Numbered from the stretch's first letter, positions 1-64,000 are shown. The stretch is DNA of 64,000 bases from Syntrophales bacterium (GCA_963668175.1 OY764159.1:4503305-4567304); one strand, 5' to 3'. Made by a program: numbers and translations. Notes: generated by a model not told the origin, from the letters alone.

Positions 1-1
1 T

Positions 2-205
2 TACCTGGTGCACATCCTTCCGTATTCCGCCCGCTTCTTTTCCCGCAACCCCGCCGCATACGCCTACCTGGCCGATTCCATCATCCACTTCCCTTCTCCC
101 GAGGAATTTGTCCGTATCATGACCGGGACGGGACTTCAGGATGTCCGGAAGTACCACCTCTCCTGGGGAATCACGCATCTGTACATCGGCGTTAAAGCGC
201 GATAG
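2..205 (+). CDS. UbiE/MenG-family methyltransferase, C-terminal part (5' truncated by window)
   Basis: Open frame from window edge; AYAYLADSIIHFPSPEEF...YHLSWGITHLYIG resembles the UbiE/MenG C-terminus (AY.YL..SI..FP...; L..GI..LH.G). Confidence 0.8.
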   Translation, partial: YLVHILPYSARFFSRNPAAYAYLADSIIHFPSPEEFVRIMTGTGLQDVRKYHLSWGITHLYIGVKAR

Positions 206-293
206 GATGAGGAGCATGACTAGCGTTAACACTCATTGCTTTCATGCCACGCCCGATGCCGCTGGCAAACGGGGAAACACAAGATGAGCATAA

Positions 294-322
294 TTGACTC
301 CTATTAACAAAAGTGATATTAT
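294..322 (+). promoter_or_regulatory. sigma70-type promoter for the protease gene
   Basis: TTGACT (294-299), 17 nt spacer, TATTAT (317-322), with TG at 314-315 (extended -10). Confidence 0.6.
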
Positions 323-451
323 AATTATATATTGTCTATGATCGTTGCAGCATGGATGATGATAAAGTCGGGCCGATGGCGGGCAGTTCCTTTAATATGA
401 ATGATAACCATGAGTTCTGCAACCGGAATGACCGGATAAGGAGAGGTTATT

Positions 452-1726
452 ATGTTAACGGCAATACACATGATCATCATCGCAGCACTCGGCGGGCTTA
501 TTGTGTTTGTACTATCCCGCGTCGCCCGCAAGAGTGACCCCGGGACGAACGAAGAAACAACTGCTGGAGGAAAGAGAAGAAGCAGCCCCATCGTTTTTGC
601 GGCCTTGACTATAGCATCCCTGGCTGCCGTTGCATTTGCCGTTTACAAATTCATGCCTTCGGACGCTTCCGCACCTTCGGCCCGGACGGCGCTGCATCCG
701 GGCCAAGGCACAATGCCCCCGCAGAACACTTATGTGTACATCCCGCCCCCTTCTAGCGACTTGGAAGGCAAACCCGTACCGCCGCCCCCGCCCCCCACGG
801 CACAAGAGACACAGACGATCAACGCCCTCTACCAGAAAATAGGACCTTCGGTGGTTTTTGTTATGACGAGTAAAACCAACAACCAACAGGGCTTTGGAAG
901 CGGATTCTTCATCAATCATAAGGGAGACGTCATCACCAACCACCATGTTCTAAGGGATGCGAATTCAGCTAAAATCAGGACGGCCGGGGGCACAGAATAC
1001 GAAATCAGGAGCGTTCTCGCCGAGGACGTGGCCAACGATCTCGTCATGGTGTCGGTGAAGATCAACTCCGGGGAGGCTCGTCCTTTATCCGTGAGCGCCT
1101 CCCCCCCGTCGATCAGAGAAAGGGTAATCGTGGTGGGAAGTCCCGCTGGTCTGGAACAAACCGTGACGGACGGCATCGTCTCCGCATTGGGAAGAACCTT
1201 CATGGGCGCGGGAAAATTCACTCAGATATCAGCTCCGATCTCTCCGGGTTCGAGCGGAAGCCCGGTCGTGAATATGAAAGGAGAAGTCATCGGTGTTGCC
1301 AGCGGCGCTTACGTCGGAAATAACGCCCAGAATATCAATTTTTGTTCCGCGGCCGAGAACATCACGGCCCTTTCCCCGGGAAACGGATATTCTCTGGGCA
1401 AGATGGATAAGCCGGCCTGGGCCGTTGCCGCTGAAAAAAGAAAGTCCGAAGAGGAAGACAGAATCCGGCAGCAACAGCAGCGTCAGAAGATGATCGCCGA
1501 CATCCACAGCATGACCGACCAGGCTTACACCAAGGCAACGGCTGGCGACAACCAGACGGCCTACCAGCTTTACGAAAAATGCGTATCCCTCTGCCGCCAG
1601 ATCGAAGACAACAGATGTATAGGCACCTATCTGCGCAATATGGGCATCATCCTCGAAAGGATGGGGAAGCGGGAAGAGGCGCAGCTATATTACATAAAAG
1701 CCTCCGAAGCCCTTGCAAAGAACTGA
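452..1726 (+). CDS. Membrane-anchored trypsin-like (S1C/HtrA-type) serine protease with C-terminal TPR-like region and no PDZ
   Basis: Two hydrophobic N-terminal segments, Pro-rich linker, GSGFF, VITNHHV (His), ANDL (Asp), ISPGSSGSP (Ser); helical TPR-like tail (YLRNMGIILERMGKREEA); GGAGAGG RBS. Confidence 0.85.
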   Translation: MLTAIHMIIIAALGGLIVFVLSRVARKSDPGTNEETTAGGKRRSSPIVFAALTIASLAAVAFAVYKFMPSDASAPSARTALHPGQGTMPPQNTYVYIPPPSSDLEGKPVPPPPPPTAQETQTINALYQKIGPSVVFVMTSKTNNQQGFGSGFFINHKGDVITNHHVLRDANSAKIRTAGGTEYEIRSVLAEDVANDLVMVSVKINSGEARPLSVSASPPSIRERVIVVGSPAGLEQTVTDGIVSALGRTFMGAGKFTQISAPISPGSSGSPVVNMKGEVIGVASGAYVGNNAQNINFCSAAENITALSPGNGYSLGKMDKPAWAVAAEKRKSEEEDRIRQQQQRQKMIADIHSMTDQAYTKATAGDNQTAYQLYEKCVSLCRQIEDNRCIGTYLRNMGIILERMGKREEAQLYYIKASEALAKN

Positions 1727-1801
1727 AAGACGAGGTAAAGGCTGGTCGACAGCTATGTCAGTCGGGAATATATTTACAGCTTCACAGGACACAGATACCC
1801 T

Positions 1802-2224
1802 ATGGACAAGAAACCTTTGCACAAGAACTTCGAAATCGCTCGGTCGGTGCCGTTTTACGATCTGGATCCCATCCAGGTCGTCTGGCACGGCAACTACCTC
1901 AACTACTTCGAGGATGCACGCGTAGCCCTTTTCAGCGAGAACGGCATCGACCTTTTCGATTTCTACAAGAAGAGCAGCATCATTTTCCCCATCACGAAAA
2001 CCTCGACCAAACACATACAGCCTCTCCGCTACAGGGACGAATTCATCTGCAAAGCCACGATGGTCGATGCCCGGTTCAAGCTGGTCGTCGATTTTGAAAT
2101 CAGGATGGCGTCGGACGGCAAGATCTGCACGCGAGGAAGGACGGAGCAGGTGGCGGTCAAAACCCCGGAGATGGAGATCCTTTTCGCCATTCCGGATGAA
2201 ATCCGCGTAGCGCTGGGATTCTGA
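1802..2224 (+). CDS. Acyl-CoA/acyl-ACP thioesterase, hot-dog fold (YbgC/4HBT-like)
   Basis: VPFYDLDPIQVVWHGNYLNYFEDAR is the 4HBT/YbgC signature; 140 aa. Confidence 0.9.
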   Translation: MDKKPLHKNFEIARSVPFYDLDPIQVVWHGNYLNYFEDARVALFSENGIDLFDFYKKSSIIFPITKTSTKHIQPLRYRDEFICKATMVDARFKLVVDFEIRMASDGKICTRGRTEQVAVKTPEMEILFAIPDEIRVALGF

Positions 2225-2225
2225 C

Positions 2226-3935
2226 ATGCCGATGTTCGATCGGGCATTCATGGCAGGCACGGAAAGGGTGGCCGCCTGGGCGGACCTTCTGGACAGGGTC
2301 AATGTTTTCCCCGTTGCCGACGGCGATACGGGAAGAAATCTCGTCATCAGTCTCGCGCCGCTTCGCCGTCCGTTAGAAAACTCGAAGTCCGCCGCCCGGG
2401 ACCTGCTTCTTGCGGCCCGCGGCAATTCAGGCAATATCGCCGCCCGTTTCTTCTCAAGCTTTATTGAAGTCGACTCCCTGGATAATCTCGCCCGCTATGC
2501 CCGCAGAGGCCGTGAAGAGGCCTGGAAGGCGATTCACGATCCCAAACCCGGGACCATGCTGAGCCTTTTCGATGCCCTCGCCGACATCCTGCAGCCGATG
2601 AAGTTTCCTGCCGATATCGATTGGGTCCGGCATGTCGTGGACCATCTGGAAAAAATCGTCCGGACAACACCGGATTTCCAGCCGAAACTGAAGAGGGCCG
2701 GAGTCGTCGATGCCGGAGCGCTGGGGATGTTCATCTTCTTTGACGGTTTCTTCAACACCCTCATCGGAAAACCGGATGGTTTTCGCCCGATATCGTCGGC
2801 CTTTGAAGGAATGATCGAGATCAGCCCCTCCTTTCGGGAAGAGGCTGATTCCGGGTATTGCATCGATACCGTTCTTCAGGGATCGGTTTATTCCGGCGAA
2901 ACGGTGCAGCGTCTCACGGCCATCGGCGACAGCATCACGGTCTCCGGCGACGGTCACCTTCTCAAGATCCACCTCCACACCCAAGATGAACAAGACGCCC
3001 GCGAGAAGCTTGCTTCATTTGGGAAAGCAGTCCGGTGGTCTTGCGACGACCTAGGAGAACAGATCCGGACGTTCCGATCCGCCGGACCGAAGCAGGCCGT
3101 CCATCTCATGACCGATGCGGCCGGCTCGGTTACACGTCAGGACAGCCGCCGATACGGGTTCACTCTCTTGGACAGCTACATCGCCGTCGGCGACAGATCC
3201 TTGCCCGAGACCCTCTTTCAGCCCGAAGAAGTCTACAGGGCCATGAAGGAAGGCACGAAGGTTTCAACGTCGCAGGCCTCCGTTTTTGAACGTCATCAGT
3301 GCTATCAAGCGGTCCTCGATCTCTACCCCACGGTTCTTTACGTGTCCGTCGGTTCTGTTTTCACGGGCAATTATGAGACGGCGACGGCGTGGAAGAAACA
3401 GTACGATCTGAACGGCAGGTTCCATGTCATCGACTCGCAGTCCGCATCGGGACGGCTGGGACTCGCCTTTCTGGCCGTCGCCAAATATGCCGCGAACGTC
3501 GGCGATGCCGGCGATATCGCCATGTATGCGGAAGCGGCCGTCCGGCAGTGCCGCGAGTACATCTTTCTCGACAGCCTGAAATATCTGGCGGCTGGAGGCA
3601 GGCTTTCAAAAACGGGCGCATTTTTCGGCGACCTGATGCACATGAAACCGGTTGTAAGCCCGACGGCGGAAGGCGCAAAAAAAATCGGCGTAACGAGAAA
3701 CCAAGAGGATCAGATTCGATTTGCCATCGATAAGTTGACTGAAATCTCCCAGGGGCAAGAGATGATGATCATGCTCGAATTCAGCGATAACTATCCCTGG
3801 GTGCGGGATGAAGTCAGGCCCCTGATCGAACGCTGTTGCCCCGCATCGGAGATATTGATGCAGCCGCTGTCGCTGACGACGGGGGTCCATACGGGACCGG
3901 GGACATGGGGCATTGCTTTTCTGCCAACGGTATGA
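2226..3935 (+). CDS. DAK2 (FakA-like) domain fused to DegV (FakB-like) fatty-acid-binding domain
   Basis: N-terminal NVFPVADGDTG, ARGNSG, PKPGTML, VVDAGA, KIHLHT (DAK2/FakA); C-terminal VSTSQ, IDSQSAS, LKYLAAGGR, GVHTGPG (DegV). Confidence 0.9.
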   Translation: MPMFDRAFMAGTERVAAWADLLDRVNVFPVADGDTGRNLVISLAPLRRPLENSKSAARDLLLAARGNSGNIAARFFSSFIEVDSLDNLARYARRGREEAWKAIHDPKPGTMLSLFDALADILQPMKFPADIDWVRHVVDHLEKIVRTTPDFQPKLKRAGVVDAGALGMFIFFDGFFNTLIGKPDGFRPISSAFEGMIEISPSFREEADSGYCIDTVLQGSVYSGETVQRLTAIGDSITVSGDGHLLKIHLHTQDEQDAREKLASFGKAVRWSCDDLGEQIRTFRSAGPKQAVHLMTDAAGSVTRQDSRRYGFTLLDSYIAVGDRSLPETLFQPEEVYRAMKEGTKVSTSQASVFERHQCYQAVLDLYPTVLYVSVGSVFTGNYETATAWKKQYDLNGRFHVIDSQSASGRLGLAFLAVAKYAANVGDAGDIAMYAEAAVRQCREYIFLDSLKYLAAGGRLSKTGAFFGDLMHMKPVVSPTAEGAKKIGVTRNQEDQIRFAIDKLTEISQGQEMMIMLEFSDNYPWVRDEVRPLIERCCPASEILMQPLSLTTGVHTGPGTWGIAFLPTV

Positions 3936-3968
3936 CGGGAGCCCCACGGCAAGGACAAAGAAATCGCG

Positions 3969-4688
3969 ATGACGCCAGAATCTTTTTCCATCATTATTCC
4001 CGCATACAATCATGCCGGAGAGGTCGCTTCCGTCGTCAGGAAGGCCCTCGCTCTCGGCATGCCCGTCTTCGTCGTCGATGACGGCTCCTCGGATTCGACC
4101 TTCGACCAAATCAGAGAAATACCCGGCATCACCATACTTCGCCACAGAACAAACATGGGCAAGGGCGAAGCCATCCTCACGGGCTTCAAGGCCGCTGCAC
4201 CAACCGCGCAATGGGCCGTCACCATCGATGCGGACGGCCAGCACCATCCGGAGGATTGCGTCAAGCTCATCGCGGCCGTTCCCGAAGGACAAAGGCCGAT
4301 TGTCGTGGGCAAGAGGGAAGGCATGTACTCGGCCGAAGTCCCCTGGTCAAGCCGCTTCGGCCGCAAGTTTTCCAATTTCTGGGTCCGCGCCTCCGGAGGA
4401 CCGCCTATAACGGACACCCAGAGCGGCATGAGGCTCTACCCTCTCCCCGAATCACTTCATCTTTCCGTTCTGTCGCGCCGCTTTCAATTCGAGGTCGAGG
4501 TCCTCGTCAAGGCCTCCTGGCGGCGCATACCGGTGATCGAAGCCCCCATCGGCGTCACCTACCAGGTCGGAGAGAAGCGGGTCAGCCACTACCGAGGCTT
4601 CGTCGATTTCATGAGAAACGCCGCGGTATTTACCCGTCTTATTTTCATGAGAATTGTGATCCCCTCGTCCTGGCGCGCCCGCTATTAA
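3969..4688 (+). CDS. Glycosyltransferase family 2 (polyprenol-phosphate glycosyltransferase-like)
   Basis: IIIPAYN, VVDDGSSD, NMGKG, TIDADGQH, DTQSGMRLY, VSHY motifs. Confidence 0.9.
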   Translation: MTPESFSIIIPAYNHAGEVASVVRKALALGMPVFVVDDGSSDSTFDQIREIPGITILRHRTNMGKGEAILTGFKAAAPTAQWAVTIDADGQHHPEDCVKLIAAVPEGQRPIVVGKREGMYSAEVPWSSRFGRKFSNFWVRASGGPPITDTQSGMRLYPLPESLHLSVLSRRFQFEVEVLVKASWRRIPVIEAPIGVTYQVGEKRVSHYRGFVDFMRNAAVFTRLIFMRIVIPSSWRARY

Positions 4689-4850
4689 CGGAAAGCGTCT
4701 CTTTCACCCGGTCTTTTGTCCTGAGCATGAGAGGAAAAATACGGATAGCCGTATAGGAACAGCAGGAAAAGACAGGAGGGCGGAACTGCAACAGACTTCG
4801 TTTAAGGCCGTTGCGGGCGGGAAAGGCTGTCGCCCCGGGCATTCCGGTTC

Positions 4851-5771
4851 TCAGCCGAGAAATCCCTGGATGATCCGGTTGACGGCCTCTTCGTAGGATA
4901 AACCGAGACTCATAAGTTTTGTAAGCTGGTCGCTGGCGATCTTGCCGATGGAGGCTTCATGGGTCAATTCGGCGTCGGGATGGCGCGCCTTAAGTGAAGG
5001 GACCGTATCGCTGGTTCCGTTATCCATAATGATCGCATCGCATTCGACGTGCCCGAAGCTCTTGGCACGGGCCTCAATGGTGGCGAAGAAATTCTGCTGG
5101 GAATTGCCCTTGATGACCGACCGGGCGATCATGTTGGCGCGGCTGAGGTCGCCGGCAAGGATGATGTCCGTTTTGGATACGGCGTTCTGGCTGAAATCCG
5201 TCAACACCTTTTCCGTGATCAACAGCATGCTGCCTGCTTCCAGGGTGGCCTCGTTGACCCGATTCGCCTCGTCGACGCCGCCGATCTGGGTGAGTTCCAT
5301 GTCGACCTGGGCATCTTCGGCGAGAAATACCTTCGTCGACGGGTTCAGCGATCGTTTGCCCTTCCCGGCACCGGTGGCAAAATGCTTCTCCACGTATTTG
5401 ACCTTGGCCCCGCGATCAACGTGAAATTCGTGGATGCCGGCGTGCCCCTCCGCCTCCGGACCGCCACAGTGGATTCCGCATCCGGCGACGATCGTGATAT
5501 CGGACTCGGCGCCGATAACGAATTTATTGTATACGACGTCGTAGAGCCCGGCCAGGCTCAGGATGACGGGAATATGAACCGATTCGTTCACCGTCCCCGG
5601 TTTGACGGTGACGGTAATACCGGTCCCATCCGCGTGGCTTTCAATATTGATGTTCGCGGAGACTTCCCGCGCCAGCAGCTGACCGTTCTTTCTGATGTTG
5701 AAAGCACCTTTGGGAAGCCCTTCCAAATCGGCAACGGCTTTCAGCAGTTCCTTATCTAAAGCATTCATCAT
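4851..5771 (-). CDS. SufB/SufD-family Fe-S assembly scaffold (SmsB-like)
   Basis: beta-helix-type sequence, FGHVECDAI and C-terminal THEASIGKI...LMSLGL..EEA..II.GFL; start placed at ATG 5771 after a GGAG-like RBS (ORF track starts at 5786). Confidence 0.9.
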   Translation of the reverse strand: MMNALDKELLKAVADLEGLPKGAFNIRKNGQLLAREVSANINIESHADGTGITVTVKPGTVNESVHIPVILSLAGLYDVVYNKFVIGAESDITIVAGCGIHCGGPEAEGHAGIHEFHVDRGAKVKYVEKHFATGAGKGKRSLNPSTKVFLAEDAQVDMELTQIGGVDEANRVNEATLEAGSMLLITEKVLTDFSQNAVSKTDIILAGDLSRANMIARSVIKGNSQQNFFATIEARAKSFGHVECDAIIMDNGTSDTVPSLKARHPDAELTHEASIGKIASDQLTKLMSLGLSYEEAVNRIIQGFLG

Positions 5772-6510
5772 AGGGCCTTGCTCCACAAGTTCTGTAGCTG
5801 CAGATACTCAAGTCGTTCAGCAACGGCAGGGCTCCATCCAGATCCCCCTGGTATACGAATTTTCCCTGGTGGATCATGAGAATGACATCGGCCGCCTCCA
5901 AAAATGCCTTGTTGTGGCTCACGACGATGGTTGTCGTTCCGCAATTCTTCTGCTCTTTTTTCAGCAGTTCGACCATCGGTTCGATGGTCCAGAGGTCGAT
6001 CCCCGTATCGGGTTCGTCATAGATGGCAAGTTTGGGATTCCTGGCGATCGTCGTCGCGAGTTCGATCTTCTTGATCTCTCCCCCTGACAGCTTGGAATCG
6101 ACTGATTTATCAAGAAAGGAAAGCGAACAGATGCCTACCCTCTTGATCAATTTCAAGAGTTTCAGCTCGTCTTCGCTGCCGGATGCGATGGCCAGGAGGT
6201 CTCTGAACGTAATGCCCTTGAAGCGGGCCGGCTGTTGAAAGCTGTAAGCAATGCCTGCCTTCGCCCGGTCCGTAATGGAAAGATTCGTGATGTCCTGCCC
6301 TTCCATTACAATGCTCCCGGACGAAACGGGATTGATTCCCATAATGAGTTTCGCCAGCGTCGTCTTTCCGCTCCCGTTGGGGCCGGTAATGGCGTAAAAT
6401 TTCGATTTCTCGAAGACAAAATTGATGTTGTCGATGATATGCCGCCGCGAGCCGCCGTTTCCGTCATCCTGATCCGCAACGGAGAAGAATAAATTATTCA
6501 ATTCCAGCAT
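5752..6510 (-). CDS. SufC-like ABC ATPase (SmsC-like)
   Basis: Walker A GPNGSGKT, LSGGE signature, DEPD, SH switch; overlaps the downstream SufBD gene; start at ATG 6510 after GAGAGG. Confidence 0.88.
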   Translation of the reverse strand: MLELNNLFFSVADQDDGNGGSRRHIIDNINFVFEKSKFYAITGPNGSGKTTLAKLIMGINPVSSGSIVMEGQDITNLSITDRAKAGIAYSFQQPARFKGITFRDLLAIASGSEDELKLLKLIKRVGICSLSFLDKSVDSKLSGGEIKKIELATTIARNPKLAIYDEPDTGIDLWTIEPMVELLKKEQKNCGTTTIVVSHNKAFLEAADVILMIHQGKFVYQGDLDGALPLLNDLSICSYRTCGARPYDECFR

Positions 6511-6799
6511 AGCCAACCTCTCTATCACAGCCAAAACAAGAAAACCCCCGCGACCGCGCCGAATGAAGCAACAGCCCCGGTTATCCCGACGTTCGCAAGT
6601 ATCGGATTCCTATTACGGAACGCGCGATGATGATGTTAGTCACGGAAAAGAGAATATTACAAATGGGGACCACTATTTCATCCACCGCACGCTCTTTGTA
6701 TGAATTTTTGGTGAATGTCAATAGATAAATCCTATAATTTTTGCATAACAGAATTTCACTCAGGATGTGAGTATGATGGCCGTAAAAACCAGGCATGCG

Positions 6800-7582
6800 T
6801 TAAAGATATGTTCGGGCGCCGATATAATGCTTCTGGAAGAAACTCTTGGACAAGGAATCCTTGCAGATGGACTTTCCCCGGCCGGGGGCGTGAATGAACT
6901 CCCCGCCGCCCAGATAAACACCTACATGTGTGACTTTTCCCGGCGTTGACGTCGCGAAGAACAGCAAATCCCCTTTCTGGAGTTCATCCTGGCCGATAGG
7001 TGTGCCGGCTTCAAACTGATCCCGCGAAGACCGGGGCAAATTAAGGCCGTTCAGCTGATAGACCGTCATGGTCAGTCCGCTGCAATCGAAACCGGTATCC
7101 GCCGACGTGCCGCCCCAAAGATAAGGAACACCGAGGAAGCTTTGTGCCGTCTTCACAAGCTCTTCCCGCAGGTAGGCATCGCCCAGCTGCTGTCTCTTGG
7201 CAACGGCATAGTCTTCGGGCGCGACAATATAATATTCCGCGATCACGCCGGACTGCTTCAGCGATTCAGCCTTCTTGCGGGCGGCCTCCCGTGAAGCGAA
7301 ATTCCCGAAACGCACCTTATAAAGACCCGTAGCCGCGACAAAATACGTGGCATCAAGGCCCTGCTTGCACAGACGGTCCGTCAGCCTCACCGCATTCTGC
7401 ACCTGGGCGAAGGCGCCGGCCTGAATCGTGTAACCCATGCGGGTCAATTCTTTTTTAGGAGGTGTTTTGGTTTGATACCGGTACTGATAGGTTGGATGTT
7501 TCCTGCTGCATCCGACAACGATAAGTCCGCAGAGGATCAGCAGTATCGTTCTGAGGACGATCGGATATTTAAACAAGGGCAT
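6800..7582 (-). CDS. Lipoprotein peptidoglycan endopeptidase, SPOR + NlpC/P60 domains
   Basis: Lipobox LIVVGC; YTIQAGAF...YKVRFGNF (SPOR); LGVPYLWGG, FDCSG, HVG, FIHA (NlpC/P60 Cys-His-His). Confidence 0.92.
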   Translation of the reverse strand: MPLFKYPIVLRTILLILCGLIVVGCSRKHPTYQYRYQTKTPPKKELTRMGYTIQAGAFAQVQNAVRLTDRLCKQGLDATYFVAATGLYKVRFGNFASREAARKKAESLKQSGVIAEYYIVAPEDYAVAKRQQLGDAYLREELVKTAQSFLGVPYLWGGTSADTGFDCSGLTMTVYQLNGLNLPRSSRDQFEAGTPIGQDELQKGDLLFFATSTPGKVTHVGVYLGGGEFIHAPGRGKSICKDSLSKSFFQKHYIGARTYL

Positions 7583-7724
7583 CGGTCGGGTATCCCTGAA
7601 ATGTCATCGGTAAAGTCATCAGGATATCATTATCGCCGGGATATGCATCCCGCTTTTCCGCAGCCACTGTCTCCGGCCGTTTGTCCTCCGCCGCCACGAC
7701 GCCCATGAGGTGGGTCCCGGCCCT

Positions 7725-9056
7725 TTACATCTGGGAAAGGACGTCCGACACGTGATCGATGTCTTCCTTGCTCAGCATTTCCGTTGCGCAGAAGAGCAGG
7801 CAGTCTTTCAATTCAGGATAATCCCTTCCCATCTCATACCCGCCGATAATGCCCAGGGACTGCAATTTCCGGTTGACGGCGGCGGGGTCGGGACAGCGGA
7901 CAACGAATTCGTTATAACACGTTCCTGCAAAAACGGGCTCCCAGCCTTTGAGGCTGCCGAGTTTCTTTCTGAAATAGAACGCCTTCTGCACATTGATTTC
8001 GGCCAGTTTTTTAAGATTCTTCCCCAGACTGACAAGATAGACGGCGGCCGCCAGCGCACAAAGGGCTTCGTTGCTGCAAATATTGGAAGTGGCCCGTTCA
8101 CGCCGGATATGCTGCTCCCTGGTCTGGAGGGTGAGAACGAATCCGCGGCGTCCCTGCCGATCCACGGTCATGCCCGAGAGCCTTCCGGGAATTTTTCTCA
8201 GGAAATCGGCCGTACCCGCCATTATCCCCAGGTAAGGACCGCCGTAATTCAGGGAATTACCGAAGGCCTGGCCTTCGCCGACGACGATATCCGCCCCAGA
8301 ATCACCCGGCGGCTTAAGAATGCCCAGCGAAGTCGCTTCAGTAAATCCGGAAATCATGAGGCTCCGGCGGGAGTGGGCAACATCGGAAAGCGCAGCGACG
8401 TCTTCAATGACACCGAAGAAGTTGGGGCTCTGCGCGACAACGGCGGCAACTTTCTCGTCCACGGTCTTTGCCAGGCTGCCCAGGTCGACCTGTCCGCTTG
8501 TTTCATGTTCGACTTCAACAGTCTCGTATCCGTTGGACCAGGCATATGTTCGAACAACCTGCCTGTACTCGGGATGAACGGACCGGGCTATGACGATCCT
8601 AGTACGGCCCGTGCTTTTTGCGGCAAGCACCGCCGCCTCGGCCATCGCGGAAGCCCCGTCGTACATGGATGCATTGGCGACCTGCATCCCGGTGAGGCCC
8701 GCAATCATGGTCTGATATTCGTATATGGCCTGCAGGATACCCTGGCTGATCTCCGCCTGGTAAGGCGTATAGGCCGTATAGAATTCCGAACGGGATACGA
8801 CATGTCGAACGACGGCGGGAATATAATGATGATAGGCGCCGGCGCCCATCAGGGTCGTACGCGAGACCGTGTTTTGCGACGCCAGACCCTTCATCAGCCC
8901 GGCGACCTCCTGTTCGGAAAGAGCGGCAGGGAGGTCAAGCTCCGTAAGCAAACGGAATTTGGGGGGGATATCGTTGAAGAGATCATCGACGGCATGGATA
9001 CCGATGGCATCCATCATCTGTTTCTGATCCGTATCGGTATGAGGGATATAGCCCAT
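7725..9056 (-). CDS. gcvPA: Glycine dehydrogenase (decarboxylating) P-protein subunit 1
   Basis: YIPHT, GAGAYHHYIP, EFYTAYTPYQAEISQG, NASMYDG, REQHIRRERATSNICSN; about 443 aa. Confidence 0.95.
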   Translation of the reverse strand: MGYIPHTDTDQKQMMDAIGIHAVDDLFNDIPPKFRLLTELDLPAALSEQEVAGLMKGLASQNTVSRTTLMGAGAYHHYIPAVVRHVVSRSEFYTAYTPYQAEISQGILQAIYEYQTMIAGLTGMQVANASMYDGASAMAEAAVLAAKSTGRTRIVIARSVHPEYRQVVRTYAWSNGYETVEVEHETSGQVDLGSLAKTVDEKVAAVVAQSPNFFGVIEDVAALSDVAHSRRSLMISGFTEATSLGILKPPGDSGADIVVGEGQAFGNSLNYGGPYLGIMAGTADFLRKIPGRLSGMTVDRQGRRGFVLTLQTREQHIRRERATSNICSNEALCALAAAVYLVSLGKNLKKLAEINVQKAFYFRKKLGSLKGWEPVFAGTCYNEFVVRCPDPAAVNRKLQSLGIIGGYEMGRDYPELKDCLLFCATEMLSKEDIDHVSDVLSQM

Positions 9057-9254
9057 CAATAACCTTCCCTAACCTTCCATGTTACGGTTTTGAAAACGAT
9101 TTCGATACGATTTATAACGTTTTCGACCATCAAAAGCAATTTTTTTCCTCGCTCACCGTCATGTGTTTATATGCATCATGACCGGATTGCATCGACTTCT
9201 CCGGCTTTACGGCCGTGCCCGCTACGTCGCATGTCGATGCCCGCCAGATAATCA

Positions 9255-9283
9255 TTGACAAAAAATAAGTGAGGTAATACTAT
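9255..9283 (+). promoter_or_regulatory. sigma70-type promoter of the rfaE1-yicC-gmk operon
   Basis: TTGACA (9255-9260), 17 nt spacer, TACTAT (9278-9283). Confidence 0.7.
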
Positions 9284-9344
9284 GTAAAGCTTAGAAAAAG
9301 TTTACAGTATCCGGCTTTGCCGGACCAAGGACAAGTCAACTATT

Positions 9345-10334
9345 ATGGAACGGATGATTACGAAAAAAAGGGCGCTTGAAATCATTGACAACTTTAAACG
9401 GGCCAGGGTCCTTGTCGTCGGCGATATCATGGTGGATCATTTCATTTGGGGGCGGGTTTCCAGAATATCTCCGGAAGCGCCCGTACCCGTCGTCGACGTC
9501 CAGTCGGACAACCTCCTTCTCGGCGGCAGCGCCAACGTCATCAATAACATTTGTGCCATAGGCGGAAAAGCTTATGGCACGGGGGTTGTAGGCGACGATG
9601 ACATTTCAGAGCTTGTATTCAGGGAATTTCGGAAGAAGAAACTCGACACGAAGGGTCTCATCAAGCAGGCGGAGAGGCCGACCACGCTCAAAACCAGAAT
9701 TGTGGCCCACGGCCAGCAGGTGGTGCGATTCGACAGGGAAAGCCGTCAGGCCATCCATGCAGACAGCGTGGAGCGGATGCTCGAATATATTAAGAAGATA
9801 AGTCGTCATATCGACGTCATCGTGATCTCGGATTACGGCAAGGGGGTCATTGCCAAGCCGTTGCTTGAAGGCATCAGGCAGATCATCGCGGGCAAAAAGA
9901 TCGTCGTCTGCGTCGATCCCAAGCACAGCGATTTCTCCCTTTACCAGGGATTCGACATCATAACGCCCAATCATCATGAAGCGGCGCGCGCCCTGGCAAC
10001 CGAAGTCAAAAACGGCGGCGACCTCATCGCTGTCGGCGAGAAGCTTCTGAAAGCGTATCAATTCCGGGCACTCTTGATCACACGGGGCGAAGAAGGCATG
10101 AGCCTTTTCGAAAAGGACGGACGGATCCGTCACACGCATTTTTCGACACGGGCCAAAGAGGTGTTTGACGTCACCGGCGCAGGAGATACGGTTATCGGCG
10201 TTTTTGCCCTATGCATGGCTTCCCGTGCTACGTTCCGGGAAGCAGCTTTGCTGGCCAACCACGCGGCAGGCATCGTGGTAGGTAAAGTCGGGACGGCGAC
10301 GGTTTCCCAGGAGGAGCTCAAAAGGTCCCTATGA
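9345..10334 (+). CDS. rfaE1: D-glycero-beta-D-manno-heptose-7-phosphate kinase (RfaE/HldE domain I, stand-alone)
   Basis: GDIMVDHFIWG, RISPEAPVPV, ISDYGKG, ITPNHHEA, VFDVTGAGDT, VVGKVGT. Confidence 0.93.
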   Translation: MERMITKKRALEIIDNFKRARVLVVGDIMVDHFIWGRVSRISPEAPVPVVDVQSDNLLLGGSANVINNICAIGGKAYGTGVVGDDDISELVFREFRKKKLDTKGLIKQAERPTTLKTRIVAHGQQVVRFDRESRQAIHADSVERMLEYIKKISRHIDVIVISDYGKGVIAKPLLEGIRQIIAGKKIVVCVDPKHSDFSLYQGFDIITPNHHEAARALATEVKNGGDLIAVGEKLLKAYQFRALLITRGEEGMSLFEKDGRIRHTHFSTRAKEVFDVTGAGDTVIGVFALCMASRATFREAALLANHAAGIVVGKVGTATVSQEELKRSL

Positions 10335-10855
10335 GCCGGCCTAAAGAAGCAGCGGATGTCAAGGTCGTAGCAAGTATCTTCTCGGCAAGTCTCGATGTGA
10401 TCAATGACGTCATCGCCGCCTTGTCGGGTCGATACGGTGAAACGGATTTCGTCAGCGATCCGCTGCCCTTTCGATATACCGACTATTACGAGCCGGAAAT
10501 GGGATGCCTGCTCTGGAGGCGTTTTATCTCGTTTGCGGAACTGGTCAGGCCCGAAAGCCTGCCGGACATTAAACTATGGACAAATGAACTGGAATCGCGC
10601 TATGTGGTTCAGGAAAAGCGCTCTGTCAATATCGATCCCGGGTACATATCGTCGGCCCACTTGCTCCTGGCTACGGGGAAGGCGTACACGCACCGGCCCT
10701 ACCTGCGGGACGGTATTTATGTCGATGTGACATTGATATACCAGAACAAGGCTTTCCAGAGCCTTCCCTGGACCTACCCCGATTATGCCGAGCCGGGAAT
10801 GAGGGGCATGATGAAAAGGATACGAGACAAGTATCTATTGCAGCTTAAGGACTAG
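10331..10855 (+). CDS. DUF4416-family protein
   Basis: TDYYEPEMG, IKLWTNELE, VNIDPGY, LATGK, WTYPDY; typical position upstream of yicC. Confidence 0.8.
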   Translation: MSRPKEAADVKVVASIFSASLDVINDVIAALSGRYGETDFVSDPLPFRYTDYYEPEMGCLLWRRFISFAELVRPESLPDIKLWTNELESRYVVQEKRSVNIDPGYISSAHLLLATGKAYTHRPYLRDGIYVDVTLIYQNKAFQSLPWTYPDYAEPGMRGMMKRIRDKYLLQLKD

Positions 10856-10912
10856 GAAGAACCTGATCGCTGCCGCAAAAGAAGACTTTACAGCAACACG
10901 ACACCTTGAGGA

Positions 10913-11803
10913 ATGTTTATGGTTAAGAGCATGACCGGCTACGGAAGAGCGGAATCTGTTTTCAACGGAAGAAAGATCGCCGTAGAAATAAAATCATTGA
11001 ACCACCGATACCTGGAAGTGTCATTACGCCTTCCCGGCTCCCTTGCCGTCCTGGAAATGGCGATCAAGAAGAAAATCGGAGAAAGGTTTTCAAGAGGAAG
11101 GATCGAGACGACCATCCGCATCGATGCGGACGGCGACATGGACAGCGGCGGAAGATTTCAGCTGAACGAACCGCTGCTCGAGAATTACTATGCCTTGCTT
11201 CAGCAAATCAAAGAACGCTTCGGTCTGAAAGATGACGTCAATTTGGCCACAATCGCCGGATTGAGAGACGTCTTTGTGCCCACGGAGACGGCGGACAATC
11301 CCGACGACTTGCTGCCCGGCGTGGAGGCGGTTTTGAATGAAGCCATGCAATCGCTTACGGCGATGCGGGAAAGGGAGGGCGATATTTTAAGCCGCGATTT
11401 GATGTTCCGGCTCGATACCGTAAGGTCCCGGCTGGAAGACATCGACCTCCGTGTTCCTATAGTCGTCAACGATTATCGAAAACGTCTGATGGATCGGGTA
11501 AAGGAACTGACAGACGGCATTGAAATAGACGAAGCCCGACTGTGCCAGGAAGTCGCCATCATGGCGGAGAAGAGCGACATCACGGAAGAAATCGTCCGCT
11601 TTAAAAGCCATATCGATCAGATGATCGAATTACTGGCGGGCAGCGACCCGGCGGGAAGGAAAGCGGATTTCCTGATACAGGAGATGAACCGGGAAGCCAA
11701 CACGACGGGTTCCAAGAGCAGCGATACGGCCATTGCCAAAAATGTCATAGAAATCAAAAGCGAACTGGCCAAACTCAGGGAACAGGTGCAGAATATTGAG
11801 TAA
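10913..11803 (+). CDS. yicC: YicC/YloC-family endoribonuclease
   Basis: SMTGYG, KSLNHRYLE, DITEEIVRF, GRKADFLIQEMNREANT, LREQVQNIE. Confidence 0.93.
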   Translation: MFMVKSMTGYGRAESVFNGRKIAVEIKSLNHRYLEVSLRLPGSLAVLEMAIKKKIGERFSRGRIETTIRIDADGDMDSGGRFQLNEPLLENYYALLQQIKERFGLKDDVNLATIAGLRDVFVPTETADNPDDLLPGVEAVLNEAMQSLTAMREREGDILSRDLMFRLDTVRSRLEDIDLRVPIVVNDYRKRLMDRVKELTDGIEIDEARLCQEVAIMAEKSDITEEIVRFKSHIDQMIELLAGSDPAGRKADFLIQEMNREANTTGSKSSDTAIAKNVIEIKSELAKLREQVQNIE

Positions 11804-12419
11804 TCTCCCTTCCATGCGCAACGGAGGTCTTTTTATCGTCGTTTCGGCGCCGTCGGGCACCGGCAAAACATCCATCTGCCGGGAAATACTGAAAATGTTC
11901 CCGAATATCCGCTTCTCCGTATCCTATACGACGCGTAAGCCGAGACCGAATGAGATCGACGGGCAAGATTATCACTTCATCTCTGAGAAGGAATTCCTGG
12001 ATGGGATAGAGCGGGGCGAATTCGCCGAATGGACGGAAAATTACGGCCATTATTATGGAACATCTACGAAGACGATGGCCGCTTTTCTGGAACGAGGCTG
12101 CGATCTCATCCTGGACATCGAGTCGGCAGGGGCCAAGACGCTGAAGAATCATTTCGGTCCCGGCATCTTCATCTTCATCCTGCCGCCGAGTCTTGACGAA
12201 TTGAAAGTGAGGCTTCGCAAAAGGGGGTCCGAAAGCGACGACGCCCTGCAAAAGAGGTTGCGCAACGCCCTGAACGAAATCAGAGAGATAGGTTTGTACG
12301 ACTATATCATTTTTAATGACAATCTGGAGACGGCCATCGACCGCTTCAAATCCATCTATGTCGCGGAGAAGTGCCGGAGAGAGCGATTGCAGGAAAGAAT
12401 CAACGATTTTTTTAACTAA
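11796..12419 (+). CDS. gmk: Guanylate kinase
   Basis: SAPSGTGKT, SVSYTTRKPR, DYHF, YYGT, FILPPS; the start may be ATG 11814. Confidence 0.95.
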   Translation: MSNLPSMRNGGLFIVVSAPSGTGKTSICREILKMFPNIRFSVSYTTRKPRPNEIDGQDYHFISEKEFLDGIERGEFAEWTENYGHYYGTSTKTMAAFLERGCDLILDIESAGAKTLKNHFGPGIFIFILPPSLDELKVRLRKRGSESDDALQKRLRNALNEIREIGLYDYIIFNDNLETAIDRFKSIYVAEKCRRERLQERINDFFN

Positions 12420-12435
12420 CGGAGGTTTAAAATAA

Positions 12436-12708
12436 ATGGCCAGAATTACGGTGGAAGATTCCCTGAAACAGGCAAGGAACCGGTTTGCCCTCGTTCTGTT
12501 AACAGCCAAGCGCGCCAAGCAGCTGTTAAAAGGATCGAAGCCCACGACCGAAGTCAAGAACAACAGAGAGATTGTTGCGGCGCTGCGCGAAATAGCCGAC
12601 GGAAAGGTCGCTTATGCGCATCCCGAATATCTTGAACGGGTAAAAGAGGAATTCAAACCTCTCCTTGATGACACGGAATTTGTCGGCGATGAAGAATATA
12701 CAGACTAG
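12436..12708 (+). CDS. rpoZ: RNA polymerase omega subunit
   Basis: MARITVEDSL, NRFALVL...KRAKQL, ALREIA; GGAGG RBS; follows gmk. Confidence 0.95.
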   Translation: MARITVEDSLKQARNRFALVLLTAKRAKQLLKGSKPTTEVKNNREIVAALREIADGKVAYAHPEYLERVKEEFKPLLDDTEFVGDEEYTD

Positions 12709-13447
12709 CTCACCCCGCGACAGACTCATCTTTGCTCTGGATATCGGCGGCGATCCGGCCGAGGCCCTCTCCTGGGTCAGGCGCCTGAAAGATCACGTGG
12801 GACTCTTTAAAGTGGGCAAGGAGGCTTTTACGCATTTTGGTCCCGATCTTGTTTGGGATATCCAGAAGAACGGCGGCAGGGTTTTTCTCGACCTGAAATT
12901 TCACGATATCCCCAATACCGTGGCCAGAGCAGCAGAAGCGGCGGTGAAACTGGGGGTCGCCATGTTCAATGTCCATGCCATGGGCGGAGCGGCGATGCTG
13001 AAAGAAACGGCGGCAGCAGTTAATGCCTTATCCGCAAAAAACAGCCAGCCGCCGCCTCTGATTCTCGCGGTCACAGTGCTGACCAGTTTGAACAACAAAG
13101 ATCTAGACAGTCTGGGATTCCAAGAGACAACCGATCAACTGGTGGTCAGGCTGGCCCGGATGGCCCAAGCGTCCGGCATTCCCGGGGTTGTCGCTTCAGC
13201 CCAGGATGTGGCCGCCATCCGCAGGGCCTGCGGCCGGGATTTTGTCATCGTAACGCCCGGCATCCGGGGGACCCGGTTGGTGGCCGGGGATGATCAGAAA
13301 AGGACCCTTTCGCCGGCGGAAGCGATTAAAGAAGGCGCCGATTATATCGTTGTGGGCAGACCGATTCGTACGGCCGAGAACCCGGAAGATGAAGCTCGGA
13401 AGATCGTCCAGGAAATAGCGACAGGTATGTCCGAGCGGCAGATATGA
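12689..13447 (+). CDS. pyrF: Orotidine-5'-phosphate decarboxylase
   Basis: LIFALD, FKVG, FLDLKFHDIPNTV, VTVLTS, TPGIR, DQKR, VVGRPI; start placed at ATG 12689. Confidence 0.96.
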   Translation: MKNIQTSSPRDRLIFALDIGGDPAEALSWVRRLKDHVGLFKVGKEAFTHFGPDLVWDIQKNGGRVFLDLKFHDIPNTVARAAEAAVKLGVAMFNVHAMGGAAMLKETAAAVNALSAKNSQPPPLILAVTVLTSLNNKDLDSLGFQETTDQLVVRLARMAQASGIPGVVASAQDVAAIRRACGRDFVIVTPGIRGTRLVAGDDQKRTLSPAEAIKEGADYIVVGRPIRTAENPEDEARKIVQEIATGMSERQI

Positions 13448-13522
13448 ATCTTCCGTCTGCCGGCACACGGTCGGAGCAACCAGCGGCGCAAGATCGTGAC
13501 GGAGATCACAGGAATAAATATC

Positions 13523-14269
13523 ATGCAGATGATATACGGTATTAATCCTGTCATGGAGGCAATAAAGACCGTCGGGGGAGGCCTCGAAAAAATCATCGTC
13601 ATGAGATCGAAAGCGGGGAAGCCCGTGCAGACCATCCTCCAGATGGCAGCCCGTGAAGGCATCCCCGTTGAATTCAGGGACAAGTCCCATTTGGAACAAC
13701 TGGCACCGGGGGAGTCGCATCAGGGAATCATCGGCTTGTGCAAGGATTACGGATATGCCGACGTCGACGATATTATCGCCAACCGCCATGCGTCGCTCCG
13801 TCGCGACCTGGTCCTCATCCTGGACGGCATAACGGATCCCCAGAACCTTGGATCTTTGGTGAGGACAGCTCATTGCCTGGGGGCTAACGGTGTGATCATC
13901 CCGGAACACAGGGCCGCCCCGGTAACGGCTGCTGCAGTAAAGGCGTCCGCCGGAACGGCCTACTATGTGCCGATAGCCATGGTTTCAAACCTGGCCAATA
14001 CGATAGAATATCTCAAGACGAAAGGATTCTGGGCCTATGGAACCTATGCGCCGGATGGTGACGACATACGGTCCGTCAATTTCGACGAAAAGGTCGCCTT
14101 GGTGATGGGAAGCGAGGGGAAAGGAATCAGGGAACTTGTCAGGAAGAAATGTGACTTTCTGGTATCCATCCCCATGCTGGGAAAGATCGATTCATTAAAT
14201 GTGTCTGTCGCCGCGGGTATCGCCATTTATGAAATCCTGCACAGGCAGGGTACATTAAATATGCATTGA
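13523..14269 (+). CDS. rlmB: 23S rRNA (guanosine-2'-O)-methyltransferase RlmB (SpoU family)
   Basis: IYGINPVMEA, HQGI, LDGITDPQNLG, GSEGKG, IPMLG..DSLNVSVA. Confidence 0.93.
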   Translation: MQMIYGINPVMEAIKTVGGGLEKIIVMRSKAGKPVQTILQMAAREGIPVEFRDKSHLEQLAPGESHQGIIGLCKDYGYADVDDIIANRHASLRRDLVLILDGITDPQNLGSLVRTAHCLGANGVIIPEHRAAPVTAAAVKASAGTAYYVPIAMVSNLANTIEYLKTKGFWAYGTYAPDGDDIRSVNFDEKVALVMGSEGKGIRELVRKKCDFLVSIPMLGKIDSLNVSVAAGIAIYEILHRQGTLNMH

Positions 14270-14331
14270 TGTCGAAAGCAGAAACATTTATACCAAATCA
14301 ACTGTTTTCAACGGAAGAAAGGGAATGAACT

Positions 14332-15540
14332 ATGCCGGTATTTCTATGGGAAGCGACAACCCGCAAAGGCGTTGAGCGAACGGGTGAAATCGATGCCGTC
14401 GATCAGGCCGCCGTACGAACCATTCTCCGCAAGCAAGGCTTCAAATCGATCACCGTAAAAGCCAAACCCAAGGATATCTTGGAATATCTGCCTTTTCTCA
14501 AGGAAAAAGTGAAGGAGAAGAACGTCGTTGTCTTCTGCCGTATTTTTGCGACCATGATCAATGCGGGCCTTCCCTTGATTCAGTGCCTGGAATTGTTGGC
14601 CGGCCAGGAGGAAAACAAGACCTTCAAAAAAGTCATTCTCGCGGTTAAGGACGATATCGAAGGGGGCTCGACATTGTGCGACGCCTTGAAGAAATACCCG
14701 GATATCTTCGACCAGCTCTTCGTCAACCTGATCGCCGCCGGCGAAAGCGGCGGTATCCTGGACGTCATCCTGAACCGTTTGTCGACTTACCTGGAAAAGG
14801 CGGCCAAACTGAAGAGCAAGGTAAAGGGCGCCATGACGTATCCGGCAGCCGTTCTCGTCATCTCCTTATGCGTCGTCGCTCTGCTGTTGATCAAGGTTAT
14901 TCCCGTCTTCCAGAAAATGTTCGAAGGAATGGGCGGACAATTGCCTGCTCCCACGCAGTTCCTGGTTAATGCCAGTCAATTCGCACAGAGTTATTGGTGG
15001 ATCATGCTGGGTATTATCGTCGCAATCGTTTTCGCCTTCAAGACATTCAGAAAAACCGCAAGAGGTCAATACATCACGGACGATTTGGCGCTGAGATCGC
15101 CCGTCTTCGGTCCCCTCCTGAAAAAAGTGGCGGTCGCAAAATTCACGAGAACATTGTCCACCATGATGTCCAGCGGCGTTCCGATCCTGGAAGGCCTGAC
15201 CATCGTGAGCAGGACCGCCGGAAACGTCATCATCGAAAACGCCCTTCTCAAAGTCAGACAGAGCATCAGCGAAGGTAAAACCATCGCCGAGCCGCTGATG
15301 GAGACCAAGCTTTTTCCGAACATGGTCGTACAGATGATTTCCGTCGGGGAAGCAACAGGCGCTCTCGATTCCATGCTCTCGAAGATTGCCGACTTCTATG
15401 ACGACGAAGTCGATGCCGCTGTCGAAGCGATGACCGCCCTGCTGGAACCGTTCATGATGGTTTTCCTTGGCGGTGTCGTAGGTGGCATGATCGTCGCCAT
15501 GTACCTCCCCATCTTCAAAATGGCATCCGTCGTCGGTTGA
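14332..15540 (+). CDS. pilC: Type IV pilus inner-membrane platform protein PilC (T2SS F family)
   Basis: ATMINAGLPL, AGESGGILD, KGAMTYP, MMSSGVPI, VGEATGALD, AMYLPIF. Confidence 0.93.
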   Translation: MPVFLWEATTRKGVERTGEIDAVDQAAVRTILRKQGFKSITVKAKPKDILEYLPFLKEKVKEKNVVVFCRIFATMINAGLPLIQCLELLAGQEENKTFKKVILAVKDDIEGGSTLCDALKKYPDIFDQLFVNLIAAGESGGILDVILNRLSTYLEKAAKLKSKVKGAMTYPAAVLVISLCVVALLLIKVIPVFQKMFEGMGGQLPAPTQFLVNASQFAQSYWWIMLGIIVAIVFAFKTFRKTARGQYITDDLALRSPVFGPLLKKVAVAKFTRTLSTMMSSGVPILEGLTIVSRTAGNVIIENALLKVRQSISEGKTIAEPLMETKLFPNMVVQMISVGEATGALDSMLSKIADFYDDEVDAAVEAMTALLEPFMMVFLGGVVGGMIVAMYLPIFKMASVVG

Positions 15541-15600
15541 CGATCAACACGGCCTGTCAAGAATCAGCTGTTGCCGAAAAGGTAGGAAGTTGATATAAAA

Positions 15601-15677
15601 TGGTCGGGATGGCGCGATTTGAACGCGCGACTCCTGCGTCCCGAACGCAGTGCCCTACCAAGCTGGGCCACATCCCG
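15601..15677 (-). tRNA. tRNA-Pro(CGG)
   Basis: Reverse complement CGGGATGTGGCCCAGCTTGGTAGGGCACTGCGTTCGGGACGCAGGAGTCGCGCGTTCAAATCGCGCCATCCCGACCA: cloverleaf, anticodon arm CTGCG-TTCGGGA-CGCAG, encoded CCA. Confidence 0.96.
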
Positions 15678-15872
15678 ACACGGCAGGCACGATATAAAAT
15701 TTGTTTCTAAATGTCCATTCTTTTTTTATACGGGCGGGCAAGATTTTAGCCGACCGGCCGGCCCCGACAACAGGCGGCATGAACCGTCCGCGGTTTATTG
15801 CTTCCATTTGCGGGGAAGATATGATAGCAGGCAACGCAAACGGGCAACATATTCGATATATGGAGCGGAAAA

Positions 15873-16286
15873 GTGATTATTTACGAATTGCGCTGCAAAA
15901 ACAAGCATCAGTTTGAGGGCTGGTTTCAAGACCGGAACGCCTTTGAGGAACAAAAATCGAAAAATCTCATCCTTTGCCCGGTGTGCGGTGATGCCGGAGT
16001 GGAGATTGTTCTGTCGTCGCTGACCGTCATGGGTAAGGATACACCCTCCTATGAGAAGTCCCCCAAAGGGATGTCGCCTGTCCAAACCTTGAATGCGCTG
16101 CATGACTTCATCAACAGGAATTTTGAGGATGTCGGTGACAAATTTGCCGATGTTGCCCTGAAAATACATCGCGGTGAGGAAGAACAGCGGAATATTAAAG
16201 GCACAACGACAAGGAACGAAGAAGAAGCGCTCGTTGAAGAGGGCATTCACTTCATTAAAATTCCCATCACCAAATTTAACAGCTGA
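15873..16286 (+). CDS. DUF1178-family zinc-ribbon protein
   Basis: IIYELRC...HQFEGWF, CPVCG, FEDVGDKFADVALKIH, RNIKG; GTG start after GGAG. Confidence 0.88.
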   Translation: MIIYELRCKNKHQFEGWFQDRNAFEEQKSKNLILCPVCGDAGVEIVLSSLTVMGKDTPSYEKSPKGMSPVQTLNALHDFINRNFEDVGDKFADVALKIHRGEEEQRNIKGTTTRNEEEALVEEGIHFIKIPITKFNS

Positions 16287-16299
16287 AACCACTCTCACC

Positions 16300-18612
16300 A
16301 TGCAAGATTTCTTTACGGACATCACCAAAACCATTGGGAACTCGCCTCTTGTCGAAATCAAACGCCTAAATCAGAATAATAATGTAAAAATATTCGCGAA
16401 ATTGGAGAGTTTCAACCCGGGAGGATCGATTAAAGACCGTGTTGCTTTCGCCATGATTGAAGGTGCGGAACGTCGCGGCGAACTGACCCGGGACAAAATC
16501 ATCCTCGAAGCGACCAGCGGCAATACGGGGATCGGTTTGGCCTTTATCGCGGCAGCGAAGGGTTACAGGTTATGCCTGGCCATGTCGGAGGCTGCAAGCG
16601 AAGAGAGAAAGAAAATCCTGAAAGCCATGGGAGCGGAACTGCTTTTCACGCCGGCGAATCTCGGCACCGACGGCGCCATCGAGACGGTCTACAAAATGCT
16701 CCGGGAACATCCGGATAAATATTACGGCACGGACCAGTTCAATAACGAAGACAACGTCCTGGCGCATTATCACGGTACGGGCGAGGAAATCTGGCGACAG
16801 ACGGGCGGCGCCGTGACGATGGTCGTCGCCACCCTTGGAACGACAGGAACGGCAATGGGCGTCTCAATGCGCCTCAAGGAGTACAATCCGGCCATTCGCA
16901 TTATCGGCGTCGAGCCGTACCTGCAGCACAAGATCCAGGGGCTCAAGAACATGAAGGAATCTTACCGGCCGGGAATCTTCGACAAGAGCCGCCTCGATGA
17001 AAAGATCAACATCCTCGATGAAGACGCCTTCGAGATGGCCAGGCGCCTGGCCCGGGAAGAGGGACTCCTGGTGGGGATGAGTTCAGGCGCAGCCATGCAC
17101 GTCGCGATTGAGAAGGCCAAAACCATGAGCGAAGGATTGGTGGTCGTCATCCTCCCGGACAGCGGCGAAAGATATCTAAGCACGGAGCTCTTCACGGATA
17201 AACAGGAAACGACGCTCCGGGTCTTCAATACGCTGACGAAAGAAAAAATGTTTTTCAAACCGATCAGCCCTGAGACCGTATTGATGCATTCGTGCGGACC
17301 CACCGTTCATGAGGTTCCGCATATCGGAAGTTACCGCCGTTTTGTCGTGTCCGATATGATCCAGCGGTATCTTGAATACAAGGGATACCAAGTGAAGCAT
17401 GTCATGAATATCATCGATCTCGCCGACCGCGCCATCCGCGGCGCGGAGCGAGCCAACATGGAGATGGCGGCCTATTCGGAAAAATGCACTGCATCCTTCA
17501 TGAACGGCATCGATAAACTGAACATCAAGCACGAAGAACCTTATCCCAAGGCGAGCGAGAATGTCGACGCCATGGTCCGTCTCACGGAGCGGCTGATCGA
17601 CAAAGGCTATGCCTATGAAAAACTGAGGTCCGTTTATTTCGATATCTCCAAACTAGATGATTACGGCGTATTGTCGAACATCGACCTCAAGAAAGTTAAA
17701 CCGGGCAAGACCATCGACCAGGACGATTATGCCAAGGACAGTCCCGTCGATTTCACCCTCCTTAAAAGATCCACCCTGCAGGAACTGAAGAAGGGTGTTT
17801 ATTTCACGACCCCGTGGGGGAGCGTCCGGCCCAGCTGGCATCTGGAATGTGCGGCTATCTCACTGAAATACCTCAATGAATCGTTCGACATTCATGCCAG
17901 CGGTTCCGACATCATTTTCCCCCATTGTGAAAATGTCATGGCAATCGGAAAAGCTGCGACAGGGAAGCAGATGGCCAATTACTGGCTCAACACGGAGCTC
18001 CTGATGATCGAGGGGAAGAAGATGTCGCGATCCCTGAACAACACCCTGACGATCGAGGAACTGGAAGCAAAGGGATACGCCGGCCGGGAGATCAGATTTT
18101 TTCTTCTCAGCGCCCATTACCGAAAACCGCTGAATTTTTCCTTCGGAGCCCTGGCCTCGGCCAAGAACACCGTGACGAGACTCGATCGGTTCATCCAAAG
18201 GCTGATGTATTTCACCCCCGGCAGCGGTCATCCCGATACGGAACAGCTCATTTATGACCTCAAGCAGGGTTTTGCCCAGGCCATGGATGACGATTTCAAC
18301 ATGTCGGGGGCCTTGGCGTCGATTTTCGAATTCGTCAAGAAGGTGAATCTTCCGCTCTCCCAAGGCCAATTGACGGAAAAAGAGAGGGACCGCATCCTGG
18401 AGACGATGACCTCGATCGATAAGGTCCTTGGTGTTATGAACTTTGAAAAACAGATCATCGACAGCGCGACGCTGAAGCTCATCGAAGAGCGGGAAGCCTT
18501 GAGAAAGGACGGCCGCTGGGATGAGTCGGACGCCATCAGGAGAAAACTGGCAGAGATGGGGGTGGAGATTTCCGATACCCCGGAGGGCATGTTCTGGAGG
18601 TTGAAATCATGA
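16300..18612 (+). CDS. Fusion protein: PLP-dependent cysteine synthase (CysM-like) + cysteinyl-tRNA synthetase-like domain
   Basis: N-terminal IGNSPLV, NPGGSIKDR (PLP Lys), ATSGNTG, GTTGT, SSGA, PDSGERYLS; C-terminal CGPTV, HIGS, WHLEC, DIH, FPH, KMSRS, MDDDFN and CysRS anticodon helices; single uninterrupted frame; start placed at ATG 16300. Confidence 0.92.
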   Translation: MQDFFTDITKTIGNSPLVEIKRLNQNNNVKIFAKLESFNPGGSIKDRVAFAMIEGAERRGELTRDKIILEATSGNTGIGLAFIAAAKGYRLCLAMSEAASEERKKILKAMGAELLFTPANLGTDGAIETVYKMLREHPDKYYGTDQFNNEDNVLAHYHGTGEEIWRQTGGAVTMVVATLGTTGTAMGVSMRLKEYNPAIRIIGVEPYLQHKIQGLKNMKESYRPGIFDKSRLDEKINILDEDAFEMARRLAREEGLLVGMSSGAAMHVAIEKAKTMSEGLVVVILPDSGERYLSTELFTDKQETTLRVFNTLTKEKMFFKPISPETVLMHSCGPTVHEVPHIGSYRRFVVSDMIQRYLEYKGYQVKHVMNIIDLADRAIRGAERANMEMAAYSEKCTASFMNGIDKLNIKHEEPYPKASENVDAMVRLTERLIDKGYAYEKLRSVYFDISKLDDYGVLSNIDLKKVKPGKTIDQDDYAKDSPVDFTLLKRSTLQELKKGVYFTTPWGSVRPSWHLECAAISLKYLNESFDIHASGSDIIFPHCENVMAIGKAATGKQMANYWLNTELLMIEGKKMSRSLNNTLTIEELEAKGYAGREIRFFLLSAHYRKPLNFSFGALASAKNTVTRLDRFIQRLMYFTPGSGHPDTEQLIYDLKQGFAQAMDDDFNMSGALASIFEFVKKVNLPLSQGQLTEKERDRILETMTSIDKVLGVMNFEKQIIDSATLKLIEEREALRKDGRWDESDAIRRKLAEMGVEISDTPEGMFWRLKS

Positions 18613-19436
18613 ATGGCGAGACAAGAAGATCGATCATTGCAGGTTCATGGTACCCCGGCAATCCCGATGTCTTGCGCGAAGACATTGAAGAGTATTTAAA
18701 AGAGGCATCATCAGGAGACATACAGGGCGAGATATTGGGCGTCGTAGCGCCCCACGCAGGCTACGTCTATTCAGGAGGCGTGGCCGCCTATGCCTATAAA
18801 CCCATCCGGGGCAAGCGATACGACACGGTCATCGTCATCAGCCCGTCGCACCGCATGGCCTTTCCGGGAGCCTCCATATACCGCCGGGGAGGCTATGAGA
18901 CGCCTTTGGGCATCGTACCCGTTGATGCGGAGATGTCGGACTTCCTTATCAATAACAGCACGATCATCAGCGATGCACCTGCGGCGCACATTCAGGAACA
19001 TGCCCTCGAAATACAGCTGCCTTTCCTGCAGACCGTTCTCGGTCCATTCCTCCTTGTACCCATCATTATGGGCAGCCAGGATAGAAGGACCTGCGAATCG
19101 CTTGCCAAATCGATAACGGAGGCCGCCGGCGATCAGCAGGTCTTGATCGTGGGCAGTTCCGACTTATCACACTTCCACGATTACCGCAGGGCGGTCAGTA
19201 TCGATCAGACGGTGTTGCAGCATCTCGATAAGATGGATGCCGTCGGACTTCTGAACGATCTCAAGACGGGCCGCGGCGAGGCATGCGGCGGAGGACCCGC
19301 CGCCGTCACCATGATGGCGGCAGGCATGCGGGGAGCGACCGAAGCGAAAGTGCTTAAATACGCGAATTCCGGCGATGTTACGGGGGACAGGGACCGGGTT
19401 GTCGGCTACGCCGCCGCCGTATTCTGGAAACCATAA
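18609..19436 (+). CDS. amrB: AmmeMemoRadiSam system protein B (MEMO1 family)
   Basis: AGSWYP, PHAGYVYSG, SPSH, EHALE, SSDLSH, ACG, SGD, VVGY; ATGA overlap with the upstream stop. Confidence 0.92.
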   Translation: MNGETRRSIIAGSWYPGNPDVLREDIEEYLKEASSGDIQGEILGVVAPHAGYVYSGGVAAYAYKPIRGKRYDTVIVISPSHRMAFPGASIYRRGGYETPLGIVPVDAEMSDFLINNSTIISDAPAAHIQEHALEIQLPFLQTVLGPFLLVPIIMGSQDRRTCESLAKSITEAAGDQQVLIVGSSDLSHFHDYRRAVSIDQTVLQHLDKMDAVGLLNDLKTGRGEACGGGPAAVTMMAAGMRGATEAKVLKYANSGDVTGDRDRVVGYAAAVFWKP

Positions 19437-19466
19437 AGCACAGTCTCAGGACAGATTGGGGGGCCT

Positions 19467-20018
19467 GTGAATCTGACGGAAAGCGAAAAAGAGCATCTGC
19501 TCAACATAGCCAAAACCGCAGTGAAGACGCGGCTGGCCGGGAACGATACGCGGGAGAAGAAAACACCCGACATGCCCGTTTTGAAAGAAAAACGGGGGGC
19601 ATTCGTCACCTTAAAGAAAAGAGGGCAGTTGCGCGGCTGCATCGGTTACATCCAGGCCGTTAAGCCCCTCGGACAAACCATAGATGAAATGGCCCAGGCG
19701 GCCGCATTCGGCGATCCGAGATTCCCGCCTGTGACGAAGGAGGAATTGCCCCTCCTGTCATTCGAGATTTCCGTCTTGACGCCGCTTAAGGAAATAGAAA
19801 ATGTGGACGAAATCGAGGTAGGCGTCCACGGGATATATATCGTCAAGGGATTCCACTCCGGCCTGCTCCTTCCCCAAGTCGCAACGGAATACGGATGGGA
19901 CCGGAAGACCTTTCTCGAACATACCTGCTATAAGGCGGGACTTTCCCCCCGGGCGTGGCAGGATAAGGACGCAAAGATTTACATCTTTTCCGCGGATATA
20001 TTTTGTGATTCCGTATAG
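19467..20018 (+). CDS. amrA: AmmeMemoRadiSam system protein A (AMMECR1 family)
   Basis: GAFVTL, LRGCIG, DPRF, EISVLT, GLLLPQVA, KAGL. Confidence 0.93.
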   Translation: MNLTESEKEHLLNIAKTAVKTRLAGNDTREKKTPDMPVLKEKRGAFVTLKKRGQLRGCIGYIQAVKPLGQTIDEMAQAAAFGDPRFPPVTKEELPLLSFEISVLTPLKEIENVDEIEVGVHGIYIVKGFHSGLLLPQVATEYGWDRKTFLEHTCYKAGLSPRAWQDKDAKIYIFSADIFCDSV

Positions 20019-20037
20019 TTGCCTGATAAAAAAACAT

Positions 20038-20066
20038 TTGACTAAAATACGGGGGATCATTAAGAT
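20038..20066 (+). promoter_or_regulatory. sigma70-type promoter of gap-tpiA
   Basis: TTGACT (20038-20043), 17 nt spacer, TAAGAT (20061-20066), then AAGGAG RBS. Confidence 0.6.
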
Positions 20067-20102
20067 CAGGCCCCGTTAAAATCCATTCACAAGGAGCGAC
20101 AT

Positions 20103-21110
20103 ATGGCTGTTAAAGTAGCTATCAATGGGTTCGGCAGAGTTGGTCGGTATATCGTCAGGGCCTGCCTGGGCAACGGCGACATCGAGATCGTGGCCATCAA
20201 CTCGAGAGCGAAAGTGGATACGCTGGCACACCTTCTGAAATACGATTCCGTCCACGGCAAGATTGAGGCCGATGTCTCCACGGAAGGCAATACCATGATC
20301 GTCGGCGGCCAGAAGATCACGATTACGAGCGAAACATCCAATCTGGCACAATTGCCCTGGAAATCCATGGGCGTCGAGATCGTCCTAGAATCGACGGGCA
20401 AATTCAGAAAGAAAGACGAAGTGTCGGGCCATATCGCAGCAGGGGCCAAGAAAGTCATTCTGGCCGTTCCCGGCAAGGGTATTGACGGAACATTTGTCAT
20501 GGGCGTGAACGAGGGCTCGTACGATCCCCAGAAACACCACATCATCTCCAATGCGTCATGCACGACAAACTGCCTTGCGCCGGTCGCGAAAGTCCTTCAG
20601 GACCAATTTAAAATCGTCAAGGGCTTCATGACGACCGTCCACGCTTTCACAATGGACCAGAGGCTTCTTGACGGGTCCCACAAGGATTTGAGGCGGGCGC
20701 GCGCGGCCTCCATGTCGATCGTTCCGACGTCGACGGGGGCGACTTCAGCCGTTGCGGAAGTCATCCCGGAGCTTAAAGGCAAGCTCGACGGCGTCGCCCT
20801 GAGGGTGCCGACACCGAACGTGTCCCTCGTCGATTTCGCCGTCGAAGTGGAAAAGAAGGTCACCGTCAACGATGTCAACGGGGCATTGAAGGATGCGGCA
20901 GCAGGAAAACTGAAGGGCATCCTGGCCTATTCCGATGAGGAACTGGTCAGTGTCGACTTCACAAGCAGTCCGTATTCATCCATTGTGGATGCCCCCCTGA
21001 CTTCGGTTATCGACGGCAACTTCGTCAAAGTCTTTTCCTGGTACGACAACGAAAGCGGTTATGCATGCAGAATGAGAGACCTTGCCATCTACATCAGTCG
21101 TAAAGGATAA
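20103..21110 (+). CDS. gap: Type I glyceraldehyde-3-phosphate dehydrogenase
   Basis: INGFGRVG, YDSVHG, SNASCTTNCLAP, RVPTPNVS, WYDNE. Confidence 0.97.
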   Translation: MAVKVAINGFGRVGRYIVRACLGNGDIEIVAINSRAKVDTLAHLLKYDSVHGKIEADVSTEGNTMIVGGQKITITSETSNLAQLPWKSMGVEIVLESTGKFRKKDEVSGHIAAGAKKVILAVPGKGIDGTFVMGVNEGSYDPQKHHIISNASCTTNCLAPVAKVLQDQFKIVKGFMTTVHAFTMDQRLLDGSHKDLRRARAASMSIVPTSTGATSAVAEVIPELKGKLDGVALRVPTPNVSLVDFAVEVEKKVTVNDVNGALKDAAAGKLKGILAYSDEELVSVDFTSSPYSSIVDAPLTSVIDGNFVKVFSWYDNESGYACRMRDLAIYISRKG

Positions 21111-21118
21111 GACGAGCA

Positions 21119-21871
21119 TTGACGAAACCATTCATTGTTGCCAACTGGAAGATGCACAAGACGATCAGTGAAGCGGTTGCTTTTGCCGAGTCTTTGAGAA
21201 AACTTCATACGGATCCGGCGAAGTGCGATCTCGTGATTGCACCTCCGTTTACCGCCATACGCTCCATTGCTGACGCTTTGAAGGGATCGCCAATAGGCAT
21301 TGCCGCCCAGAATCTGCATCACCATCGTGACGGCGCCTTTACGGGAGAAATATCGGCGGGAATGCTGGCCGAAGCGGGATGTCAATATGTTATTATCGGA
21401 CATTCCGAGCGGAGATTACATTTCGGCGAAAGCGATAATATTATTCATCAAAAAATTAAAATGGCCCTTGCGTTCCACTTGGTGCCGATCCTTTGTATAG
21501 GAGAGACGCTTCCGGAACGCGAGAGGGAAGAAACATTTGAGGTCATAGAAAAACAGTTAAAAGAAGGATTGAATAATTTCGGGGCAGGTGATATAGGACG
21601 GCTCGTCATCGCCTATGAGCCGGTATGGGCCATAGGCACGGGAAGAACAGCAACGCCGGAACAGGCTGAAAATGTTCATGTTCATATCAGACATTTGCTG
21701 TCATCCCAATGCGGTGACCAGGTTGCGCGTCAGACAAGCATTATTTACGGCGGCAGCGTCACCGGGGATAACATTGCCGGACTCAAGGAAAAGCAAGCCA
21801 TCAACGGTGTTCTCGTCGGCGGTGCCAGCTTAAAGGTTGAATCGTTTGCCAGAATTGCCGGCTATGAATGA
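21119..21871 (+). CDS. tpiA: Triose-phosphate isomerase
   Basis: ANWKM, GAFTGEIS, GHSERR, AYEPVWAIGTG, YGGSV, LVGGASL; TTG start. Confidence 0.97.
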   Translation: MTKPFIVANWKMHKTISEAVAFAESLRKLHTDPAKCDLVIAPPFTAIRSIADALKGSPIGIAAQNLHHHRDGAFTGEISAGMLAEAGCQYVIIGHSERRLHFGESDNIIHQKIKMALAFHLVPILCIGETLPEREREETFEVIEKQLKEGLNNFGAGDIGRLVIAYEPVWAIGTGRTATPEQAENVHVHIRHLLSSQCGDQVARQTSIIYGGSVTGDNIAGLKEKQAINGVLVGGASLKVESFARIAGYE

Positions 21872-22013
21872 TCGGTTTCGTGGCAAGACTGTAGGATAAT
21901 AGAGGATAAACCCTAACAGGGTCCGGAAATCATAAGGGAAGAGATACCCGGCGGAGATCATTTCATACCAGATAAGATCTCTAAAATATCTCGCAAAGTC
22001 AAGGAGCGGTTAA

Positions 22014-22382
22014 GTGCAGATATTTATCACTATTATTCACGTAGTAGTCTGTTTTGTGCTGGTACTTGTTGTCCTTCTGCAGGCTGGCAAAGGGGCGAGC
22101 ATGGGGGCTGCTTTTGGCGGGTCGAGCCAGACGGTTTTTGGAAGCAGCGGTCCCAGCACATTTCTGAGCAAGATGACGACATGGGTGGCTGTGGTCTTTA
22201 TGTTGACCTCTTTGGCCCTATCCCATCCATACTTCTATAGTTCAGGCGGCGGGTCTCTCATGAAAGGTGCCAAACAGCAGGATACGAAAGCCGCGCCGCA
22301 GGTTCCGGCGCAGCAACCGCAGGCGCCGTCTGCACCGGCGGCACAAGGACAGCCGGCACCTCCTGCAGCGCCGGGGAAGTAG
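22014..22382 (+). CDS. secG: Preprotein translocase subunit SecG
   Basis: [23 protein letters not shown], two TM helices; conserved tpiA-secG-tRNA-Leu order. Confidence 0.95.
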
Positions 22383-22484
22383 TGAACTGTTAAAAGGAGA
22401 TAAAATAAGAAGAAACCTGTTTCGATAGGTTGAGAGGTTCTGCGGAGAATCAGTAGGGAATTTGCACACCACGATAAAATACAT

Positions 22485-22571
22485 GCCGAAGTGGTGGAAT
22501 TTGGTAGACACGCTATCTTGAGGGGGTAGTGGGCCACGCCCGTCCGGGTTCAAGTCCCGGCTTCGGCACCA
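22485..22571 (+). tRNA. tRNA-Leu(GAG)
   Basis: GCCGAAG acceptor stem pairs with CTTCGGC; anticodon arm CTATC-TTGAGGG-GGTAG; long variable arm; GTTCAAG T-loop; encoded CCA. Confidence 0.96.
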
Positions 22572-22581
22572 TGAAATGAAC

Positions 22582-22614
22582 AAATAGCGCAGCAAAACAT
22601 GTTGCGCTATTTTT
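22582..22614 (+). terminator. Intrinsic terminator after tRNA-Leu
   Basis: AAATAGCGCAGCA / TGTTGCGCTATTT stem (one G-U pair) ending in a T run. Confidence 0.7.
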
Positions 22615-22791
22615 CTGATACATCCCTTTGAGATCGGCTGAACAAGAGCGACACGAACCGCAGAAGCTCGATTTCAGGCATTTTCAATGCCTTCGGCATT
22701 TCGACATCCAATCCTGTCATCGTCATGGACAATTAACCTATCAAATAATCAGGGAACATAACCACTAAGAATTCGACAGGAGGCTTTCTTC

Positions 22792-23412
22792 ATGTTTTTG
22801 GTTCCTAAAGAAGAAAAATTTTTTGACCATTTTGAGCAGTTGGCGGATAAAATCGAAAAAGGCGGACAGTTATTTCTCGATATTCTTGACAATTACGAAC
22901 ATTCCGAGGCCAAAGTCTCTACGCTGAAGGAAATAGAACACGAAGCGGACAAGATAACCCACCAGATATACGCCAAGATGCACCAGACGTTTTTAACCCC
23001 GCTGGACCGTGAGGATATTTATGCCCTTGCCAACAAAATGGACAGCATTCTGGACATCATTGAGGCGTCCGCCGTTCGTTTATATCTTTATAAGGTCAAA
23101 TCGCCCGTCAATGAAATCAAGGAATTAGCCTTGACGCTGGAAAAAGCTATCGCGCTTGTGAAGGTCATTGTCCACGCGCTCCGGAATAAGAAGAATTCCG
23201 AGATGGCCATCAAAACCTGTGTCGAGATCAACACCCTGGAAAATGAAGGCGATTACATTTTAAGGCAGGCGATAGCGAGGCTTTTTGAGCGGGAAAAGGA
23301 TGCTGTTGAGCTGCTCAAGCAGAAAGAAATTCTGGAAAGGGTTGAAGAAGGTCTCGATACATGTGAGGATGTTTCCAATATTGTGGAAGGAATTATCCTG
23401 AAGCATGGATAG
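22792..23412 (+). CDS. DUF47 phosphate-transport regulator (PhoU-like)
   Basis: PKEEKFF, EHEAD, TFLTPLDREDI, LENEGD, D.CEDV; overlaps the PiT gene. Confidence 0.92.
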   Translation: MFLVPKEEKFFDHFEQLADKIEKGGQLFLDILDNYEHSEAKVSTLKEIEHEADKITHQIYAKMHQTFLTPLDREDIYALANKMDSILDIIEASAVRLYLYKVKSPVNEIKELALTLEKAIALVKVIVHALRNKKNSEMAIKTCVEINTLENEGDYILRQAIARLFEREKDAVELLKQKEILERVEEGLDTCEDVSNIVEGIILKHG

Positions 23413-24406
23413 CCATTCATTAGCTTTAATTATAACAATTGTAATTATAGCTTTTGTTTTCGATTTCATTAACGGTTTTCACGACTCGGCAAATGCCATT
23501 GCCACCGTCGTAACCACCCGTGTTCTCACGCCGGTCAAAGCCGTCATCTGGGCGGCCACCTTCGAATTCATGGCCTTCTTCGTCGCCGGTATTCCCGTGG
23601 CGAAAACCATAGGCACCGGCATCATCGATCCGAATATCGTCGATAATCTGATTATCCTGGCGGCGCTCTTGGGGGCCGTCAGTTGGAATCTCATCACCTG
23701 GTGGCTCGGTCTGCCCAGCAGTTCTTCCCATGCCCTCATCGGCGGCATGATCGGTGCCGGCGTCATCAAGGGCGGCGCGGATATTCTGGTCTGGAAGGGC
23801 ATCATCAAGACGACCCTTTTTATCGTCATTTCGCCACTGTTAGGTATGATCTTGTCATTTTCCATCATGATCCTTGCCTTGAATCTATCCCAAAACAGCA
23901 ACGTACGCCGATCGGACACCATTTTCCGGAGACTGCAGTTGGCGTCTGCGGCCGTATACAGTATGAGCCATGGTATGAACGACGCTCAAAAGACCATGGG
24001 CATCATCGCCATCGTACTTTTCAGCGGCGGCTATTTAGGGCCTACCTTTCACGTACCTCCGTGGGTTATGCTCGGATGCTACGTATTCATCGCCCTGGGA
24101 ACCATGGCCGGCGGGTGGCGGATCGTAAAAACCATGGGCAACAAAATCACCAAGCTCACGCCCATGGGGGGATTTTGTTCAGAAGCCGCGGCCGCCATTT
24201 CGATTATCGGCGCCTCCCTTGGAGGCATACCTGTGAGCACTACCCACACCATCACCGGCGCCATCGTCGGTGTTGGCGCCACCAAAAGGCTGACGGCCGT
24301 ACGTTGGGGAATAGCCGGTGAAATCGTTTGGGCCTGGGTACTGACTATTCCGATGGCGGCAGCATTATCGGCGGTTCTGTTTCTTGTTTTAGATCTCGTC
24401 ATATAA
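23405..24406 (+). CDS. Inorganic phosphate transporter, PiT family
   Basis: NGFHDSANAIAT, GLPSSSSHALIGG, HGMNDAQKTMG, GIPVSTTH. Confidence 0.95.
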   Translation: MDSHSLALIITIVIIAFVFDFINGFHDSANAIATVVTTRVLTPVKAVIWAATFEFMAFFVAGIPVAKTIGTGIIDPNIVDNLIILAALLGAVSWNLITWWLGLPSSSSHALIGGMIGAGVIKGGADILVWKGIIKTTLFIVISPLLGMILSFSIMILALNLSQNSNVRRSDTIFRRLQLASAAVYSMSHGMNDAQKTMGIIAIVLFSGGYLGPTFHVPPWVMLGCYVFIALGTMAGGWRIVKTMGNKITKLTPMGGFCSEAAAAISIIGASLGGIPVSTTHTITGAIVGVGATKRLTAVRWGIAGEIVWAWVLTIPMAAALSAVLFLVLDLVI

Positions 24407-24939
24407 TAGCGCCCGCCGGTATTTTCGATCTTTAGGAGTGGTCCCTGATGCCGTTCTTTCCAAAGCAGCCGATAAGCTGATCGGACGTTTTTACCAATCC
24501 TGTTTTATCTTGACTATGGAACCTTATCAGCTTAATATTAGCATCACTTTAGGCACTTGCCAGATATCAGCGGACCGCTTTTACGTGTGACAATGGATTT
24601 ATAAATTTAAATAAATTCTCGATCCTGCGACGAATAGAATTTTTAAAAGGCGGATGAACGATAGGTGTTGGAATGCGATTGACTGACGGCTCTGCTATTC
24701 CTGTATCGTGATGGAACTCCTATCAGGCAAGTTCAATAGAATATATTGCGCTTTCTGCTGATCAAAGCCGATTTTTCAAGTTATCGAATTCACTTCAGAT
24801 AGCAGTGTGACGATCATTGATCGCCAAAGTTGTCGCGGGAAGGAATCCCTGTTACGCAACCGGAGTCGTCTTAGATTTTTTATTCTTCACGATGCTCGTT
24901 TGCGGAGGAATTCATCGAACCGCTATTGAATTCATCAGG

Positions 24940-25656
24940 ATGGTATCGCTCATGTCCTTATCTCGAATTTCATCCGGAACGGTCGCGCCAAGAGTTGCCC
25001 CTTTTGCCCTGTTCATGCTTTTTATCGGATTGGATGAATTATTGCACTTTCTTAAAATTCAAGGACTTGTAAATATATCGGAAACCTTCTTCCTGTTTCT
25101 ATATCCGGTTAAGATATCGCTGGTAGGGTTGATCCTCTGGCTGTGGCGCTCTGCTTATACAGAGATTGATGCAAAGGATATTTTGAAATATCGCTTGAGC
25201 TTCATCAGCATAATCACAGGCGTTGTTGTCTTTGTACTGTGGATTTGGATGATATGGCCTTTCGCCGTATTCGGAAACCCAGCGGGATTCGATCCTTCGA
25301 TTTTCGTCAACGACGGACTTAAATATTTCATGATAACGGTCCGTCTGATAGGAGCGGTTATCATCGTACCGATTATGGAGGAGCTTTTTTGGCGATCATT
25401 TCTGATCCGCTACCTTACCGGCACTTCCTTTTCGGACATAAGAATCGGTCAGATGACTGCGACAGCCTTCGTCGTAACAACGGTTCTCTTCGGATTGGAA
25501 CACAATCTCTGGCTTGCCGGGATGATGGCCGGTGCAGCCTATAATCTCCTTCTGCTACACACGCGGAGCATCGCACAGTGCATTATTGCCCACGCCGCAA
25601 CCAATGCATTGCTGGGAATATACGTCCTGACGACGAAACAATGGTTCTTCTGGTAA
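24940..25656 (+). CDS. CAAX prenyl-protease-related (Abi/CPBP) membrane protein of exosortase/PEP-CTERM loci
   Basis: RVAPFALF, LYPVK, VVVFVLWI, VPIMEELFWRSFL (EExxxR), FGLEH, AHAATN; start uncertain (24817 TTG, 24940 or 24952 ATG). Confidence 0.85.
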   Translation: MVSLMSLSRISSGTVAPRVAPFALFMLFIGLDELLHFLKIQGLVNISETFFLFLYPVKISLVGLILWLWRSAYTEIDAKDILKYRLSFISIITGVVVFVLWIWMIWPFAVFGNPAGFDPSIFVNDGLKYFMITVRLIGAVIIVPIMEELFWRSFLIRYLTGTSFSDIRIGQMTATAFVVTTVLFGLEHNLWLAGMMAGAAYNLLLLHTRSIAQCIIAHAATNALLGIYVLTTKQWFFW

Positions 25657-25781
25657 AATGTTGCCCTCGACCCAAGGGAGTCGGTCCCTTTGATTGGCTC
25701 TTGCAAAATGAAGTATTCATATCATGAGTGTATTTACCCACAAGATATAGATCACGCACATCGATAAGACGTGGAATTGAC

Positions 25782-27947
25782 ATGGTAAAAAAGAGAGAAG
25801 ACAGTACGGATGAGTTGGTCGGATTGCGCCATTTGGTTCGGCAAATGGACCAACTGGAAACAGATAAGATATCAATGATCGACGCTCTCAGAACATCCGA
25901 ACTCGCTTATCGTCGTCTGTTCGAGGCTGCCCCGGACGGCATCTTAATACTAAGCGCCGAAACGGGACAAATTATGGATGTGAATCCTTTTCTGGAAAAC
26001 TTACTGCAATACCCCAGAAGAGAATTTATCGGGCAAAAAATATGGGAGGTCGCCCCTTTCAAGGAAACGGGTATCACGGAGGCATCTTTCGGAGTCATGC
26101 AAGGGTACTTCAAAAACGACTCCATGCAGCTGGAATCCAGAGACGGAAGAAAGATAGATGTCGAATTTGTCTGCAATGTTTATCTCGTCGATGACAAAAG
26201 AGTTATCCAATGCAATATCCGCGATGTCACTTCCCGCAAGAAAGCGGAGACGGCTCTATACGAATCCGAAATCAAACTTCGTCATTCGGCGGACAATCTT
26301 CCAACGTTCGTTGCGTTCATCGATACGACTGAACGCTATCAGTTCGTCAATCAGGCGTTTAAGAACTGGTTTGGAGTCCATTCCAAAGAGGCCATCGGCA
26401 AAACGATACGCGAAATAAAGGCTCATCAAGGGTATAGAATCATCGTCGATAATGTTGATTTTATCCTGTCGGGCAGAAACATGCTTCATAAGGACGTGAT
26501 GCATCTGCCGGATGGAAAGGCTGTTTATTACGAAGCCAATTATATACCGAACAGGAATGAGTCCGGCGACCTTGAAGGATGCTGCATTCTCATACGAGAT
26601 ATAACCGAGCTGAAAACTCTCGAAGACAAATTAAGGGAAGCTCGATACCATTTGGAATGGCTGGTGAGCGATCGCACTTCCAAGATCATGGAGATGAACC
26701 GTCAGCTCCTTCGCGAAATCGAAGAACGCAGAAAGACCCATGAGTCTTTATTGATTTCTGACGATAATTTTACAGGTTTCATCGATATTATTGGCGTAGG
26801 AGCCGCTCTTATCAATCCAAACATGGAAATATTAGCCCTGAACGACCAGATGAAGAAATGGTTCCCTCATGTGGACACGTCAAAAACGCCTTACTGCTTC
26901 GAGGTGTTTAACATACCGGGACGAGACGGCATCTGTCACTACTGCCCGACATGGAAGACCCTTCAAGACGGCCAAATTCATGAGGCGATAACCGAAACGC
27001 CCAAGGATGGCGCCATTATCAATTACCGGGTCGTGTCATCCCCCATTAAAGATCAAAATGGGCAGATTACCGCGGCAATTGAGTTGATCGATGATGTAAC
27101 CAACAGGGAATCCGTACGGACAGGATGGGATCAATCCGAAAGCGATTTTCAGACTATTTTTGAAACGACGGGCAACGCGACTGTCATGATAGAAGAGGAC
27201 GCAACGATCAGCATGGCCAACAGGATGTTCTTAAAACGCCTCGGGTATTCCAAAAGCGAATTGGAAGGGCAGAAAAGGATTACCGATCTCATTCTCACGG
27301 AGGATTTAAGTAAATTCAGAAAATATTATATCCAGAGAACGGATCCCACCGAATCTTTGGAATGTCATTTTATTGATAAGAATCAGAATAAAATCGCTGC
27401 AGTCATCTTCATGAATACCTTGCCCGGCAGAATGAAAAAGGTGATATCCCTTTATGATATTACAGAGTTGAAACGCCTGGAGGAAATCGTCAATGGAAAA
27501 GAGCGAGAACTGCAATTGAAGGGTCACAAACTGGAGGAAATAAACACGGCCCTGGCGGTTCTCCTGAAGCGCAGAGAAACGGATAACGCGGAAATGGAGG
27601 AGAAAATTCTCACCAACGTGAACGACCTCATCAGGCCTTATTTAGAAAAACTTAATAAGGGGCACCTGGATGCCAATCAGCGGGCCTACGTCCGTCTCAT
27701 TGAGGATAATATAAGCAATATTATTTCCCCATTCTTGCATAATTTTTCAAATAAATACCCGAACTTAACGCCACAGGAGATTCAAGTGGCCGCCATGATT
27801 AAAAATGGAAAAACCAGCAAGGAAATGGCCGAGTTATTAAACATTTCCGAAAGAACCGTCAATTTTCACAGAGAACACATCAGAAAGAAACTGGGGTTGG
27901 CCAACAAAAAAGTCAATCTTAGATCACATCTGCTTTCCATGGCATAG
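25782..27947 (+). CDS. Multi-PAS-domain LuxR-family transcriptional regulator (one-component)
   Basis: Four PAS/PAC-like units ending in RDVT, RDIT, DDVT, YDIT; C-terminal LTPQEIQVA...GKTSKEMAELLNISERTVNFHR..IRKKL HTH; start placed at ATG 25782. Confidence 0.9.
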   Translation: MVKKREDSTDELVGLRHLVRQMDQLETDKISMIDALRTSELAYRRLFEAAPDGILILSAETGQIMDVNPFLENLLQYPRREFIGQKIWEVAPFKETGITEASFGVMQGYFKNDSMQLESRDGRKIDVEFVCNVYLVDDKRVIQCNIRDVTSRKKAETALYESEIKLRHSADNLPTFVAFIDTTERYQFVNQAFKNWFGVHSKEAIGKTIREIKAHQGYRIIVDNVDFILSGRNMLHKDVMHLPDGKAVYYEANYIPNRNESGDLEGCCILIRDITELKTLEDKLREARYHLEWLVSDRTSKIMEMNRQLLREIEERRKTHESLLISDDNFTGFIDIIGVGAALINPNMEILALNDQMKKWFPHVDTSKTPYCFEVFNIPGRDGICHYCPTWKTLQDGQIHEAITETPKDGAIINYRVVSSPIKDQNGQITAAIELIDDVTNRESVRTGWDQSESDFQTIFETTGNATVMIEEDATISMANRMFLKRLGYSKSELEGQKRITDLILTEDLSKFRKYYIQRTDPTESLECHFIDKNQNKIAAVIFMNTLPGRMKKVISLYDITELKRLEEIVNGKERELQLKGHKLEEINTALAVLLKRRETDNAEMEEKILTNVNDLIRPYLEKLNKGHLDANQRAYVRLIEDNISNIISPFLHNFSNKYPNLTPQEIQVAAMIKNGKTSKEMAELLNISERTVNFHREHIRKKLGLANKKVNLRSHLLSMA

Positions 27948-28112
27948 TTCCAGGTAATACCTGGCATTATGCCCGACACTTTACGGTATTGTATACGTTG
28001 CCGAGATATCCTATATCATAATACAGATCATTCAGTTACAGAACAAGAACACTTACTGCCGAAGAGCTCTGACAATCTCAACAACCCGATATCATTTACA
28101 AAGGAGCAGATA

Positions 28113-28412
28113 ATGTGCTTGGCTGTTTGCCATAAGAAACTGGGTGGGTGTGGATATCTCGGTGATGAACAGGAGTGGATACGCGAAGGGAAACAATGCC
28201 TTTGCCCCAAGTGCCGTCAAGACCGCATGTATTTTTTGTTCGACTACAACCTGGAAGAAGTCGTTGATTTTTCGGTTATGAACAGGGCAAGGAATATGCT
28301 CACCGAATACAATGCGAAACTAAAAGGTAAAGCTCTACAAAAAGCAATTAAAAACGGCCAGATTGCCACATACCATCTCACGCAAGATCAGAGACTGGAA
28401 ATCGGTCTTTAA
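28113..28412 (+). CDS. Hypothetical small protein with a possible zinc-ribbon
   Basis: AAGGAG RBS 6 nt before ATG 28113; CHKKLGGC...CPKC cysteine pairs; 99 aa; family not recognised. Confidence 0.55.
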   Translation: MCLAVCHKKLGGCGYLGDEQEWIREGKQCLCPKCRQDRMYFLFDYNLEEVVDFSVMNRARNMLTEYNAKLKGKALQKAIKNGQIATYHLTQDQRLEIGL

Positions 28413-28642
28413 GTGCCTTCTTGCGCAAGACGAGTCCATATAGCACCGAAACATGCATACGGCATTTCGGGGGACTCCCCGCTAAATAAATCAAGAATTT
28501 TCTTGAATTCTACGGTAATTTCACCTAATGATGAACGAGTGTTTTGCCCGCGCATGAATGCAACGGACATTTATCGAAGTTTTTCATCAAAGGCAATACA
28601 AAGGTATATGGTATAAACCTCGATAATCATAGAGGGATTCAC

Positions 28643-30064
28643 ATGATCAATCCGGCTGTACCGCATAATATTAGCGATTACGTAGAGATTCTTCGGCGGC
28701 GCTTGTGGTTTATCTTCGTTCCGTTTGCTGCAATCATTTTGGGAACGGCCATATACGTTATTTTTGCTCCCAGGATCTACATGGCCTCCACCATGATCTT
28801 GGTAAGCCCCCAAAAGGTTCCGGAAAGCTATATCCATCCCACTGTGACCACCAGTGTAGCGGAGCGGCTCCAATCCATAGCCCAGGAAGTGATGAGCCGT
28901 ACACGCCTCGAGCAAGTCATAGCCGAACTCAATCTCTATAAGAGAGAAGCAAGGAGCCGTACCAAAGAAGAGGTTGTGGAACTGATGCGCAAGGATATCA
29001 GGGTTGAGCTTCCGAAAGGAAAAGAGGGCTATTTCTCCATCAGCTACATGACCGACGATCGTAACATGGCAGCCACGGTAGCCAATCGTCTCGCCTCCCT
29101 TTTCATTGAAGAAAACCTCAAGGTAAGAGAACAACAGGCCATGGGAACGACGGAGTTTCTGGCGACGGAGCTCAGCAACACCAAGGCCAAACTTGATGAG
29201 ATGGATAAGCAGATCCTGGAATATAAGCGGCAATACATGGGAGAGCTTCCGGAGCAAAGGGATTCCAATTTGAAAATATTCGAGCAGTACCAGGCCCAGA
29301 GTCTGAAAGTCGCTGAAAGCTTGAGAGCCGCTCAGGACAGAAAAATATTACTCCAGAAACAACTCTCGGACCTGGAAACGTCCGGCACGTTGTCCACATC
29401 GGAGAATACGAAATCCGGGCGGAGCGGCGCCGTAGGGTCATACGAATCTGAAATTGCGAACCTGAAGAACACCCTCGAATCCCTCCAGGGAAAATACACG
29501 GATAACCATCCGGATGTTATGGTGACCAAGAGAAAAATTGCCGATATGGAATCCAAGAGGACGGCACTCACCATTAAGAACGATCCGCGATACCGGGAAA
29601 TACAGGGACAAATCGTTGCCACCGATCTGGAAATAAGACGATTGAAGCAGGAAGAGGCGGCGAACCAGGGACAGATGAGTAAATACAGGGCCAGGGTTGA
29701 AAATGCGCCTTTGAGAGAACAATCCATGGCTACCCTTATGAGGGAATACCAGAACACCAAACTGGCTTATGACGCCCTTTTGCAGAAAAGCCAGGGGGCT
29801 CAGCAGGCAGAAAATCTGGAGCGACGCCAGAAAGGGGAGCAATTCAAGGTGATCGACCCAGCTCGCGTCCCGGAAAAGCCCTTCTCGCCGAATATACCTA
29901 AAATTTTACTTATGGGCCTTATGGCCGCCATAGGGGGTGGAATAGGTCTTGCTTTGCTCCGGGAGCAGATGGACCGTTCCTTCCGTGATGCCGAGGACGT
30001 GGAAATGACTTTAGGGGTCAAGGTCCTCGCCAATATCCCAAAAATCGAATCGAAAGTAGCATAG
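28643..30064 (+). CDS. Polysaccharide chain-length determinant / co-polymerase (Wzz/GumC, XrtA-system type)
   Basis: N- and C-terminal TM helices, long coiled coil, YTDNHPDV, FKVIDPARVPEKP; start at ATG 28643. Confidence 0.9.
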   Translation: MINPAVPHNISDYVEILRRRLWFIFVPFAAIILGTAIYVIFAPRIYMASTMILVSPQKVPESYIHPTVTTSVAERLQSIAQEVMSRTRLEQVIAELNLYKREARSRTKEEVVELMRKDIRVELPKGKEGYFSISYMTDDRNMAATVANRLASLFIEENLKVREQQAMGTTEFLATELSNTKAKLDEMDKQILEYKRQYMGELPEQRDSNLKIFEQYQAQSLKVAESLRAAQDRKILLQKQLSDLETSGTLSTSENTKSGRSGAVGSYESEIANLKNTLESLQGKYTDNHPDVMVTKRKIADMESKRTALTIKNDPRYREIQGQIVATDLEIRRLKQEEAANQGQMSKYRARVENAPLREQSMATLMREYQNTKLAYDALLQKSQGAQQAENLERRQKGEQFKVIDPARVPEKPFSPNIPKILLMGLMAAIGGGIGLALLREQMDRSFRDAEDVEMTLGVKVLANIPKIESKVA

Positions 30065-30070
30065 ACTGCT

Positions 30071-30985
30071 GTGTACAGAAAATTCTTCGGCCTTAAAGAC
30101 AAACCCTTTGAGATCACGCCGGACCCGCGTTTTCTTTATCGGAGCGACATTCATAAAGAAGCGCTGGCGAACTTGAAATATGCCGTCAGGGAAGGTAAAG
30201 GTTTTACGGTAGTCACAGGTGAAGTGGGAACGGGAAAAACCACGCTGATCCATTCTCTGCTCAGCACACTTGACGGTAATGTCCGCACCGCTTATATCTT
30301 CAATCCCAATCTCCGGCCGACGGACTTTTTGAACTACATCTGCGACGACCTGGGACTGAAATCGGAAGAACTGCGCTCCCGGGGGCAGAGTCTGACGATG
30401 CTACATAACTTTCTCCTGGAATGTTACGAAAAGAACGAGAAAGTATACCTCATCATTGATGAGGCACAGAGTCTCAGCCCGAAACTCCTTGAGGAAGTTC
30501 GTCTTCTCACGAATTTGGAAACGGCCAAGAGTAAACTTCTCCATCTGATTCTGATGGGTCAGCCGGAACTCGATAATATGCTTGCCGACCCGGGGTTACG
30601 CCAACTTAAGCAGAGAATCACGATCCGGCATCGCATAACCCCTCTCGACGAAAGAGATACCAGAGATTACATCCTTCACCGCCTTAAGATTGCCGGAGCG
30701 AAACATATTAATATCTTCGATGAAGGGGCGATTAAAGAGATATATCGTTATTCATCAGGGATACCGCGGTTAATCAATATCGTGTGCGACAACGCTCTTA
30801 TCACCGGATTTTCCCGGGAAGAGAAGAGAATCACAAGGTCGATAATCAAGGAAGTCATCAGGGACCTGGAAGGACCTTCTTACACCCGCAAGTTTGTGTT
30901 TAACTGGAAGATCGCATTGTTATTGGCCCTTATTGTCGTATTGGTCATTGTGACCTTGGATTATTTCATATTAAATACAAAATAG
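30071..30985 (+). CDS. ExeA-family AAA ATPase (PEP-CTERM-system associated)
   Basis: FFGLKDKPFEITPDPRF, GEVGTGKT, IIDEAQ, LMGQPEL, GIPRLIN; C-terminal TM helix. Confidence 0.9.
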   Translation: MYRKFFGLKDKPFEITPDPRFLYRSDIHKEALANLKYAVREGKGFTVVTGEVGTGKTTLIHSLLSTLDGNVRTAYIFNPNLRPTDFLNYICDDLGLKSEELRSRGQSLTMLHNFLLECYEKNEKVYLIIDEAQSLSPKLLEEVRLLTNLETAKSKLLHLILMGQPELDNMLADPGLRQLKQRITIRHRITPLDERDTRDYILHRLKIAGAKHINIFDEGAIKEIYRYSSGIPRLINIVCDNALITGFSREEKRITRSIIKEVIRDLEGPSYTRKFVFNWKIALLLALIVVLVIVTLDYFILNTK

Positions 30986-31000
30986 GATGGTGTCGGACAC

Positions 31001-31897
31001 ATGGGCAAGATGTTCGAAGCGCTACAAAAGGTCGAAAGGGATAAGGTTAGGGAGTCGGAACCTGATGTTCCTGAAACCGCTCCGGACCAAATGGTTCTGG
31101 ACGAAAACATGGTTTCTTACTTCCTGCCTGAATCAGTCGCCTCGGAGCAGTTCAAGAAGCTTAGAACCCACCTATTCAAAGAGAGCATTCATTCCAAAGA
31201 GATACCGCGAACCATTCTTGTGACCAGTACGACAAGCGGGGAGGGGAAAACTTTTGTGGCCATCAACCTGGCGATCACACTGGCAACAGACTTGCAGAAG
31301 TATGCCCTCCTGGTCGATTGTGATCTTCGCAATCCATCCTTTTCCCGCTGGTTCGGCCTCTCGGACCGGAAGGGTCTTTCCAACTATTTGCAGGGAGAAA
31401 GCGATATCTCGGAACTCCTCATCAAGACCAACATAGACAAATTGACCCTCTTTTGCGGCGGACCGGCCAATCAGGATAACCCGGTGGAGTTAATCGGTTC
31501 GAAGCAAATGGAATCTCTGGTCAGTGAATTGAATGCCCGTTACCCGGACCGCTATATCATCATCGATTCGCCTCCTTTGCTGGCCACAACGGAACCAACC
31601 GTCCTGATGAAGATGGTCGATGCCATCCTGTTCGTCGTACGGGCAGGACAAACACCTCGCGATTCAATCCTGCAGGCCATAAAAGGAATCGACAAGAAGA
31701 AGATCATCGGCGTCGTGCTGAACGACATTGAATTTAAGACATCATCGCTGAATTCGAGATACTTCGGTTCCCGGGACGGATATTACGGGTATTATTCAAA
31801 AATGCGAAAGCCTCAGCCGAAAGGCTGGAAGAAATGGATTGCCGTACCGCGTTTTTTCAGAAAGAAACACTTCAGACCAGGTGAAAATGTCAAATAA
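31001..31897 (+). CDS. Polysaccharide-biosynthesis tyrosine autokinase (CpsD/CapB, BY-kinase)
   Basis: EQFKKLRT, GEGKT, DCDLRNP, IIDSPP and a C-terminal Tyr cluster YFGSRDGYYGYY. Confidence 0.92.
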   Translation: MGKMFEALQKVERDKVRESEPDVPETAPDQMVLDENMVSYFLPESVASEQFKKLRTHLFKESIHSKEIPRTILVTSTTSGEGKTFVAINLAITLATDLQKYALLVDCDLRNPSFSRWFGLSDRKGLSNYLQGESDISELLIKTNIDKLTLFCGGPANQDNPVELIGSKQMESLVSELNARYPDRYIIIDSPPLLATTEPTVLMKMVDAILFVVRAGQTPRDSILQAIKGIDKKKIIGVVLNDIEFKTSSLNSRYFGSRDGYYGYYSKMRKPQPKGWKKWIAVPRFFRKKHFRPGENVK

Positions 31898-33284
31898 GAC
31901 GAGGCTTTATCTCGACGTCCGGGCATTTTTTTATATCAGCCTGGAGGCCCTGCTGATGATCGGGATTCTTATCTTCAGCATCTACATACGTCGTGGCGGT
32001 TTGTTATTTTCTATCATCGGCGATGAAAGCTTTATCTTGAAAGTGGCTGTTTTCATCACCTTGATCCTCGTTCCGCTTTACTTGTTGAGTCTTTATGAAG
32101 AAAGAATTGCTCCGGGTCATGTACTTGAATTGTCCGGCTGGCGATTTTTACAGGCCCTTGTCATTGCAGCCTTCCTTCTATCGTTTATCTATTTCCTTCA
32201 TCCGTTCCTGGCCTTCGAAAGAGACGTTTTCCTGACCAGCTTTCTCTTGATCGGTTTATCGTCTCTTGCTATCAGATTGGTTTACCAGAAGATTCTCACC
32301 ATCCAACACGTAGCCAAGAATGTTCTCGTCATTGGATGCGGAACATTGGCAGGCGAGATTACACAGGAAATAGAAAACCAAAAAAACATCGGCTACAATT
32401 TGGTGGGATTCATAACCAACGAACCGGATCGCGTTGGAAATCTGGTGTATAACAAACCCATTCTGGGCGATCCGTCGCAAATCATGGAAATCGTCAAAGA
32501 CAAGAAAATCGATCAGATTATTGTCGCGCTCGATGAAAGGAGGGGGGGATTTCCCCTCATGCAACTTCTTGAGTGCAAAGTCCAGGGGCTAATCATCAAA
32601 CCCGGCGTTGAATTCTATGAACGCCTCACCGGCAGACTGAAGATCAAGCACTTGGTCCCCAGTACCATGATCTTTTCGAAAGGATTTAAAAAATCCGCTC
32701 TGCAACTTGCACTCAAGAGGTTTACAGAACTCATCATGTCGATCTGTGGCCTGATCATCCTGGCCCCTCTTATGTTGATCATTGCTCTTATCATTAAGCT
32801 GGAGTCTCGTGGACCGGTATTTTACCGTCAGGAAAGAGTGGGGGAATACGGAAAATGTTTCGAATTGATCAAGTTCCGTTCGATGTATACTGATGCGGAG
32901 GCAAACGGCCCGGTCTGGGCAAAGGAAAACGATAAAAGAGTGACGCGGGTCGGGAAATGGCTGAGGAAATTGCGTCTTGATGAAATACCGCAGATGATCA
33001 ATGTCATAAAGGGGAATATGTCATTTGTAGGTCCCAGGCCCGAACGTCCTCACTTTGTGAACATCCTGCGCAGGGAAATCCCTTTCTACGATCAACGTTT
33101 ATCCGTGAAACCGGGCATCACCGGGTGGGCCCAAATCATGTATGTATATGCCGGTTCCAAAGAAGAAACCTTGGAGAAAATGACCTACGATTTGTTCTAT
33201 ATTAAGAATATGTCATTATTTCTCGATTTCTATATCATTTACAAAACGATCATGGTCGTGTTTTTTGGAAAAGGGGCAAGATAA
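31887..33284 (+). CDS. Initiating polyprenyl-phosphate sugar-1-P transferase (WcaJ-like, PEP-CTERM system type)
   Basis: Four N-terminal TMs, CoA-binding-like domain, KFRSM, RLDEIPQ, GPRPERP, KPGITGWAQ; start at ATG 31887. Confidence 0.93.
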   Translation: MSNKTRLYLDVRAFFYISLEALLMIGILIFSIYIRRGGLLFSIIGDESFILKVAVFITLILVPLYLLSLYEERIAPGHVLELSGWRFLQALVIAAFLLSFIYFLHPFLAFERDVFLTSFLLIGLSSLAIRLVYQKILTIQHVAKNVLVIGCGTLAGEITQEIENQKNIGYNLVGFITNEPDRVGNLVYNKPILGDPSQIMEIVKDKKIDQIIVALDERRGGFPLMQLLECKVQGLIIKPGVEFYERLTGRLKIKHLVPSTMIFSKGFKKSALQLALKRFTELIMSICGLIILAPLMLIIALIIKLESRGPVFYRQERVGEYGKCFELIKFRSMYTDAEANGPVWAKENDKRVTRVGKWLRKLRLDEIPQMINVIKGNMSFVGPRPERPHFVNILRREIPFYDQRLSVKPGITGWAQIMYVYAGSKEETLEKMTYDLFYIKNMSLFLDFYIIYKTIMVVFFGKGAR

Positions 33285-33505
33285 GGCCCATAAGCAAATA
33301 CGGAACAAGACTTCCTGCTGGAATTGTCGTATAATGATTCCGGAAGAGAGTGTGAGGGGGATTTTGAGTAATCGTCCCTATAATGGAATCACATATTCCA
33401 TGTTCATCTAGATTTGTTTGGATATCGATTCCCAGCGTCCGGAAGCTGCGGGGATGGCCGTACACACGCCCATAGATGAGGGAAAGGCGGATACAAGTCT
33501 TTCCA

Positions 33506-33533
33506 AGGGCTTTAGAATTATAAAGCTTTTTTT
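33506..33533 (+). terminator. Candidate intrinsic terminator/attenuator in the intergenic region upstream of the deacetylase
   Basis: AGGGCTTTA-GAATTA-TAAAGCTTT stem-loop ending in a run of 7 T; the stem is AT-rich and weak. Confidence 0.4.
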
Positions 33534-33665
33534 GCCATCAAAAGTCCTGAAGACACGACAGGACCTGTCGGTTGCATGGATATATGTAATCGAGAGGGCG
33601 TGAGCTTGTCATTTCCTGGGGTCTGGCTGTACGTATCGATTCCCGATCTCGAATAAAATATACCC

Positions 33666-34589
33666 ATGAAGAACAGGATTAATGCCCTTACCATCGATGT
33701 CGAAGACTACTTCCAGGTTCAGGCCTTTTCGGCAGTTTCCAAATATGAAACCTGGGGGCATTATGAAGTACGCGTCGAAAAGAACACCTTCAATCTTTTG
33801 AACATTCTGGATGGAGTGCCTTCACACGACCCGGCAAATGGATCGACGATTCCCTGCAAAGCCACGTTCTTTGTCCTCGGATGGATCGCGGAGAGATACC
33901 CACATATCGTAAAAGCTATTAAAGCCGCCGGTCATGAAATAGCAAGCCACGGTTATGCCCACCAGGTTATATACAACCAGACGAAGGATGAGTTCAGAAC
34001 AGATATCCGGCGCGCCAAGGCTGTACTTCAGGATATTACGGGAGAAGAAATTATAGGATACCGAGCGCCCAGCTATTCGATAACGCCTAAGACACTTTGG
34101 GCTTTGGAAATTCTCATAGAAGAAGGATTTCATTACGACTCAAGCATCTTTCCCGTATATCACGATATTTACGGAATGCCCGATGCCCCGCGCTTCCCGT
34201 TTGCCGTCCGCATCGATGAAAAGAGAAAGATTGAATTCGCACCTATAACGGCTGAAACGAAACGTACCGCCATGCTGGAATTCCCCATATCAACCGTAAA
34301 GATCCTCGGAACGAACATCCCTGTGGCGGGAGGCGGTTACTTCCGCCTATTCCCCTATCACCTCATTAAATACGGATTGAAACGGATCAACGAAGTCGAC
34401 CAACAGCCTTTTATCTTCTACCTTCATCCCTGGGAGTGCGACCCGGAGCAGCCCAAAATAGATGGAGCGGGATTACGTTCCCAATTTCGCCATCGAATCA
34501 ACTTGAGCAAAACGCAACGTCGTTTTCAAAAGTTACTGGATGATTTCCAGTTCACAACCGTTCGGGACATGTTGACCAATCATATTTGA
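33666..34589 (+). CDS. XrtA-system polysaccharide deacetylase (DUF3473)
   Basis: TIDVEDYFQV, ATFFVLGW, HEIASHGYAH, GYRAPSYS, YDSS, GGGYFRL, YLHPWE. Confidence 0.93.
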   Translation: MKNRINALTIDVEDYFQVQAFSAVSKYETWGHYEVRVEKNTFNLLNILDGVPSHDPANGSTIPCKATFFVLGWIAERYPHIVKAIKAAGHEIASHGYAHQVIYNQTKDEFRTDIRRAKAVLQDITGEEIIGYRAPSYSITPKTLWALEILIEEGFHYDSSIFPVYHDIYGMPDAPRFPFAVRIDEKRKIEFAPITAETKRTAMLEFPISTVKILGTNIPVAGGGYFRLFPYHLIKYGLKRINEVDQQPFIFYLHPWECDPEQPKIDGAGLRSQFRHRINLSKTQRRFQKLLDDFQFTTVRDMLTNHI

Positions 34590-34606
34590 AAGGTATCCGG
34601 ATTCCC

Positions 34607-35461
34607 ATGAATGATCTTCTGTTCAAAGATAAGAAGCTTGCCGGTATCGGCGCCGCTGCCTTTGTTCTCTTCATCTTGACTTTTTATCCCGTCTTTCAAT
34701 CCCTTATCGGTAGATGGTACAACGATGAAGATTATTCGCACGGGTTCCTGATCATTCCGATATCCCTGTATATCGTATGGGAAAAGAGGCATTTGCTGGC
34801 TCAAGTATTCCGGCGGCCTTCCCAATGGGGTCTCGTTTTCATTATGATATCCCTGTTGATCTATATCCTTGCGCAAATAGCAGAAGTCGTCTCCCTGGCC
34901 TCCGTTTCCATGATCCTGCTCCTCGCGTCTGCGGTCATTTATCTTCAAGGATTTCCTATGTTAAGGGCACTTGGCTTTCCTTTAGCATTTCTTCTCTTTA
35001 TGATACCGGTTCCGGCACAGATCTATTCGGCGTTGACGATCAACCTTCAACTTTTCGTCACTCAAGCCAGCGCCTGGATTTCTCCGCTTCTGGGTATATC
35101 TCTTTATCATGAAGGGAATGTGATTTATTTGCCTCACCGCACGCTTCAAGTCGTCAACGCCTGCAGCGGTATGAGATCGATTATTTCTTTGCTTGCCATG
35201 AGTTCCATCGTCGCCTATTTCTACCTGCAATCGAATCCGCTTCGCTGGATACTATTTTTCCTGGGTATACCAATAGCTGTTATTACGAATATCATTCGCG
35301 TTATCAGTCTGATTGTGGCTTTTCAATATTTCAATACGGACCTGACGGCCGGCACGGCCCATACAGTGCTCGGTTTGGTCATTTTTGCACTGGCTTTGGC
35401 TTTGACGATCTTAGGCATGGAGGTACTGAAAATTTGGGAAAAGAAACTCAAAAAAAGTTAA
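34607..35461 (+). CDS. Exosortase (EpsH/Xrt family)
   Basis: YSHGFLI, FLLFMIPVP, VVNACSGMRS (Cys), NIIRV (Arg), AHT (His); about 8 TM; subfamily not assigned. Confidence 0.93.
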   Translation: MNDLLFKDKKLAGIGAAAFVLFILTFYPVFQSLIGRWYNDEDYSHGFLIIPISLYIVWEKRHLLAQVFRRPSQWGLVFIMISLLIYILAQIAEVVSLASVSMILLLASAVIYLQGFPMLRALGFPLAFLLFMIPVPAQIYSALTINLQLFVTQASAWISPLLGISLYHEGNVIYLPHRTLQVVNACSGMRSIISLLAMSSIVAYFYLQSNPLRWILFFLGIPIAVITNIIRVISLIVAFQYFNTDLTAGTAHTVLGLVIFALALALTILGMEVLKIWEKKLKKS

Positions 35462-36081
35462 TTATCCTAATCGTATGCCTGTTGGCAGCCCTCGCGTGCA
35501 TTTATGGACTGCCCACTTCCGAACCTCACCGCAAAAATGTCAGGCTCAACGATATCTTGGCGAACGTGGGAGGATGGAATCCGGGTGCGCCTATTGATAT
35601 CGAACCGGCGATTGTCAAGGTCCTGAATCTTGACGATTATTTGAACCGTTACTATTTTCGGGAGAAAGAAAACGTATCTCTATACATCGGATACTATCTT
35701 ACAAAAAGCAAGATAGGAGCCGCTCATGATCCGATGGTTTGTTTTCCCGGACAGGGATTCATACTGTCTAGTGTCAATAAAGGGACATATCAACTCCCCA
35801 CCAGCCGCGAGACCATCACCTATTCCCTCATGACAGCGCAACGGAATCAAAAAAAGGACCTCATCATTTACTGGTTTCAGTCATTCGATCAGACCAACGA
35901 AGACACGTTCCGCCAGAAAGTCAATCTCCTTTTGCAGCAGATCAAGACGCGCCGGGAAGATAACGCCTTTGTAAGAATTACCGTGTCCCTGGACAACAGG
36001 ACACAGCAGGAAGGTTTGAAACTGGGCCTTGATTTCATTGACGCCTTCTACCCTCGCTTTCTCGAATACGTCAGGATGTAA
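35434..36081 (+). CDS. epsI: EpsI-family protein (exosortase-associated)
   Basis: N-terminal TM, LNLDDYL, LYIGYY, HDPMVCFPGQG, IIYWFQ, AFVRI; directly follows the exosortase. Confidence 0.88.
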   Translation: MGKETQKKLIILIVCLLAALACIYGLPTSEPHRKNVRLNDILANVGGWNPGAPIDIEPAIVKVLNLDDYLNRYYFREKENVSLYIGYYLTKSKIGAAHDPMVCFPGQGFILSSVNKGTYQLPTSRETITYSLMTAQRNQKKDLIIYWFQSFDQTNEDTFRQKVNLLLQQIKTRREDNAFVRITVSLDNRTQQEGLKLGLDFIDAFYPRFLEYVRM

Positions 36082-36090
36082 TTCTTACCA

Positions 36091-37305
36091 ATGTTGCTCA
36101 TTGCCGGCATTTTTTATCTATCCATATTCATTCTTTTCTATATTTACGCGGGATATCCGTTTCTTGTGTTCATCATATCCATGATCAGAAGCAAGCCCGT
36201 AAAGAAAGACCGATCCCTGCCTCACGTTACAATTCTTATCGCCGCATATAACGAAGAAAACGTCATTGAGGCGACGGTTAAAAACAAGCTGAAGCTCAAT
36301 TATCCTGCCGACAAGCTGGAGATTATCGTCATTTCCGACGGTTCCGACGACCGAACGGATCAAATCGTTCAGGCCCTTATCCCTTCATTGCAGATAACAG
36401 AGACTGGCAGAGAAACACCTGCGGAAGGTAGACAAACGGCAATGCCCACGCCTTCAGTGAGACTCCTCCGCCAGAAACCAAGGTCGGGCAAAACTTCGGC
36501 ACTAAATATGGCTGTACCGCATGCAAAGGGTGAAATCATCGTTTTTTCAGACGCCAACTCGATCTATGATCCGGAGGCCTTGGTATACCTGGTTCAAAAC
36601 TTTCATGATCCGACTGTCGGCTACGTAACAGGTAAGATGATATACACAAACCCCCAGGGAAGCATTATAGGGGATGGCTGCTCTACGTACATGAAATATG
36701 AAAACACCCTGCGTAGCCTGGAGTCCGAAATCGGCTCTATCGTGGGCGTTGATGGCGGCATCGACGCTATGAGAAAGACGTTGTATAAACCCATGAATCC
36801 GGACCAGCTTCCGGATTTCGTTCAGCCTCTGAAAGTCGTAGAACAGGGTTACAGGGTGGTTTATGAACCTGCCGCACTATTGAAGGAGCCTGCACTTACT
36901 TCTATGAAGGACGAATATCGCATGCGGGTGAGGGTTTCGCTTCGCGCCATATGGGCACTTCATGATATGAAGCACCTTTTCAACCCGGGACGATTTGGAC
37001 TCTTCTCGTGGGAACTTTTGTCTCATAAATGGCTTCGCTACACAGCTTTTTTGTATCTCATCACGGCCTTTGTTTCCAATCTTCTATTATTGAACGAGCA
37101 TCCTTTTTTTCGCATCCTGATGATTCTGCAGGCTCTATTCTATCTGGCGGCACTATTGTCCTTCATCCTGGAGAAAAAGGATCTCCATGTAAAAGTTTTT
37201 TATATCCCGTATTATTTCTCGTTAATTAACCTGGCTTCCGCCCGGGCTTTTTTGAAATTTATGATGGGCGAAAAACAGGTCATCTGGACACCGAGGAAGG
37301 GATAG
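36091..37305 (+). CDS. Glycosyltransferase family 2 (membrane-bound)
   Basis: YAGYP, AAYNEE, SDGSDD, GKTSALN, FSDAN, SHKWLR; C-terminal TMs. Confidence 0.92.
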   Translation: MLLIAGIFYLSIFILFYIYAGYPFLVFIISMIRSKPVKKDRSLPHVTILIAAYNEENVIEATVKNKLKLNYPADKLEIIVISDGSDDRTDQIVQALIPSLQITETGRETPAEGRQTAMPTPSVRLLRQKPRSGKTSALNMAVPHAKGEIIVFSDANSIYDPEALVYLVQNFHDPTVGYVTGKMIYTNPQGSIIGDGCSTYMKYENTLRSLESEIGSIVGVDGGIDAMRKTLYKPMNPDQLPDFVQPLKVVEQGYRVVYEPAALLKEPALTSMKDEYRMRVRVSLRAIWALHDMKHLFNPGRFGLFSWELLSHKWLRYTAFLYLITAFVSNLLLLNEHPFFRILMILQALFYLAALLSFILEKKDLHVKVFYIPYYFSLINLASARAFLKFMMGEKQVIWTPRKG

Positions 37306-37343
37306 CGACAGAAACGGGATATGCCGGGATATTATGGGATAGC

Positions 37344-37916
37344 ATGCGTTTCAGTGAATATCGATACCTGGTTAAAAGCGATTTATACCGATATAATGCA
37401 AGGAAAGATACCGCGGTATTCATCCGCAATCTTTGTTTCAATCCCGGCTTTAAATATACGTTCTGGATGAGGTCTGCAAAGTATTTCCGTAAGAAGAAAA
37501 CTTTTCTTTTTTTTTATATATTAGCCAGGCTGTTTCTCCATCATTACAAGTTCAAATACGGTATCAGCATCCCATACGACACACGCATCGGCGCCGGTTT
37601 TTATATCGGTCACTTCGGCGGCATCGTTGTCAATCCTGAGGCCGTCATAGGCAGCAATTGCAACATAAATCAGGACGTATCCATCGGCGCGACCTATGGA
37701 GGACGCACCCCGGGGGTTCCCTCCATCGGAGATAACGTCTATATGGGACCAGGATCAAAGATCATCGGGGGCATTCGCATCGGCGACGATGCAGCCATCG
37801 GCGCCAACTGTGTTGTCAACAAATCCATCGAAGACCATTCAGTGGCGGTGGGCAATCCGTTTCAAATCGTTTCTCATGAAGGCGCTTCGCGCTACGTTAT
37901 CAACACGGACTATTGA
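37344..37916 (+). CDS. Serine-acetyltransferase-like hexapeptide acyltransferase (WcaB/CysE-like)
   Basis: IGAGFYIGHFGGIVVN, IGDNVYMGPG, IGANCVV, GNP left-handed beta-helix repeats. Confidence 0.85.
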   Translation: MRFSEYRYLVKSDLYRYNARKDTAVFIRNLCFNPGFKYTFWMRSAKYFRKKKTFLFFYILARLFLHHYKFKYGISIPYDTRIGAGFYIGHFGGIVVNPEAVIGSNCNINQDVSIGATYGGRTPGVPSIGDNVYMGPGSKIIGGIRIGDDAAIGANCVVNKSIEDHSVAVGNPFQIVSHEGASRYVINTDY

Positions 37917-37956
37917 TCCATGCATTTACGTGCCATTGGCATAAACAAGAGGAGAT

Positions 37957-38985
37957 ATGAAAGCCGTTCTCTTTAAATCCAAAGAACGTTTCGCTGCATT
38001 CGAGGAGAAATTGAGGATTTACGGCATCGAACTTGCCGTTCTCGATTTCGAGGATCATCGATGGCTCGATTTCAAATACGACGACATCGATTTCATCATC
38101 TATTACCCGTCGTTTAAGTTTTCATCCAACCATCCATTGGCTTTGCAGGAAGTTTACGACAATCTGACATTCCTTCACGATGCGTATCCGAATATCATCA
38201 TGTTCCCGGATATCAACGGAATCAAATATTACAACGATAAATACAGACAGTATCTTTATCTGCATCATCATGGGTACCCGACGCCCCGCACGATTCCTTT
38301 ACTATCCGAGAAATCCATCGATTTCGCAGAAAAGCAACTCGGATATCCCATGGTGGTCAAGAATCGATATGGTGCCGGGGGAGGATCCGTCTTTCGCATC
38401 GACAGCCGGGAAGCATTGATCAAGTATTACAAGATTTCCAAACTGGACTTGTTTAATCCAGGCTCCCTCCTCTATTTTGCCGGTATGTTGAGCGAACGGC
38501 TCTTTTACTGGGAACTGATCAAAGCCAGGAAAGCGAGATACCCGTTCCTTTCGGCACCGCTACTGGCGCAGGAATTCATCCATCACGACCGGGATTTGAA
38601 AACCGTCGTCGGCTACAATAAGGTTGTGGAGGCCCACTGGCGATTCAAAGCCGACGCAGCCATGTGGAAGGTCAATATCGATGGCGGCGGTATCGGCGTT
38701 TGGGGACACGTACCACAGGAAGCCCTCGATTTATCGACCAGACTGGCCAGCGATCTTAAAATCAGCTGGCTTAACCTCGACATTATCAAGGGCAACGGCC
38801 AGTTTCTCATTACGGAGTTTTCTCCGGTATGGCATCACTACGCCTACCGGGAAAAAGAGAGTTTTGTGTATAAGGACGATTACAATATCGAAATGCCGCT
38901 CGAGATATCGCTCGATCTGGAAAGGATCATCGTGGAATCCATGATACGAGCAGCCAAGGAAAGGAAGAACAGCACCGGCGTCTAG
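37957..38985 (+). CDS. ATP-grasp ligase (RimK-like)
   Basis: NDKYRQY, YPMVVK.RYGAGG, QEFI, WKVNIDGGG, LDII, TEFSP. Confidence 0.8.
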   Translation: MKAVLFKSKERFAAFEEKLRIYGIELAVLDFEDHRWLDFKYDDIDFIIYYPSFKFSSNHPLALQEVYDNLTFLHDAYPNIIMFPDINGIKYYNDKYRQYLYLHHHGYPTPRTIPLLSEKSIDFAEKQLGYPMVVKNRYGAGGGSVFRIDSREALIKYYKISKLDLFNPGSLLYFAGMLSERLFYWELIKARKARYPFLSAPLLAQEFIHHDRDLKTVVGYNKVVEAHWRFKADAAMWKVNIDGGGIGVWGHVPQEALDLSTRLASDLKISWLNLDIIKGNGQFLITEFSPVWHHYAYREKESFVYKDDYNIEMPLEISLDLERIIVESMIRAAKERKNSTGV

Positions 38986-38998
38986 CCGGTCAACAACC

Positions 38999-40261
38999 AT
39001 GAGCCGTCGTTTATTGAAAATCATGTGTGTCGTGGGGGCGCGTCCCAATTTCATGAAAGTTGCCCCGATCATCAATGCCATCGAACAATGGAATCGCGAT
39101 GCCTCCGTTCAGCAGGAAAAGAGCCTGCAATGCATCCTTGTACATACGGGGCAGCATTACGACACTGCGATGTCTAAACAGTTCTTCGACGAACTGGAGA
39201 TCCCAAGGCCCGACGTCAATCTTGAGGTTGGATCCCTGTCCCACGCCGAGCAGACGGCGGAAATCATGAAGCGTTTCGAACCGGTACTAGTGAAGGAGCA
39301 GCCCGATTGCGTCGTGGTTGTCGGCGATGTCAATTCGACTGTCGCCTGCGCCCTTGTGTGCGCGAAAATACAATACCATGCAGGTAACCGGATTCGCCCT
39401 TTGATTGTTCATGTCGAAGCAGGACTTCGCAGTTTTGATCGAGACATGCCGGAAGAGGTGAATCGAGTCTTGACCGACGCGATCTCGGACGTCCTCTTTA
39501 CAACAGAAGAGGGTGCAACGGAAAATTTGAAACGGGAAGGCGTTTCCGAACAGAAAATCCATTTCGTGGGAAATGTCATGATCGACACCCTCCAGCATCA
39601 TCGCAAGAAAGCGGAGCAGTCGACCATCCTGAAAGAACTGGGGTTGGACGACCCGATAACGACGGATACGACAACGGGGAGCAGTCATGCGACTGAGAAA
39701 AAACCTTACGCCATTCTGACATTGCACCGCCCCTCCAATGTCGATGACAAAGGTATATTTTCCGATATCCTGGACGCGGTCATGACCTTGAAAGACCGAT
39801 TGCGGATTATCTACCCGATCCATCCGAGATCTCTGGGCCGGATTAAAGCATTCGGGCTTGACTCCTCTTTCGATTGGAGATCCTATCCTTCTTCCGAATC
39901 TCTTCAAGCCGCAGGAACTAAAAACAATGCAGAATCCATTCTGGCCATTCCTCCTCTTGGATACATCGATTTCCTGCATCTGATGGCCAATGCAAGCCTC
40001 GTATTCACAGATTCCGGCGGAATACAGGAAGAGACTACCATTCTTGGCGTCCCCTGTATCACGTTACGGGAAAACACAGAAAGACCGATTACCGTGACCA
40101 AGGGAACGAACATTATCGCCGGAACAAATAAAGACAAGATTATCGAAACTACTTTGAGCCAAATGCGGGCTACTTCAAAAAACCATCAACAACAGATACC
40201 GCCGTTATGGGACGGCCATGCCGCCCGAAGGATCGTCGATATCCTGGCTGACTTGTTGTGA
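38999..40261 (+). CDS. wecB: UDP-N-acetylglucosamine 2-epimerase (non-hydrolysing)
   Basis: VGARPNFMK, HTGQHYD, GDVNST, HVEAGLRS, MPEEVNR, LHRPSNVD, TDSGGIQEE, TERP. Confidence 0.95.
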   Translation: MSRRLLKIMCVVGARPNFMKVAPIINAIEQWNRDASVQQEKSLQCILVHTGQHYDTAMSKQFFDELEIPRPDVNLEVGSLSHAEQTAEIMKRFEPVLVKEQPDCVVVVGDVNSTVACALVCAKIQYHAGNRIRPLIVHVEAGLRSFDRDMPEEVNRVLTDAISDVLFTTEEGATENLKREGVSEQKIHFVGNVMIDTLQHHRKKAEQSTILKELGLDDPITTDTTTGSSHATEKKPYAILTLHRPSNVDDKGIFSDILDAVMTLKDRLRIIYPIHPRSLGRIKAFGLDSSFDWRSYPSSESLQAAGTKNNAESILAIPPLGYIDFLHLMANASLVFTDSGGIQEETTILGVPCITLRENTERPITVTKGTNIIAGTNKDKIIETTLSQMRATSKNHQQQIPPLWDGHAARRIVDILADLL

Positions 40262-40298
40262 ACCGGGATTACTTCTCCAGGACAAGGAATCGTTTCTC

Positions 40299-41330
40299 AT
40301 GCATCACTTAGAAATCGTCCGGAATGTGACATCTACAGAATGGAACGATGAAGTTATCCGTCTGAACGGATGTACTTTCCATACATACGAATGGAGTCTT
40401 TTCAGCAGTGAAGTCAATAAGACAGACCCCGTTTACTTCAGATTGAAGAATGACGATCAGGTTATCGCTCAGAGTTTTGGTCTGAAAACATCACGTACCC
40501 TCCTTAAAAAAGAGCTTTTCAAATCGCTATCCTTCGGAAGTTTGCCTGCCGCCGAGAATGCGGCCTCGCAAAGGAATATGGTTGAGAAACTTATACAATA
40601 TGCGCAAAAGGATAGCGTCACGTCCATCTCTTTCCATAGTTTCGGAACGCCTTACGGAAGCGATATCCTACCGGAACTTGGATTTAACGTGAGCAAGAGA
40701 TGGGAATTCCTGTTAGACCTCTGTGATAACGAAGAAGATCTCTGGAAGAAGATTCACAGCAAGAAACGGAATTTGATTAAGAAGGGTCAAAAATCAGGTG
40801 TTGTCGTGAAAAGATGCGACGATATTTCCGAAGCGCTTGAACTAAGGCAACTGGCTTTGGCGACACAGAAAAGAAAAGAGGGTGCCGACATCGATTTTCC
40901 TGTAGCAGATGAATCGTATTACCTATCCATAAAGAAGAAACTTATCGATATCGGTATTGGCCGGCTTTATCTCGCTTATGAAGGCTCGCGGGCAATAGCC
41001 GGCGCTTTCTTCGTTGGTTTTCACGATAGCGTCTATTATGTTCTGAGCTCGGCCGACCAGGAAGGATTGGACAAGGCCGCTCCCGATCTTATCCTATGGA
41101 CCTGCATGACGGATTACCAAAAAGAGGGATATCGCATTTTTAATCTGGGAGGGGTTTCCGAACATGATCTGCATGGAACACCTTTAGAAGAATCAGGGCT
41201 CTATCACTTCAAGAAAAGGTTCTCTGCCAACGAAGTCCCTTGTTACAGGAGTGAGCTGATACTCCGGCCTGCAAACCAAAAACTGTGGAACAGCTTGAGA
41301 AAAGCCAAAGCGCGAATTCTGAACACGTAG
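40299..41330 (+). CDS. FemAB/FemX-like GNAT-fold transferase
   Basis: LDL...EDLWKKIHSKKRNLIKKG, FNLGG, GLYHFKKRF; start at ATG 40299. Confidence 0.8.
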   Translation: MHHLEIVRNVTSTEWNDEVIRLNGCTFHTYEWSLFSSEVNKTDPVYFRLKNDDQVIAQSFGLKTSRTLLKKELFKSLSFGSLPAAENAASQRNMVEKLIQYAQKDSVTSISFHSFGTPYGSDILPELGFNVSKRWEFLLDLCDNEEDLWKKIHSKKRNLIKKGQKSGVVVKRCDDISEALELRQLALATQKRKEGADIDFPVADESYYLSIKKKLIDIGIGRLYLAYEGSRAIAGAFFVGFHDSVYYVLSSADQEGLDKAAPDLILWTCMTDYQKEGYRIFNLGGVSEHDLHGTPLEESGLYHFKKRFSANEVPCYRSELILRPANQKLWNSLRKAKARILNT

Positions 41331-41739
41331 CAGACTTTTGAAAAACGACACCATGGGAGCAATTCCGTTTCTAGGATCGTTTTTCATGACAGAGTTCTTT
41401 GTATCCCGTGGCCTGCCCTTTAATCAGCTCTGTCTCAAAGCATTTTTGTATATGGTAGGTAGCCCCCCTTATAGTTTACCAATATGCGGTTTTCACCCTT
41501 TGGCAGCACCAAGTCCCAAGTTTCGCATCCGGACCATATTGTAGGCTGCTGTTGCCAGGGTGAGGTATCAGGAGACTAAAGGACTCGGGCAAAACATATA
41601 CGAACAAGACTTCTGTTTTCTTCTTATGGCCACGCATAATGTTTTCCTTTAAATCCGATATATTATGCGTTATCATCTATCATATAATGCTCGAAATCGA
41701 TATTCCAAAACAAAAGAGATTTTCAATATGACGCTAAAG

Positions 41740-43485
41740 TTACAATCGGACATGGTAAATCGCTATATCTTTATATTCATAAACCTTTCTGAATCCGCCC
41801 GGAAATAGAACTTCCAGAATACGGAAACGCTCTTCCTCTGTAGGCCTGTAATAAGCATGTACGTATTTTGTCTTATCAATGACCAAATATTCAGGCTGAA
41901 AATTATTTATCGCGCTTGATAAAATATTCCTGTTGCCGGTTATCGGCAAAGGGACTGTTTTTCTTCCTGTCAGATAATGAATGGGGGCGCTGCTTTGAGA
42001 TATGATAGTTGTCACAGAGGGCGTATTATTTTTCAGCCAAAGCGATATATTTTCAAGTGGATAATCAATTTGTTGAGATACCCGATCATTGATGTTTGTG
42101 ACCACAAGAAAATTAGAATGGATTATAAATAATATCATATAGCAAGGCAACGCAAAGGACTTTCTACGCGGAGTTAAAAAGAAAACATACAAAGCCCGAT
42201 AGGGAAAAAGGAACGCCAAAATGACAATGCACCATAATATCATGAAAATTATTTCCTGTCTGGAATAGGTGTTCGTCACAAGAAGCTGGATCAAGCTGCC
42301 GGACAGGCTGAAAACAGACAGATATAAAACATATTTCTTTATAGAAGCGAAATCTGTTTGGCTAAATCTCACAAGTTCACGAGCGCCCTGAACCAGGAGA
42401 ATGATAATGATCGGCATAGCGGCGAGAATAAATCTTTTATTCTCATTATAGGGCCAGCCTAAGATAATGACCGCATAAAATATTGCATACCAGCCGGCAA
42501 GCGGATAGGGCCGGCGCAATTCAATCGCTAAACCCGTTCCTATAATAACAACTGAAAAAATAGTTAACGGCGACAACCAGAATGGCTCAATCCAATCTAT
42601 GTTTGTAAGATATTCGACCAAATGCGCTATTTGGATGGGTATATTATTTAACATTCTCACGAATAAGAAAAATGGCGTCTCATTTCCCATATCCGGCTGA
42701 TGCGGATCAAGCAGCCAGAACTGACGGAAGTACGACTCGCGGAATTCGTTGTCATACAAAGGTGTCATGTTGACATGCGACCAATAAGACCACAAAACAT
42801 AGAAGGAAAGACCCATTACGAAAAATCCGATGAATGAAAAATCTATATCCCGGAATGATAACGTTTTTCTGTGATTGTATAAAGAATGGACAATCGTTGC
42901 GCCGATTGCGGCAACAAGCGCCATGCCAATAGAACGTCCGGCAACCGCATACAGAAGAAAAATCCCGGCGAGAAGCGGAAGATATTTTCTCTGAAGATAT
43001 CTCTCGTGGTTATTGATGAGCTCCGCGAAACAAATGAAACCCATTGAGGACATCATGAATAGGATATCCGATCCTAATTCGGTTGAATATTTGAAATAGA
43101 CGGGTGAACAGGCAATGATGATGCAATATATAATTCCATTCTGCAGATGCCGCAGTTTGTAATATAGAGATGTAAAAAGCAAACATAATATTGAACATAC
43201 GGCGACATACCTTGAGAAATAGATATATTTATCTCCAAAGGCATAAATTATTCCTGCAATCGAAAGGGATAATCCCGGCGGATAAAGAGTTTCCGATCGT
43301 CCGTTAAAGGTGTAGCCATCCCCCGCAAGGAGGGATTTTGCCGCTCCAATGTAGTGGCTCAAATCATTATTACAAGGAAAATAAGGCTCTGCATTGGTAA
43401 GAAACAGGACGCCCATAAGGAAAAGAAATATCCCACTTAAGAAAAATCTCCTCTTATCCGATTTCTCAAGACCAAGAAAAGCCAT
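41740..43485 (-). CDS. Multi-pass membrane GT-C-fold glycosyltransferase-like protein (ArnT/PMT-like), opposite strand to the cluster
   Basis: First TM followed by NNDLSHY...LLAGDGY...YPPG, SDILF, many TMs, C-terminal soluble domain (WLKNNTP...EYLVID); start at ATG 43485 after AGGTGG. Confidence 0.7.
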   Translation of the reverse strand: MAFLGLEKSDKRRFFLSGIFLFLMGVLFLTNAEPYFPCNNDLSHYIGAAKSLLAGDGYTFNGRSETLYPPGLSLSIAGIIYAFGDKYIYFSRYVAVCSILCLLFTSLYYKLRHLQNGIIYCIIIACSPVYFKYSTELGSDILFMMSSMGFICFAELINNHERYLQRKYLPLLAGIFLLYAVAGRSIGMALVAAIGATIVHSLYNHRKTLSFRDIDFSFIGFFVMGLSFYVLWSYWSHVNMTPLYDNEFRESYFRQFWLLDPHQPDMGNETPFFLFVRMLNNIPIQIAHLVEYLTNIDWIEPFWLSPLTIFSVVIIGTGLAIELRRPYPLAGWYAIFYAVIILGWPYNENKRFILAAMPIIIILLVQGARELVRFSQTDFASIKKYVLYLSVFSLSGSLIQLLVTNTYSRQEIIFMILWCIVILAFLFPYRALYVFFLTPRRKSFALPCYMILFIIHSNFLVVTNINDRVSQQIDYPLENISLWLKNNTPSVTTIISQSSAPIHYLTGRKTVPLPITGNRNILSSAINNFQPEYLVIDKTKYVHAYYRPTEEERFRILEVLFPGGFRKVYEYKDIAIYHVRL

Positions 43486-43517
43486 ATCCACCTGATCCAA
43501 TATGCTTTGTAGAGGAA

Positions 43518-43546
43518 ATGATAAACCTGTAAAAGACCGATGTCAA
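43518..43546 (-). promoter_or_regulatory. sigma70-type promoter for the reverse-strand GT-C gene
   Basis: On the minus strand TTGACA (43546-43541), 17 nt spacer, TATCAT (43523-43518). Confidence 0.65.
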
Positions 43547-43750
43547 ATATTAACAGGATGTTGAAAAGCAGATTATGCAATTTTTCTGGGAAGAACCGAC
43601 TTCGTAAAATACCTTAGAATTGGTTATCTTAACCAGAGGAATATTCATAACCCTCGCCGCTCTGACGATAAATCTCCTTTTTAGGCGTATTTCAACAGCT
43701 CGCCAGAAACTAAATATTTCTGCTCATCTACATAAATCGGATTTAATCAA

Positions 43751-45076
43751 ATGAAGAGTTTTTCCCGGAAGATCGCATCCCGCATTTCGCTCTTCGTCAG
43801 TCAATTCTACATGGCGCCTTATTGCGTGCCGGCCTGGGGATGGGCTGAACATTGGGCTATATTGCATTGTCTCCTCACGGGAAAATTGATTGAAGGCCCT
43901 CAGAAAAACAGGCTTTATCAAGCCATCGCAATGAAAACAGGGAAAAAGTACGTTTTCGGGTTTAACAGCGGAGCGGATGCTATTTATGCTGCATTGAAGA
44001 CCCGACATATTGGTCGAGGAGATAAAGCTATTTTGCCGTCCTATTGCTGTGAATCTGTAGTCACAGCAGTTGTCAGAACCGGGGCCAGCCCGGTTTTCTG
44101 CGACATGAACGAAGAATACAATCCTGACGTGAAAAATATCGCAGGCCTGATCGACAGGGATGTTAAGGCCATTATCTTCCCCCATCTCTTTGGAAATCCT
44201 GCGGATATTGACCGAATGGAAGACGTCTTATCGAAAAGTGGATTAAAATCGGGGGTGTTGCTTATTGACGATGCCGCTCAATCCTTTGGGGCTCGATTGA
44301 ACGGCAGACTGGTTGGAACATTTGGAGACGTCGGCGTTATCAGCTTTGGACCAGGTAAAACCATGATAGCCTCCGGCGGAGGATTGCTGATTACAGACTC
44401 TGATGATATTGCCAGGGAGCTTCAACTGGCGCGGACGAAGAATCATCCTCTTTCGTCTAAGGTCAAACGGTTAATGTATTTTCTCCTCTTTCGCAGGTGG
44501 CGGCGCTTCACCCTCCCCTTCTATTTTCTATTCTGGAGATTCTTTCGCGAATCGGAGACTAAGCAGTGGCATTTATCGTCGCTCTGTAATGTGGATGCTG
44601 CTATCGGCATGAAACAACTGAAGAAGCTCGAAGAAATGTTAAGGATTCGCCTTGAGCGAAAGGAGCAACTGGATCGTTTGTTTTCCTCAGATTCCAAGAA
44701 CCTTATTGAAATCCCAGCAGAAAACATCAGGCCGGATAAGAAGCTGAACGTGGCAACGAAATATGTATTCCGTTTGAAATCGAAAGTCGATCATGATTAT
44801 CTGGAGAAGTACCGGCAGTTTATGATGAACAGCGGGATCGAATTGTTCAATCTTTATGCGCCCCTTCACAAGAACCCTCGATACGAAGATCCGCAGATAT
44901 CGCTGCCTGTAACCGAGCAGTTCTACGATCAGATATTGCAGGTTCCCGTCGAACCTTCCATAAACCGTCGAGACTTCAAAAGAATTGTTAAAACAACACA
45001 GGCTTTCTTCAGCGATCTTCCATTCGAAAAGGTTTTCAAAACAGGAAAGCAGCATATTAAATATACGACGTCGTGA
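43751..45076 (+). CDS. DegT/DnrJ/EryC1/StrS-family PLP aminotransferase-like protein
   Basis: NSGADAI, PSYCC, PHLFG, DDAAQSFG, SFGPGK (PLP Lys), GGG. Confidence 0.8.
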   Translation: MKSFSRKIASRISLFVSQFYMAPYCVPAWGWAEHWAILHCLLTGKLIEGPQKNRLYQAIAMKTGKKYVFGFNSGADAIYAALKTRHIGRGDKAILPSYCCESVVTAVVRTGASPVFCDMNEEYNPDVKNIAGLIDRDVKAIIFPHLFGNPADIDRMEDVLSKSGLKSGVLLIDDAAQSFGARLNGRLVGTFGDVGVISFGPGKTMIASGGGLLITDSDDIARELQLARTKNHPLSSKVKRLMYFLLFRRWRRFTLPFYFLFWRFFRESETKQWHLSSLCNVDAAIGMKQLKKLEEMLRIRLERKEQLDRLFSSDSKNLIEIPAENIRPDKKLNVATKYVFRLKSKVDHDYLEKYRQFMMNSGIELFNLYAPLHKNPRYEDPQISLPVTEQFYDQILQVPVEPSINRRDFKRIVKTTQAFFSDLPFEKVFKTGKQHIKYTTS

Positions 45077-45123
45077 CATGATAATTCACCACAACCGTTC
45101 TCAAATTTCGATCAAGCATTAAA

Positions 45124-46404
45124 ATGCCTCATCCCGATGATATAAGATTGATATTGGTCATTATTGCGGGACTGTCTTTCCTGGCCATGTTCAAGAGACC
45201 TTTCTATGGATTGATCTGCTATTTGATCGTCATGATGACACGTCCAGGTCTTTATTATCCGCAACTTGCTGAACTAAGAGTGGAGCTTCTCGTCGGCATC
45301 GTTATCATGCTCGTCATAATGCTTTCGTCTGGCCGTTTGATGCGAATTCGATTCAAGGAAGACGATATTTTCAAGTGGACGTTCATTCTTTATGGTGTAA
45401 TGTTGATTTCCATGCTGCAGGCATTCGATTTCGATGTATCATGGGATTGGATGGTTGAATTTTCAAAAATCTTTATCTTCTTCATCATGATCATTACTTT
45501 GACCGACAATGAAAAAGATATTCAGGTATTTCTTTTCTTCTTCGCTTTCGTTACATGCATGATCGCATATTCGGCTATATTCAACTATTTTGAGGGCAAT
45601 ATCGTTAAAAGTTTAGGCGCAGGGCGTGTGGATTATGCAACGGCAGAGTTGGGTATGGGTTCGGGACATGTCGCCCTGGCAAACATGACGCTGCAGGGCA
45701 TGCCTGCTCTTTGGTACCTTGCCATTCGCAGTCCCAAAATGATCCTTAAAGTCATCGGATCCGTGTTATTCCTCCTCTGTGTCTACGCCCTCGTGATTAG
45801 CGGCTCACGCGGCGGTTTTGTAGGCTTTATTTTTCTCTGGATATGCATTGTTTATTTCTCCAAGAACCGCCTCCTGCTTATCTGCGTCGGTGTCGTAGTT
45901 ATATTCGTTATTCCGTTGTTTTCTCAGTCCAGCTATATGGATGTTATGTTTAAGACATTTACAGGCAATCTCGACGATTCCGGCGAGTCACGTCTTGTTG
46001 GTTTAAAAAATGGCTTTGAAATGCTTGTACGTAGACCATTGCTCGGCGTAGGTCCAGGCTGCTATCCTATCGCGCGGAGGGCATGGTTTGGCTGGGGTCT
46101 TTGGGCGCATAATCACTACGGTGAGCTTATGGGTGATTTGGGCCTCATCGGAACGATCGTGTGGTTCATTTTCCTCAAAAAGTATTTCTTGTCCGCATGG
46201 AAATACATAAAAACTACAACCGAGAATAGTGTCATAAAATCTGTGTGCTACGCAATTGTTGTCACAACGATTATTCGCCTGCTCCTCGGCATGGGGACCC
46301 ATAGTGTCTACATTTTCATCTGGTATATGATGGCAGGCATCATTGTGGTCGTCAACCGGCTCAATCAGAAGAAAGAACCCGCAGAAGAATCAGCAACAGT
46401 ATAG
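45124..46404 (+). CDS. O-antigen ligase/Wzy polymerase family membrane protein
   Basis: About 12 TM, SGSRGG, RPLLGVGPG, AHNHY.ELMGDLG. Confidence 0.85.
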   Translation: MPHPDDIRLILVIIAGLSFLAMFKRPFYGLICYLIVMMTRPGLYYPQLAELRVELLVGIVIMLVIMLSSGRLMRIRFKEDDIFKWTFILYGVMLISMLQAFDFDVSWDWMVEFSKIFIFFIMIITLTDNEKDIQVFLFFFAFVTCMIAYSAIFNYFEGNIVKSLGAGRVDYATAELGMGSGHVALANMTLQGMPALWYLAIRSPKMILKVIGSVLFLLCVYALVISGSRGGFVGFIFLWICIVYFSKNRLLLICVGVVVIFVIPLFSQSSYMDVMFKTFTGNLDDSGESRLVGLKNGFEMLVRRPLLGVGPGCYPIARRAWFGWGLWAHNHYGELMGDLGLIGTIVWFIFLKKYFLSAWKYIKTTTENSVIKSVCYAIVVTTIIRLLLGMGTHSVYIFIWYMMAGIIVVVNRLNQKKEPAEESATV

Positions 46405-46417
46405 GAGCAGTTGATAA

Positions 46418-48208
46418 ATGATCGGCATCTACGGTATCTTTGGAAACGAAATCCAATTGAATCCAGATATAAAGCGCAAGTCTTTTGATAGAATGTCGGA
46501 CGATGTCAATGGCCATGCTTTCGAGAATCAATATATTCATCGGGAAAACTTTTCTATCGGCATCACAAAAAGGAAGATAGGGGACAATAAGGATATAGCA
46601 TTAAAGGAAGTAAGCAATGACTTCGTGATGGCCTTTTCCGGTTATGGCAAGTTTAAGGGTGAAAAGAGGCTGTTTTGGGCCGATGAAATGATCGACCGAA
46701 TCGCCTTACGATTTCCTGATGAAGGGAAACAGATTCTGGAGAAGATTGAAGGATCTTTTATTTTTTTGGCAGTAGATATAAAAAATATTTTAATTGTCAA
46801 TGACCGCTTTGCCAGCAAGAATTTTTTTTATTACAACTCTGATAAATATTTCGTTTTTGCTCCGGATGTCGGCAGAATTGTGTCTTCCGATTTGACAGGC
46901 AGGGAAAAGAATATTGATGCGGCTGTCCAGATATTAACCTCAGGTTTCTTCCTGGATGATAGTACGCTTGTGAGAAATATATATCGGATTTCCAATGCCA
47001 GCATTCTTGAAAGAAGCACAGAAAACGCGACCAATCTATATATTCGTAAATACTGGCATTTCCCAAAAGAGGAAGGCAAGATCGACGGCCTCGATTCAAA
47101 TCTAATTGAGGAATTTTCACATTGTTTGGAAAAATCAATAGTCGAATTGGCCAGTCTTGAAGAGAGATTTACCGTACCTTTAAGCGGGGGATTGGATTCC
47201 AGAGCTATCGCTTGTTTCCTGTCAGAACATTATCCGCTAACGACTTTAACTTACGACACTAAAGAAGAAGCCATCATTGCGAAGAAAGTATGCAAGGCCT
47301 TGAATGCAGAGTTCAATTACTTTTCAAATAATCAGCTAAACAACAAGTATTTCGTCGATCAGATTAACAAATCCATTTCTGATCAGAAAGTACATGCTGT
47401 CGTAAACCAATATTTTTACGAACCGTTGTTTAAAACGTATTTCACAGATAACAGAAACAAATTCGCTATCTTCGATGGCGTTTATCTGGACGTATTGTTC
47501 AGCGGTCCATATGTTTACAAGAGCTTCGATTATGAAGATTTCCTACAAACGTATGGCGGCGGTTCTGTAGGACTTATTGAACATTACTCCGATCTTTCAA
47601 AAGATTTTATTCACAACACCTTACGCAATGTCTACGATGAATTATCCAAAGAATTCGGCCCTGGCGATGGGGTCGGCAGGAGTCAGTTTTTTTATTCGCA
47701 CGGCCGTTTGCAGAGATACGTACTCGAATCCGGGAATAATAGACTTAATTACTGCTATATATTCAGCCCTGGCTTTAATTACGACCTAGCTGATTTCGGA
47801 TTCGGATTGAGCTTAAGACTGCGAAAAGGATTGCTCTACAAGGAAGCGATGCACAGGGTATTCCCAAATGTAATGAAGATTAAATTCAAAGATTCTTATG
47901 GAATACGTAAAGCAAATATCCTTGAGGAATTAAGAAGGCAATATATCAATCTTCGATTAAAATTATCGTATGTAACCAATGGCCTGATCAAATATTATCC
48001 ATTCCAGTTGGAATATTTCTTTCTTAAAGAAAACAATCTCGACGACTACAGAGATATGTTAATAAAAAGGAATTGCGTTCCGGAAATATTCAGCAACAAC
48101 CAACTCAAGAGAATATTTGAGATGGTTAAAAAGAAACAATATATGATCACCCTTTTTCAACGAGTATTATTTATTCAACAATTTTATTGCAGGCACCGCT
48201 TAAACTAG
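46418..48208 (+). CDS. Asparagine-synthetase-like amidoligase lacking the N-terminal catalytic Cys
   Basis: Starts MIGIYG (canonical MCGI); IEGSF, NDRF, YW and PLSGGLDSR PP-loop retained; AGGAG RBS. Confidence 0.75.
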   Translation: MIGIYGIFGNEIQLNPDIKRKSFDRMSDDVNGHAFENQYIHRENFSIGITKRKIGDNKDIALKEVSNDFVMAFSGYGKFKGEKRLFWADEMIDRIALRFPDEGKQILEKIEGSFIFLAVDIKNILIVNDRFASKNFFYYNSDKYFVFAPDVGRIVSSDLTGREKNIDAAVQILTSGFFLDDSTLVRNIYRISNASILERSTENATNLYIRKYWHFPKEEGKIDGLDSNLIEEFSHCLEKSIVELASLEERFTVPLSGGLDSRAIACFLSEHYPLTTLTYDTKEEAIIAKKVCKALNAEFNYFSNNQLNNKYFVDQINKSISDQKVHAVVNQYFYEPLFKTYFTDNRNKFAIFDGVYLDVLFSGPYVYKSFDYEDFLQTYGGGSVGLIEHYSDLSKDFIHNTLRNVYDELSKEFGPGDGVGRSQFFYSHGRLQRYVLESGNNRLNYCYIFSPGFNYDLADFGFGLSLRLRKGLLYKEAMHRVFPNVMKIKFKDSYGIRKANILEELRRQYINLRLKLSYVTNGLIKYYPFQLEYFFLKENNLDDYRDMLIKRNCVPEIFSNNQLKRIFEMVKKKQYMITLFQRVLFIQQFYCRHRLN

Positions 48209-48301
48209 TTAAAAGCTTGAAAACAAGCATATTCTGCTTCATTCTTTAGTTTTATATTCTAAGATTGTTATCTTCATAGTATTATTTGAACGAGTACGCC
48301 C

Positions 48302-49786
48302 TTGGTCGAAATTAAGAAAGAACTCATAAATCTAGTGCGCCACACGTCCATATACGGCGCGACTGAGTTACTGAGCCGATTCATCGGCTTTATCATGATT
48401 CCTTTCTATACCCATTATTTAAGGCCCACGGATTATGGTATCAGCGAACTTGTCGGGCTCACGATTGAAGTCATTAGCATGGTATTAGGGATGGGTATTT
48501 CTAATGCCATATACCGATTTTATTATGATAAGAATGAAGTCGGTAATTCCATGCTTGTAATAAGCACCGCTGCTGTCGGTGTCCCTATTCTTGGTTTTTT
48601 CACTCTCGCTATTTTATCTTTCTTCTCGAATCAGATAGCCTTCCTCGCCCTTGGGAATAAGGAGTATGCGTTCTATCTCAATCTTGCCATTGCCGAGTTG
48701 TGGTTTGCCCAAATACTCAACCTCGTTTATACATATGTCAGAGTGACGGAATCGTCCAGAATATATGCTGCTTTGTCCATATCACGGCTGATCTTCTCGT
48801 TATCGCTGAATATATTTCTGATTGCCGGGATGGATTGGGGTGTGCTCGGTCTTTTCGTCAGTAATTTGATTTCAGCTGCTTTATTCACAATATTTACATT
48901 TCCGCTTCTGCTTAAGAAAGTCGGTTGTTCTTTTTCACTGGAAGTCGGAAAGAAAATGCTTCGTTACAGCCTGCCTATTGTTCCTGCAAACCTGGCGTCG
49001 CTCGTCGTAAATGCATCCGATCGATTCTTTATCAGGGCTTTTTTATCCCTGGCAGATGCAGGTGTATACAGCTTGGGATACAAATTGGGTAACATTGTAT
49101 TTTACTTGGTCAGAGTACCTTTTATGCAGATATGGGAACCTAGGAGATATGCTCTTTATCAGGAGGGCGCCCCTCCTGAATTTTTTGCGCGTGTTACAAC
49201 GTATTTTTATGGATGCATGCTTTTCTGCGGACTCGGCATTGCCATCTTTGTCCAGGATATCATAAAAATCATAACGCCGAATGATTACTGGAACGCCGCT
49301 ATCTACGTACCGGCCATTGTCGTTTGTTATATCGTTTATGCCCTGGATCATCATGTCGCTTTCGGAATTCTCATTTCAAAAAAAACCGAGTACTGGACCT
49401 ATGTCAATTTGATTATGGGCGCCATGAATCTTCTTCTGAATTTCGTTCTCATATCGAGATACGGGGTGTGGGGGGCTATAGGAGCGACATTTATACCTCT
49501 CGTCTTCAAAATCTGTGCATTATATTTCGTAGGTCGTCGCTTCTACAGAATTCCTTTTGAATGGTCTCGCATGGCGGGCATGTTTATTATTGCGGCAGGT
49601 ATTTTTTTTGTCAGTATTATGTTTCACCCTTCCTATTTACCGATCGCACTATTTTACGACACCGTCATGATATTAGCTTTTCTACCGATTATCTGGATAT
49701 CGGGGTTGCTGCACATAGATGAGAAAATTCAGATCAAAAATTTGTATCAAACACTCCGCAGGAATCGCGTTTTAGAAACTACGTAG
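48302..49786 (+). CDS. Wzx-type oligosaccharide flippase
   Basis: LVRHTSIYG, PFYTHYLRPTDYG, MLRYSLP, DRFFI, GVYSLGYK, YGVWGA; about 12-14 TM; TTG start. Confidence 0.9.
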   Translation: MVEIKKELINLVRHTSIYGATELLSRFIGFIMIPFYTHYLRPTDYGISELVGLTIEVISMVLGMGISNAIYRFYYDKNEVGNSMLVISTAAVGVPILGFFTLAILSFFSNQIAFLALGNKEYAFYLNLAIAELWFAQILNLVYTYVRVTESSRIYAALSISRLIFSLSLNIFLIAGMDWGVLGLFVSNLISAALFTIFTFPLLLKKVGCSFSLEVGKKMLRYSLPIVPANLASLVVNASDRFFIRAFLSLADAGVYSLGYKLGNIVFYLVRVPFMQIWEPRRYALYQEGAPPEFFARVTTYFYGCMLFCGLGIAIFVQDIIKIITPNDYWNAAIYVPAIVVCYIVYALDHHVAFGILISKKTEYWTYVNLIMGAMNLLLNFVLISRYGVWGAIGATFIPLVFKICALYFVGRRFYRIPFEWSRMAGMFIIAAGIFFVSIMFHPSYLPIALFYDTVMILAFLPIIWISGLLHIDEKIQIKNLYQTLRRNRVLETT

Positions 49787-49805
49787 TGTTGAATAGAGAC
49801 ACCAT

Positions 49806-51020
49806 ATGAAAGTCACTTTATGCGGAGACATCGCCCTCTGCGGTAATGTTGCTACCCTGATAACAAAGAACAAAACCGACGAACTGGCTAAGGATTTTCA
49901 GGAAATATTTAAGAGATCGGATCTCTTTATCGCTAACATCGAATGCCCCCTTACAGATTCCGATGAACCGGCCTGGAAACATTTTACAACATTGAAAGGA
50001 CCAAGGCGAGGGGGAAGCGTTCTGCATCGTCTCGGTGTCGATATCGGCTCCCTGGCGAACAACCATATTGCAGATTACGGGCTGACTGGTTTGAACGATA
50101 CGATAGATGTTCTTAAGGAACAGGGCATAACGCCTGTCGGAGCGGGCATAACGCCTGATGACGGGGCAAAACCGGTTATTAAAACGACCTGTGGTATGAC
50201 TGTCGCAGTTGTCGCCGCGGCACAGCCGGAAATTGCAGCGGCAAAGCGCGGCAGATGGGGAGCGGGTGTTCTTGATGAATCGAAAATTATCGGGCAGATA
50301 AGGCGATTAAAAGACGAAGTAGATATTATCGTGGCCTACCTCCATTTCGGCGTTGAATGGTTCAATTATCCAACACCCCGTCAAGTAAGAATGTGCAGGG
50401 CCATGATCGATGCCGGCGCAAAGCTCGTTATCGGCCATCATCCCCACGTACCACAGGGATTCGAGCATTATAATGGCGGATTCATCGCGTACAGCCTGGG
50501 CAACTTTATCTTTGACATGTCTGCCGGACCGGAACAATATTCACGCCTTGGGCTCGTTATTGAAACTGAATTCGATAAGGACAAGCTGAACAAAGTTAAT
50601 ATCATTCCGGCAGATACAGCGGGAGGCAATCCCAGGTTGTTGGTCGACAAAGAAAAAGAGGCTGCGGAAGCTTATCTTCAGGACCTCTGCCGCATTCTGA
50701 AGGATGAAAAGGAATTAGTCAGAAACTATTATTTTACTTGCCTCGATAATTTTAAGATTCACCTCAATGCTTTCGTCTATTTTGGACTGCAAAAAATGAA
50801 GATCCGCAGGACATGGGATTTGATCACTTCCCAATTCTGGCCACAGATATTCAGGCTGCGAATCGATTTATTCCGTTTCCTTCTATCGGGCGATGCTCTG
50901 AAATTCGAACAAGCTAAGCATTCGGAAATAGCAAGCATCGAAGCCATTTCATGGCAATGGATATGTCGTATATTCAAGATTCTTGGTTTCGGATGGGGCC
51001 GTGTACTAAAAGTTAACTGA
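49806..51020 (+). CDS. CapA/PgsA (PGA_cap) metallophosphoesterase-family protein 1
   Basis: CGDI, ANIECP, SLANNHIADYG, YLHFGVE, IGHHPHV, YSLGNF. Confidence 0.88.
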   Translation: MKVTLCGDIALCGNVATLITKNKTDELAKDFQEIFKRSDLFIANIECPLTDSDEPAWKHFTTLKGPRRGGSVLHRLGVDIGSLANNHIADYGLTGLNDTIDVLKEQGITPVGAGITPDDGAKPVIKTTCGMTVAVVAAAQPEIAAAKRGRWGAGVLDESKIIGQIRRLKDEVDIIVAYLHFGVEWFNYPTPRQVRMCRAMIDAGAKLVIGHHPHVPQGFEHYNGGFIAYSLGNFIFDMSAGPEQYSRLGLVIETEFDKDKLNKVNIIPADTAGGNPRLLVDKEKEAAEAYLQDLCRILKDEKELVRNYYFTCLDNFKIHLNAFVYFGLQKMKIRRTWDLITSQFWPQIFRLRIDLFRFLLSGDALKFEQAKHSEIASIEAISWQWICRIFKILGFGWGRVLKVN

Positions 51021-51056
51021 TTAATAATATTCTCAACACCCTTAATCTGTTTAGAA

Positions 51057-52268
51057 ATGATCAACAAAATATTAAAAAAATTTGGAAGACATCTGCCCGT
51101 CGATTTAGAAGCAAAAAGAGAAGCTGGAGAAGACAGAAGTAAACATAAACATAGTACTTATAGTGACGACAAACATCTAAAGGAAACCGCAGCATGGCTA
51201 TGCCGCGCCCAGGATTCAAGTCCCGATGGCGGCGTATCTCGCGCATACAAAGCCGCGCGTTATCTGGGGTATGGACCGTTGGGATGGCAACCGTCCTATC
51301 CGGAGACAACCGGTTACATTATTCCCACAATGTTTGCCATTGCCGATTTTCTCAAAGATGCATCTTTTGCCCAGAGGGCAATCAGAATGGCGGACTGGGA
51401 AATAGATATCCAGTTACCGTCAGGTGCCGTCATGGGCAGTGTGGTAACTGCGACTCCGTCCCCTGCCGTCTTCAATACAGGACAGGTCATCTTTGGCTGG
51501 CTTGCTGCGTATCAGAGAACTGGAGATGAAAAATATCTTCAAGCCGCAAAACGTGCAGGAAATTATCTTGTACAAATACAAGACGCGGAAGGCTCATGGA
51601 AAAAAGGAGATTCTCTTTTTGCAATGAGTCATGCGACGACGTATAACACACGCGTATCCTGGTCGCTCGTCGAACTGGGGCTTACAATAAAAAACAATGA
51701 ATACATAAGCGCAGCCAGAAAGAACATAGAACTTGCCCTTAAAAAGCAGAACCCGGAAGGATGGTTTGCTGATAACTGTCTGAACGATCCGGAAAGACCG
51801 CTGCTTCATACCATTGCCTATGCCACTAGGGGTGTTCTTGAATGCGGCTACTTGTTGGAAGAACAGAACTATGTTGATTCAGCATTAAGAACGTTAAAGG
51901 GACTGCTGCCCTGCCAACGTAGCGATGATGGTGGGTTACCGGGCAGATTGACTGCTGATTGGTCAACTGCCGTTGAATGGGATTGTGTTACGGGAGATGC
52001 TCAGACAGCCGTGAATTGGCTACGGGCATACGCCATTACTGGCAACAAATCCTTTTACAATGCGGCCAGAAAGGCTATCGACTTTGTCAAGAGGACGCAA
52101 AACCTGGATCATAAAAATCCAGGCATCAAGGGCGGCGTCAAAGGCAGTTTCCCTTTTGACGGTCTTTATGGACAGTATGAGATACTGAATTGGGCGGCGA
52201 AATTCTTCTGTGACGCATTGCTGATGATTAGTAACGATACATTGTATTCCAGAGGAATCAGAGGATAA
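51057..52268 (+). CDS. Alpha/alpha-toroid protein (terpene-cyclase/six-hairpin-glycosidase-like fold), function unknown
   Basis: QW-like repeats (AQDSSPDGG, IQLPSGA, IQDAEGSW, QNPEGWF), SYPETTGY, FNTGQ, NWAAKFF. Confidence 0.6.
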   Translation: MINKILKKFGRHLPVDLEAKREAGEDRSKHKHSTYSDDKHLKETAAWLCRAQDSSPDGGVSRAYKAARYLGYGPLGWQPSYPETTGYIIPTMFAIADFLKDASFAQRAIRMADWEIDIQLPSGAVMGSVVTATPSPAVFNTGQVIFGWLAAYQRTGDEKYLQAAKRAGNYLVQIQDAEGSWKKGDSLFAMSHATTYNTRVSWSLVELGLTIKNNEYISAARKNIELALKKQNPEGWFADNCLNDPERPLLHTIAYATRGVLECGYLLEEQNYVDSALRTLKGLLPCQRSDDGGLPGRLTADWSTAVEWDCVTGDAQTAVNWLRAYAITGNKSFYNAARKAIDFVKRTQNLDHKNPGIKGGVKGSFPFDGLYGQYEILNWAAKFFCDALLMISNDTLYSRGIRG

Positions 52269-52269
52269 C

Positions 52270-52830
52270 GTGACAAATAGCGATCCGGGCAGTAACGAAA
52301 TTATAAGGCAGACTTGGACTTTTAAGAAGATCTTTTGTTACCTGCTCTACAGAACATTTGCAAAGCATATCCCAGGTGATATCGGTTATTTAAGAAGATT
52401 TTCATATGGCTTCCGGCAGATATTGTGTCGTCCATTATTAAGAGAGTCCGGAGAGATATTTGGCATCGGACAAGGTGTCGATTTTGGTAATGGTGCTAAT
52501 CTTATTATGAAATATTGCGCAAATCTTGGGCCAGGCGGTCATATTTCCGGAAATGGTCTCGTCACGATTGGGCAACATGTAATGACAGGATATCAATGTA
52601 TGATAATAACGCAGAATCATAAATATCTGGCTGAAGGATACGATGGCGTTGAGATCGGTAACGTGCTCATTGACGATTATGCATGGTTAGGGCATCGAGT
52701 AATCATTCTGCCGGGAGTCAGAATAGGAAAACATGCCATTGTTGGGGCTGGATCTGTCGTTACAAAGGATATCCCTGATTATGCGATCGCCGCTGGAAAT
52801 CCGGCCAGAATTATAAAGATGCGTAAGTAG
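52270..52830 (+). CDS. Hexapeptide-repeat O-acyltransferase
   Basis: IITQNH, IDDYAWLG, ILPGVRIG, VGAGSVVTKD, GNPAR. Confidence 0.9.
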   Translation: MTNSDPGSNEIIRQTWTFKKIFCYLLYRTFAKHIPGDIGYLRRFSYGFRQILCRPLLRESGEIFGIGQGVDFGNGANLIMKYCANLGPGGHISGNGLVTIGQHVMTGYQCMIITQNHKYLAEGYDGVEIGNVLIDDYAWLGHRVIILPGVRIGKHAIVGAGSVVTKDIPDYAIAAGNPARIIKMRK

Positions 52831-52846
52831 CAACTCACATTCAATT

Positions 52847-54142
52847 ATGAAACATCTTCTCCTTATCAGTTATCCTTTTCCTCCTAACAGTTCTGCAGGT
52901 GCGGTCCGATCTCGTCGTTTTGCTCAGTATTTGGCCGAATTAGGTTGGAGCGTGAGCGTAGTGACAATCAAACCTTTTCAAGCTAATTCCGCTGATACTG
53001 AAGAGCTCAATCGTCTGAACGATTCGGTCGAGATACATTTCACTTCAACGCTGGATCCCTGGTTGTTTCTACTGAAACATATCCCGAGGTTCATTCTCCT
53101 TAGAATCGTAAGAAGTCTTCTTATGAGAATCTTCTCGTTTCCGGACCACATGCTTCTATGGGTACTTTTTGCAGTCCGGAAAGGACTGTCGATAAATAGG
53201 GCAAATCCTTTTTCCGTAATCTACACGACATCACCGCCACACTCGACACACTTGGCTGGTCTCATACTGAAATGGATCACAGGGAAACCATGGATCGCCG
53301 ATTTCAGGGACCCGTGGACACTGAACGCTTTTCATGGCAAAGGCCGGATCGATCATGCATTACTGAGGATCGAGAAAATTTTGGAAAAGACCGTTTTATC
53401 GAATGCGTCCTGTATATTAGCCAATACCACGGCGAATCGCAATAATCTGCTGGCGGCCTTTCCTGATTTGTCGCCGGAAAAAGTCGTTCACATCCCTAAC
53501 GGTTGGGAAGAATTTGCTAATAAAGTCGATACATCAAAACGTGACAATGGGACACTGAACATCGTCCATGCCGGAATATTTTATCCTCTATTCAAGCCCT
53601 ATGCGCTTCTTCATGCCTTGGCATCCTGGCGGAAGGGAAATCAACCGCCGGGAATTCCCCCTCTGAACGGTCAATCGATCCGTCTCACACTTCTGGGTGC
53701 AAAAGAATATGAGGCGAATATCGTAAAAGACCTCGGCTTGGAGGATATCGTACAAGTCAAATCCTGGGTGTCTCAATCTGAAGCCCAAAGGATCATGAGC
53801 CAAGCCGATATGCTCTGGGTGACTCTCGGGACGGGAAAGGAAAGTTCAACCTACGTGCCTTCTAAAATCTTTGAATATATCGCAGCGAGAAAGCCTATCA
53901 TTGCCTTTTTCCCAGAAGGAGATGCGGCGGGATTAATAAGAAAAACAAAAACCGGAATCGTTTTTACAAGCGACGATCCGGCACCCATCATCAGATTCCT
54001 GGCCGAAGCCAGTAACAACTATGAGAGATTTTCTAGCCAATATTACCAAGATGAAAGCATCCTCAACATGCATCATGTCAGATATGCGGTATCACAACTG
54101 AACGCCAAATTAGAAACCTTGGCTGGCTTAAATAATCTTTAA
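52847..54142 (+). CDS. Glycosyltransferase family 4 (GT-B)
   Basis: ISYPFPP, TTSPPHS, ADFRDPW, IPNG, PSKIFEY. Confidence 0.85.
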   Translation: MKHLLLISYPFPPNSSAGAVRSRRFAQYLAELGWSVSVVTIKPFQANSADTEELNRLNDSVEIHFTSTLDPWLFLLKHIPRFILLRIVRSLLMRIFSFPDHMLLWVLFAVRKGLSINRANPFSVIYTTSPPHSTHLAGLILKWITGKPWIADFRDPWTLNAFHGKGRIDHALLRIEKILEKTVLSNASCILANTTANRNNLLAAFPDLSPEKVVHIPNGWEEFANKVDTSKRDNGTLNIVHAGIFYPLFKPYALLHALASWRKGNQPPGIPPLNGQSIRLTLLGAKEYEANIVKDLGLEDIVQVKSWVSQSEAQRIMSQADMLWVTLGTGKESSTYVPSKIFEYIAARKPIIAFFPEGDAAGLIRKTKTGIVFTSDDPAPIIRFLAEASNNYERFSSQYYQDESILNMHHVRYAVSQLNAKLETLAGLNNL

Positions 54143-54281
54143 ATATATGAAACAATTGCAAAGTTGTTCTATTCAATATCTTTGAAGAATCTTCGTATTG
54201 CGAGACTCTTTTCTTGTTGAAGATATTCATTATTGAAAGACATGCTGTTGAATGCGTTCTCTATCCGAAAGGAGCAACCTG

Positions 54282-55556
54282 ATGACCGATATGAATCACA
54301 ATGTATTTGAAAGAATCGAATCGAATGTCCGCTCGTATTGCCGATCATTTCCCCGTGTCTTTGAAAAAGGGCGAGGGGCTTATCTGATTGACGAAACGGG
54401 AGATGAGTATATCGACTTCTTCAGTGGAGCTGGTACATTAAACTACGGCCATAATAATCCCGGCATTAAGAAAGCCGTTATCGAATATTTGGAAAGAGAC
54501 GGCGTCGTTCATGGGTTGGATATGTGGACGGTAGCGAAGAGGACCTTCCTTGAAACTTTTGAGCGTATTATTTTAAAACCACGTCATATGGATTACAAAG
54601 TCCAATTCACAGGTCCGACCGGTGCCAACGCAGTCGAAGCGGCTCTGAAATTGGCAAAAAAAGTTAAAAAACGTTCCAATATTATAGCGTTCACAAATGG
54701 TTATCATGGTTTATCAGCCGGCGCACTTGCCGTCACAGGCAACAGGCATTTTCGCACTGAGGAATTTGTACAGAGGCAGAATGTATCCTTCATGCCGTTC
54801 GACGGCTACTTCGGCGACAGCGTTAATACTTTGGAATACGTGAAACGATTTCTCGGAGATAACAGTAGCGGTGTAGATATTCCCGCCGCAATGATTGTCG
54901 AGACAGTACAGGCCGAGGGTGGCATAAACGTAGCTCGGGCCGAATGGCTGCAAGGGTTGGAATCGATTTGCAGGGAATTCGATATTTTGCTGATCGTTGA
55001 CGATATTCAGGTTGGCAACGGACGAACCGGGACCTACTTCAGTTTCGAGCGCTCAGAGATACAACCCGACATGATCGTTGTTTCGAAGGCGATCGGAGGT
55101 CTGGGGTTGCCGATGTCCATGGTTTTAATCAAGCCCAATATAGACCAGTGGAAACCCGCTGAACATACGGGAACATTCCGCGGTCTGAACCTCGCGTTTG
55201 TGGCTGCCGCAGCCGCTCTTACATACTGGGAAGATGGACGATTTACCGATGAAATCATGCGAAAAGAGACAATACTGAGCACCCTTTTGCACAAAATCAA
55301 GGCAGATTATCATCGACTTTCGATGAAAGTACGGGGAGTTGGTTTGATTTACGGCATTGAGATGCCAAGACCGGAAATAGCGAAAGAGATCGTTCGTGAA
55401 GCGTTCCAGCGGAAACTCATTATTGAATTGGCAGGACCGGAAGATCAAGTTATTAAGTTCTTACCACCCTTAGTCGTCGAAGAAACCGTTTTGGAAAAAG
55501 GTGTGAAAATTATCGAGGACAGCATTAAGGCCGTATGCACTTTAAGAGGCTATTGA
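54282..55556 (+). CDS. ectB: Diaminobutyrate--2-oxoglutarate transaminase (EctB family)
   Basis: ESNVRSYCRSFP, DFFSGAGTLNYGHN, GPTGANAVEAALK, ETVQAEGG, DDIQVG.GRTG, EHTGTFRG; GGAG RBS before ATG 54282. Confidence 0.93.
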   Translation: MTDMNHNVFERIESNVRSYCRSFPRVFEKGRGAYLIDETGDEYIDFFSGAGTLNYGHNNPGIKKAVIEYLERDGVVHGLDMWTVAKRTFLETFERIILKPRHMDYKVQFTGPTGANAVEAALKLAKKVKKRSNIIAFTNGYHGLSAGALAVTGNRHFRTEEFVQRQNVSFMPFDGYFGDSVNTLEYVKRFLGDNSSGVDIPAAMIVETVQAEGGINVARAEWLQGLESICREFDILLIVDDIQVGNGRTGTYFSFERSEIQPDMIVVSKAIGGLGLPMSMVLIKPNIDQWKPAEHTGTFRGLNLAFVAAAAALTYWEDGRFTDEIMRKETILSTLLHKIKADYHRLSMKVRGVGLIYGIEMPRPEIAKEIVREAFQRKLIIELAGPEDQVIKFLPPLVVEETVLEKGVKIIEDSIKAVCTLRGY

Positions 55557-55602
55557 GGTGTGAAATCCTTCGTGGCCGGGCCAAAGTTTTAACTAGCTAT
55601 GA

Positions 55603-57012
55603 ATGAGAATGAATCATATTATGACTATCGAGAAATTACTGAGAAGCACTGCTTATAAATTAGTCCTACTGAGGGACGGTCATCGTGACGTCATGAAATA
55701 TAAACGGGATTTCGCAACCTTTGCCCGCAAACCATTAGTGGACCTGAGGTCTTTTTCCTTTACTCACCTCAAGAAAATATTGATCCATGCTTGCGACAAC
55801 AGCCCATATTACCATTCCGTGTTTGCAGAATTCGGTTTTGATCCGCGAAAAATGAACGGCGTTGAGGATCTTCATAGGTTACCGTTTATCTCAAAAGACA
55901 TCATCGAAAATCACAAACAGGAAATGATAGCGAGAAATTATCCACGGGAGAACCTTGAGATCAGTCACACAGGAGGAACGACGGGAACACACGTTTCATT
56001 CTATCGCGACAATAATTGCACATCACTGCGGATGGGCCGCCAATTGGGAGTACTCGCCTTGTGTGGTTATGAACCCGGAGATAGGTGCGGTTTGATTTGG
56101 GGTTCGACAGACGACATGAAAGGTTATGGGGCCAAGCAAGACTTAAAAAAGCGATTCAGGAAGTTTGCCTCTTCCAAGGAAGAGTTGCCTTGCGCGATCT
56201 TGACCGAGGATAAAATGAGCGAATATTATCGGAGGCTAAGACAATACAAACCGGCAGTGATGTATGGATATCCCAATGCGATGTCCCATTTCGCAGGATT
56301 TATTCACGAGAATCATTTGGAGCCCATAAGAGTCGGAAAGATTTTTTGTACGGCGGAAAGATTGACCGATAGCCAGAGAGCGATGATGCAGGACATCTTC
56401 GGCGGTGAAGTCTATAACCTCTATTGCACTCGAGAACACGGATGTATCGGTTTTGAATGTACTCGTCATAATGGCTTTCACATAGACATTGGAAGTGTCC
56501 ATATCGAGATATTAGCAGACGGTAAGCCGGTCCCGATAGGCAACATTGGCGAAATTGTTATTACGGACCTCTGGAATTACGGAATGCCGTTTATTCGCAA
56601 TAGAATCAGTGATCTGGGAAGTATAAGCATGGAAAAATGTGATTGTGGATGCGAACTTCCATTATTGAGGAGTCTTGACGGAAGAGTGGCCGACACTATC
56701 TATCGCCCTGATGGAACGAAAGTGGATGCATTGTCTTTGGTCGATATGTTTTACGATTTAAAAGCCATCAAGGCTCAGCAAATAGTCCAGGAACGATTAG
56801 AGGGACTTGATTTCAATTTGATTGTAACCGACGGCTACAATAAAACAACTGAAGAAAAGGTCTTGGCCGAAATACGTGGACTAATGGGAGAAGAGTCAAA
56901 GATCAATATAAAACTCGTGAAAGAAATCCCTCGTAATCCGGTTTCCGGAAAATACCAGGAAGTTATCTGTAAGATTCAGTCTCCTAGGCACTCGAAAAAG
57001 GATGAAGGTTGA
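55603..57012 (+). CDS. Phenylacetate-CoA-ligase-like adenylate-forming enzyme (CapK-like)
   Basis: SPYY, LPFISK, TGGTTG, YGYPN, YCTRE, TDLWNYGMPFIR, GRVAD, SGK. Confidence 0.85.
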   Translation: MRMNHIMTIEKLLRSTAYKLVLLRDGHRDVMKYKRDFATFARKPLVDLRSFSFTHLKKILIHACDNSPYYHSVFAEFGFDPRKMNGVEDLHRLPFISKDIIENHKQEMIARNYPRENLEISHTGGTTGTHVSFYRDNNCTSLRMGRQLGVLALCGYEPGDRCGLIWGSTDDMKGYGAKQDLKKRFRKFASSKEELPCAILTEDKMSEYYRRLRQYKPAVMYGYPNAMSHFAGFIHENHLEPIRVGKIFCTAERLTDSQRAMMQDIFGGEVYNLYCTREHGCIGFECTRHNGFHIDIGSVHIEILADGKPVPIGNIGEIVITDLWNYGMPFIRNRISDLGSISMEKCDCGCELPLLRSLDGRVADTIYRPDGTKVDALSLVDMFYDLKAIKAQQIVQERLEGLDFNLIVTDGYNKTTEEKVLAEIRGLMGEESKINIKLVKEIPRNPVSGKYQEVICKIQSPRHSKKDEG

Positions 57013-57116
57013 TTTGTAACCAACGTTTGAGCGCCGATATAAATCATTGACCTGTCATAGGCGTAAGGTAATAGATTGCGACTCGTCAATTCCAATGTTG
57101 GACAGCTAACACGGCT

Positions 57117-58262
57117 ATGACAAAACCTCTTAACATTATCGCCGTTGGCGATGTCTCTTTTCGAGGGCCGAATGAAGAAACGCCTCAAGCGGATCTCTTT
57201 GATTCCGTATCACCGATTCTTAAGAACGCCGATTTGTCGATGGCCAACCTGGAATCGCCGCTCGTCGATAACGAACAACCTGTCCCCAATAAATGCACCT
57301 TACGCGGAACGGTTGGATGGGCGAGAATCATCAGGAATTCCGGAATTCATTTTGTATCCCTCGCCAATAATCACATGATGGATTATGGCGTAGCGGGCTT
57401 ACAAAGTACCATAGACGCTTGCGCGGAGGCAGGGCTTTACTTTGCCGGCGCGGGAGAAAACATCCGGGAAGCCTCCAGACCTGCCTATATAACCTGTAAC
57501 GGTATAAAAGTCGCCATTCTCTGCAGGACATCCGTGATTGTCGGATCGCCCAGTTATGCTGCGGACACTTTGCCCGGCGTGGCTTATCTCGACACGGATG
57601 AGACGATTAATGCTATTTCGAATTGCCGGAAAGAAGCGGACGTCGTCATCCTATCTATTCATTGGGGTGTCGAGCATTACGAATATCCGTCAAAACGGCA
57701 AAGAACATTAGCGAAGCAGTTCACCGAAGCTGGAGCGGACCTGATAATAGGACATCACCCCCATGTATTGCAGGGCATTGAAAGGTTAGATAAGGCTTTC
57801 GTTATCTACAGCATCGGTAATTTTACTTTCGACGAATTTGATTGGTCCTTTATAAATGAGGATGGCATATTGCAGGTTAGCAGGGACGAACTCCTCCCTG
57901 TTCACAGATTAGCCGGTATAGCCGAAATTAGATTTGCGGACGGTCATACGACGGATCTGGTTTTTCACCCATCAATTATAAATACTGGCGGGATTGTGCA
58001 GATTGATGACAGAACAGAAAGGAGAAGACGCATCGAGCAATTGTCCTCCACATTGACGTGGCCTAAGCTTCTATATTATCTATTCTGGATACTTTACTCT
58101 ATGAAGCAGGAGTGGATACTTCGTATCAATCCGCTGTTTGCAGGAAAATTTACGCTGGAGAAAATGAAAAAATTGCGTTTCGCTCATGTTAAGCAGTTCA
58201 TGAAGAAAATAATCCGGTCCGGCAGGATATCCTTAGGAAAAACGACAAGCCCTTATGACTGA
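57117..58262 (+). CDS. CapA/PgsA (PGA_cap) metallophosphoesterase-family protein 2
   Basis: VGDV, ANLESP, SLANNHMMDYG, SIHWGVE, IGHHPHVLQ, YSIGNF. Confidence 0.88.
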   Translation: MTKPLNIIAVGDVSFRGPNEETPQADLFDSVSPILKNADLSMANLESPLVDNEQPVPNKCTLRGTVGWARIIRNSGIHFVSLANNHMMDYGVAGLQSTIDACAEAGLYFAGAGENIREASRPAYITCNGIKVAILCRTSVIVGSPSYAADTLPGVAYLDTDETINAISNCRKEADVVILSIHWGVEHYEYPSKRQRTLAKQFTEAGADLIIGHHPHVLQGIERLDKAFVIYSIGNFTFDEFDWSFINEDGILQVSRDELLPVHRLAGIAEIRFADGHTTDLVFHPSIINTGGIVQIDDRTERRRRIEQLSSTLTWPKLLYYLFWILYSMKQEWILRINPLFAGKFTLEKMKKLRFAHVKQFMKKIIRSGRISLGKTTSPYD

Positions 58263-59298
58263 CAAGAATCATTCTGATATCGGAAGCAATGATATTTTCA
58301 TTTCGACTGTCAATTCGACCGATACCGATCAGATCCTAACATTCTATGAAGCCAATCTCGGAACCTGGAAGCAACTCGAAAGATTTTGGGGCTGGCGGCA
58401 GAACGAGAACCCCTATCGGCGCGAACTAAAGGGTGTGGCAGCAAGGGAGGACGGAAGAATCGTCGGATGCATGTCCGTGAATTCGGTTCTTTTAGTCGCC
58501 AATAACCGGCGGATCAATGCTGCCTGGCAGCAGGACTCCCTGATACTTAAATCCATGCGAGGCAGGGGACTGGGAAGAAAATTGATCCATGAGGCTAATA
58601 AAGGCTTTGAGTTGGCCCTTGCTAAGGGTACCAGCGAATCGATGTATGCCTTAAGGAAGTCCGACGGATATCATGACGCACCCCATGCCTATTATTTAAT
58701 CCGAGTCGAAAAACCGAGGCCATTGACGGAGAGATCATGGGAGAGAGTCACCGAATATGCCGTAGTATTGTGGCGGCTCCTTATGCTCCGTCCTCGAATT
58801 GATAAAGACATCGAAATTCGGGAGATCGATTCATTTGACCCTTCCTTTGACGAATTGGCGATATCACTTGCGAAAGAGAATGTTCTTCGTATTTTAAAAA
58901 ACCAGACTTATCTTAATTGGCGTTACATCCAATGTCCGGGGAAGAGATACAAGGTATTCAGAGCTGGGGAAGAAGAAGCCCGCGGCGCAATTGTAACGAA
59001 CATAATTGGCGGTAATGAAGGTTGGATTGTGGATTTGGTCGGTGAAAGTATCGATGTCCGATGCATTGACGCACTAATAGCAAAAGCCATCGACCATTTC
59101 CAACGAAACCGGGTCGCCAGAATATGGGTATTCGCGACGCTCCCGTCCGTAAGAAGACGGTTATTGCGGTTTGGTTTCCTGCCGACGCAAAGAACACCCA
59201 GGTTCACCTATTTTGAGGCCGGCGGCATCGACTTAATCCCGAACATTCACTTATGGGATTTCTGGCACGGTGACGGCGACATAGAACTTTATATGTGA
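58255..59298 (+). CDS. GNAT-family N-acyltransferase (tandem GNAT-like)
   Basis: MRGRGLG acyl-CoA-binding motif, YLNWRY...P, C-terminal GDGD. Confidence 0.75.
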   Translation: MTDKNHSDIGSNDIFISTVNSTDTDQILTFYEANLGTWKQLERFWGWRQNENPYRRELKGVAAREDGRIVGCMSVNSVLLVANNRRINAAWQQDSLILKSMRGRGLGRKLIHEANKGFELALAKGTSESMYALRKSDGYHDAPHAYYLIRVEKPRPLTERSWERVTEYAVVLWRLLMLRPRIDKDIEIREIDSFDPSFDELAISLAKENVLRILKNQTYLNWRYIQCPGKRYKVFRAGEEEARGAIVTNIIGGNEGWIVDLVGESIDVRCIDALIAKAIDHFQRNRVARIWVFATLPSVRRRLLRFGFLPTQRTPRFTYFEAGGIDLIPNIHLWDFWHGDGDIELYM

Positions 59299-59305
59299 AT
59301 GGCGG

Positions 59306-60436
59306 ATGACATCAGAAAACGCCAAAAAGATTAAAATTGTCTATTTAGTGGATTTCCTGCGGACCATTCAGGCCGGCACGGAGAAGCAGTTAAGTCATCT
59401 TCTTCATTATTTCCCATTGGCCGGTTTCGACGTTCATCTCGTTTCCCTGCAAGAAAGCCACTTTCTATTGAACAATGCCAGACATATTTTCCCGGCAGTT
59501 AAATTTACCACCCTCCACGCCAGTTCCGACATTTCCAGATCGTTACCATCTTTCCTGCGTTTGTTTCGACAGCTTAAAAATGAGAATCCTGATCTTGTCC
59601 ATACGTTCTTCCCCGCCGCCAACAGCTTAGGAATTCTTACGGCAAGGCTGGCAGGTATCAAGAATTTGATTTCCTCAAGAAGGGATATGGGATTCAATCT
59701 TAGCCCTACGGATATATTCCTGTTGAAGACGGCAAACAAGTTCGTTTCACGCGTCATAGTAAATGCCGATAAAGTCAAGGATTATACAATCAAGACCGAA
59801 GGCATTCAAAGCGACAGGATAAGTGTCGTCCGCAACGGCATTTCACTCAACGGCTATAATTCCCTATTCGAAAGAAATATAACCAATAAATTCGTCATAG
59901 GGATAGTAGCCAACCTCAATCGCCCCGTAAAGCGACTTGATATTTTCATAAAGGCAGCTTCAATAATCCATAAAGTTTATCCGCAGGCAGAGTTCTGGAT
60001 CATAGGCGACGGACCTTTGAGACCCAAGTTGGAGAAAATGGTTCATGAACTGTCTCTTGAATCGAAAGTCCGCTTCTGGGGAAGACAGCCCCTTGTAAGT
60101 ACTTACCTTTCGCAAATGACGGTTGGCGTTATTGCATCGGATTCAGAGGGCCTATCCAACGCCATTATGGAGTACATGTGTGCCGGATTGCCGGTTGTCG
60201 CGACCGACGTCGGAGGCAACCCGGAACTCGTACAACACGGCGTGACTGGCTTGCTGGTGCCACCAAATGATGCGTCGGCAATGGCGGAAGCCATAATGAA
60301 GCTGCTTTCCTCTTATGAAGAGAGAACGCGGATGGGCAAGAGAGGATTTGATGTTATGAAGAAAGATTTCTCCATAGAAAAAATGCTTCAGGAAACGTCT
60401 CGTGTTTATGAATCTTTATTGGGTATGGGATCATAA
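59306..60436 (+). CDS. Glycosyltransferase family 4
   Basis: AGTEKQ, NGI, VKRLD, IGDGP, SEGLSNAIMEYM, TDVGGNPE. Confidence 0.92.
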   Translation: MTSENAKKIKIVYLVDFLRTIQAGTEKQLSHLLHYFPLAGFDVHLVSLQESHFLLNNARHIFPAVKFTTLHASSDISRSLPSFLRLFRQLKNENPDLVHTFFPAANSLGILTARLAGIKNLISSRRDMGFNLSPTDIFLLKTANKFVSRVIVNADKVKDYTIKTEGIQSDRISVVRNGISLNGYNSLFERNITNKFVIGIVANLNRPVKRLDIFIKAASIIHKVYPQAEFWIIGDGPLRPKLEKMVHELSLESKVRFWGRQPLVSTYLSQMTVGVIASDSEGLSNAIMEYMCAGLPVVATDVGGNPELVQHGVTGLLVPPNDASAMAEAIMKLLSSYEERTRMGKRGFDVMKKDFSIEKMLQETSRVYESLLGMGS

Positions 60437-60446
60437 ACATTCGACG

Positions 60447-61442
60447 ATGCCCTTGCAGGACTTAAAATATTGGATAGCCCGGTATTCCGGAATTCCCGCG
60501 TTCATTAACATGCTCATGAAGAACCGGCCGCTGGTAGTGACTTATCATGGCATTTATGACGGTCCGCGGAACACGGGATCACTGCCCGCCACTTTCGTTC
60601 ACGTCAACGACATGATCGGCCAGTTGAATTTCATACGACGAAAATATTCTATCATTACCCCGGAGGACCTGCGGGAAGCCTTGGAAACACGAAAGACTCT
60701 GCCTCTACACTCGGCGCTTGTCACTTTTGACGACGGGTATGAAAGCTTTGCGCGTTTGGCGTTTCCGGTCCTCCGATCGATGGGGATAACGCCCATCGTC
60801 TTCACCGCTACTGAATACGTCGAAGAAGCAAAGCCCTTTTGGTTCGATTCAGCCTGGCTTTCTTTCCACCATATCGACGCAGACCGATTACAGCACATAT
60901 TAAAGGATTTTCATTCGGAGTGTGGAGATAACGTCATAACCGATGCAATGTCTTTACTCGGTACATTGAAAAGACTCAAACCGGCAGTGCGACAGAGGGT
61001 CGTTTCCGCGCTTGCATCAGCATGCGGCCCGGGAATGGAAGAAAAATCGAGAATATTCTATTCCATGAATGCCGGCCAGATTCGGAATATGTCAAAGGAA
61101 GGTGTGATATTTGGGGGGCATACACACACCCACACCGTCCTGACGGCCTTATCGAAGGATGAAGCAGAAGGTGAAATTTATCTCAACAAAGAAAAGATTG
61201 AAGACCTGACCCAGAAACCTTGTGCATTTTTCGCTTATCCCAACGGCGGCAAGATGGATTTCAATCACTTTCACAAAGATATGCTTCTATCGGCAGGTTA
61301 CAGAGGTGCATTTTCTCTTACCCATGAACGCTCTTCTTTCCAAGACGACCCGATGGAAATATCGCGCATTCATGTTGCCCCTGAGGATACAATAAAGTCT
61401 TTAGATTTTCGTTTCTCCGGTATTTATACTCTAATTCATTAA
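60447..61442 (+). CDS. Polysaccharide deacetylase (NodB/CE4)
   Basis: TYHG, VTFDDGY, GGHTHTH, FAYPNG; start placed at ATG 60447. Confidence 0.9.
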   Translation: MPLQDLKYWIARYSGIPAFINMLMKNRPLVVTYHGIYDGPRNTGSLPATFVHVNDMIGQLNFIRRKYSIITPEDLREALETRKTLPLHSALVTFDDGYESFARLAFPVLRSMGITPIVFTATEYVEEAKPFWFDSAWLSFHHIDADRLQHILKDFHSECGDNVITDAMSLLGTLKRLKPAVRQRVVSALASACGPGMEEKSRIFYSMNAGQIRNMSKEGVIFGGHTHTHTVLTALSKDEAEGEIYLNKEKIEDLTQKPCAFFAYPNGGKMDFNHFHKDMLLSAGYRGAFSLTHERSSFQDDPMEISRIHVAPEDTIKSLDFRFSGIYTLIH

Positions 61443-61454
61443 GTCATCAATATA

Positions 61455-62396
61455 ATGAATAATACTGTAGCGGTAACCATAGCGATTCTGACATATAATC
61501 GTTCAGAGATATTAGACAATCTCCTTAAATCGTTGTCTAGTATTACGTATAAGCCACTGGAAGTCATCGTCGTTGACAATCATTCACAGGACGAAACCGA
61601 AAGAATTGTACGGCATGGCTATCCCGAATACATCTATATCAAAATGGATAAGAATATAGGTGCAGCAGCTCGTAATCGCGGGATAGAGAGGACTGCGGGT
61701 CAAATAATCATTTGCCTTGATGACGATGTTTTTGGCATCGACGATCAAAATATATGTCGATTGATTAGCATTTTCGAATCAGATCCGACAATAGGCGCCA
61801 TTAACTTCAAAGTAATGGACTATTATTCCGGAGAACTCTGCAATTGGGTCCATCACCGAATCAGTTCTGATTATCATGATAAAACATTTGACACCTATGA
61901 GATAACTGAAGGAGCCGTCGCTTTCCGAAAATCGGCATTGAATGTTGTTGGTATCTATCCGGAATATTTTTTTTTGAGCCACGAGGGTCCGGACTTGGCC
62001 TTTAGACTTATGGATAATGGATACAAGGTAATTTATTCTGGAGATATTGTTGTTCGTCATAGCCACTCTCACTTAGGCAGAAAAACATGGACGAATTATT
62101 ATTATGATACCAGGAATGCGCTCTGGTTCGCGGTGAGGAATCTACCTTTAGGTTATATGACGCGATATTTGATTAAGAGCTATTTCTCGACTTTTGTATA
62201 TGCCGTTCGTGACGGCTTTTTAAAGTACTGGTTAAAGGCAATCTTGGATGGGATTAGAGGGTTGTCCTTCGTATACAGAGACCGAAAACCTATTCGCCAA
62301 GATACCATGAGAATCATTGATGATATTGATCGTATGCGACCACCTCTTTCATATTTAATCAGGCAAAGATTGTTTAGCAGAGATATGAGGCTATAG
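61455..62396 (+). CDS. Glycosyltransferase family 2
   Basis: ILTYNR, VVDNHSQD, AARNRG, LDDD, YYDTRN. Confidence 0.9.
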   Translation: MNNTVAVTIAILTYNRSEILDNLLKSLSSITYKPLEVIVVDNHSQDETERIVRHGYPEYIYIKMDKNIGAAARNRGIERTAGQIIICLDDDVFGIDDQNICRLISIFESDPTIGAINFKVMDYYSGELCNWVHHRISSDYHDKTFDTYEITEGAVAFRKSALNVVGIYPEYFFLSHEGPDLAFRLMDNGYKVIYSGDIVVRHSHSHLGRKTWTNYYYDTRNALWFAVRNLPLGYMTRYLIKSYFSTFVYAVRDGFLKYWLKAILDGIRGLSFVYRDRKPIRQDTMRIIDDIDRMRPPLSYLIRQRLFSRDMRL

Positions 62397-62402
62397 TTCA
62401 TC

Positions 62403-64000
62403 ATGTGCGGTATTTGCGGTATATTTAGAAAAGACGGCAGGCCTGCTGAAGCGGATCTCATAGAAAAAATGTGCCGTGTAATGGAGCATCGAGGCCCCGA
62501 CGACGAGGGGATATTCACGAAGGGGCCTATTGGGATCGGCATGCGCCGCCTGAAAATAATCGACCTGGCAACAGGTCATCAACCGATGCACAACGAAGAT
62601 GAAACGGTTTGGGTTGTTTTTAACGGCGAAATATACAATTACAGGGAACTCATACCATTACTCGAAAAAAAGGGACACCGTTTTTACACCAAAAGCGATA
62701 CGGAGGTTCTCGTTCATTTATATGAAGAATATGGCGACGGCGGACTCAGCCTTCTGAACGGTATGTTTGGTTATGCAATCTTCGATACCCGAACGAACAG
62801 CCTGTTTATAGCGCGCGACAGACTCGGCATCAAGCAAATATATTACTACGAGGACGAGAACATCTTTATTTTCGGTTCCGAGATTAAAACCGTTCTGGCT
62901 TATCCGGACATACAAAGGGATATTAATTATCCAGCGTTAAGCGACTTTTTTTCTCTCCAATACATCCCCGCACCCCATACGATATTTAACTCCATCAAGA
63001 AGCTTCCTCCAGCCTATAGCCTGACAATAAGCGATTCGAATAATAAATCGGAAACCAAACGCTATTGGATGCTTTCTTATGAGACGCCTTACATCACGGG
63101 CGAGGACGCGATTGAATCCACAAACGATGTTCTGCAAACGGCGGTTCAATCGCAGATGGTCAGCGATGTGCCCCTCGGCGCCTATCTGAGCGGCGGCATC
63201 GATTCCAGCTTGCTTGTCGCGATGATGGCGAAAGTTTCGAGCAGGCCCGTAGAGACTTTTTCCATTATCTGGGATCAAGGCAGTGGGACTTTCGATGAGC
63301 GGAAATATTCGCGTTTCATTGCCGAGAAATACCGGACGAATCACCATGAATTTCTTGTCAAGCCGGAAATAGAAGAAGTAATGGACGATATCATTCGTGC
63401 CTTCGACGAGCCGTTTGCGGACGATTCAGCCATACCCAATTACTATATTGCCCGCGAAACAAGGAAACATGTCACGGTTGCATTGTCCGGACTCGGCGGC
63501 GACGAAATGTCCGCTGGTTATGAGCGATATCTTGGACTGAAATTGCTTCATTACTATCATGCCATCCCGGAAGGGATTCGAGATGGAATCATATCCAAAG
63601 CTATCCAGAGTCTACCCGACTTTCAATTCATGGGGCTATGGGCTGAGAGGCTCAAGCGATTTTCCAGGGTATCCAATCTGCCTTTTGTGGAAAGCTACTT
63701 CAAGATATCCTCCAAGCTTGACAAAGATGAAAAGCAGATGCTCTTCACCCCCGCAGCTTTACGAAAAATGGGGCCGGACTACGATTCCGTCCATCATTTT
63801 CGTTATTATAATGAGCTGTGCAATTCCCACAACGAATTGGATCGCATGCTCTTTATCGATGCACATACCTACATGGTAGATCAACTTCTCGTTCTGTCCG
63901 ATCGCATGAGTATGGCCCACTCCCTGGAACTCCGAGTCCCTTACCTGGATCATACCCTTGTCGAGCTTTTCGCGAGGATCGATCCGGCCATGAAACTTCA
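62403..64000 (+). CDS. asnB: Asparagine synthase (glutamine-hydrolysing) family amidotransferase, 3' truncated by window
   Basis: Absent from the ORF track because there is no stop in the window. Read directly: ATG 62403 MCGICG, HRGPD, RRLKIID, GHQPM, FNGEIYN, SDTEV, RDRLGIK, LSGGIDS, DEPFAD, LSGLGGDE, DRMSMAHSLELRVPYLD. Confidence 0.93.
   Translation, partial: MCGICGIFRKDGRPAEADLIEKMCRVMEHRGPDDEGIFTKGPIGIGMRRLKIIDLATGHQPMHNEDETVWVVFNGEIYNYRELIPLLEKKGHRFYTKSDTEVLVHLYEEYGDGGLSLLNGMFGYAIFDTRTNSLFIARDRLGIKQIYYYEDENIFIFGSEIKTVLAYPDIQRDINYPALSDFFSLQYIPAPHTIFNSIKKLPPAYSLTISDSNNKSETKRYWMLSYETPYITGEDAIESTNDVLQTAVQSQMVSDVPLGAYLSGGIDSSLLVAMMAKVSSRPVETFSIIWDQGSGTFDERKYSRFIAEKYRTNHHEFLVKPEIEEVMDDIIRAFDEPFADDSAIPNYYIARETRKHVTVALSGLGGDEMSAGYERYLGLKLLHYYHAIPEGIRDGIISKAIQSLPDFQFMGLWAERLKRFSRVSNLPFVESYFKISSKLDKDEKQMLFTPAALRKMGPDYDSVHHFRYYNELCNSHNELDRMLFIDAHTYMVDQLLVLSDRMSMAHSLELRVPYLDHTLVELFARIDPAMKL

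What the first reader, a model, noticed from the sequence alone, without database searches (positions are those of the whole stretch)
16300..18612. Cysteine synthase fused to a CysRS domain with altered catalytic motifs
Seen: one 770-aa frame joins an intact PLP cysteine synthase (SIKDR lysine; GTTGT loop, CysM-like rather than CysK GTGGT) to a class I CysRS at about 17170-17240. The CysRS half deviates at conserved positions: HIGH/HIGN to HIGS (17320-17331), FALWK to FTLLK, GRPGWH to VRPSWH, DIHGGG to DIHASG, FPHHENE to FPHCENV (17917-17937) and KMSKS to KMSRS (18019-18033). Established: in E. coli CysRS the zinc ligands are C28, C209, H234 and E238. Here the two Cys and the first His align, but the E238 equivalent is Val. 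The anticodon-binding helix pattern (R..LR...W..SD.IR..L...G..I.D...G..W) is retained. Inference: the protein may channel newly made Cys to tRNA-Cys, or load a precursor (O-acetyl/O-phospho-Ser) or another sulfur amino acid and convert it on the tRNA (analogous to SepRS/SepCysS), or act as a tRNA-binding regulatory module. I do not know of a biochemical characterisation, but such fusions may already be annotated in related genomes.
Basis: partly seen in the sequence, partly recalled or inferred. Interest (0 to 1): 0.78.

Follow-up and report, generated by a model that had tools for sequence, protein, structure and literature searches.

The report
Cysteine synthase fused to CysRS paralogue
One gene joins a working cysteine-making enzyme to a remodelled second copy of the enzyme that loads cysteine onto its tRNA; the family is common in sulfate-reducer and syntroph bacteria, labelled as an ordinary tRNA ligase, and apparently unstudied.

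Summary
Window 16300-18612 (+) is one 770-aa frame: a CysM-like PLP cysteine synthase (residues 1-300) joined by about 5 residues to a full-length CysRS-like module.

It is not the housekeeping CysRS. The genome also has a canonical cysS, a cysK and one tRNA-Cys gene.

The fusion occurs in 160 of 401 sampled genomes of the phylum and 49 of 61 of the order. By my tally, 150 of the 160 carriers also have a second CysRS-family gene.

The fused CysRS-like domains form one clade apart from canonical CysRS (SH-aLRT 99). None of 122 keeps the second KMSKS lysine. 28 of 44 sampled phylum copies have lost HIGH and/or KMSKS. The anticodon-contact residues are kept at 94-97%, and the CysM motifs in 44 of 44.

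Within the order the CysRS-like half is as conserved as canonical CysRS (65% against 64% identity).

In 28 of 49 carriers the fusion is the only cysteine synthase. 27 of those 28 have no cysE match.

Best reading, at confidence 0.42: a CysE-independent cysteine synthase with a tRNA-Cys-binding paralogue that couples synthesis to tRNA-Cys. A weak or specialised ligase activity is not excluded.

This scan has already noted the same family on other genomes.

The parts
16300..18612 (+). Whole fused gene: 770 aa plus stop.
   Evidence: Homologues of 766-793 aa align over 97-100% of it.
16300..17199 (+). CysM-like PLP cysteine synthase half, residues 1-300.
   Evidence: PALP 3.3e-69. TIGR01136 cysKM scores 364.5 bits against a cut-off of 344.15. 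Foldseek 2bhs_A (E. coli CysM) TMt 0.96, rmsd 1.7.
16432..16434 (+). PLP-binding lysine K45, in SIKDR.
   Evidence: Invariant in 78 of 78 order-level copies, 44 of 44 phylum copies and all 81 rows of alignment A1.
16516..16533 (+). TSGNTG substrate-carboxylate loop, residues 72-77. That this loop binds the carboxylate is my recalled knowledge of the family.
   Evidence: SGNTG in 78 of 78; [TS]SGNTG in 44 of 44.
16945..16947 (+). K216, which aligns with R210 of E. coli/Salmonella CysM in the short CysM-type loop.
   Evidence: alignment. K216 is invariant in A1.
17200..17214 (+). Short linker, residues 301-305.
   Evidence: PALP and CysM alignments end at 298-301; the CysRS alignments start at 305-306. 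pLDDT dips to 73-78 in this stretch.
17215..18609 (+). CysRS-like half, residues 306-770. All CysRS domains are present.
   Evidence: TIGR00435 scores 399.5 bits against a cut-off of 340. 1u0b_B TMt 0.84. It falls in the paralogue clade, not the canonical one.
17293..17295 (+). C332, equivalent to zinc ligand C28.
   Evidence: alignment. Kept at 0.91 in the order and 0.80 in the phylum fused copies.
17320..17331 (+). HIGS, the remnant of the HIGH motif.
   Evidence: H[LIM]G[NST] in the order: H in 77 of 78, G in 78 of 78. In phylum fused copies H is kept at only 0.48.
17848..17850 (+). C517, equivalent to zinc ligand C209.
   Evidence: 78 of 78 in the order; 0.86 in phylum fused copies.
17917..17937 (+). 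FPHCENV: H542 (=H234, kept), C543 (=H235, changed to C), V546 (=E238, changed to V).
   Evidence: In the order, C in 73 of 78 and V or I in 77 of 78. In canonical enzymes H is 0.99 and E is 1.00.
18019..18033 (+). KMSRS: the second lysine of KMSKS is arginine.
   Evidence: R in 76 of 78. K is 0.99 in canonical enzymes and occurs in 0 of 122 fused copies.
18502..18540 (+). Anticodon-contact residues R735, W740, D744 and R747, equivalent to E. coli R427, W432, D436 and R439.
   Evidence: alignment. The role of these residues comes from PMC13449415 passages. They are kept at 0.95-1.00 in fused copies.
15873..16286 (+). Upstream DUF1178 gene, 13 nt before the start codon. Context only.
   Evidence: Pfam 4.7e-40. 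Adjacent in all order-level loci that have upstream flank and in 0 of 44 loci from other families.
18609..20018 (+). Downstream AmmeMemoRadiSam B (18609-19436, ATGA overlap with the fusion's stop) and A (19467-20018). Context only.
   Evidence: Present downstream in only part of the order and in 0 of 44 loci elsewhere.

Best explanation
SHOWN. The gene belongs to an old, phylum-wide family in which a CysM-type cysteine synthase is fused to a CysRS paralogue. The genome charges tRNA-Cys with a separate canonical CysRS.

The CysM half has every catalytic motif. In most relatives of the order it is the only cysteine synthase. It persists in genomes that lack serine acetyltransferase.

INFERRED.
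1. The CysM half makes free cysteine by a CysE-independent route, possibly from O-phosphoserine.
2. The CysRS-like half still docks tRNA-Cys through its intact anticodon-binding and acceptor-side domains.
3. In this order it probably also still binds a metal with cysteine, and a nucleotide, in a remodelled pocket: C332, C517, H542, the new C543, V546 in place of Glu, and KMSRS.
4. Its role is to couple cysteine synthesis to tRNA-Cys. It either senses the charged or uncharged state of the tRNA, or cysteine, and tunes the synthase, or it holds tRNA-Cys next to the site where cysteine is made.

In logic it resembles HisZ with HisG, or the HisRS-like domain of GCN2, more than a second housekeeping synthetase.
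For: Paralogue, not the housekeeping enzyme.
- The own genome has a canonical cysS (555 bits) with canonical motifs, as well as the fusion (401 bits).
- 47 of 49 carriers in the order list a canonical cysS.
- By my tally, 150 of 160 carriers in the phylum have two or more CysRS-family matches. Of the other 10: 3 come from genomes 62-79% complete; 3 show a canonical-strength match only (G102, G139 and G372; for G139 and G372 one search lists a separate canonical-like hit); 4 look like gaps or split genes (G101 and G130 checked, G214 and G414 judged from their sister genomes).

One clade.
- The fused domains are separated from canonical CysRS at SH-aLRT 99 and local support 96-99.

Decay of chemistry, retention of tRNA reading.
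- The second KMSKS lysine is present in 0 of 122 fused copies.
- W184, G201 and Q241 are present in none of the 122. G226 is kept in 0 of the 78 order copies and at 0.14 in the 44 phylum copies.
- 28 of 44 phylum copies have lost HIGH and/or KMSKS.
- The seven C-terminal invariant positions, including R427, D436 and R439, are kept at 0.94-0.97.
- PMC13449415 (passages) places these residues in the anticodon-binding domain and describes Arg427 as hydrogen-bonding G34.

CysM half intact.
- Its motifs are present in 44 of 44 and 78 of 78 copies.
- 52 of the 73 invariant columns of alignment A1 lie in this half.

Asymmetry of loss.
- The fusion is the only cysKM match in 28 of 49 carriers.
- 27 of those 28 have no cysE match. 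18 of the 21 carriers with another cysKM match do have one.

Not a relic in this order.
- Across 13 genome pairs, identity to the window is 79.4% for the CysM half, 65.4% for the CysRS-like half and 63.7% for canonical CysS.

Structure.
- The linker is about 5 residues. The AF2 model has pLDDT 90.1 and pTM 0.75.
- Domain-domain prediction gave weak support only: score 0.44, best control 0.00. That mark was reached by 116 of 157 solved complexes and 2 of 215 mismatched pairs, but at 0.60 or under by only 18 of those 157 and by both mismatches that passed. The runs agreed in at least 0% of their contacts, and the partner's pLDDT was at least 84.
Against: No binding or regulation was measured. 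tRNA binding is inferred from conserved residues only.

In this order the ATP-site remnants and three zinc ligands are strictly conserved (70 of 78 keep all of them). That is what a working ligase would show.
- HxGN is the commonest canonical form.
- K269A E. coli CysRS still supported translation in a cell-free system (PMC5660078 passages). So K to R need not kill the chemistry.

The score against TIGR00435 is above its cut-off.

I found no conserved operon partner or regulatory RNA that would point to regulation.

In about a fifth of the sampled phylum copies the zinc ligands are gone as well (9 of 44). A cysteine-sensing role therefore cannot be universal.

The cysE absence rests on one HMM at E<=1e-35 in draft genomes.
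Confidence: 0.42

Rival explanations
1. Bifunctional enzyme with a working second CysRS. The CysM half makes cysteine and the adjacent CysRS half adenylates it and charges tRNA-Cys directly (substrate channelling). This would keep free cysteine low.
For: TIGR00435 scores 399.5 bits, above the 340 cut-off. All CysRS domains and the anticodon contacts are present. HxG[NST], KMS-S, C28, C209 and H234 are kept in 70 of 78 copies in the order. The half is as conserved as canonical CysS. K269A E. coli CysRS kept translation activity in a cell-free system (PMC5660078 passages). An independent CysM-CysRS fusion with canonical motifs exists in a Nanoarchaeota MAG (P0124).
Against: I found no solid case where it is the sole CysRS. 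Stand-alone cysK, by contrast, is often lost. Seven positions that are at least 95% invariant in canonical enzymes are replaced across the clade, including zinc ligand E238 in this order. Sister lineages keep the fusion with no ATP motifs.
Confidence: 0.25
2. The CysRS-like half is a structural relic. It is kept only because the synthase needs it to fold, dimerise or stay stable, and it binds no ligand or tRNA.
For: Catalytic motifs are lost in 28 of 44 phylum copies. No conserved partner genes were found.
Against: The anticodon-contact residues are as conserved as in working enzymes, at 0.94-0.97. Within the order the half evolves as slowly as the essential CysRS, and the remodelled pocket residues are fixed. 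Stand-alone CysM-like genes of about 300 aa exist in non-carriers of the order, so the synthase can exist without the extra half.
Confidence: 0.1
3. Cysteine ligase for a non-tRNA acceptor, or a sulfur-species enzyme. The CysRS-like half activates cysteine or a relative for transfer to a small molecule or protein (MshC-like), or makes cysteine persulfide (the CARS/CPERS activity).
For: MshC shows that a CysRS paralogue can take a new acceptor (PMC2922099 and PMC9437257 passages). The remodelled metal pocket (E238V, H235C, and Y26H and Y33H in this order) suggests a changed ligand. The habitat is sulfide-rich, which I infer from the lineage names.
Against: TIGR03447 MshC scores 183 bits against a cut-off of 485. 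Retained anticodon contacts argue that tRNA is still the partner. Of the four lysines needed for CPERS activity (K73, K76, K266, K269; PMC5660078 passages), the window keeps only K266; the other three are R377, R380 and R577.
Confidence: 0.08
4. tRNA-dependent cysteine synthesis in one polypeptide. The remodelled CysRS half loads a precursor (O-phosphoserine or O-acetylserine) onto tRNA-Cys and the PLP half converts it on the tRNA, as an analogue of SepRS/SepCysS.
For: The fusion persists without cysE, so a phosphoserine-type substrate is plausible. The zinc pocket loses its acidic ligand and gains His and Cys residues. The linker is short.
Against: The free-carboxylate-binding TSGNTG loop is invariant; its role is my recalled knowledge. 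Many relatives have no ATP motifs yet keep an intact CysM half. The genome has its own CysRS plus cysK and a cysE-like gene. No SepRS or SepCysS is present, so nothing else could load the precursor.
Confidence: 0.05

Closest known systems
Canonical bacterial cysteinyl-tRNA synthetase (E. coli CysS; PDB 1LI5, 1U0B; NCBIfam TIGR00435)
   Same: Same fold and full domain set (1u0b_B TMt 0.84). The HMM score is above the cut-off. Three of the four zinc ligands and the anticodon contacts R427, W432, D436 and R439 are kept.
   Different: It falls in a separate clade (SH-aLRT 99). It carries K269R, E238V, H235C, W184L, G201V, G226S and Q241I. It is fused to a cysteine synthase. I found no solid case where it is the only CysRS of a genome. 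Relatives lose HIGH and KMSKS.
Cysteine synthase B / O-acetylserine sulfhydrylase B (CysM; PDB 2BHS, 2JC3)
   Same: Best solved match of the N-terminal half (255 bits; TMt 0.96). The PLP lysine, the Asn loop and the GT[TS]GT loop are intact. It has the short CysM-type loop, with K216 at the place of R210.
   Different: It scores below the cysM equivalog cut-off (363.5 against 394.2). It carries a 470-aa CysRS-like extension. It occurs in genomes with no cysE match, so its substrate may not be O-acetylserine.
HisZ with HisG (HisRS paralogue as regulatory subunit of ATP phosphoribosyltransferase); role recalled, not checked in a paper here
   Same: A synthetase paralogue for amino acid X is physically tied to an enzyme that makes X. 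It is not the housekeeping synthetase, and catalytic motifs are dispensable across the family.
   Different: [quoted passage not shown] Here the anticodon domain is the best-kept part, and the window's copy still has most active-site residues. Regulation is untested.
HisRS-like domain of GCN2 kinase (uncharged-tRNA sensor); recalled
   Same: A degenerate synthetase-like domain is fused to an enzyme, and tRNA is the presumed signal.
   Different: GCN2 is eukaryotic, its effector domain is a kinase, and it binds many tRNAs. Here the anticodon contacts specific for GCA are kept.
SepRS-SepCysS(-SepCysE) transsulfursome (PMC8762117 and PMC5424206 passages)
   Same: It links a PLP enzyme, a synthetase and tRNA-Cys in cysteine formation.
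   Different: The protein families are different (PheRS-like class II and a fold-type I PLP enzyme; recalled). Neither SepRS nor SepCysS is present in this genome. The PLP half here looks like a free-amino-acid enzyme.
CysRS* of Desulfobacterales (PMC5389517 passages) and MshC (PMC9437257 passages)
   Same: These are the only CysRS paralogues listed in the 2022 review, and CysRS* occurs in a related group of bacteria.
   Different: CysRS* lacks the anticodon-binding domain and sits beside selB* and selC*. MshC is tRNA-independent. The fusion keeps the anticodon domain, has no such neighbours, and scores 183 bits against a 485 cut-off for MshC.

Membership tests
Canonical CysRS (TIGR00435 equivalog) | HMM score above the curated cut-off over the full length | tested here: met
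   399.5 bits against 340, model positions 1-464 of 466.
Canonical CysRS (TIGR00435 equivalog) | KMSKS with both lysines | tested here: not met
   The window has KMSRS. The second K is 0.99 in 100 canonical enzymes and is present in 0 of 122 fused copies.
Canonical CysRS (TIGR00435 equivalog) | HIGH-type motif H-x-G-[HN] | tested here: inconclusive
   The window has HIGS. Canonical enzymes have N in 70 and H in 30 of 100. Order-level fused copies have N in 45, S in 22 and T in 11.
Canonical CysRS (TIGR00435 equivalog) | Four zinc ligands C28, C209, H234 and E238 | tested here: not met
   C332, C517 and H542 are kept. E238 is V546, and V or I in 77 of 78 copies. E is 1.00 in canonical enzymes.
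Canonical CysRS (TIGR00435 equivalog) | Anticodon-binding residues R427, W432, D436 and R439 | tested here: met
   R735, W740, D744 and R747. Kept at 0.95-1.00 in fused copies. Their role is from PMC13449415 passages.
Canonical CysRS (TIGR00435 equivalog) | Groups with canonical CysRS in a tree | tested here: not met
   The split between 28 paralogue rows and 30 canonical rows has SH-aLRT 99. FastTree gives 96-99.
Canonical CysRS (TIGR00435 equivalog) | Cys-tRNA-Cys formation | not testable with these tools
   This needs an aminoacylation assay. Indirectly, I found no solid case where it is the sole CysRS.
Cysteine synthase CysK/CysM (TIGR01136 subfamily) | HMM score above the cut-off; PLP lysine, Asn loop and Gly-rich phosphate loop present | tested here: met
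   364.5 bits against 344.15. K45, TSGNTG and GTTGT are invariant.
CysM equivalog (TIGR01138 / NF008735) | Score above the equivalog cut-off | tested here: not met
   363.5 against 394.2, and 339.2 against 413.
HisZ-like regulatory synthetase paralogue (works-like comparison) | A paralogue tied to the cognate biosynthetic enzyme, existing beside the housekeeping synthetase | tested here: met
   It is fused to CysM. Canonical cysS is present in the own genome and in 47 of 49 (order) and 150 of 160 (phylum) carriers.
HisZ-like regulatory synthetase paralogue (works-like comparison) | Catalytic motifs lost | tested here: inconclusive
   Lost in 28 of 44 phylum copies, but largely kept in the window and in 70 of 78 order copies.
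HisZ-like regulatory synthetase paralogue (works-like comparison) | Allosteric control of the biosynthetic enzyme | not testable with these tools
   This needs enzyme kinetics with and without tRNA-Cys, cysteine and ATP.
SepRS/SepCysS pathway | SepRS and SepCysS genes present | tested here: not met
   Best hits are 22.8 bits (cut-off 380.65) and 29.6 bits (cut-off 365.25).
MshC (TIGR03447) | Score above the cut-off | tested here: not met
   183 bits against 485.1.
CysRS* (Mukai et al., PMC5389517) | No anticodon-binding domain; located next to selB* and selC* | tested here: not met
   DALR_2 and CysS_C domains are present. The neighbours are DUF1178, Memo and AMMECR1. The only tRNAs nearby are Pro and Leu.
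CARS persulfide synthase activity (PMC5660078) | Lysines K73, K76, K266 and K269 | tested here: not met
   The window has R377, R380, K574 and R577. The requirement is from the paper's passages.

The most novel reading that the evidence does not exclude
In this order the remodelled pocket (Glu ligand lost, new Cys and His residues, ATP-site remnants kept) no longer selects cysteine. Instead it selects a substrate or product of the attached PLP domain: O-phosphoserine, or a cysteine derivative such as the persulfide. The single polypeptide would then make a special aminoacyl-tRNA-Cys on the tRNA. That would be a bacterial one-chain counterpart of SepRS/SepCysS, built from CysRS and CysM parts. 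The genomes that have this fusion as their only cysteine synthase, and no cysE, would make cysteine this way.
Probability: 0.05. Interest if true: 0.9.

Novelty: new variant of a known kind. Interest (0 to 1): 0.6.

Why it matters
About 40% of the sampled species of a major anaerobe phylum (160 of 401) carry this gene. In most carriers of the order it is the only recognisable cysteine synthase. Annotation pipelines nevertheless call it an ordinary tRNA ligase or an ordinary cysteine synthase.

If the CysRS-derived half reads tRNA-Cys, it would be a protein-level link between making an amino acid and the state of its tRNA in bacteria. It would be a cysteine counterpart to HisZ/HisG.

The family also offers a natural series, from near-intact to fully dead active sites on one scaffold. 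That is useful for studying how synthetases turn into pseudo-enzymes.

The cysE-independent distribution points to an unrecognised cysteine route in syntrophs and sulfate reducers.

Tried and rejected
**Assembly artefact.** Rejected on cross-genome conservation. Contigs of runs X2 and X3 cover 16900-17600 in one piece with no differences, but they may come from the source sample. Raw reads of X10 laid nothing, so that was no test.

**Expression.** No RNA holder was listed, so nothing can be said.

**Operon partners.** DUF1178 upstream and Memo/AMMECR1 downstream are order-level synteny only. They appear in 0 of 44 loci of other families. I built a list of 165 flanking ORFs and scanned only the first 88 with Pfam. 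They were heterogeneous: tmk plus an HD/OB protein, MurJ, SurE and others. The other 77 were not scanned.

**'orf85' (15619-15876).** Its apparent conservation is the tRNA-Pro gene on the other strand.

**Regulatory RNA.** Rfam at E<=0.01 over 14000-23000 found only the two tRNAs.

**A special tRNA-Cys.** ARAGORN finds one tRNA-Cys(GCA) and one tRNA-Sec in the whole genome. Odd 8/4 tRNAs could be missed.

**SepRS/SepCysS.** Not found.

**O-phosphoserine specificity.** A 41-aa loop query matched only E. coli and Salmonella CysM. A resemblance I recalled to the phosphoserine-specific CysM of M. tuberculosis could not be checked and is not used.

**Geometry between the two active sites.** The model tool gives no coordinates, so no distance could be measured.

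**Literature.** I made nine search calls.
- One on AmmeMemoRadiSam and one on anticodon residues.
- None turned up a paper on a CysK/CysM-CysRS fusion.
- I read passages only of PMC2922099, PMC1779556, PMC5389517, PMC9437257, PMC8762117, PMC5424206, PMC13449415 and PMC5660078. I opened no supplements.
- Subscription journals are not covered.


Full report
**1. The observation**

Window 16300-18612 (+) is an uninterrupted 770-codon frame.
- Pfam finds PALP at residues 8-287 and, after a gap of about 30 residues, tRNA-synt_1e at 319-622, DALR_2 at 658-713 and CysS_C at 726-767.
- NCBIfam scores it above the cut-offs of both cysS (TIGR00435, 399.5 against 340) and the cysK/M subfamily (364.5 against 344.15). 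It falls below the cysM and cysK equivalog cut-offs.
- The alignment to E. coli CysRS confirms C28=C332, C209=C517, H234=H542, H235=C543, E238=V546 and K269=R577.
- The start at ATG 16300, rather than the mechanical GTG at 16174, follows from two things. The DUF1178 gene ends at 16286. Homologues align from residue 1.

**2. Not an artefact, and not rare**

- The search for homologous proteins listed 120 fused proteins of 752-803 aa at 69-98% identity. Where they are named, the name is 'cysteine--tRNA ligase' or 'cysteinyl-tRNA synthetase', for example in Syntrophus aciditrophicus and S. gentianae.
- Genome contigs held 263 relatives. The 79 loci kept are Syntrophaceae, Smithella/Smithellaceae and other Syntrophales MAGs.
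- In 61 genomes of the order, 49 carry the fusion: 44 full length, one partial with a TGA, and four split at contig ends. Twelve do not carry it.
- In 401 genomes sampled from the phylum, 160 have a full-length fused match at E<=1e-110, with 45-78% identity. That is 142 of 340 good-quality genomes and 99 of 255 genera.
- Contigs of two public runs cross the junction without a difference, but they may come from the source sample.

**3. What else the genome has**

- The complete genome (one contig, 4.57 Mb) has a canonical cysS of 489 aa scoring 555 bits, with HVGH, GRPGWH, DIHGGG, FPHHENE and KMSKS.
- It also has a third, truncated CysRS-like gene of 417 aa scoring 287 bits.
- It has a canonical cysK (452 bits) with a cysE-like gene about 4 kb away.
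- It has one tRNA-Cys(GCA) and one tRNA-Sec, and no SepRS or SepCysS.

So the fusion is a paralogue on both sides in this genome.

**4. The CysRS-like half is a distinct, old paralogue**

A search of 1.84 billion representatives returned further fused subfamilies and some stand-alone or fragmentary relatives.
- In trees of the CysRS domains, the fused proteins of this phylum lie on one side of a branch with SH-aLRT 99 (IQ-TREE quick, 58 rows: 28 paralogue rows against 30 canonical rows). FastTree local support is 96-99 (122 rows).
- One fused protein, from a Nanoarchaeota MAG with fully canonical motifs (P0124), sits inside the canonical clade. It is an independent fusion.
- The root is not inferred, so 'clade' assumes that it lies among the canonical enzymes.

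**5. What is kept and what decays**

I compared 100 canonical representatives, 78 fused copies of the order and 44 fused copies from about 40 other families of the phylum.

*CysM half.* S[IV]KDR, [TS]SGNTG and GT[TS]GT are present in all 44 and all 78. Identity to the window is 56-69% even in distant families.

*CysRS-like half.* Identity is 29-49% in the 44 loci sampled from other families of the phylum.

Signature replacements. In canonical enzymes these residues are at least 95% conserved. In the fused copies they are almost never seen:

| E. coli residue | Replacement in fused copies |
|---|---|
| K269 | R or other; K in 0 of 122 |
| W184 | L or F |
| G201 | V |
| G226 | S; G kept at 0.00 in the order and 0.14 in the phylum sample |
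| Q241 | I |

ATP motifs in the phylum sample. The first His of HIGH is kept at 0.48. The M and S of KMSKS are kept at 0.39 and 0.20.
- 16 of 44 keep HxG, K[MIL]S and three zinc ligands.
- 13 have lost both ATP motifs but keep C28, C209 and H234.
- 9 have lost zinc ligands as well.
- A Desulfovibrio ferrophilus protein of this last kind is annotated simply 'cysteine synthase'.

Anticodon domain. The seven canonical-invariant positions of the C-terminal domain are kept at 0.94 (phylum) to 0.97 (order). They include the equivalents of R427, D436 and R439. The W432 position stays aromatic. A 2026 paper (PMC13449415, passages) treats exactly these four residues as the anticodon-binding contacts and describes Arg427 as hydrogen-bonding G34.

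CP domain. Its invariant positions (Y439, Y446, Y455, G456, K479, D484, F485, L487, G507, P511) are 100% kept.

The pattern is decay of the chemistry, most strongly at the ATP site, with retention of the tRNA-reading surfaces.

**6. The window's own lineage is at the conservative end**

- In the order, H-x-G-[NST], KMSRS, C28, C209 and H234 are near-invariant. 70 of 78 keep all of them.
- The order adds its own fixed changes: E238 to V or I (77 of 78), H235 to C (73 of 78), Y33 to H (76 of 78), Y26 to H or R, and H256 to N.
- The fourth HIGH position is not informative. It is N in 70 and H in 30 of 100 canonical enzymes.
- Across 13 genomes of the order, identity to the window averages 79.4% for the CysM half, 65.4% for the CysRS-like half and 63.7% for the canonical CysS of the same genomes.

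So here the CysRS-like half is under constraint as strong as an essential synthetase. It is not a drifting relic. Its pocket has been rebuilt rather than abandoned.

**7. Which half is indispensable**

*Canonical cysS.* It is listed in 47 of the 49 carriers of the order. The other two may be among 17 unlisted rows.

By my manual tally of the per-genome tables, 150 of the 160 carriers in the phylum have two or more CysRS-family matches at E<=1e-60. The other ten are:
- three genomes that are 62-79% complete;
- three where the single match is of canonical strength (G102, G139, G372). For G139 and G372, one search also lists a separate canonical-like hit. The fused half of G102 and G139 is degenerate;
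- four with a single weaker match: G101, G130, G214 and G414.

Of those last four, one search shows G130's fusion is in pieces on three contigs. G101 has a fully degenerate fusion plus a separate CysRS-like stretch interrupted by a TGA. G214 and G414 have sister genomes that carry both genes.

I therefore found no solid case where the fusion is the only CysRS.

*Cysteine synthase.* The opposite holds. In 28 of 49 carriers of the order, the fusion is the only match to cysKM at E<=1e-40. These include all three genomes of the window's own family.
- 27 of these 28 have no cysE match at E<=1e-35. The exception is 86% complete.
- 18 of the 21 carriers with a further cysKM match do have a cysE match, often next to cysK.

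So cysK and cysE come and go together, even within genera, while the fusion stays. The CysM half therefore appears to be a working cysteine synthase that does not depend on CysE. O-phosphoserine is the obvious alternative substrate, but I could not test that. The CysM-type loop has an invariant Lys where E. coli CysM has R210.

**8. Surroundings**

- Upstream synteny (gmk, pyrF, a SpoU methylase, a T2SS-F protein, tRNA-Pro on the other strand, DUF1178) is conserved through the order.
- AmmeMemoRadiSam B and A follow the fusion in only part of the order.
- None of these genes is adjacent in 44 loci of other families. The 88 flanking ORFs I scanned there, out of 165 listed, show no recurrent partner.
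- No riboswitch or T-box was found.

The function must be read from the protein itself.

**9. Structure**

- AlphaFold2 with an 81-row alignment gives pLDDT 90.1 and pTM 0.75. Only residues 468-480 score low.
- Foldseek matches the two halves separately: CysRS-tRNA complex 1u0b_B at TMt 0.84 and CysM 2bhs_A at TMt 0.96. No chain covers both, and TMq is at most 0.51.
- A two-chain prediction of the halves gave weak support only: score 0.44, best control 0.00. That mark was reached by 116 of 157 solved complexes and 2 of 215 mismatched pairs, but at 0.60 or under by only 18 of those 157 and by both passing mismatches. Run agreement in contacts was at least 0%, and the partner's pLDDT was at least 84. 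I do not lean on this result.

**10. Reading**

*Shown.* This is a paralogous CysRS-derived module with intact tRNA-reading residues. It is permanently tied to a functional, CysE-independent cysteine synthase, and it exists beside a normal CysRS.

*Inferred.* The module docks tRNA-Cys. In this order it probably still binds a metal with cysteine, and a nucleotide. It couples cysteine synthesis to tRNA-Cys, as a sensor or regulator or by local hand-over.

*Rivals.*
- The main rival is that the order's copies are still real, perhaps slow or specialised, ligases. Their conserved ATP-site remnants allow this. So does the report that K269A E. coli CysRS still supports translation in a cell-free system (PMC5660078 passages).
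- The persulfide-synthase activity described in that paper needs K73, K76, K266 and K269. The window keeps only K266.
- Loading of a precursor onto tRNA is the boldest reading. I put it at about 5%.

**11. Novelty**

- A 2022 review lists only CysRS* and MshC as CysRS paralogues (PMC9437257 passages).
- Subscription journals and supplements were not covered.
- This scan has already met the family on other genomes, with look-alike stretches in 37 windows. The earlier follow-ups reached similar readings. I treated them as leads.
- I re-tested one earlier claim, that the fusion is the only cysteine synthase in about half of its carriers. I find 28 of 49 in this order.
- As far as the notes shown to me go, three results are new here: the cysE co-distribution, the rate comparison with canonical CysS, and the absence of any solid sole-CysRS case.

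Noticed in passing
Own genome G000:C1:3596751-3598004 (L003:1462-2715, +); outside the window: A third CysRS-family gene of 417 aa with no anticodon-binding domain. It has HIGN and KMSKS, but the C209 position and neighbouring pocket residues are changed. It scores 286 bits, below the 340 cut-off. It resembles the truncated CysRS* in layout. However, its flanks in the 4.2-kb locus hold a large membrane-protein-like ORF and a second ORF, neither scanned against a family library. No tRNA gene lies near it in the ARAGORN list.
   Followed up: partly
window 15601-15677 (-), overlapping the mechanical ORF at 15619-15876 (+): The apparent conservation of a short 85-aa ORF between the T2SS-F gene and DUF1178 (about 108-nt tblastn hits in most loci) is really the tRNA-Pro(CGG) gene on the opposite strand.
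   Followed up: yes
window 18609-20018 (+); G000:C1:3121626-3122627 and C1:806701-807699: AmmeMemoRadiSam system proteins B and A directly follow the fusion, with the start of B overlapping its stop (ATGA). The radical SAM partner is not adjacent. Two copies lie elsewhere in the genome, and each match is reported with one TAG inside it. I did not look at those.
   Followed up: partly
Order-level genomes, for example G011:C76 and G048:C114: Stand-alone cysK and cysE are often neighbours. They are present or missing together, even between species of one genus, while the fused cysteine synthase stays.
   Followed up: yes
L174 (G101:C2:129263-130036) and L165 (G101:C3): This is a complete genome of another family. 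Its fused copy has lost every CysRS catalytic motif. Its only other CysRS-like stretch is reported with an in-frame TGA. That could be a selenocysteine codon, an error or a broken gene.
   Followed up: no
P0124 (768 aa; named 'cysteine--tRNA ligase', Nanoarchaeota MAG): An independent cysteine synthase-CysRS fusion with fully canonical CysRS motifs. It groups inside the canonical clade, so the same architecture arose at least twice.
   Followed up: partly
window 16287-16299: Only 13 nt separate the DUF1178 stop from the fusion's ATG, and I see no purine-rich ribosome-binding site in them. Translation may be coupled to the upstream gene.
   Followed up: no
L139 (G226:C12) and L140 (G202:C100): Two fused genes of other families lie in much longer open frames (1403 and 929 aa). 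They may carry a further domain, or they may simply lack a nearby stop.
   Followed up: no
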